Shown here piece after piece: positions 1 to 38,117 of a stretch of 38,117 bases of DNA; positions within the stretch are counted from its first letter, which is position 1, and each line of letters begins with the position of its first letter. The notes beneath the pieces were generated by a model. That model ran no database searches. It was given only the letters and a program-made list of their open reading frames with translations, and was not told the DNA's origin. Source of the stretch: Perkinsus olseni. Lineage: Eukaryota. The translations under genes were made by a program, and so were the position numbers. The stretch covers positions 1 through 38,117 of the forward strand of contig JABANN010000334.1 in assembly GCA_013115125.1 (NCBI GenBank), written 5' to 3'.

Positions 1-953
1 AACTACTCAAGCATATCTTATCGTTACTGAGCAGATGAATTAAAGGGCGAGCGATGATCAAAACTGCTCACACATGCGTGCAGCAGCACGCACGCACAAA
101 GCTGCGCGGGATACAACTGCTAGCATCTCCAAAGCTCACTGGTCAAGTACCTCGCGATCTCAGCGTTCTCTCTCGTTTTTTCCCACCCTCCCGACCCAGG
201 GGAAAACCTGACGCCTGAACATCGCGGGATCTTTTGGATCTGAGCACTCAGACGGTCTGAGTCAGACCCCTCGAACCTCAGGCTACGCAGTCTCATCACG
301 ACAGCCGCTAGTCATCAGCCCACGCGAATGACAGCTCCTGCGGACGACATTTCTCCAACGCGTGGACATCAGGATACCAACGTCTGAAACACGAAGAATC
401 TTGGCCGCTTCGGCCAACCATCAACCAGCATCTGGTTTCCGGGCCGCGGGTTAGAGGTTTGTGGTTTTGGGGTTTGGCCCACGAGCAATCCGCTCTTCGC
501 TGCTCAGCATTCGCCTCTTGTCTCTCTCATTGCTAAGATTGTTGAGTGGTGAACCGGATTTTGGACTAAATGGTAACAATCCGTATAAATCTTTCACAAG
601 GGTTAGCGGGACACCTAGGATTGCGACGAGAATCGGCCTCTGGTTAGAGCAACTGACCGGTGGTTAAGCGCAGTCACTGACCGCACAGAGACCGATAATG
701 GTATAAGCCATCTTACTGCGGAGAGAATTGACTCGGAGCACGGCCAGAAAAATTTAGGGAGGCCCCAAATCGAGACCTCAGAATATCGAATCCTTCCGCC
801 AAGTGTCGGCGAGCTAGCCATCACCTATGAGAGTGACAGAGCTCTATGTGCAACACGTATATGTAGAGAGAGTAGTTCATCCGCAAGAATGAAGTCAACG
901 GTCGATTCTAACCTGCACTACTGCGATTTTCCGAAGCATGTCGTAATCCATCA
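1..953 (-). CDS. Possible spliced gene of unknown function, 3' end uncertain or outside the window
   Basis: Minus-strand ATG near 953 gives MMDYDMLRKIAVVQ followed by a GT donor. An acceptor (ctcatag) leads into VMASSPTLGGRIRYSE, and further GT-AG-bounded segments are plausible. No domain recognised. Confidence 0.3.
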
Positions 954-1371
954 TTTCGCTATTTGTTCTTCAAGCCGAAACGTACGCGCCCGCCATCTCA
1001 ACTTCGGGCCTACGGCGCAATATTCAAAACCCGGACTTGACCGATAACTATTCGTTTGGCATCTCCAAAGCAGCGTGGCGGCGGCTGTGATACTGAAAGT
1101 AAGAGGGCCTACAAATTTGGATCTCAGGCGGCGCGCTTACTCGCGTCTTCCAAGCTTCTCACCGCGGTGCTATCGTCGAGCGCTCCAGGCCTTGAAAATC
1201 TGTGTCGCGATTGCATTCTTGGATTTTTTGAGCAAAACGGAGGGAATGAGGAGATATTACATACGATTTTCTGTGTTGATGAGATTAACGCGGCGACGCG
1301 GATTGGATGGCTTCGTCACTGTGAGCATCTTGCCGTGATGATCTTGCTTCATAGCGGTTCCGCTTCTGATA

Positions 1372-2424
1372 ATGGCGATCCTCGGCTACACTCTGAAGGA
1401 GGTCTTTATCATAGCTGCATGCTTTGGTGCAAGCGTCTCCATGATGAACTCTGTCAAATATATACAAACAAGTCTCAACTACCCCTATCCCATGTTCATC
1501 AGTGCCATGCACATGCTGTGGTCTTTCGGAGCTTGTGGCCTGTATCTGAGATGCGACCTGGGTACCTTGCAGCGTTACTCCCTATCGCAGTACCTGCATA
1601 AAATCGTCCCGATCGCCCTTTTCTCCAGCGCGAGCATTGCGTGCGGCAACCTTGCTTTGAAATATATTTTTCCGTCTTTTAATGAGTTGCTGCAGCAAAC
1701 TAGCGCTGCTGTGACGGTTGTGGTAGGTGTCTTTATTTTTGGTAAGAGATATAATCTTGCTACGTATTTCTCCATGTTACCCGTTTGCGGTGGAGCTATT
1801 CTATGTGGTCACGGCGAGGTTAACTTTGTCCTCCTCGGAGCTCTCTTTGCAATCGGTAGTGTCTTCTTCAGAGCGTTGAAGAACACGATGCAAGGGGATC
1901 TTCTCAATGAATCTCTGTCGTCTCTTGAACTGTTGTTTGTCCTCGCTCCGGCCAATCTGTTATTTTTCCTTGTCGGCTCCGTCGTCACGGAGGGTCTCAA
2001 TCCCATTTGGGAAGCTGCTCCCAGTCCCCGAATAATGCTAGCCTTGGTTGTGTCATCTCTCTTGGCATGTGCTTTTAATCTGCTTACTTTCAAGATGCTG
2101 AAATTGCTGTCACCGGTTGGTGCTATGGTAGTGCATTCTCTGAAAACTCCTGGTATGCTAGTCACGTCTTGGGCTCTCTTCGGTAACCCGGTGAAGCAAT
2201 CCCAAATATTAGGCTTTGTCATCATCACTGCGGGCGTCTACTACTACAGGACTAATGGTGCAGAGCTCGCGTCTGGTCCCGAGTTGCCGAGGAATGTTGG
2301 TGATGACGAAAAACTCGATGACGGGTCATTGGATGATGGGCAAGAGACCTATGAGGGTGATGATTCTAGTGGTTGTACCGATCTGGAGATGGGAGAACTA
2401 CGTTCCGATGCTGGTCTCGAATGA
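1372..2424 (+). CDS. Nucleotide-sugar / triose-phosphate transporter family (DMT superfamily) membrane protein, intronless
   Basis: 350-aa ORF with many hydrophobic segments and family-like motifs: MNSVKYI..NYPYPMFISAMH, IACGNLALKYIFPSF, GEVNFVLLG, FRALKNTMQ, FNLLTF..LSPV..VVHSLK, LFGNPV..QILGF. Acidic C-terminal tail. Confidence 0.9.
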   Translation: MAILGYTLKEVFIIAACFGASVSMMNSVKYIQTSLNYPYPMFISAMHMLWSFGACGLYLRCDLGTLQRYSLSQYLHKIVPIALFSSASIACGNLALKYIFPSFNELLQQTSAAVTVVVGVFIFGKRYNLATYFSMLPVCGGAILCGHGEVNFVLLGALFAIGSVFFRALKNTMQGDLLNESLSSLELLFVLAPANLLFFLVGSVVTEGLNPIWEAAPSPRIMLALVVSSLLACAFNLLTFKMLKLLSPVGAMVVHSLKTPGMLVTSWALFGNPVKQSQILGFVIITAGVYYYRTNGAELASGPELPRNVGDDEKLDDGSLDDGQETYEGDDSSGCTDLEMGELRSDAGLE

Positions 2425-2779
2425 ACAATTTTTATTTTCTTTTTCACGAGTAATACGAGTAGATGTATTTCAGGTTTGTGGCCCCAAGTTGGTTCGTACT
2501 ATGATAGCGCTTTTTTTAAAATCAATCATTGCAGGAGTTTGGTTCACTTGATAGTGGAAGGGATTTTGGTCGCTGTACGAGGGAAGTGTATGATGCACAA
2601 TGTCGATTCGGTATCAATATCAATGAGTTTCGGGCAGGTTTGAGTTGGGCGTCTGCGGTATCACCAAGAGATTACTACACTTAAGAATTGGCTCCGCGAA
2701 ATTTCGTACCAGCGTTGGAATAGAGAAGCTCATCGTTCGCTGCTTATCAGTTTCGACATGGTTTTTTGCTAGTCCGTCG

Positions 2780-5700
2780 ATGAGTTCTCAGAGCATCCGT
2801 GTTCGGCTGCCGCAAGTTTTCAGACCAGCGAAGCCTTGGTGTGCTTTGGCCCCGCGCTTCGAGGCGTTCGTGCGCGAGCTCGGTGTGCCGAAGAGAGAGG
2901 ACGCAGTTCGTCTCATAGTTGGAGAAAGATATTTCAGTTCAGCGCCACATGCTGTGGGGGTCGCGGCGACCAGCGGCACTGTCTATCTCGGCATGGGCAT
3001 AGCCGAGGTGAGCCGCTTTTTAGGAGACGCGGTACTCACTGTCCTTTGGTGGGTGCTCAGGTGGGGCTGGGACCCTTGGGGAGCCTCATAGCAAATTTAA
3101 TGAACCATGGTGAGATAGGACTGAGTGAGTACTGCTATGGCATTGAGAACCGGGACGTTGCTCTCGACGAAACTGACCGCGCGCTGCTTTATGCGCTTGG
3201 TAAGTTGCCTAGACGTATCTCTTTGGGAGAGGATACGCAGCTCGAATTCGCAAGTGAGTGCTCCCGAGGGAGAATCTTGCTTCATGAAAGCTGGAAGCGC
3301 ACGGCGTACGATTCTCAGGCGAGAATGACAGGGCATCTACTCCAAGGGGACGCGACCGATTGTTGAAGCACTACATAGGGAAGGGAGCGGATGTGTTCGA
3401 TGTTATCTGCAAGAGACTTATAGATCATGCTTATGTACCTTGGGACGGCTCACACTCACCGCCGCAGTAGTTGCCGCCGAGTCAGGTCTCTAGCCAACTG
3501 GCATATAACGACGGAGGTGGGTGCGCGCTAAGGTTGAGTACTGGTGAGATTGTCCGAGCTCCAGGGATCGTTGTGAAAGGTGAGTTCAATGTTCCTGCTT
3601 TGCGCGAAAGCTTTCTCGTCGCTCCGCGAATTTTGACCCTCCATGGCACATTCCACCCCACGATAATGGTGGAAGACTACGGCAGTTCCCTGAGGCTTCT
3701 TTCTCAGGTCCTGATGCCCTCACAATCTCATCTACGCAAGCGGCCGCAGTAGCGCTTCGTGCCAACGGTTTTGTGGCGAATGATGATGAACTCCACGCGG
3801 CTGACATAACGGAAGCAGCTGTGTGTATCGGGGGGAACGAACTGGCCGGACAGGCTGCAGTGGACCTTGTCCGATCTATCTGGCCACGAGTCAGTCTCAG
3901 CGTTGTGAAGGCAGTCGACTGTGCACCGTTAGAACCTCAACCACGAGCATGACGGTTTCCGATGAGCATGCTTGCTGTTGGGTTCCCCTTCCTGTGGCAA
4001 GAGCTGAAACTCATCCATGAGCTGGCGACTGAAAATCTATTTGGAATGGGTATCGTCTTTATCGCGAATGCGTTGGTATAGTTGTTGCTCTAATTTGTCA
4101 CTCGTTATGTATCCTGGTAAGCAGCAGCGTCACGGGACGCCGCCACGGACGAGCCCACGTGAGATGGCTGAATTGGAGGACCAGATCGTGGCCAGGCTCA
4201 AAGGCCACGTGGACTATCGTCTAGAGGTAATCATGCGAGGATAATGAGCTCGCGGTACGGACACCCGGGAAATTATTCTGAACTGGTCGACAACAAGGTC
4301 GCAGAAATGAGGCTCATTTTTAGAACATGTATAGTCCCTGTCTCAGGGTTTGAAGGCGTTCATAGCTGACGAGATTGCGGCGGCGAAGACTGAGATGCTG
4401 GAGACCTTGGAACAGAGCCAGGCCCAGCGTCAGTCTCCCCGGCCGGCGGCATATGGAGGGTTGGACGACTATGCACTACCGAAACGGTCTGACGAGCGAA
4501 GACCTCGTGTAGGACCATAATGCTGCTCGGATCGGTCCCGTGTCTCTGACGCTTGCTGTGGTGTTTCCCTGCAGATCCCCTCGCGACCGACGCGAGCTCC
4601 GGAAGTTCGAGCTCCCTATGGAAGAGGGCAAGTGGATCGCCTCGAGGACGAAACCGGAATTAGGGCACTGGCAATTGATTTGCCTAGGAAGCCTAAAGAG
4701 CGCCCGCGGGCCCCTCTTTCCGATGATGACGGTCCTCAGAGGGTAGCCGCGCCCGTAGCGGTTCCACGGCAGGATATATCCGGTAGGGAGGTTTCAGTTC
4801 TATCTTCGAGCTGATTACCTGTGGCAGCGCAAACTTCGATGCCGCTGATCAATGTTGACCCCGAGAGGCAGCCGAATGGGGACTTGGCCGTGAGCGCGAG
4901 ACCAGCGGCAGAAGTGAGAGACACCAACGAAGGTAATACCAGTCCCGGTACTGACGCCCTAATGAAGCGCACGGTTCCCTGTCACCCTCAATTGCGTTCC
5001 CATTGTGCTTTCACCTCTCGTTTAATATCCTATGCTGTATCTCCTCCTCATGAGAGTCAATCGACGATTGACAATCGCCCCAGAGTAGTCGACGCGTAGA
5101 CAACGTCCCAGTCACGAGACATCGAGTATTAAGCCGTCAATGCTATTGGTTTATGGACAATACCAGGTTCGCGTAATTGTTTCCATTCGAATTTCTTTGT
5201 AAGGCAGCTCAGGCGACGAGGATAAATTCTTGTCAGGTCACCCGCAACCTCCAGAGCAAACCGTGCGAGCTGCTGCGACCATCAATAACAATTTAGTGAA
5301 GCATGAGGATGTCCGAAGAGCCCGACGGGTTAAAAGCGGCTCTACCGAGCGGAGCTCTGGATCGAATCGTAGCCCGGGCGTTCCTGAGGTAAGCCCTATA
5401 CCTCTGGGAGTCCGAACTTGGAATGTCACGTGGACTGGGTTTGATGGCTTTTCTTCACAACACAAGATAGTGGCTGACTTGATGAGTGGGCTTCCTTGCG
5501 GGCAATTACGTCATTTTCAGGTTGTGCGTTACATGCGTGTTACTAACGACTTTGTCGCTGAGGACGTGATCGAGTTGTCCATTAAGGCCGGCGATCGAGT
5601 GAGGGTGAGACCCTTCCCTTTAGAGTGTCATCTGTTAGGCCTATCTCACTTGTGTTGGTATTGCGGAGTTTGAACTATCACGTATCTCAGGTGAATGAGA

Positions 5701-5783
5701 GCCGTCCGGATTGGACCAACGTCACCGCAATGGACGAAACCAGTGGATGGGTGCCGACCTCCCACCTCGAACCCGATGACTGA
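2780..5783 (+). CDS. Multi-exon gene (possibly two genes) ending in an SH3 domain, with a coiled-coil and Pro/Arg-rich middle
   Basis: The last two exons join across intron 5605-5690 (GTGAGA...TCTCAG) to give VVRYMRVTNDFVAEDVIELSIKAGDRVR|VNESRPDWTNVTAMDETSGWVPTSHLEPDD*, matching the SH3 pattern DF.A....ELS...GD...W...G..P. Upstream exons (MSSQSIRVRLP..., EMAELEDQIVARLK, FIADEIAAAKTEMLETLE) are GT-AG bounded, but continuity was not fully traced. Confidence 0.65.
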
Positions 5784-6219
5784 CCTCTTGTGCTACATTC
5801 TCGTCCGTGTCGAGAATAGATCGCCCGGTGTACCGGTAGTGGATAATGAATACAATTACAGTGCTATTATGGGAATAGCAGTAGATGAATTGCTAAATCG
5901 AGAGAGTTTGTGTTTCAACATGTCTTTTGTCTAATGTGCGGCGTTATGTTGTAAGAGAATACTCGGGATACTAGGGAGTGGTGGCATACTATTGTGACTT
6001 CCTGAAGTCCGTCGAGAGGCGTTGCTGAGTAAACTACGTCCAGCGCATCTTCCGAAGATACCCTATGGTACCATTATAGGGTCCTAGTACGCTCGCTACC
6101 ACTATGGAGATGTGGATGGGATCGGTCACACCTTCAGTCGCCCATCCTTCGGATAGTGCTGACGGTTTAAGACTGGAATGGCTGCACTCGAGAATCATTT
6201 GCAGTTCTCTGCTGTTTCA

Positions 6220-9200
6220 ATGCCACTGCGGCCCTCTCCTGCGAGCTGCCAAATAAAGGTGAGTGCGTATGTCATTGCCGACGGGTCTTTTCTTCAGTCG
6301 AATAGTTCATTCCACACTGTGAACATAGAACACAGGGACTCGTGGAATTTCATTAACGGTTTGCCGTTAGATCCATTGTGAATCCTGAAAGTCTCGAACT
6401 CGATGCTGCATGCTTGAAATAAACACGCTCTATGAGAGAGAATCTAGATGAGGCAGCTATATCCGCCTTGCACTGGAAATTGTGTATCAAAATCGGCAGA
6501 TTGTGCAACATCGTTATGTCTCATATCCTACCCTCGTAAATGTCAGGTGGCAGTTCGAATTCGCCCGCCGGCATTGAAGGAGGAGGACGCTGGCGAGCTC
6601 AGTGTCGTGAAGCTGGTTGACAACACGTCTTTGAAGACGGTCGATGTGCACGGCAGGGCCTCGATGTGGGAAGCAGACTTTGTGTTTGACGACTCCGAGA
6701 ATCTGCTGGCGAAGAGTGAGCCTCATTGCCTGTTGTATCGATGGTGATATTATTCTCGTCCAGATGGCCATGACGTGAGGCAGCAGTATGTGTTCGACCA
6801 CATCGCTCTACCACTAGTCAAAGCTGTTGTGGATGGGTATCCAGCATGCCTGCTCGCGTGAGTCCTGCCGATGCTAGATGCCTCCGAACCCTCACTCATC
6901 GCTGTGCAGGTACGGGCAGACAGGGTCGGGGAAAACGTACACGATGTTGGGTGCTGGCGTTATTGAATCGGGTCCAAGGGTGGATAACCCCGGCATTATA
7001 CCGCGAGCAGCATCAGGTGGTGCAGGCGCTTGTCTCACAAGGACTCCGTAGTCTATGAACGCCCGAGAGAAATTACCGGTTTCGCAGCTGATTGGTGGTC
7101 GCTAGCTGCCGTTGGAATGAAATGATGACGTTGGTCGATATTTCTGTTCTCAGAGCTGTTCCCGCTATTGCAGTCCGGCCGAGCAACGCGTTTCGAAGTT
7201 TATTTCTCCTATCTCGAAATTTTCCACGACCACCTGGAGGACTTACTGGCGCCTCGTCCGGAGGAGCAAGGGGAGAAACGTGGAAAGCGTTTAATGGACG
7301 TCCATATGCACCCCACGATAGGAGTTTACGTCGCTGGGCTCACGCTCAAGGCGATCGAGTCCGCCGGGGAAGTGTGCACGGTCTCCCGGATGGCAAGCCT
7401 CTTACAGCAGTGCTTCTAGGTCACTGAGCTGTTACGGTATGGGATGCAGACGCGGGCGCTGGCATGCAGATCTTTGAGCGATCGTTCTTCTGTTACTCAT
7501 ACGATCGCTACCCTGCATGTTGTGCAGTATTTGGAATCAGACGGAAACGGCGGGGAGAAAGGTACGGGGAAGTGCTGACCATTTTGTGCGTTAATCTCGT
7601 AGCTTCAGGCGTGGTGATGAACTCGAAGCTGCAGCTGGTTGACCTTGCCGGTAGTGAGCGGATGCGTCCCGCTGCGGCTTCATGGGGAAGACACAAGCGA
7701 AAGGTGAGGCCTCGTTTTCACCTGAAGTGGCCGGAAGATACCGGAGCAGGGTGTGATGGTTAACAAAGGCCTCCATCAACTCGCGCTGTGCATTACGAGG
7801 CTGGCAGCGAAGGCAGATCATATCGCTCATGGCCACGACAGTGAAGCAGAGAAGGTCCATGTGCCGTACAGAGACTCGAAGCTCACATTAATGCTCCGAG
7901 AGGCTCTAGGAGGAAATGCTCGTAAGCACGACTGCGCCGACACTCAACGGTTCCGTATCCGCTCCACCCCACTGGCGAGTGGCCTTCCTGACGGAGAACG
8001 ATTTCCTCTTAGGTACAGCAATGATCGCTTGCGTCGCGCCCTCTATGAGTTGCCTTGCTGATAGTTTATCGACTCTAAAGCTGGTAGAACGAGCGAGGTC
8101 CGTAAATACTAAGCCGAATGTGTCTCTACGGATCTGTGACTCAGTGGATCATGTCGCCGAGGTAGGTCATGTTTCCTGCGAGCCGTTTTAAGGCTACATG
8201 ATTGCGGCAGGTGAACGAACTCGAGGACAAGATCTCACGAACTAGGTTGGAGATGAAAAAAGCTTCAACACGTGGAGGTAGTGGCTGGCTCACGATGGGC
8301 TGTTATCTTTTTTACCTGCTCCCGAGTTGGGTCGTAGCAGCACGTCGCTGCTGGAGAGCAGTCCTGCTCGTCACTTGTCTCGGAGGCATGACCTTCTCCC
8401 GTGTGTTCAAAATTCTGAGCTGACGATGCTGAAGGGACTAGAATGGACTGAAATCATTCCGCATCTTCACTTTACCTTTCTCTCGATTGTTTCGCTTCAC
8501 ACGCATGTGGACCCTGTGCCCTGTCTTGTCAGACTTGACCGAGCAGGAGCTGCTGAGTGAGGAACTTGAGAACACGGAATCTATGTAATGTCACCAGCTA
8601 GTGGTGTACGATCAAAGCTCCTCCGTTTCTCAGGCTTCGCCTGCTCGGTGGGTCGCTGCATGGCGGCATGCGGGACGAGCTACGGGCTTCTGCCAAGAGG
8701 TGATGCAGGATACTATAGGGCATCTCTCTCTATGCCCTCGTTTGCTACTCATCCATTTACTGTTCATTCATGGGACATCACTTGAGGGCTACGGAGATCG
8801 CTTGTGGTTGTATCGAAACTGTCAGAGTGTCGTTCTGTTCCCTCGAGACCTCGGTGGTTTCGATGCATTCAGTTTCTTTGTTGCTGCTCAGTTCCTTCCC
8901 TACGTCGTCGTGTAGAGTATCCTCGAGCCGCAGTGGTCCTCTTCCGACGCTCGTGTAGGCTATCAGTGGTGCGCCACGGGAGAGTCGCCACGTCGTTGTT
9001 TCAGAAATCTATCCCGGGATCCGGCTGTATCTGGCCTTTTGTCGTAAGCCATCGCGACGTTAGTCTGCTCAAGCAATTGGGCTACGCTCAGATATGAACT
9101 CGATCCTTCGGTAGCAGCCACAGTGGGTAGCTCGACCACCGACTCCATAAAGCTTCATGACGAAGCATTGAGCGTGAATCCCAGTATGTGCCAACTTGTT

Positions 9201-11480
9201 GGTGGCGAACAAGCGGGCACAATGCTCCTCAAGGTTAACAATGGTGAGCCAGCTGGACTGTTGTTTCATCTAGGAAGCATTAAGTCAGTTGTATTCGCTC
9301 GGTCGTTGCCTCAGCTCTGGAGCATCGGGTTTTCGTAAACGGCAGTCAAGTCGTTGACGAAACTGTCGTTCGCGATGGAGACCGTCTGAGGTTCGGCCAC
9401 TCTGTGCGCTTTCGCGTGGCCATTCCCGAGCGAGAGGAAATTGTCGCGAAGGGAGCAGATACCCTGCGCCTTCGCAACCATGTTCACGTGAGAGACCGCG
9501 GTGCGTTGTCCGTATCGATGCTCGGCGTCCTACTTCAGCATGAGCTCGAGAAAGAACATACCGAAGCTTCGTGTGAAGAATCACCCGAGTACGACGAGGC
9601 GGTGCAGTTCGCAGACGAGTTGGCCGAGAGGATCGGAGATGCTCGCGCGCAGGAGTTTCTGCAGAACTTTTCGCGTGAATTGCCTTTGGTCGCTGAAGCT
9701 AATGCTCTGACGTAATGTCCTCACTCGCACCGACATATGCGAAGCAGCGCCTCTCTATTTTAGTTCGGCACTTCGGCCACATCATCGCATACGGTTCTCG
9801 TTAGAGGTCGTCGTGGATGTGCTGACATATGGATCGGTTGTTCCCGAGATAGTTGTACTAAGATTTGGGATCCTGGTACATCCGTAACTCCTCGTCGTGG
9901 ATGAAGAACTGTCTTGCCGAGTTTACGCACGACTGACGGTGGCTCGACTTAGGTTCGAGTGTGGGCCCCGCTGGACAACGCCGAGCGTTGGGCGAACACT
10001 CAAGGAGAGTTCCGTACTACAGGTAGTTCGGATGGCTTCGGACTGTTAGTGGATCTGACTTGAAGCATTCGGAGGAGCGGGTGCGGGAAGCGTTTTGACT
10101 TGCTAGTCACTGGAAGGTACCGGGAAGTGGGACATTGCTCGACGGTCCCTGAAAACAGCTCGGGTGGGATCTGCGTTCGGATTGGACACCAACATGGGTG
10201 GTAACCATCTGGAGCATCCTATAGAGGTCTGTGAGGTAGACCACGGGAGATCGTAATCGACCCGGACCGGGCACGCCTCCGAAATTTCATCGTCAGTTTG
10301 GCCGAGTGGTCTAAGGCGCCAGACTCAAGTTCTGGTGGAGAAATCCGCGTGGGTTCGAACCCCACAGCTGACATTTTCGTCTTTTGCTATACACCTCAGC
10401 TGTCGATCTTCCGCCAGAAGTTAGAAGTCCTCAGAGAGCTGTATGATCGGAAAACGAGCGGAAGTCCCGACAGTATCCCGGACTTGTCGGATCTGGAAAA
10501 CAACGTCTGGGAGGCTATCACATGCTACGACGTAAGCTCAACTGAATTTAATTTTCTTTCATCTTCCGAGAGACTTACCGCCATGAGCGTAGGTGCGAGG
10601 AGTCCTCACCAACGCAAGCATCGAGCTCGAAGACGAGCGCGCCGAGAGCCAGCGGCGAGGAGAAGAAATACGGTGTCTCCGCGAGCAAATCACCGACATG
10701 GAAGCTGACGTGGCGCAGGCTCGAGAACTGCGTGAAACTATTGTACGTGGCTTGAATCGATGAGCTGATTTCGAGCAAGAAGATTCAGTGTGCTGACACG
10801 ATTCAATCCGTTCTCACTCAGCGATCCAACGAAATGACCATTGCGGAACTCACGGCCAAGGCGGCGAAGCAGGATCGGACGGAGCGGGCTCTGCAAATGG
10901 CTGAGTTGGAACTGCAGAATACGAGGTCCGGACAACTGACGTGCACGTGCTGTTGCTCCAGAGGCGATTGTTGTTTCCATGACAGGAATGAACTAGAGAA
11001 AACCAGGACTCGTCTCGCTGGGAGCGATCCCGGAGGCTGTGGTGAGCGACCTCACTCAGACGATGCCATCCGCAGTTTGGAGATGCGCCTCGATATCAGT
11101 GGTAGGACTCGGATGATAGGGTTCTCACAACAGCAATGCGATTGCATGTGACTGGAGCTGAGGCACTCAGCGTTCCTGTGTGATCAGCATCCGAGCGGAA
11201 CACGGCTATTAGATTTGCCAAAGACCTCCAAAGGGAGCTCACGGAGATGGCCGTTGCCCTGGGACAAGATCAGAAGCGCGTCGAGCGTATTAGAGGTCGC
11301 CTTACCGATCGTTGTGGTAGCTGAAGGTCCTATACATGCTTTGTCGTGCCTCTTTGTTGTTTTCTCTCGTGATTGAGTGCAGTGGGCTTCAATTTGCAAC
11401 CTTGGAACAGGCGGAAGTGAACCCTGTCGGGAGGCCCTTCGCACAGAGCTGATTGAGAGGTTGCTTGCGCTGTGGATGGT
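6220..11480 (+). CDS. Kinesin-3-like protein: motor domain, FHA-like region, KIF1B-like segment, coiled coils. 3' end approximate
   Basis: Spliced translation gives CQIK|VAVRIRP, YGQTGSGKTYTM (P-loop, about 6911), FEVYFSYLEIF, KLQLVDLAGSER, VPYRDSKLTLMLREALGGNA and TAMIACVAPS. Kinesin-3-like tail motifs: PTLVNLSRDPAVSGLLSYEL (about 8940-9100), LPLVAEANAL (about 9680), LSIFRQKLEVLRELY (10400). Confidence 0.88.
10292..10373 (+). tRNA. tRNA-Leu(CAA), copy 1, in a kinesin intron (sense)
   Basis: GTCAGTT/AGCTGAC acceptor stem, A-box TGGCCGAGTGG, anticodon arm CCAGA-CTCAAGT-TCTGG (CAA at 10326-10328), long variable arm, B-box GGTTCGAACC, discriminator A. Confidence 0.97.
10374..10377 (+). terminator. 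Pol III oligo-T terminator of tRNA-Leu copy 1
   Basis: TTTT directly follows the discriminator base, with a second TTTT at 10382-10385. Confidence 0.7.
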
Positions 11481-11586
11481 TAGTTGATCCTTGCTATACT
11501 CTGAGTATCTATGGATGAAACCACGCGCTCGGCTGACCAGGTAGCAAGCGCTGGGATCAGGACTGCTGTAGTTGTGCCCCGAACAG

Positions 11587-12914
11587 GAGGGGGCTGACTT
11601 CGTCGGACCATCGTGGTTACGGAATATGGACGCAGGTGCGCGAGGCTATCACATCACCGAAAGGGACATAGACCAAATACGATGCTCCCTCCCCTTGTGT
11701 TTGGGTTACTGACGTGATACCGTTCCCACAAGGTGCGTAGTGTTGAAATGTCTCAGTAACACTTATTCCCTCGGGTACATTTGAGCCCGTAATACTCGCA
11801 CGGCCTCACACCACGCTGAGTCACCATGATCAGAGGCTTTCCATGCGCAACTCGTACTGCACAATTTTACTCTGTCCTCGGGCGATCCTAGAATAGACGT
11901 TATGTTGTTTCTCAGGTATTCGCAATGCTGGACTCGGACACAAACGGGGTCATATCTTTGTCCGAGGTACACTTACGCTAGTGCTAAGCTGCCGCCTTGA
12001 GGTTCCGTATTCCTCCTCTAGTGAGTAGCATCTTGGCGAGCTATGCTGCTCTAGCAGTCCTCGATTTTTGTGTAGCACATTGGTCTATCGTTGATTGGTC
12101 GGACTGTTAGGCTGATGCTGTCTCGTAGACTCGAGAACTACTGCAATTAAGCAAGCAGGTGAGAGAGATGATCCGAATGATTGGCTTGGATGAGGACGAC
12201 CCGAATGTCCGAGATTTCCTCAATGATGTTGACGACATAGGCGACATAGATCGTGCTGCGTATGGAGCCCTCATGAATAGAAGAGTGTCTTTGCAGGGAC
12301 TCGGTATCCCTTCCAGAAATGACTTGGTAAGGTTCGAAAATCCTTCTGTGGGCGACTTCATTCTGGGCGTGAGATCTGGTGCGACAGGCTCTCTGCCACT
12401 GCCAGCTCCAACTCTATGCAAGACCGCGCGAGCACGTTGTGTGCCACGGTCTTCGCCGCTTCTCAGTTGAGATGTTTTCGCGTTCTGCGCGGCGAAGGGC
12501 GGCATGAACCAGACCGTTTTATAGGCAGTAAGGGTCTGCGCAGAAAGGAATCTTTTGTGGTTTGGAGGATTGAATTTCAGAGAGCAAGATTGAAAAATGC
12601 CTTCGAGAGCATTATGGGTCTGATGGACCAGCTCCCACGGAGAATATAACAATGGTGCGATCCCCTTGGCGCCCTGTCTTCATTTGGTCCAGCTAAGCTG
12701 GCAATTAACTAGGCGGTATGTCGCGGTGCTCTGAAGTTGTCTGAAGTAGATTCTCGACAGTCTCCCGTTCGTGAAGCAGGCTGATGGGGAAGAAACGTTG
12801 GATTTTGAGGCGTAGGGCTCCGTGGAGGGCAAGGGCGTGTGGCACATGCCATGTGTACCCAGAGAGCCATCACTGCCGGCCCTTAGGTACACGATGAGCG
12901 TATCAGTAGAGTGA
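11587..12914 (+). CDS. Calmodulin-like EF-hand exons, either the kinesin C-terminus or a separate gene. Boundaries approximate
   Basis: Exon 11916-11966 encodes VFAMLDSDTNGVISLSE, a canonical 12-residue loop (D-x-D-x-N-G-x-I-S-x-x-E). It is preceded by YHITERDIDQIR and followed by degenerate hands (VRDFLNDVDDIGDIDRAA; KQADGEETLDFEA). Confidence 0.55.
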
Positions 12915-13127
12915 TAGGGTCTTGCCTCGTGCCGCGATGCTTCATTGCACGCAATTTCACGCCCTGGGCCGACAAAATCCATGATTGATGGCTGTTGTTG
13001 ACTAAGGACCTCAGAATTGGCTCACATGCACACAGTGATTGGTGGATCCGAGACGAAGCTACTTAGGTATTCGCTGTTGTGTTCGGTTGATTCGTTCATG
13101 TTTTTGGACTAAGCTTTCACCCTCTGT

Positions 13128-15104
13128 ATGGCCATGCAGCAGCACTTCCCTAGGTTGAAGATGGCGACGGGCCAGGCGATGGGATCTCTCACCTACAGAG
13201 TGGCAAATGCTCCGACTGTGGACAACCTATTATTTCACCTGAACAATGAGCCGATGGACCGGCTGCTGATGCCTAAAGTTCTCAACGCTGCCCTTGGTCG
13301 CGTTGCCAAGCTCGCGACGATTCCGCACCGCGGCGAGAACGGGAGCATCGTTTTTGACAAGGTTTTGAGCATCATTCTGAAAGGCCTGAAGTGTCGCGAC
13401 TGGGACAACAGGAACTTGGCGGGCGCATTCTGGGCAGTGGCCAAGTTTCACAGCGAGACCACGGAGACGCCGCTGCCCCCTGGTCGAGTTATCGAGTTGT
13501 TCGAGGCGATGACTCCCTACGTGAAGCATGAAACATGCTCCGCGGTGGACGTCTCTAATATACTGTGGGCGCTGGGTACCTTCAAGCTTGCTATGCGCCA
13601 CGACTTCCGTTACTCATCGTCAGTCGAGGAGCTGGCAGCCTCCTTGTGTGTCGGGTGGTGTAACGTACTGAGCTCGACTGAGCCTAGCACTCGAGCGGTC
13701 GGTACCACCGCGTGGGGCGCTATCACGGTGTTAGCTGACCACCGTGGCGCCGAGAGCCTCAAGCTCATGAAGGCCACCCTTAGCCATGCAATACTCAGAT
13801 TGCAGGCCTTCAAACCTCCGGAGATCGCCATGCTGCTCCATATGATCGTCCGTTGCAGAGATTCTCAGAACTTGCCAGAAGTTCGGCCCTTCATCGATGA
13901 GTGCTGCAGGACCATCGATCCTGGCCGCTGGGATGCTCGAGAAATCTCCGTCGCTTGCAGAAGTGCTTCCAAATTCGCCTACCCGCCTGCCAAGTTGGTG
14001 TGGAAATTCACTGAGTATCTTATCTCGAGCGATACATTGAGCAAGATGGTACCGACTCAATTCAGCATAACGGTGAATGGCATCCTCATGGGGCTCGCTT
14101 CCGCCACGTATGTGGGTGACCTCGGCAAGTTCGTGGAGAAGGTTCGGTCCTATCTTCGAGAAGCTGAAGGTCTGCCATTGAAGTTTGGAGGGTTGACCGA
14201 GGCTCAGGAAATCATGACCATCCACGCCATTTTGTATGGCGGTCAGTGTCGGCTAACAGAGCCGGAGTTGAAATTCGTGCGGGACTGTGCGAGTCGGTTG
14301 TTAGCGGGAACGGTTAAACTCGAACCGAACTCGTTCAATCGTCTCCTCTATGTCATTGCGAGCACCTCTTATGTGGAGGGTACCAAAGACATCGCGGTTG
14401 AGCTGTTTCGCTATGGTCAAGCTAGGAGCGGCGAGTTCGATGAAGTCTCCATCGCTGGTCTCTGTAGCTCGCTGGCGTTGTTCGCTGACCCGGTAGAGTT
14501 GACCACCTCCGAACGAGCGACGGTGAAGGATCTCATCTGGAACGCGCTCGAGATAGCGAAGACGTGGCGGAAGCCGGACCACGAGAGGGCCGGCACAGCG
14601 AAACTTATCAATTGGTTTCTACTCTCCGCCAAGTACGAGTGGCAGCTATCATTGTCATCGGGCTTGGAAGCACTGTTCGCTGAAACTGCGCAGCATTGTC
14701 AAGGACGGCATCTGGGAATTCAGTCTTCTGCCATCCAGAAGAGCGGTCATAAGGGTGTGAGAGAGGCCCTTGAGGGATGCTCGAAGGAACTGAAAGTCGT
14801 GGATGAGTGGCAGTGCCCCAAGACGGGATGGTATATTGATGCAGTTGTTGTGGGTCCTACAGGAGACCCGGAGGTTCTGGTTGAGTGTCAAGGCAGGGTA
14901 CACTCGAGAAGCCCTTACTTCCACGCGGATAAGTTGAGACTAAGAATCTTGAGGTCGATCTATGGGCAGAAGAGGGTTGTGGAAGTCGACGGTTCCGGAA
15001 TGGGACTCACAGATTTTGCAACTCGCTCGAAGGAGCAGGTGCGGAGTGCCCTCACACTCTTGGAATTGACGAGCGACAAGAGCGAATCTGTTTCCGACAT
15101 GTGA
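13128..15104 (+). CDS. Helical-repeat (OPR/HPR-like) protein with C-terminal RAP domain, intronless, probably organellar RNA-binding
   Basis: 658 aa. Repeats such as WDNRNLAGAFWAVAKF, SAVDVSNILWALGTF, FKPPEIAMLL, WDAREISVACRS. C-terminus GWYIDAVVV...VLVECQGRVH...DKLRLRILRSIYG..VVEV resembles a RAP domain. Confidence 0.75.
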   Translation: MAMQQHFPRLKMATGQAMGSLTYRVANAPTVDNLLFHLNNEPMDRLLMPKVLNAALGRVAKLATIPHRGENGSIVFDKVLSIILKGLKCRDWDNRNLAGAFWAVAKFHSETTETPLPPGRVIELFEAMTPYVKHETCSAVDVSNILWALGTFKLAMRHDFRYSSSVEELAASLCVGWCNVLSSTEPSTRAVGTTAWGAITVLADHRGAESLKLMKATLSHAILRLQAFKPPEIAMLLHMIVRCRDSQNLPEVRPFIDECCRTIDPGRWDAREISVACRSASKFAYPPAKLVWKFTEYLISSDTLSKMVPTQFSITVNGILMGLASATYVGDLGKFVEKVRSYLREAEGLPLKFGGLTEAQEIMTIHAILYGGQCRLTEPELKFVRDCASRLLAGTVKLEPNSFNRLLYVIASTSYVEGTKDIAVELFRYGQARSGEFDEVSIAGLCSSLALFADPVELTTSERATVKDLIWNALEIAKTWRKPDHERAGTAKLINWFLLSAKYEWQLSLSSGLEALFAETAQHCQGRHLGIQSSAIQKSGHKGVREALEGCSKELKVVDEWQCPKTGWYIDAVVVGPTGDPEVLVECQGRVHSRSPYFHADKLRLRILRSIYGQKRVVEVDGSGMGLTDFATRSKEQVRSALTLLELTSDKSESVSDM

Positions 15105-15234
15105 TAGTTCAAAGTGTTTCTGAATTCTGAGTTTCAGAGTTCTGTTACAGTTTGGGTGGTGGGGGCTTGCAGCTCAGCGTTTTTACGTAGAAGCGAAGGG
15201 ATTCAGCTTCGATACTTGATATCGGGTCTTTGCC

Positions 15235-17166
15235 ATGCCCGGCTTCCGACCCTCGAATCTGCGGCTGCAGCAGTTCTCGTTCGCTGCAAGGCTCCGTTGC
15301 TGCGACAACACTCGGAAAGTGCTCACTTTGGTAAATACGTTTCCTGATATGCTGACAGAGGCTAGAAACACGGAAGCCGTTATGCACAGAGTGGCTTCCT
15401 TTCCCCCTAGTAGAACTCTGCACGAGCTCTTCCAGAGAGTCACAACGGAGATCACCCGCGAGTCATTCCCAAGCGAAGCCCTTTGGGACAACTCCAGCTT
15501 AATGAGTATCCTTCGGTCCCTCGTGAACTTCCGAGTTCGAAGCCCTCTGCTATGCGATACGCAGGCCGCTGAAGACATGTTGGAGTTCCTAGCCCTACGG
15601 ATAGAGCCAGAAACCTGTGCACTCGATGAAGCCGCTTATGTAGTGTCGTCACTGGCGAGACTCAAGAACATCACTGTTGACTGTTATGCGTGCGTGGAGA
15701 TGGTATGCAAGTTTGTGGATGAAATAGTGTCTGGGCTGAAAAACGGAGATGCTCCTCCGATCACCGGACTGGCTACTTGTTTATGGGGCATCGTGGAACT
15801 CTTGGGAGCAACTCATCCTGAGAGGGTGCAGACGGCTGTCAATGGGGCGATTGAATTTCTGTCGGTGCACCACTTCCAGGAGCTGCGGGTCACGGACGTA
15901 CTCATGATCGTACGGGCGATTGGGCAGTGCGAGGGTATGCGGATAGAGCTGAAGAGTAAACAGGAATTTTGGAGTGCGCTTGCGATCGGCTTCCCTTTTA
16001 CCACCATCGACAGGAGTTCTATGAAGCTGCTCACTAAGGCCCTGCAGCAGGTCGACGATGTTCCTCCTAATGTGTGGGGAGGGCTCATATCGGCTTTAGC
16101 GGTTAGCAACAGAGTGCATGAGCTCAGCCCTCACGAACTGGCGACCTTCCTTCGAGCTATGGTAGAGCCCGTGCGGCACGATATGGCTGTCAACACGACG
16201 GCCCTGGCAGACTCAGTTTTCGAGTATATCGAGAAGGAGCCCAAGGGTCGCATTGGCCCAACCGACATGGTGGATATCTGTTGGGCCCTAAGCATCCGGT
16301 CACATTCTCTACCGGAGCCCATTCTGGGAGATATAGTATCCCTTGCTGCCGCCATAGCAGAGGGTCGTGGCAGCGTGCCGGATATGACGCTTGGGCGTCT
16401 CTCTGAGGTACTCGCGAGATCGACAGTCCGTCGAGGTCTGTACTCGCCTGCGGTTCTGGAATTTTTCGTGCATGCCATATCGAAGCGATCGTGGAAGTCA
16501 ACAGCTGCAATGAGGATGATGAGCGATGCGGTGGCGCATATCGCTGATGGCCGACTTCTCGGTTCTGAGCAAGCAAGAGATCTCCTCGCAAACCTAATGG
16601 CTTCTCACTGTGAACGAACGTTGAAGTCGTCAATGCTTATCAAGGCTCTCCTTTGCGCGGATGTGGAGCACAGTTTGGCCTGCCTGACCGAGAAACAGCG
16701 TGATGAACTCCGCCGAGCACGAGACCAAGCAGAAGGCGTCATTGCGGACATTCCAGGTTCCGAGCAGAGGGACTTGCTGGCCGCTGACCTTGCCAAAGAG
16801 ATCTGTCGTCGCGGATTGCCATTGCGAGTATCAACTTCTTGGAGGTGCCTTCGAAGTCTCTGCGTGGCCGACTTGACCTTGCTCGCGGCTGAAAGTGATG
16901 AACCCATACTCTTCGTGGATCTTAACTCCTCGCCCTTCGACTTATGTCACTACGAACGAGAGTTCCGATATAGACTCCTCTCAGCGGTATATGGGAGGGA
17001 GGCGTTTTTGAGATGCAGCGATCAAGACATGAGCCCATCTGCGTCCTCGACGGGGCGAGGTGCGGAGTTGATTCGTGGCGATGTAGCGCCAAGCCTGCAG
17101 GCTAACACCATTCCGACAAGCACTATTCTCGCAACAGCGCTAAAGCGCATCTCTGTTGTGGAATGA
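15235..17166 (+). CDS. Second helical-repeat protein with degenerate RAP-like C-terminus, intronless paralogue
   Basis: 643 aa. Repeats WDNSSLMSILRSL, ITGLATCLWGI, LSPHELATFLRAM, GPTDMVDICWAL. C-terminus VADLTL...ILFVDL...REFRYRLLSAVYG parallels the upstream gene. The N-terminus is Arg-rich and acid-poor, like a presequence. Confidence 0.68.
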   Translation: MPGFRPSNLRLQQFSFAARLRCCDNTRKVLTLVNTFPDMLTEARNTEAVMHRVASFPPSRTLHELFQRVTTEITRESFPSEALWDNSSLMSILRSLVNFRVRSPLLCDTQAAEDMLEFLALRIEPETCALDEAAYVVSSLARLKNITVDCYACVEMVCKFVDEIVSGLKNGDAPPITGLATCLWGIVELLGATHPERVQTAVNGAIEFLSVHHFQELRVTDVLMIVRAIGQCEGMRIELKSKQEFWSALAIGFPFTTIDRSSMKLLTKALQQVDDVPPNVWGGLISALAVSNRVHELSPHELATFLRAMVEPVRHDMAVNTTALADSVFEYIEKEPKGRIGPTDMVDICWALSIRSHSLPEPILGDIVSLAAAIAEGRGSVPDMTLGRLSEVLARSTVRRGLYSPAVLEFFVHAISKRSWKSTAAMRMMSDAVAHIADGRLLGSEQARDLLANLMASHCERTLKSSMLIKALLCADVEHSLACLTEKQRDELRRARDQAEGVIADIPGSEQRDLLAADLAKEICRRGLPLRVSTSWRCLRSLCVADLTLLAAESDEPILFVDLNSSPFDLCHYEREFRYRLLSAVYGREAFLRCSDQDMSPSASSTGRGAELIRGDVAPSLQANTIPTSTILATALKRISVVE

Positions 17167-17400
17167 CCCTCATGCATGAGCGTTTCCGAAAGTTTCAGTT
17201 CACGTGAATCGAATCTCTTATTGTTGATAATTGAACACCGCGTCTCTCTCAGTGAATGTGGGATAACTTTTCAATGGAAGGTGTAGGATCTACAGATCCC
17301 ACATTTCCGCCACGTCCTTCGGCGACCGATCATATCTCCTAGGGTTCTTGCACTCGGACTCGGCCCTTGCGAATCCCAGTTTTTCTCACCTCCCCATATC

Positions 17401-19259
17401 ATGAACCCTATCTCGGTAGAGACTCACCCTACTCGGATGAGCGTCTGCGCTAACTTGTTGAACGCGCACGCTACTGCTGGCTTTTTGGGCGGGCTCTGTG
17501 AGTGCAGGGGAGGCGAGCTCACGCGCTAAACTATCGTATAGGCTTTTGCTAGAGGCAAAAGCACGCTGCTTCTACCCGAGCAGGAGCGCAAAACATTTAG
17601 CTTGAACTCTTCAGGCTCGACGGCCGTTTTTTACCCGCTGGATTTGCTGAGGGTCCATTTGCAAAGACACTATGATGCCTATCGTCGCCCTAGTGTACGG
17701 GAGCTGTTCATAGCAGTTGTTAGGGAGGAGGGCGTGAGACCAGCTCTGTACCGAGGCTTTGGTAAGGCAGTTAATTGAAGGGCGAGATGATTATGCTCTC
17801 CCCAGCTATACGGAAGTGTCTATTTCAGGCATAAGTGTGACGGGAGCATCGCTCGCTTGGGGACAGTACTTTTACGGGTATGCTCTGTGACAGAGCCTCT
17901 GTCGACATTCGGCTGAGATCTTGGCTTGAACTCAAGCTAGGCGTTTTAGATACACCGCTCTCAAATCAGCTAACGTCTTCAACCTACCCTCCGCTGCTAA
18001 TCACCTCCTCAGCGGCTTCGCAGCCGGTTGCATGGTGAGGGGACTGACCAGGGCCAGTTTCCTCTCCTCTGCTGGTCTACATCTCGTGCAATCGCCATAC
18101 CTGGGGGTCTTTCGACAAGGAGACCTGAGAATATCCTTGCTGCATCCCTAGTCTGCGTCGGCCTTTCTTCTTCCATGACAGAGCAGGTACAAATCGTACT
18201 CTGTCCTCTATGGGTGACAAAGCTGAATGTTCAACTTGCTGTGTATCCTGGCGGAGTCCGCGGCTGCCTTAAAGGACTTTATGGCGACAGAGGAGTTGGG
18301 GGTTTCTACAGAGGCATCGTGAGCAGGCTATTTCGCGCCCGAAAGTTTACCGTTCCTTCCCCTAAAGTTTCCTCGCCGTTGCTCTGCGGCGTTTTCCGGG
18401 GCATGCCAGCCGTTTTCTTTCCAGGCGCCAAGCATGTGGGGATCTGCTCAAGGAGGGATTCAGTTCATGATCTACGAGCCAGCGAAGTATGTTTCGCGGC
18501 ACGACTGAAAGGAGCGCTCGCTCAGTCGTGCCCGCTCATTTGGCTGACGCTCGGCAAGAAAGCCGATGCCTCTGGCATATCGTTGTTTTGGGACATTCAC
18601 ATCTCCTCGTTCCTAACGTAATCAGGTCCAGGCTCCAGGCGTATCGTGGTTGTGAGCAGCTCAGCCCTCCCGACATCGTCTTGGCAACAACCGTGGCCAA
18701 ATCCACCGCCATGGTGAGTTTCCATCGATCTATTGGCCATTGCCGGTCGTATGATGCTCCGGTAGGAATTCCGGTCCCAGAAATGCTAGTGGGTCCAACA
18801 CCGCTACCAGCGGTCCGCTAGAAAGACTTGATCTCTCAATTGGCGGCGCTGGAGTGTTGCTGCCTTCAGATTATCATCAGTCCTATAACTGTGTTGACGG
18901 TGAGAATGAGGGACGCTGGATTGCGAAGCCACAACTACGATGACCTGTGGACTGCAGTAAAGAGGTACGCGACCTTTGCTTTATCGATCAATCTTGCAAG
19001 CGCGATTCATGCCGATCATGGCAATATCGCGTGCTTTCGTTCTCAGTGTGGTGGCTAAAGATGGTCTAACGGGATTTTACAGGGGCATCTTCGTCTCTCT
19101 GGTGAGTTGGGAGCGCAGAGTGAGAAACCTCCTTTCTCTGTCTCAGAACAGTGACCTCTCCTGCAGGTACGTGTTATGCCGGCCCAGTGGTGCACATTCG
19201 TAACCTACGAGTACGTCAAAGATGCCTTGCTCGGGGCTCAAGCCGGTTGGGCTATTTAG
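17401..19259 (+). CDS. Mitochondrial carrier (SLC25), folate/FAD/NAD-carrier-like, multi-exon
   Basis: Spliced: AGFLGG..STAVFYPLDLLRVHLQ..EEGVRPALYRG; GASLAWGQYFYGY; HLLSGFAAG..LCPLWVTK..GFYRGI; GGIQFMIYE; GLTGFYRG..VRVMPAQWCTFVTYEYVK. The PLWVTK motif in repeat 2 is typical of the SLC25A32/Flx1/Ndt group. Confidence 0.9.
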
Positions 19260-19776
19260 TTTTCAACAACCCAGTGGTCGTAAAACTTCAAGTTCACTCC
19301 GAAGCATGCGCAAAAGCCCCAGGCAGTGCCGGGCAACGCGCTGGCGGAAATGAGTGACGTCGGCCGTTCGAGGGCAGTGAGGCAATGCCTTTGGGAGATC
19401 CTTCATTGCGCTGGGAGAACAACCCTTGAAGATGCATTCGTAATCCGACGAACCTATGGCGGATCTGTGGTGGCTTGTAGGGTGCCACATCGATGAACCT
19501 GCAGTCCTGAATATAGCGGGTCGTATCGATTTTGTTGTACGACGGTGTTCTAAAGTCGGCAGCGATATGGATGGTGTACCATTGTGATTTTTCCTGTTCA
19601 GTAGCCCTTCTTCGCTGTAGTGCCGTTAATTGGAATCCCAGTTGTTTGAGGAACCAGTCTAAGTTACTACGGTCTAGGAAATCGGGTGCCCAGGGCGTGA
19701 TGAACTGTGAACTCCATTCCAGCTATGGAGTCCGTGCCTTGAACCTGCAATCGTACGGTTATCTCCGCTCGTTCTC

Positions 19777-22054
19777 ATGACAACTCGGACGCCTATCACA
19801 ACAAGGGACGCGCATCTCATTACCGGCATCATGGCGGCCAATGCGAACACCGAGGTTGGAGAGATCAACGGCCCCGTGAATGTGGAGTAACGACTCTCTC
19901 CTCTGATGTCATTCGGACGACTGAGTATCATCGTCAAACTTAGTGGATGAGCAGCTCTCCTCATTATCCAACAACAACGAGCACTGGATCGTCTGCCTTG
20001 TAGGCGACTCCGGGACCTTCGGGCCCGCCGATTGCCCTTCGTGATACGAGGGCTCGGGGCGAGTTGGGCGGTCGTGAGGACTTGGACCAGTGACAGGAGG
20101 CTCAAGTATCTGGCGCAGCGGGAAGAAAAGGAGTGTCCGGAAAGGAAGTGCTCGCGTCGTGGCTTTTCAGTCGCTGCGATCACAATGTGTACGCAGGTAC
20201 ACAGTGTACGCGCCTGACCCCGATGGTGATGTGAATCAGAGCGATGCAATGCCGGCCGCTAAAATGAGCATCGCCAAGTCGGTCGTCTCCAACTGCCAGC
20301 CTTCATGTTAAAGCCTCTCTCAGATTCCTCGAAGTTGGTCCTCGACGGGGACAGTATCTGCTGGGGGTTCCCGATAGGCACGGCCGTGGCTTGTCACCTT
20401 TCGAGTCATGCCCCAGAACGGACGTATCTGAAGGTGAATGGCGACTTGAAGACCTCGGGTCTCACGAAGCAAGAGCTATTCTCGTTCCTTCTCTCGTCTT
20501 GGCGCAAAAGAAATCGCATGTGTGAGATGCATCACCAGCTCAGAGTCCGTGCTATAAAGGAATACATACGGATGTTCGAACCTGTGAGGAAGTTAAGAGC
20601 ACCTTGTCTTAGGTCCAGCGTCTCGGGGGAAAACAGCGAAGGTGTACAGGCCCGTGTTTGCCTCCGATTTGGACAAGGCAGGCGATACGTCGATCTTGGA
20701 AGAGCTCTTCGGCGATGACTGTGTCGACAGCAAACGGCACTTGTTCTTCAATGCAGCCTACTGCTATACTAACTGTCACTATGACACCGACTGGAATGCT
20801 TACTTATGTGCTAGAGGTCGGTACCTGGGATTTAATCTGCGGGACAGTTCTCCCACTTACTTGCACAGCCCCGATCTAGACGTTGCACGTTTGTCTCAAC
20901 CCCTATTCTCAATCGGACTTGTCGTGGTGTGCGCACGTGCACGAATTGAAGGATGATGCGCTGTGTTGACGTTTGTCTTACGTCAGGAAGTCGGAGATGG
21001 ACGGTAGCTCATCCAGACCAGCATGTGATACTCAGTCATAATGGAAGCGCGCGGTCGCAGTACCAGCCAACGCTCCGCCGCGCCAGCGGTATGAACAGCA
21101 GGACCACTAGGACCAGAAGCTGCCATCGGTATTCCGACCTAGTGAAGTGAGTCGTCCCGTGCATTTGAGCGCTCAGCAACCACTATCACCGATAGTTTTT
21201 GGAGCGAAGTACACCGACTTCACATTCTTCTCCGGCTTCTGCAGATTCATAACAGTGGATTTAAGTCCTGGGGATGTTTTCATCGTACCCCCGAGATGGT
21301 GGCACGTCGTTGAGGGTTCTCTGCCACGTGACGGGACCCCGAGGCTCAGCGCCGGCATAAACTGGTTTTTCACGTAAGGAGGATTCGCAGGACCTGTCGA
21401 CTTGAGAGTGCCAACACCACTCAGGTACGACTACGAGGAGACCTACCGTACTTCCCCCGGCGACGTCATTAACCTGCTTGGCTCCTCGAGTGCGACTCGT
21501 GCAGATTGTCTCGCCTCGGCCGTAGAGATGATGAAAGCCCCACCTGTCGTGGGTTTCGCTGCCGGCATTCTCGAGGTCGGCGCAGTTGACGTCTTTTACG
21601 ATCACTCAACCTTCCGCGTACCGTTTCAGATGGCCCAGACGTTGGCGGGCCGAATGAGCACAAGAGCTGCGGAAACGGAAACAGGAATATTGCGCCAGCT
21701 TCTGACATTGGCCGTCGGGTAACCTTTGAAGAAGCAAGAGCACTAGATGCACTATTGATGGTTCAGATACTCGGTCGCAGGAAGTGATCAAGTAGACCCT
21801 GCAGCGGTAGAAGACGCCCTACGGAAACTGGCCGCGGCAGCGGTGAGACTAGCTATCTCCGTGGCCTGCTTGTCGCCACAGGCTCCTGGCTTCTCCGCTG
21901 CTTTCAATATATTTTCTAGTGGAATGCTTGTATTGTCCAGATAGAATTATCGGAGGTGCTCCCTATAGCTGATTCTCGCAAGCGCAAGCGGTTAGCTGAC
22001 GACGGGAGAGGTCAAGCAGCTTGGTTGCCATTCGGCTGTACTACGCAGTGGTAA
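19777..22054 (+). CDS. JmjC (cupin-like) 2-oxoglutarate/Fe(II) oxygenase of the JmjC-only hydroxylase type, multi-exon
   Basis: PFVIRGLGASWAVVRTWT, HLFFNAAYCYTNCHYDTDWNAYLCARG|SRRWTV and VDLSPGDVFIVPPRWWHVVEG supply HxD...H. Further exons after 21720 end in ...DSRKRKRLADD...TTQW* (22052-22054). The start codon is tentative. Confidence 0.85.
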
Positions 22055-22299
22055 CTATGAACCAGACCGGTGCCCCACTCACCGGCTGGGACTCATATCG
22101 TTGCAGGACTTTTCTCCGAGCAAGTCAGCATATTCACAATACGTCCATTACAAATGACTAAGTGCATTTTCTCTACATGAAGTCTTTCGTCACTGGCAGT
22201 CGCTTTGAAAAGTTCAGTTGACCTTCAGCGATTAGGCGTGAGGAGCACTCTCTTACCCGCGGAATCTTACCCGGCGTGTACAATGCACTCGCTTGGTTC

Positions 22300-24131
22300 G
22301 TAAAGACTATTTCGCGCCTATCTAAACCTCGTCAAATCCCTCCTGTGAAAACTATCTGTGAACACAATGTGTAGCGCACGTCGTGTAGAGCACAACAGCA
22401 ACACCAGGCACAACTGGGACTTCGGGCAGAATCCATGTTCAAGCTACTTGACTAATGAGACCAGCGGCGATTTTGAGTTTCTGAGCACACCGCCAGCGAG
22501 ACTGTTCGATAGTCTGACTCGATCATTGATCTATGTCGAGTCTAGTGATCATGCAATCGCAGTTTTACAACTCGATGAGTTCAACCCGATCCGGAGGGCG
22601 CCCTAGGACTAGCGAGATCTCGCTGGGTGATCTCTCCGGCGTACACTGACTAGCCGAGTCGTCACTGCCGAGCATGTTGGATATGAAACTCATAGGTGGT
22701 GGGGGCGAACTGCCACCAGACGATCTGACAAAGATGTTCGCAATCACTTCAGTCAAACACGATACCAAGAGAGCGATTCACACGAAATTTAGCGTCAGTT
22801 TGGCCGAGTGGTCTAAGGCGCCAGACTCAAGTTCTGGTGGAGAAATCCGCGTGGGTTCAAACCCCACAGCTGACATTCTACCAGAACTGGTAGAGTTGTT
22901 TCCTACTGACGCCCGGGTCTTACATAGATCGCGATGTTGAAGAGCTGGCTTCGAGTTCACTCTCGCTGGACTCGGACTCTGTATCCTCATTTTTGGTTCG
23001 TCTCTGAATTTCTTCTCGAAGTTCCGCAACTCGTTTGGTATACACGCTAACCTGCACGCACGGACATGTAACGGCGTGAATCATAAGAACAGAACGGCAG
23101 GGTTCGCTGAACAGGCCATTCCGGGATACTTCAGATGGATAGGGGAACCGTCGAGTCTTAGGAAGATCGTCTTCTACCATCCGTTCAGTTTTCTCGATCT
23201 GGACATCCCGCTTCTGTATCCGCTCACGGAGTTTCTCGTTTGATTCGACTGCGGATGCCAAAGCCTGTTCCACACGTGATATACTACTCAGCCGACTATA
23301 GAGGAGGTCTTGGCGCCGGCTCAGCTGAAACGATCCATTTGCACGCCTCTAGTAGAGGCGTATATCTCGTATCTTCTTTCAGAAGATAGACGGTGATACT
23401 TCCTCGTTCAATGCTTCCAGGTTGCCGGTGAGCTTTCTCGTGAGTTGCGTTTCCTCCTTCAGCCTGCCTTTCAGTAGGTTGCACTTGCGCAGTGTACAGC
23501 CACTCTGCTGCTCTTTGACCTAAAGCCAAGTCGGCCTTGGAAACATCACGGTGTTGTCTTGTTGGGGACAAGTCAGTTGTATTTCACCTCTAAGACCTTC
23601 AACATGTCCACCAAAACAGAAAACCGCGATCGGAATTCGGAAATACTCGATGGCAACATCGGAGGTTCCAGGAGGCGGAATAAATGATCAATGGACCCTG
23701 CGAATGGCCCATTGCTTGAACCTGAGTTCAGGCCGGCTCTCCAGTAAATGAACTGTGGACCCCCGAAAAGAAAATACCCTTGCGGCTCCGCAAGTGCTCT
23801 TCACTGGCATGCTGGGATACGCTGACTCGTTGACACGGCACAGCCGGGCCTGGGTGATATATTTGTATGAAGGTAGCACGCGGTGGGTGTTGCTCTCACC
23901 CGCAGCTCCGGTCGGTAAGCCTGTGCGCGACCAAGAGCTCTTCAACGCTCTGGCTCGACCCATACCTTCCCGAAAGTTCGAGGTCCGGGTGTTTCCCGCC
24001 TGACAGACACATGACCCTCTGTTCATAGTAGGAGGATTCAAAGATTTGATACAGAAACACATCGAGGGGACGCTCACCCGGGAAGACTCGATCCCAGAAG
24101 ACAAGACCTGTTCTCTGTCTTCCAGAATCAT
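22300..24131 (-). CDS. Multi-exon coiled-coil / Ser-rich protein of unknown function, host of tRNA copy 2. Ends approximate
   Basis: Minus-strand exons VEQALASAVESNEKLRERIQKRDVQIEKTE, VSVYTKRVAELREEIQRRTKNEDTESES and SSGGSSPPPPMS. The last two join in frame across intron 22923-22725. Confidence 0.6.
22794..22875 (+). tRNA. tRNA-Leu(CAA), copy 2, in an intron and antisense to its host gene
   Basis: Identical to copy 1 over 82 nt except the T-loop (GGTTCAAAC vs GGTTCGAAC), which still fits the GTTCRA B-box. Confidence 0.96.
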
Positions 24132-24240
24132 CGCACGTTAAGGACAGAAACTGCTGTACAGAACAAGCACGTATCCATTGATCGGAACTCGACAGAGGAA
24201 GTACTAAAGTCGTAGAAACGTTCCTGTGGCAGAGGCTGCA

Positions 24241-26184
24241 CTAGAGGTCGTCAATGTCACGGAAAAAGGCCTTCGTGTTCGCCTTCTTCGCGTTTACACT
24301 AGCGGTGTTCTTCTGTTTACCGACCTGCGCCGCTTTTCTTTTCAGTTTCTGCCGTTTTGCCCTCGTCATCTTCTTCAGCTCTTCCTCATCCTTAGACTCT
24401 ATGTCTGAGTCCTTCGTCTCGCCCGCAGCCATCTTGAGAGCATCTTGTACCCTCCAGAATTTTACGTGGTAATCCTGCCCGACAGTCGCCACAAGCCCCT
24501 CGTCTAGATCAGCATGCATACTCTCTATTTCCGCAGCCAACGGCTTTCCCGTAGAAGCGTCCGTGTGGCCGCCAAGAACTCCTCGTACTGCATTTGGGAA
24601 AACGCAGAAAACTCTGACGTATCCGTCTCCGCCTCCGCATACAACCGTAGAGTCATCGAGTGCAATCATGTTGTCCAGCGACGTGACATTCTGCATGTGC
24701 GTAATTCTGTCCCTCACATCGCCCCAGTAATCATAGTTCCAGATCCCCACGACGCCGTTCTGGTCGCCGGTGAGCAATTTCTTGCTATCCTTCACTAAGC
24801 ACATGGACAGAAGCTCATTCTCTTGATTGTCACTCATAGCCTTCAACTTCTGTTTGTTGTACCGAAGATCATAGCAACCAAGAGTTGCATCACCCGAGGT
24901 GGACAGCAGTGACTTTCCGTCATTCTCAACGAGTAACTGCGTGATGTAGTCCTCCTGGAGGTCCTCATCTGGGAACTTGACAACAGTACCTGGGGACGCA
25001 AGGCACGGATTTTCCACGCCAGCACTTTCATCCTATCGAATCAATGCTGCGTGAGTTAAATCCGACTCGAGCGTGCGAGAACTAAGCGGTCAATCCTAGG
25101 GTAATGCGCGTTGAGAGGATGCACAAGTCGCAATGAACCAGTGACTTTACGGGTTGGCGCAGACGTTGATTAGAGAGAATACGTAACCTCGAAGCATGAG
25201 AACATACCCCAGTAAGTTGCAGTCCCGTACTCGTTCAGGTGACAGTTTACGAGTCGAAAAACCGGATACGCTGAGAATTTGTGGAGGGAGGTACGTGACG
25301 TACCTCCGGCCCGCAGCAAATCTCAGCGGCCTTGTAACTTCAGTTCCGGGTATGCATGGAGAACGGTTGCCACAACGGACTTAATAGCAGCGCACTAGCC
25401 TCCACCCAAAGTACTACTTTTCTTCCCGTGTATTCGAGGGTCGAATGCTAAAATTTGACCCTCATCGGATCCCGCCGCCACCAGTCCCGTGTCATTTATC
25501 ACTTCCATTGTGGAAACTCCTGCATTCATTTTACTGGAGAGCCACAGCTGTTTACCCGAGCGATCGTTTTGGGACACCCTGAGAGTTCAATTTGACAAGC
25601 ATGACCACCGCGAGTAGCGCATCCAATGAACTTGAGAGTAGATGAATGCAGAAACTACGTGTGAACATGCGCTAAGCCAAGCTTTCTGCACGGCCGAGCA
25701 ATAACAAAGTCGCAGCCACAATGGACCCTATGGGGGGTGGCTTACGTTCCATCAGCGGACCCAGACATCATCCAGTCCCCTTGCGTCGGCTGCCACCGCA
25801 CAACTCGGCAACTCTGTCGGTGTGTGTGGAAATGGCCAGCCTTTTCTACAACGCGCGATTCTTGATCGTACCTGGGAGAACCAAAACGACGCTACCGAAA
25901 GAGTTCCAGTAGCCGTGTACGAACACATTTCCGTGAGGACAACGATCCCCATTGAAATATGCGATTACGTGTCGTAACGATGCTTCACGACAAGAGCGTA
26001 CAACGACTACTGCCCCCCCCCGACGAGGCGAGCTGATGGGCGGCTAGAAACCTTACGTATGAAATATGACATCGCCTGATATCGTCGCTGACGCTAGCAG
26101 TTGCTCAGCTGGGTGGAATCGCACGTCAAAGGTGTGCTCTGGTAGGATTATGTCCGGCAGCGGTGGCAGCGAAGTCGGAGCCAT
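24241..26184 (-). CDS. WDR55: WD40-repeat protein, WDR55/JIP5-like, multi-exon
   Basis: First exon MAPTSLPPLPDIILPEHTFDVRFHPAEQLLASATISGDV; middle exon LVAAGSDEGQILAFDPR; last exon EDYITQL...LLSTSGDATLGCYDLR...SDNQENELLSMCLVKDSKKLLTGDQNGVVGIW...GGDGYVRV..VFPN...LGGH; terminal basic tail ending FFRDIDDL. Confidence 0.82.
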
Positions 26185-26811
26185 TCTCGGACAGTCGGAG
26201 AAGACGACGGCTAAGTTTACGCAAAATCAGACATATATTTCCCCAAGAGCTTCGGCTTTGAGCCCATCCTGGTTAGTGTTCATGCAACTTCCGAGCAAGG
26301 GAACTTCCGCGCGAATCTCCACAGCAATGCCCCCGTGAAAATTGCGAGAACGGCAAGAACCAAGTTGCACCGCGCGAGAGCATCGATTACCATGGCGGGC
26401 GCTAATCAACTTCGATACTTGCGTTCAGCACGAGAGTAGCCCGCGGTAAGACTACATGAACAAGGGAGCCTATGCCGGCTCAGATTATATCTTTTGGTTC
26501 AGCGCGGTAATGCGTTTCGGGCCCTAGCCCGGTAAGTTCGTGTGCTTCTCAAGAACTGCTCGTTGCAGGCAAGACTTGTGTTCCCACAGACAAGACGAGT
26601 CTTCCGCTTAGGTCCAGAGAAGAACGCGTGGTGGCTTACTAGTTCTCAGCGCATTTTTCCTTCTTTCTTTGTTGGCCTCCTCCTTCTCCTACTCCTCCTA
26701 CTTGTTATAACCTTAGTATTTTCGCGGAGTAATACTGAAAAGAGTCCATTCATTGTTATTTGGCATCAGTAACAACTAGTGCAGTTGATAACAAGCCTTG
26801 AAGAAGAAGTG

Positions 26812-26841
26812 CAGCAGCAACAACAACAACAACAACAGCAG
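26812..26841 (+). repeat. CAG/CAA trinucleotide microsatellite just upstream of the first PTB-like start codon
   Basis: Reads cagcagcaacaacaacaacaacaacagcag, about 20 nt before the ATG at 26862. Confidence 0.8.
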
Positions 26842-26861
26842 TCGAAGATAAAGAAATAGAT

Positions 26862-29466
26862 ATGTCTGAACAACAACAGGATCACCAACCTGAGCAGCAG
26901 CAGCCCGGCGCCGGACAGCCAATGGCACCGCAGTTGCCTCAGAGCTCAGGCGATATGCCAGTTATCGCTAGTTTCGGAGGGAACGGAGGCGGTCAGAGTC
27001 CAACGAGAGTGAGTCTCACGCCCTGTGAGCCGTAGCTCGGCCGTCATTCTTGCACCGCTCTTTTAGGAAGCCGGTTCTCCTTCTCAACCAGCTCATCAGC
27101 CGTCGAAGGTATGCTCAACCCCCGCATGGCTCCAGCGAGACTTTTGGCACTCCTCAGGTTTTATATGTGCGTAACATTTCAGAGTCAGTGACAGAGCAAG
27201 ATATTATCGCCTATTGTCTCACGTTCGGAAGAGTCGTTAATATTCTGTTGCTGAGAGACAAGAGGCACGGATTCATAGAGTTTGAGGTGAGTCCGTGTCA
27301 GTCCGTCCAGTTAGTGGTTCGCAACGTTGCATCTCCGCAGGACGAATCTTCCGCGATCAAGTGTTATAACTATTACAACACGAACCCGCTGCTCGTCACC
27401 GGTCACAGGCTAGAGTTTGCCTTCTCGGGCAGGACCGAGATCACAGCCAGAAGGGTAACGCTCTACTCTCTATCTCCTCTCATAGTACTCCGCCTGTGAG
27501 CGATGGCACTCTTTCAGGATCCCGATTCCAATCCGCCAAACCGGATTCTGTTGTTCACAATAACGAATCTTGTATATCCCGTTACCGTTGACGTCATATC
27601 TCAAGTGAGTTCGCGGGTGGTGCGATGCTGCGTTGCACTTCAACGATGTGAGAGTACGCGACTCTCTTGGCCCGGCGACCTCACGTTCAATGTTGAATTC
27701 TCATAACCCATCTTGCTGCACTATTCCGCGTCTCAGGTGATGAATAAGTTTGGTGGATTAGAGAAGGTTATCGTGTTCAACCGCGGGAATGCGGTCCAGG
27801 CCCTCGTGCAACTGGCTGACGTGGAGACGGCGAGTGAGCAACGCCCAGTGACAGCTGTCTTTGAAAAAGCTTTATCTCTTATGCAGACATAGCCAAGGAG
27901 CAGTTGGATGGGCAGAACATATATGCTGGGTGTAACACTATCAAAGTACAGTACTCCTCGCTACCTCAGTTGGAGATCAAGCACAATAACGAGAGAAGTT
28001 GGGACTTTACCAACCCGAACTTGCTCTGTGAGCCTGTTCTTCCCTTCTCGCTCGGAAAATTTACTCCTTTCAGCCGGCAGTGTTGGAGGTGGCAGTAGTC
28101 TCACACCTTCTCACCAACAGCAGCTGCTGGGCGGAGCAGCGGGCGGGCAGTCTCCCGCCAATCTCATGGCCAACTTCAATTACGTCCAGGCCATGAACGC
28201 GTTGTCGCAAGCTAACCTCCAGGTGGGTGATCAGCGAGTGGTGGAACTAACCATCCCACGGTTCCATGTTAGAACCCCTCGGCGGCTATGGCGGCCGCGG
28301 CAGCGGCACTTCAAGCAAGTATGGGTGGTGGAGCTAGTGGTGGGCTAACGGCAGCTGGTGGCTTCAGCACACCTACTGCTGCTGGTAGTCAGCGCCCAAG
28401 TTATATCACGTGTAACGCCCTAGCTTCCTCAGGGGCAGCCCCGGTGGTAATCGTACACGGGCTCAATGAGCAAGAGACGAGACCTGATGATCTGGCAGCT
28501 CTTTTCGCCGTCTACGGTAACGTGGTTAGAGTGAAGATTATGTTCAAAGCGAGGCATACCGCTCTGGTAAGCTCCCAGTTCGCTTGCGCGAGGCCGAGCG
28601 ACTCGAGAGACTGTAGGTACAGATGCAGGACATGCAACAGTGTCGTACGGCCATATCGTATCTACAAGACGTCTGGCTCCATGGGAACCAACTCACAATG
28701 GAGATGAGCAAAGGAGGGAACATACCACCAATCCCACCCAGTATGATCTCGGGAAGCTCCGTTTACGCTATCTTATTCCTTTCCGTTGTTTGTTGCCCCA
28801 AGTTCCTGCCGCACGGGGAATCAAGAGAGTCTTAGGTACACCTTCAAACCGTGCTGGAGTAGAGCTTCTTACGAAGGACTACTCGTCCCAAGGCAACCTT
28901 TACGGTCGTCACAGGATCGATAAGATGACCAAGCCCTATGCTCCCAGCACTAGTTTGCATATCTCCAACATGCCTGATAATTGCACTGAGCAGGTGAGGC
29001 TTCATACGTTCGCTGCTCGAGCGTTATCCCCTTCCTTTCAGGACCTAGCCAACGTGCTGGCGTCGGTGGGATGCCAGTTCTCGAACATCCGTTTCCTCGA
29101 CGAGCAACATCATATTGCCATAGTGCAATGTCTCACTCTTGACAACGCCATCAGCACTTTGTGCCGTGCTCATGGAAGGTAAAAACCCTCAGTTGTTCGT
29201 GCTACTGCCCAATTTCCACTGCATAACTCGGTTCGACGCTGATGGCCCTTTTAGGCAGTTTTTCCTCTCTCAGACTCGTCGGCAATTCTCCCAGACCATG
29301 TCGTATCGGCTTTGGCCACGGCGTCACTGGTCCGAGTCCCGGCAGCAGGAGGTCACAGTCACAGCACGGCATGCAGTCGCCTGTAGCCCCACAAATGCTT
29401 CTGGCGAGTGTGAGGCAACAACAGGGCAGCTTCCACGCGGACCAGGGTGTCAACCAGAACTTCTAA
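26862..29466 (+). CDS. PTB/hnRNP-L family 4-RRM RNA-binding protein, paralogue 1
   Basis: PSK|VLYVRNI...[21 protein letters not shown] (RRM1); [22 protein letters not shown]...QALVQ...LDGQNIYAGCNTIKVQYS...NNERSWDFTNPNL (RRM2); [29 protein letters not shown] (RRM3); APSTSLHISNMP (RRM4). GT-AG introns. Confidence 0.93.
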
Positions 29467-30389
29467 GTTGAGATTAATTATGATGTCTACCAAAAAAACC
29501 CTGCAGTCTACCTTGAAGGCACAAGGTCGTCTAACGTCTTGGGTCTCTTAAGCTAGTCAGTGGTGGACGTCTTTTCTTCGTAATATGAAGTTGTCTTTAT
29601 ATCATCTCTCCTTCCTAGAGGGACTCTGGTTGATCTTATCACAATTGTATGGAGCATTGGTATCGCTATATTAATCAATTATATCATGCTCGGCTACCGC
29701 GGGCCATTTCTTCGAGTGCTTTGGGTGGTGTCGTTACTTCGGTCACAATAAAAAATGTTGAAGCCTGTTGACGCCTTCGAGTGTGTACATCTGCGAGACG
29801 TCTCTTTAACCTATTATCTTAACCGAAGTGGAGGCTATTACTACCTAGCGAGGTTTTAACGTTGCATAAGTCGTGCATTTCTCTTATTGGGTGTCCGTAT
29901 TGTTCTGCTTGCGGCGTATCATGATACTCATGTCGTCGTCTTGCATCTACCAGTTGTATGTGATCACACCCGAGAAAGTTGTCGTCGTAGTCAGTTGTAC
30001 CTCGGTCCTTGTGTAGTCGCCTGCCCAGAGTGACTTACACAGGATGATAGGTATCAATGTTATATTGTGATTCTCTAGGAGACCAGGAGCTCGGTGATTG
30101 ATAGTGATAAGTTGTTACTGAGTTGTGGTCATTGTGACGATCATACGAGGGTTATTTTTTGAGACGATTTGATAACCTCTGAATCGTTGATGGATCTATA
30201 CGTGAGTTGAGTCTTTGGTTGAGTCATGTCAATTAATCTCCAATAAGAATCGGTCTGAACGTTGCAACGTCTTGGACGTGGTACTAGGTGGTTGTCCGGC
30301 CGTTACCCACTGTCGTCTCGTCGCAGTAGTAGCCCTCCTCAGAAATAAGTGGTTGATGCCTTTAGGTTTCCTTCGATAATTTTTCCACT

Positions 30390-33164
30390 ATGAATGCGAA
30401 CAGACTCCATCGCTATCGCCAGGAAACTGAAGTAGCAGCCGTTCCGTGACGCTCTATTCGACCCGCCCCAGCTACCTCCGTCTCAGGCTTCACAAGGGGC
30501 TGATAGAAGTGATGTGGCTAAACCGAGACCTCCTCAATCGCGAGTAAGACCTTACTGCGCTGAATTTTCAGAATATCCTCTCACGTTGTTATCGGCAGAT
30601 CCTCTATTTACGGGGCATTCCTATGTCGCTAAGCGAGGAGGAGCTGACAAGCTACTGCGAGACCTTTGGTAAAATTACGAAGGTGCTGATACTGCGGGAT
30701 AAACGTCACGGCTTTGTGGAGTTCGAGGTGATAACGGTCAGGGTTCCGGCAACTCCAGCCGGCTCAACCAGTCGCAGCGACGCTACGACTCGCAAGGGTC
30801 CTCTCAATTGGGGGCTCGGGCTTCATCCAGCTGGGTGAGGCTCCTCCTCAGACGACTGACGAAGCATTGGCGTGCCTCACGTACGCCTCCGGCCATCCCC
30901 TTCATGTTTGCGGACAGCGTGTGACTTTCGAGATGTCAAAGTGTTCTCAAATAACAGGGCGAACGGTAATATAGCGTATATCGCGATGTCTGGGAGTGTG
31001 TGCATGCGTGCGCACGCTGTGGACTATGCTCGTGTTCTTTGCTGGGCCCAACTCGGACACTTCTATCGACTGTAAGATATTCATTGTTTCGCAGTATCCA
31101 GAGATCTGCGACCCCAGCCCCGTACTTCTCTTCACTGTTAGTAACATAGTCTATCCCGTAGATATCACCATGATTTCCCAGGTAAGCCGGTCCGGGGCAC
31201 TTTCGTCTGCGTCGCGCATATTATTGTCCTCATCGGCTCTTGGCTCAGCATTCTCGCGTTCCAAGAACTTCTTTCTTTGATATCCACGGCAAAATTATGT
31301 GATGGCTAGGGCGGTGCATATTTTGGTGTTTCAGATTATGTCCCGCTATGGCCGTGACTCTATGAGGAGGGTCATAGTCTTTCATCGTGGCGCGGTGATG
31401 CATGCTCTCGTAGAGACAAAAAACCAAGAAATTGCAGGTAGTAAGGTGGCGACTCAGGGCGTTATTTGGTGGTTTCTTGGGGTCAGATCGAGTGAAGACA
31501 GAGCTCGATGGCCAGAATATCTTCACACAGTGCAACACGCTACGTGTTCACTATTCCTCATTCCGTCAACTTCATGTGAAATACAACAATGAGCGTTCCT
31601 GGGACTTCACTAATGGCGCCCTCAGTGGTACGTGAGTATTTTGATGACGTCATGCCATGTCGGTTTGCGTGGACGATTCGACGCGTCGTCAACACTGCAC
31701 GTTCGCTTGGCTTAGAAGTGATCTTTGGTCTTATCTGTACTGCTCTGTATCCCTGTTCAGCTGGCTACGTGAACACAAGGTCACTTCACTTGTCGGAAGC
31801 GGCGCTGCGCAGGCACATACATTCTGCCCTATCTCGTCAGACTAGGGCTCATCATAGCTCCGTTCGTGAAAGTAAGCCCCTACCTTCGTGGAGAACTTCG
31901 GACGCCAGGGCAGATGGCCCAGCTCTTCCCATAGTGGAGTTCTCATTCCTCGTTGATGTTCCGACTCGTTCCCGGACTATCAGATTCCGATATGCCGGTC
32001 GTCTTTGTGACCACCCACACAGACGCCTCGCTGTCCTGCAACGACTTGGCTGCGCTGTTCGCTGTCTATGCAGATGTTCATACAGTGAAGGTCGTTCAGG
32101 AGCCGCGCCCGTGCGCTATTGTACTATCTCTCATCTGACTCGCGTCCCGCGATCTAGGCTTGGAGCTCACTGACGCTGGCCAGTCTCGCTCATTGTGACC
32201 TCGCTTCTCAGCAGCGATTCCATTTACTCTCAGGTGCATCTGTCCAATTTCGAGCAGTGTAGGACAGCTGTGCGATTCCTCTCCGGCTTGGAGGTTCATG
32301 GACACCTCCTCGAACTTGACATAAACCGTCGAGAAAAGTCCATGCCCTCATCGGTGGCGACGGCGTTGGAAACCCTGCGCCGCGGGATCGATGGTAATGT
32401 GGCGACTGCTGCTCGAGGCAGCTGCATTTGTTCGGGTCAGATAGCACGTTGGGTGGCGCCGAGGCTCCGGTGCTCACCCAGGACTACTCCACCCAAGGTT
32501 ATTTGTATGCGAGGCGCGGCCAAAACGCTAATAGCTTCCTTTGCCCTCCTAACTGCATTCTACACCTTTCGAATCTACCCTTTGTGGCTACCGACAAGGT
32601 AGACCACTATCAGCCTGCGGGGAGTTGTATGCAGATTTACTTTACGATCGTCACAGGCGCCCCGTATGTTCATATCTGTTAGGACGTCCGTCGGTTCATA
32701 ACTGGCCTGGGATTCGAACCGCCCGTAAAAACGGAGTTCGTCACAGATCGACAAGGCCGTTCAATCGGCGTCGCTCTGGTCACCTTCGAGTGCTTGCAAG
32801 ATGCAGTAGAGGTCCTGTGCCTCGCTCACGGCAGGTTAGTCTTGACTGGTTGACCCAGTGAGTTTACGAAGCGGGTAACACGTTCCTTGTCAGGATCATC
32901 GGCGACCCGCCAAGGCGTGTTCGAATTGGATTTGGAGATGAACACGAAAGATTTCAACGTTTGGCCGACAAGCTCTACGGATCCGAGTATTGCCTTCAAA
33001 AAGGAGATGATATGGACTCGGTCGGATCCAATCCGAGGCATGACACCATCCATAACCCGGCCCCCGCCCTTGCCGCATCTCCGCATGCGCGCCCGCCTGT
33101 CGATAGATCGGAACAAGACTCTGGTGTCGACGGCGCTCACTTCCGTTCTAGTACGTTGTACTGA
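30390..33164 (+). CDS. PTB/hnRNP-L family 4-RRM protein, paralogue 2 (divergent)
   Basis: ILYLRGIP...[47 protein letters not shown]...[42 protein letters not shown]. The junctions traced splice in frame to a stop at 33164. The start is tentative. Confidence 0.88.
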
Positions 33165-34568
33165 GTAGCTTTTTTATTATTTGTTTTGTCCACCGTTCCG
33201 ACTGTTTGTTACCCCCGAACTTCTTTGCGTATTTCGTATAAAGCTCAGCGTTTTTTCGACTTATGAACATTGAGCGGAAAGAAGCCTCAACCTGTGCTTT
33301 TGTACGATACTTCTCCTGCTCTCAATGAACCTGACCTGCTCTCTTGATCTTGCAGCATCATTCTACAATTACACTCGATCGTCGTGCGTTACAGATAACA
33401 AAAACGATCATGCCAGTTGGCTGCTGTCACTCGGCCGGCGACCACGCCTCGCAGCTCATATTTTCCTGTGGGAATATAATACCTGTTGCGTGAGTTGATT
33501 GATCTGGTTGCTACCGGATGAAGTCATTCGAGCAGGTTGACTGACGAAACCCCCCTCCCACTCAGAGTGGGTACAGCTCAGCGCCGTCAATGTTAGCAAG
33601 TTTCTTCGCACTATACCCTTCGTTTCGCACTCATTACTCGAAGTTGACTATATTTGGTGCACTAGATGAGTACCTGCTTTTGCCGTAACTACCCTCTGGA
33701 GAGTGAATCTACGTCAGGATAACGCACTGATAGCCCCAAACTCTGAGTTTGAAGGGTGAGTTTGAAACTCGCCCTTCTCTGCCCTCGGTGGTAAGAATGC
33801 CCTACTCTTCCAGTATCTCAGATGTTCTTCTCTCCCTGTGAGATAGCCTAGCGGATATGATAGGAAAAAAATAGCGCCGTCTTCTGGTTGGAGAAATTGT
33901 GACACACAATTCGAGATTGTCCCTGCTGTGCTAGAGGAACTACCACTTCTAGTGAACTTGGTTCTTCTGGTCATTTTCGCCACGCGGATACTTCCCTAGT
34001 TCCGTCGATTATAGGGTGTCTTCTTATCGGTCTTCAGATGGGTGGAGTGATCGTGATGTGCGTGAGGTGCCCTCGGTCTCGTTCTCGGAGGTTAAGCTAA
34101 GAGAAGCCCCGCGCTACTAGCGAGACAGCCACGGCCCCTTTCGTGCTGTAGTTGTGAGTGTTAGTTGTAGTTGTAGTTTTAGTTGTGAATCAGAACGCTT
34201 CGTTCTTGGTTGTGGTCTTCCGTTCAGCGAGTGTTGCCTTCGTAGACTGTTTGGGTTTCTCTCTCCAAACTCTTGTCTGCTATTCCCCACCCTTGTCGTC
34301 GAAGAAGTGGCCCCCTATCGTCGTCGACTTGAGTAATCGTTTTTTTCAACCAGGATCTACTGTGGCAAGTTACTGTCTATTCTTTGCGAAGCACTCCGCG
34401 CGTCGTTTACTACTACTACTACTATTGTCCACAGCATTCTCTTCAACAACTACACTTGTAGTACTACTAGCTTAACGAGCATCCACACAGCCTCATTGTA
34501 CCAAGACCTTTATTGTTTCTCTGTCGTCCCCATTTACCACTATAGTATCATCAAACTATCGAACGAGT

Positions 34569-37200
34569 ATGTCTGCTAATATTGATAACACATCTTTTTC
34601 TTCACCTTCTACTGCTACAGTCCCGGAGAATATGGCGAGCAGTGGCTCTAAGCAGTCTGACGCTCCCCCGAGCCAAGCACCGCAGGCGGGAGGGGTACCT
34701 GCCAGTATATCAACCAGTTCTACCATGCAGAAGGATCAGGACCATCAGCAGCAACAGCAGCAGATGGGTTCTGGTGTTGGCCCTGTCGACTTGTCTCCAC
34801 ACAGTACGACTGTGCCCAACTCCACCCCCGGCAGCGCCACAATTAACACTACTGCTACCCCTACAATGGCGGCCGCTTCATTGCCCGTAAGTCTCTCCCG
34901 TAGCGTGTATCGGTCACTTATCTTTTTTCCTCAGTCCAACGGGTCGATGAATTATCATGTGGCATCTTCGCCAGCATCTTCGGCATCCCACGCAAGCAGC
35001 AAGGTGAGTATATCGCTATGATTTTTGTGCACAGCTCGCGTATGTTTCGGTGTTTAGGTTCTCTATGTTCGGAATATACCGATGTCCCTGAGCGAGCAGA
35101 ATCTCATAGCTTACTGCCAGTCCTTCGGTCGAGTCACTAATATACTTATCCTCCGAGACAAGCGTCACGGCTTCATCGAGTTCGAGAACGAGACGGAGGC
35201 ACGTCGGTGTCACGCTTACTACAGCGCCAATCCCCTCACTATTGACGGACAGAGGCTTGACTTCGCGATATCTCGTTTCAGTGAGATCACGGGGAGACGC
35301 GTAAGGCAGCTTCAGAAAGTCTCCGTTCTTGTTTGATGTTTTTCTTTCAGTATCCCGATTTACATCCGCCGAACCGTATTCTGCTGTTCACTATCACGAA
35401 CGTGGTTTACCCAGTCAACGTGTCGATGATAGCCCAGGTATGTCGAGTGTTTTCCATCTTGGTCGTTCGAAGTGCGGCGAGTTGATGATTCCTGTGTTAG
35501 GTCATGAGCCGTTATAATGCCCTTGAGAAGGTTGTGATCTTCACTCGAGGGAACGCCACCCACTGTCTTATTCAGATGAGCACATTAGAGGCTGCTGGTA
35601 AGACTCATTCCTCATCAGACTCGAGTTACTGATTATCTGGTTTCTCATTCAGTTGCGGCCAAAACGCAGTTGGACGGGCAGAACATTTTCACTCACTGCA
35701 ACACAATTCGAGTTCAATTCTCTGAGTTGTCCAAATTGGAGGTCAAATATAACAACGAGCGCTCCTGGGATTATACCAATCCCAGCTTACCAAGTGAGTA
35801 TGAGGGCGTGGCCCTCTGATTTTTCTCGATTTTCTGATCTTTCTTTCCCATCCGCCGGCGAGGAATGATTTTCGTCGATTCCTGGGAATTTTCTTACTCA
35901 GGTGGCCCTCCTGGAGCTATGGCCGGCTCTGGCCTCCTTGGTCCTCAGCAGCGAGGTATGAGCGGAGGTAGTAACAGGGATGTGACTGATAACCCGTATA
36001 CTCACAGATGGTTTTCATCAATTGTTTGTGCTGTTCAGTCGCTGCTACTCCAGTCGTGTTTGTTCTCGGGTTGAATGAGAAGGACACAACTCCAGACGAT
36101 CTGGCTGCTCTCTTTGCGGTCTACGGCAACGTCGTAAAGGTGAAGATCATGTACAAGGCGAGGAACAGCGCCCTGGTACTGCTAATGGGGAGCGTCTTGT
36201 CCTCTATAGTCATTGCTCCGTTATCATAGGTTCAAATGCAAACCGTAGGAGAGTGTCATACGGCGATCGCCCACTTGAAGGGCATCAGGCTGCATGGCAA
36301 CAAGTTGACTATGGAGATGAGTAAAGGTGGTCGTGAGTTGCCGCCGATTCCTCCACCGGGTACGTTCTCATTAGTGAACACTCCTGCCGCTCGACCGCAC
36401 TTCTACTCTCAGGCGCCGAGCAAACAGAGGCCGATCGCCTTAGCCGAGATTACACCAGTCAGAGTTACCTGTACGCTCGACATCGTGCAGATCAAACCAG
36501 CCGACCTTTCCCACCCAGCTCCAGTCTGTACTTTTCTAATATGCCTCACGGGACCACAGAAGAGGTAGGTTCGGCGGCCAACTATTCATTCGCTGCACTG
36601 AACATTTTCAGGATCTTCGTGAGTTGCTGGATGCGTCGGGCTGCCAGTATACTGGCATCCGTTTCCTCAACGAGCAGCACCACATGGCTATCGTGCAGTG
36701 TGTCAGCCTTGACAATGCTATCGAAACTCTGTGCCGTGCTCACGCTAAGTAAGCCCACGGCATCTTGAGAATTCGCCTTCAATGCTCCATTTTGCAGGCC
36801 TGTTGGCCATCCTCCAAGGCCAGTTCGTGTGGGATTCGGTAATACTGTACCGAAGCGTCCCGTGACACCTCCGTTCACTCCTGCGCCGGTTGCTGTCATG
36901 CCTACTTTTGCGAATGGTGCCCCCGTCGATCCACTAGCCTACCAGAGTCGCACACCTCCAGTTCAAGCAGCAACACCTGTAGGAGACATGTCCGTGGCCG
37001 GCTCTTCTCAGAAGTCCTTCGAGATGATGAACGGCGTCCGAACTATGCCTAACCCCTACCAAGCTATGATGATGAGCAATGCTCGAACGCCTCCACCAGG
37101 AGTTCAGCGACAAGTCAGTGCAGGTCCGCAGGGCGGGCAGTTGTACTCTTCTTCGCCGAATCCGGTTGGGAGTGCCAATAATGCTCAGCAGCCTTTTTGA
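34569..37200 (+). CDS. PTB/hnRNP-L family 4-RRM protein, paralogue 3, with Q/S-rich N-terminus and P/Q/M-rich C-terminus
   Basis: [11 protein letters not shown]...[48 protein letters not shown]...[59 protein letters not shown]; stop at 37198-37200. Confidence 0.92.
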
Positions 37201-37866
37201 GTAACTGTAACATGATGTTTTCCTGATGTGGGGTAGTGCTACCTTTTGAACGAGTCCGGGTCGTATTGTGATGATGGCGATTGACTGGTGCTGACATCGG
37301 CCTCAGCTGAGGTCGTTGGCAGCGTGGTGATTGCCACTCAGTTTTTTTTTCGAGCGCGCGTCTGTCGCATTGATTCGCTGGAAGTGTTTAGAGGTGGCAG
37401 TTGCGAGGACTGTTGTGCCTTATTGTTTATGGTGGAATCGAAACTATTCGAAGCCCTCATAATGATTATTTTAATCCTGTATTTTCCTTGTAGGGCAATA
37501 CTCCTTGTACTGCTGCTGGTTGCTATTGTGTGCCTCTCTCAATTGTTGGCCTAATAGGTTTATAGCCAGCTGTCGTTGCGCTGAACATCATCATTGTCGT
37601 CTCCACCGGATGTGTCCCAAGAATTTGGGGGAATTCCCATCAGGCATCGTGGTCAGCGTTATGAAAACAGCCATATGTACTACCCGACTCTGTTACCTAT
37701 TTTCTTACTTGATGTAGATAGTGTTTGATAATAATAGCAGCCTGAAAAAGAAATGAACTGAGATTGCGTGAGAGAGGAATTCTCGCGAGAGCGACTTGGT
37801 GTTGAGTTCTAGTTACCTAGTAGTGTGAAACTGGTGCGGCGCACGGTTAATAGCCAATAACCGTCG

Positions 37867-38117
37867 TTAATCGACTGGCTTGTGATTTGACCCTGTCTCC
37901 GATATGAGGCCCGTGGCGTGAGTTTCATTTGGATCTACGGGCAAGTGTGGCTGCGCGCAGCCCAAAGGTTGGTGTACAAGTCCTACCTGGAGGACCTCTG
38001 TCGTTTCCCTTCCGAGTAAGCTTTTCAGGCGTTCTTTACATGGGGTACAGTTCATTGCCTTCGCGTGCCAAACCTCGACTCGAACACAAGACACCACAGG
38101 ATTGGGCTATCATCTTG
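37867..38117 (-). CDS. Possible 3' end of a minus-strand gene entering from beyond the window
   Basis: Open frame ending at 37867, convergent with paralogue 3 across an AT-richer gap. No motif recognised. Confidence 0.25.

Follow-up and report, generated by a model that had tools for sequence, protein, structure and literature searches.

A kinesin gene of Perkinsus olseni codes for a motor domain in which the arginine of switch I has been replaced by valine. The loss of this arginine is real and ancestral to three Perkinsus species, P. olseni, P. marinus and P. chesapeaki, and the motor around it is otherwise constrained, with its elements for binding nucleotide and microtubules preserved. 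The substitution had been pointed out from the DNA of the locus, in what we call the original prediction. The role given there to the switch I arginine and the switch II glutamate agrees with passages of PMC5498027 and PMC2064809, in which the two residues pair and close the nucleotide pocket for hydrolysis. According to PMC5498027, in the part cited here, conservation of the arginine among kinesins is regarded as absolute, and a human disease results from its loss in KIF5A.

Gene model and domain layout

The window (the whole stretch of P. olseni DNA that was analysed, 38,117 nucleotides) is eukaryotic DNA, with ~52% G+C and short introns. It contains a single kinesin gene on the plus strand, which extends from ~6178 to at least 11321 and probably to 12812 (Table 1). 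The genes that flank this locus are ordinary and unrelated. We rebuilt the motor using splice signals and tblastn searches with two orthologues. The reading frame is open across the eight motor exons, and the seven introns that separate them, of 46-137 nucleotides, are GT-AG throughout. The donor GT of the probable exon 1 upstream, at 6259, was inferred from the reading of its open reading frame.

The rebuilt spliced motor is an exact substring of P0273, a P. olseni protein of 987 residues from another assembly. The Pfam profile PF00225 matches the open reading frames of six of the eight motor exons, in an order colinear with the profile, and P0273 itself scores 263.9 bits against it (cut-off 29.3), with relatives at 305-375 bits. 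The deposited model for the contig of the window, P0270, begins at MLGAGV; hence, it lacks the first motor exons, including the one for the P-loop, and our reconstruction corrects this annotation.

Table 1. Features of the kinesin locus and neighbouring genes (positions in the window)
Feature	Position	Strand	Basis or remark
Triose-phosphate-transporter family protein	1342-2421		
Probable exon 1 (MAALENH...CQIK)	6178..6258	+	Equals N-terminus of P0273; open reading frame
Kinesin motor domain, 8 exons	6547..8161	+	Splice sites, open frame, Pfam PF00225
Motor exons 1-4	6547-6715, 6764-6857, 6910-7016, 7154-7371	+	
Motor exons 5-8	7420-7561, 7609-7703, 7750-7921, 8013-8161	+	
P-loop GQTGSGKT, intact	6914..6937	+	
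Switch I exon	7420..7561	+	Reads ...CRSLSDRSSVTHTIATLHV
Switch I SDRSSVTH in place of NxxSSRSH	7477..7500	+	
Switch II DLAGSER, intact	7641..7661	+	
Loop 11/helix 4 junction, K|GVMVNKGL	7750..7780	+	
FHA domain, two exons (~9093-9242 and 9314-9430)	9093..9430	+	Coordinates by tblastn
tRNA-Leu(CAA), within an intron of the kinesin gene (~10239-10396)	10292..10373	+	ARAGORN
Probable extra 3' exons with EF-hand	11596..12812	+	tblastn of P0001 and P0149
Mitochondrial carrier fragment	18001-18618		
WD40 protein	24244-25032	minus	

Downstream of the motor, the tRNA gene is skipped by model P0273 and read through by the P. chesapeaki model P0001. The probable extra 3' exons are missing from both P0270 and P0273. 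They code for a probable EF-hand, VFAMLDSDTNGVISLSEV (11904-11972), which matches the EF-hand_7 profile with an E value of 9.3e-06 and 26.4 bits, below the cut-off of 30. Along the protein, the N-terminal motor is thus followed by the neck coil, the FHA domain, a helical region that is conserved, a coiled coil and, probably, an EF-hand at the C-terminus.

Loss of the switch I arginine in three Perkinsus species

The switch I codons AGC GAT CGT TCT TCT GTT ACT CAT translate as S D R S S V T H, and the valine codon GTT at 7492-7494 occupies the position of the arginine. The exon that carries them has an acceptor TAG/G and a donor G/GTACGG, and it ends within a split codon, so that its last nucleotide is 7561 and not 7560 as originally proposed. 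It aligns with positions 177-219 of the Pfam Kinesin profile, and a phmmer alignment with KIF14 sets 'sdrssfth' of the P. chesapeaki orthologue opposite 'ndkssrsh'. The codons and both alignments thus bear out the original reading of SDRSSVTH, with its GTT valine, at these positions. The spliced product also contains the GQTGSGKT, DLAGSER and VPYRDSKLT motifs, predicted to be intact, as well as the two variants listed with them, VNKGL for INKSL and STLKLV for STLRFA.

SDRSSVTH is identical in three P. olseni products, namely P0270, P0273 and the partial P0274. Elsewhere in the motor, the last of these differs from the product of the window by two residues. In P. marinus, the orthologue P0002 reads SDRSSLTH, and in P. 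chesapeaki, P0001 reads SDRSSFTH. Conservation of the SSV triplet, a question raised with the original prediction, therefore holds among the P. olseni products and not in the other two species, which have SSL and SSF, respectively. In contrast with the substituted site itself, its flanks are invariant in the three species, over seven residues before and nine after it (SLSDRSS_THTIATLHV). This identity indicates that the arginine was lost before the species split and that the site then moved among valine, leucine and phenylalanine. Outside Perkinsus, 275 of 276 aligned kinesins have the arginine in the NxxSSRSH columns, and all 276 have the asparagine. The one kinesin that departs from the arginine, a partial KIF4-like sequence of lamprey, reads SSCSH and DLAGSQR.

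We next considered the 59 motor positions that are at least 90% conserved among 143 long-aligned relatives. Forty of them are untouched in all three Perkinsus proteins, including the P-loop, SS..H, DLAGSE, the asparagine of INKSL and R..S.LT...L..GN. Nine others are changed in every Perkinsus sequence that covers them: F114L, Y174F, E176D, M242L, N243S, R248V/F/L, I306V, S309G and A384V (P0273 numbering). Of these nine shared changes, five belong to switch I or to the junction of loop 11 with helix 4, where valine takes the place of isoleucine (I306) and glycine that of serine (S309). Five further flagged rows (a glutamine at the glutamate position; gaps at 337-360) were not counted; they are artefacts of the P. 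marinus model P0002, in which an in-frame intron has been left and the last motor exon is missing.

Two other changes in this region are restricted to some of the species. T240R (P0273 numbering) is found in two of the three; a role of this new arginine as a general compensation was rejected, since P. chesapeaki keeps the threonine. E302K occurs in P. olseni only, at a position that is glutamate in 93% of relatives. The residues E302, I306 and S309 correspond to model positions 278, 282 and 285. In structures and simulations of KIF1A and Kif5A, as presented in parts of PMC5498027 and PMC2064809, the equivalent glutamate also contacts the switch I arginine. P. olseni thus carries the same change as the Kif5A E251K mutant, which, like the R204 mutants described below, has lost microtubule stimulation and is non-motile according to the relevant passage of PMC5498027.

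Possible modes of action of the divergent motor

We consider it an even chance, by analogy with characterized kinesins, that this intact, genus-conserved gene codes for a protein that binds nucleotide and microtubules with slow or no ATP turnover, and hence for a long-dwelling anchor or a very slow motor. On the Perkinsus stem, the motor lost the arginine whose pairing with the switch II glutamate closes the nucleotide pocket. A hydrophobic residue (V, L or F) took its place, and near-invariant neighbours shifted too, asparagine to serine, methionine to leucine, isoleucine to valine and serine to glycine. In the absence of the Arg-Glu salt bridge, microtubule-stimulated hydrolysis is predicted to be slow or to fail altogether. 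The protein might then be a nucleotide-gated, long-dwelling binder of microtubules, as an anchor, a tether or a very slow motor, and not a fast transporter. Its FHA and EF-hand tail could provide regulatory or cargo modules for regulated partners.

We infer the poor hydrolysis and the tether role, both already part of the original prediction, from the Kif5A mutant data and the precedent of Costal2 (Cos2), as they appear in the portions of the two papers cited here. The Kif5A mutants R204Q and R204W are non-motile, with a microtubule-stimulated ATPase of 0.50 and ~0 per head per second, respectively, down from 6.77 (PMC5498027). The same salt-bridge residue has been lost in these mutants as in Perkinsus, and also in Kar3 R598A, a switch I arginine mutant cited in PMC2064809. 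However, the Kif5A and Kar3 mutants are single changes in otherwise normal motors, whereas the Perkinsus loss is old, goes together with substitutions at conserved positions nearby and has been maintained by selection. In Drosophila Cos2, SSRSH has become SPLAH, and the protein is immotile and proposed to be a tether; its loops 8, 9 and 11 are also deleted (parts of PMC5881503). The same source describes mammalian KIF7 as immotile with its motifs intact, unable to release ADP and proposed to tether a signalling complex. Both are thus natural microtubule-binding kinesins without transport, but they are kinesin-4 proteins, of another family than the Perkinsus protein. In addition, only the arginine and a few neighbours are altered in the Perkinsus protein.

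Degenerate catalytic motifs have been described in yet other kinesins that keep cellular roles. TbKIN-B of Trypanosoma brucei lacks SSRSH and the lysine of the P-loop and is ~15% identical to other motors (excerpt of PMC2396291), and vertebrate KIF26A 'lacks motor activity' in the words of a passage of PMC10585591. Unlike TbKIN-B, the Perkinsus protein has retained both P-loop and switch II, and its score as a kinesin is high. It joins the kinesins already known to have a degenerate switch I; it stands out in that the alteration is confined to the salt-bridge network and has been preserved throughout the genus.

Several observations count against a slow or static binder. The catalytic glutamate of DLAGSE, both switch I serines, the histidine and the P-loop are strictly kept in the three species. 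Such strict retention, which is expected if nucleotide chemistry is still selected, makes a working but altered ATPase possible. A neck-linker-like stretch and the neck coil are also retained, as in stepping dimers. Furthermore, the Kif5A R204 mutants have a lowered affinity for microtubules in AMPPNP, according to the same portion of PMC5498027; hence, tight binding is not a given. Finally, KIF7 (PMC5881503, in the passage cited above) illustrates that the status of the motifs and motility need not agree.

A motor that still works and translocates is the main alternative, possible but rather unlikely, as judged from the sequences. In that case, hydrolysis would proceed although the Arg-Glu salt bridge is missing, the pocket being closed differently thanks to the accompanying substitutions of switch I and loop 11 (N to S, M to L, S to T, I to V and S to G). 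The conservation of the P-loop, SSxxH, DLAGSER, VPYRDSKLT and the neck coil in three species argues for such a motor, as does the fact that the changes are clustered and common to the species rather than scattered. The motor is also better conserved than the tail, with identities between species of 68-75% for the motor vs 57-66% for the rest of the protein. However, the site is occupied by V, L or F, so that no species supplies a basic side chain there, and the new arginine at the conserved threonine position is present in two of the three species only. P. olseni additionally lacks the second glutamate partner (E to K), and the R204Q and R204W changes of Kif5A abolish motility in the part of PMC5498027 that reports them.

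Two more specific and unlikely outcomes can be formulated from these readings. The protein could be an ATP-hydrolysing stepper that does without the salt bridge thanks to a remodelled switch I and loop 11, or else a non-hydrolysing perkinsid microtubule anchor under the control of Ca2+ through its EF-hand. Stepping without the salt bridge, if true, would challenge the view that the switch I arginine is indispensable for kinesin catalysis. In either case, the loss of the arginine was fixed, diversified to V, L and F and kept in a constrained motor throughout the history of the genus. It thus offers a natural setting in which to study what compensation, if there is any, lets a kinesin work without the salt bridge or, alternatively, an example of a motor turned into a static microtubule binder. 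We found no published description of this motor; among the matches listed, none has kinesin in its title.

Family assignment, paralogue and evolutionary constraint

The original prediction placed the protein in the kinesin-3 family, and this assignment stands for the architecture but not for the phylogeny of the motor. The best sequence matches among solved structures are KIF14 (1e-53), KIF4 (3.4e-52), KIF13B (1.9e-48) and KIF1A (2.2e-46). An AF2 model of residues 1-431 has a pLDDT of 86.0 and a pTM of 0.86; its confidence drops, as is usual, near switch I and loop 11. A Foldseek search with this predicted model returned KIF14 (6wwl_K, 4.3e-36) as the best match, followed by KIF13B, KIF1A and KLP-6; many kinesin motors matched with a probability of 1.00 and target-normalized TM scores of 0.84-0.92. 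The FHA domain is below the Pfam threshold (E values of 0.008-0.057), but hhalign against the FHA profile of relatives gave a probability of 99.2% with an E value of 1.9e-19, vs 0.5-1.8% for cross controls. Several relatives that have both Kinesin_assoc and FHA domains align with the Perkinsus protein in a single phmmer alignment, from the motor to around residue 650.

The kinesin-3 motors KIF14, KIF13B, KIF1A and KLP-6 thus resemble the Perkinsus protein in that a neck coil and an FHA domain follow the N-terminal motor, and the same motor-neck-FHA order is found in an alveolate kinesin-3-like group, e.g. in Chromera velia Cvel_7471 (P0005). Differences from kinesin-3 are the SDRSS[VLF]TH switch I, the lack of a K-loop and of Kinesin_assoc and KIF1B domains, and the tail with its probable EF-hand. 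Kinesin-3 motors typically have a lysine-rich K-loop in loop 12. No K-loop was found in the Perkinsus motor in the stretch from helix 4 to VHVPYRDSKLT, AAKADHIAHGHDSEAEK, and its loop 12, ADHIAHGHDSEAEK, is not lysine-rich. P0273 has no match to Kinesin_assoc (PF16183) or KIF1B (PF12423) at E values up to 0.1, whereas the relatives P0005, P0006, P0008 and P0040 do have Kinesin_assoc matches. A KIF1B identity for the region after the FHA domain (SPEY...VRVWAP) was rejected, with 0.5% in hhalign against a KIF1B-region profile. The UniRef label 'kif21b' carried by the P. chesapeaki orthologue P0001 was also found to be without support.

In free trees, the Perkinsus motor branches beside alveolate kinesin-3-like sequences, with weak supports of 79 and 72 and a stem of 2.3-2.8. 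In the motor tree, an approximately unbiased (AU) test did not reject its grouping with kinesin-1/2/4/5/8, the other families sampled (p 0.174). Thus, the FHA domain and the matches to KIF14, KIF13B and KIF1A speak for a kinesin-3 affiliation, and the missing K-loop, Kinesin_assoc and KIF1B domains and the AU test speak against it. We therefore call the protein kinesin-3-like by architecture, an assignment that is only partly supported, as the phylogeny of the motor does not fix its family.

A canonical kinesin-3-like paralogue, with GQTGSGKS, NAHSSRSH and DLAGSE, also occurs in the genus, as P0349 in P. olseni and as P0350 in P. chesapeaki. Its architecture is likewise kinesin-3-like, but with a Kinesin_assoc domain. 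It groups with dinoflagellate sequences with a starred support of 99, a type of support that is less reliable on long branches. The presence of this paralogue in both species would be compatible with an improbable scenario, drawn by analogy and close to the regulator role of the original prediction, in which the divergent motor is a weakly or non-catalytic partner head that pairs with the canonical protein and regulates it. Kar3, for instance, has partners with motor homology. However, no link connects the two Perkinsus proteins, and an AU test rejects their sisterhood (p 0.0086, for a group named after the tree had been seen). The same test led us to reject the divergent motor as a recent Perkinsus-specific duplicate of the canonical paralogue.

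We also compared branch lengths in the two trees, which were obtained by maximum-likelihood quick searches. The three Perkinsus sequences form a clade in both, with a support of 100 that is of the same starred type. The stem of this clade amounts to 2.3 and 2.79 changes per site, vs 0.07-0.24 for the tips. The path between P. olseni and P. chesapeaki is 0.35 for the divergent motor and 0.19 for the canonical paralogue. With conservation gauged at the protein level, this ratio of only ~1.9 indicates what is probably a strong constraint, a further point against a slow or static binder. The pattern of rates fits a putative burst of change followed by constraint, and not decay.

A decaying pseudogene or an unexpressed relic, to which the very long stem and the disappearance of a near-universal catalytic residue could point, is highly improbable, as the eight motor exons are open with canonical splice sites, the three species have full-length orthologues whose motors are 68-75% identical and leave 40 of the 59 conserved positions untouched, and the branches within the Perkinsus clade are short. 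An error of sequencing or assembly can practically be dismissed, and so can an alternative exon that restores SSRSH: the peptide is the same in the three P. olseni products, which come from separate assemblies; no canonical switch I (SS[RK][STA]H or N..SS.[STA]H) turned up when all six frames of the window were scanned for the motif, which counts against the alternative exon raised earlier; and the window holds no second copy of the switch I exon, the next tblastn match having an E value of 0.069 and stop codons. Turning GTT into an arginine codon takes at least two base changes, and the initial argument that several codon changes speak against a sequencing error is strengthened by the agreement across species and assemblies.

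Switch I and its loop 11 partner

In structures and simulations of KIF1A and Kif5A, the loop 11 Glu is a further contact of the switch I Arg, as described in passages of two papers (PMC5498027; PMC2064809). At this position, the P. olseni kinesin-3-like protein has a Lys, compared with a Glu in 93% of its relatives and in P. chesapeaki. A Lys likewise replaces the equivalent Glu in the Kif5A disease mutation E251K (PMC5498027).

Among the 276 non-Perkinsus kinesins aligned at the switch I motif, only one other lacks the Arg, namely P0134 and its cluster, which are partial lamprey KIF4-like proteins. P0134 has SSCSH in switch I and DLAGSQR in switch II, and thus both salt-bridge partners are altered. 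The canonical kinesin-3-like paralogue of P. chesapeaki, P0350, is modelled as a 1489-residue protein with a phosphodiesterase domain (PF00233, precomputed annotation), which may be a genuine fusion or the product of merged gene models.

Completeness of the gene models

The deposited models of the kinesin gene are incomplete at window positions 6178-7016 and 11596-12812. The product predicted on this contig, P0270, begins with MLGAGV and is devoid of the first three motor exons, including the P-loop. Both P0270 and P0273, from another P. olseni assembly, end with RLTDRCGS (~11321); the P. chesapeaki orthologue P0001 and the partial product P0149 extend further, into exons with a probable EF-hand (11596-12812). 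The P. marinus orthologue P0002 retains in frame the intron equivalent to positions 7704-7749 (VGLRSSGRLGITQQ), and unrelated residues replace its last motor exon.

Nested tRNA gene and neighbouring ORFs

One of two tRNA-Leu(CAA) genes lies in a kinesin intron. P0001 translates the equivalent P. chesapeaki tRNA as coding sequence (SLAEWSKAPDSSSGGEIR), which shows both that the nested arrangement is conserved and that P0001 is incorrect at this stretch.

Upstream of the kinesin gene, an ORF at 5203-5783 (+), outside the P0273 and P0001 models, weakly matches an SH3-like domain (SH3_2, E 0.028). The two long ORFs have no Pfam match at E 0.01. They share weak colinear similarity (BLASTP E 0.008 and 0.054), which suggests that they form a distant tandem pair.

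Features in the window
Feature	Position	Strand	Remark
Lys codon AAG, last of exon 7609-7703	7701-7703		loop 11 Glu position; residue preceding GVMVNKGL
tRNA-Leu(CAA), copy 1	10292-10373	+	within kinesin intron, same strand as gene
ORF without stop codons, 663 aa	13113-15104	+	adjoins next ORF
ORF without stop codons, 648 aa	15220-17166	+	adjoins preceding ORF
tRNA-Leu(CAA), copy 2	22794-22875	+
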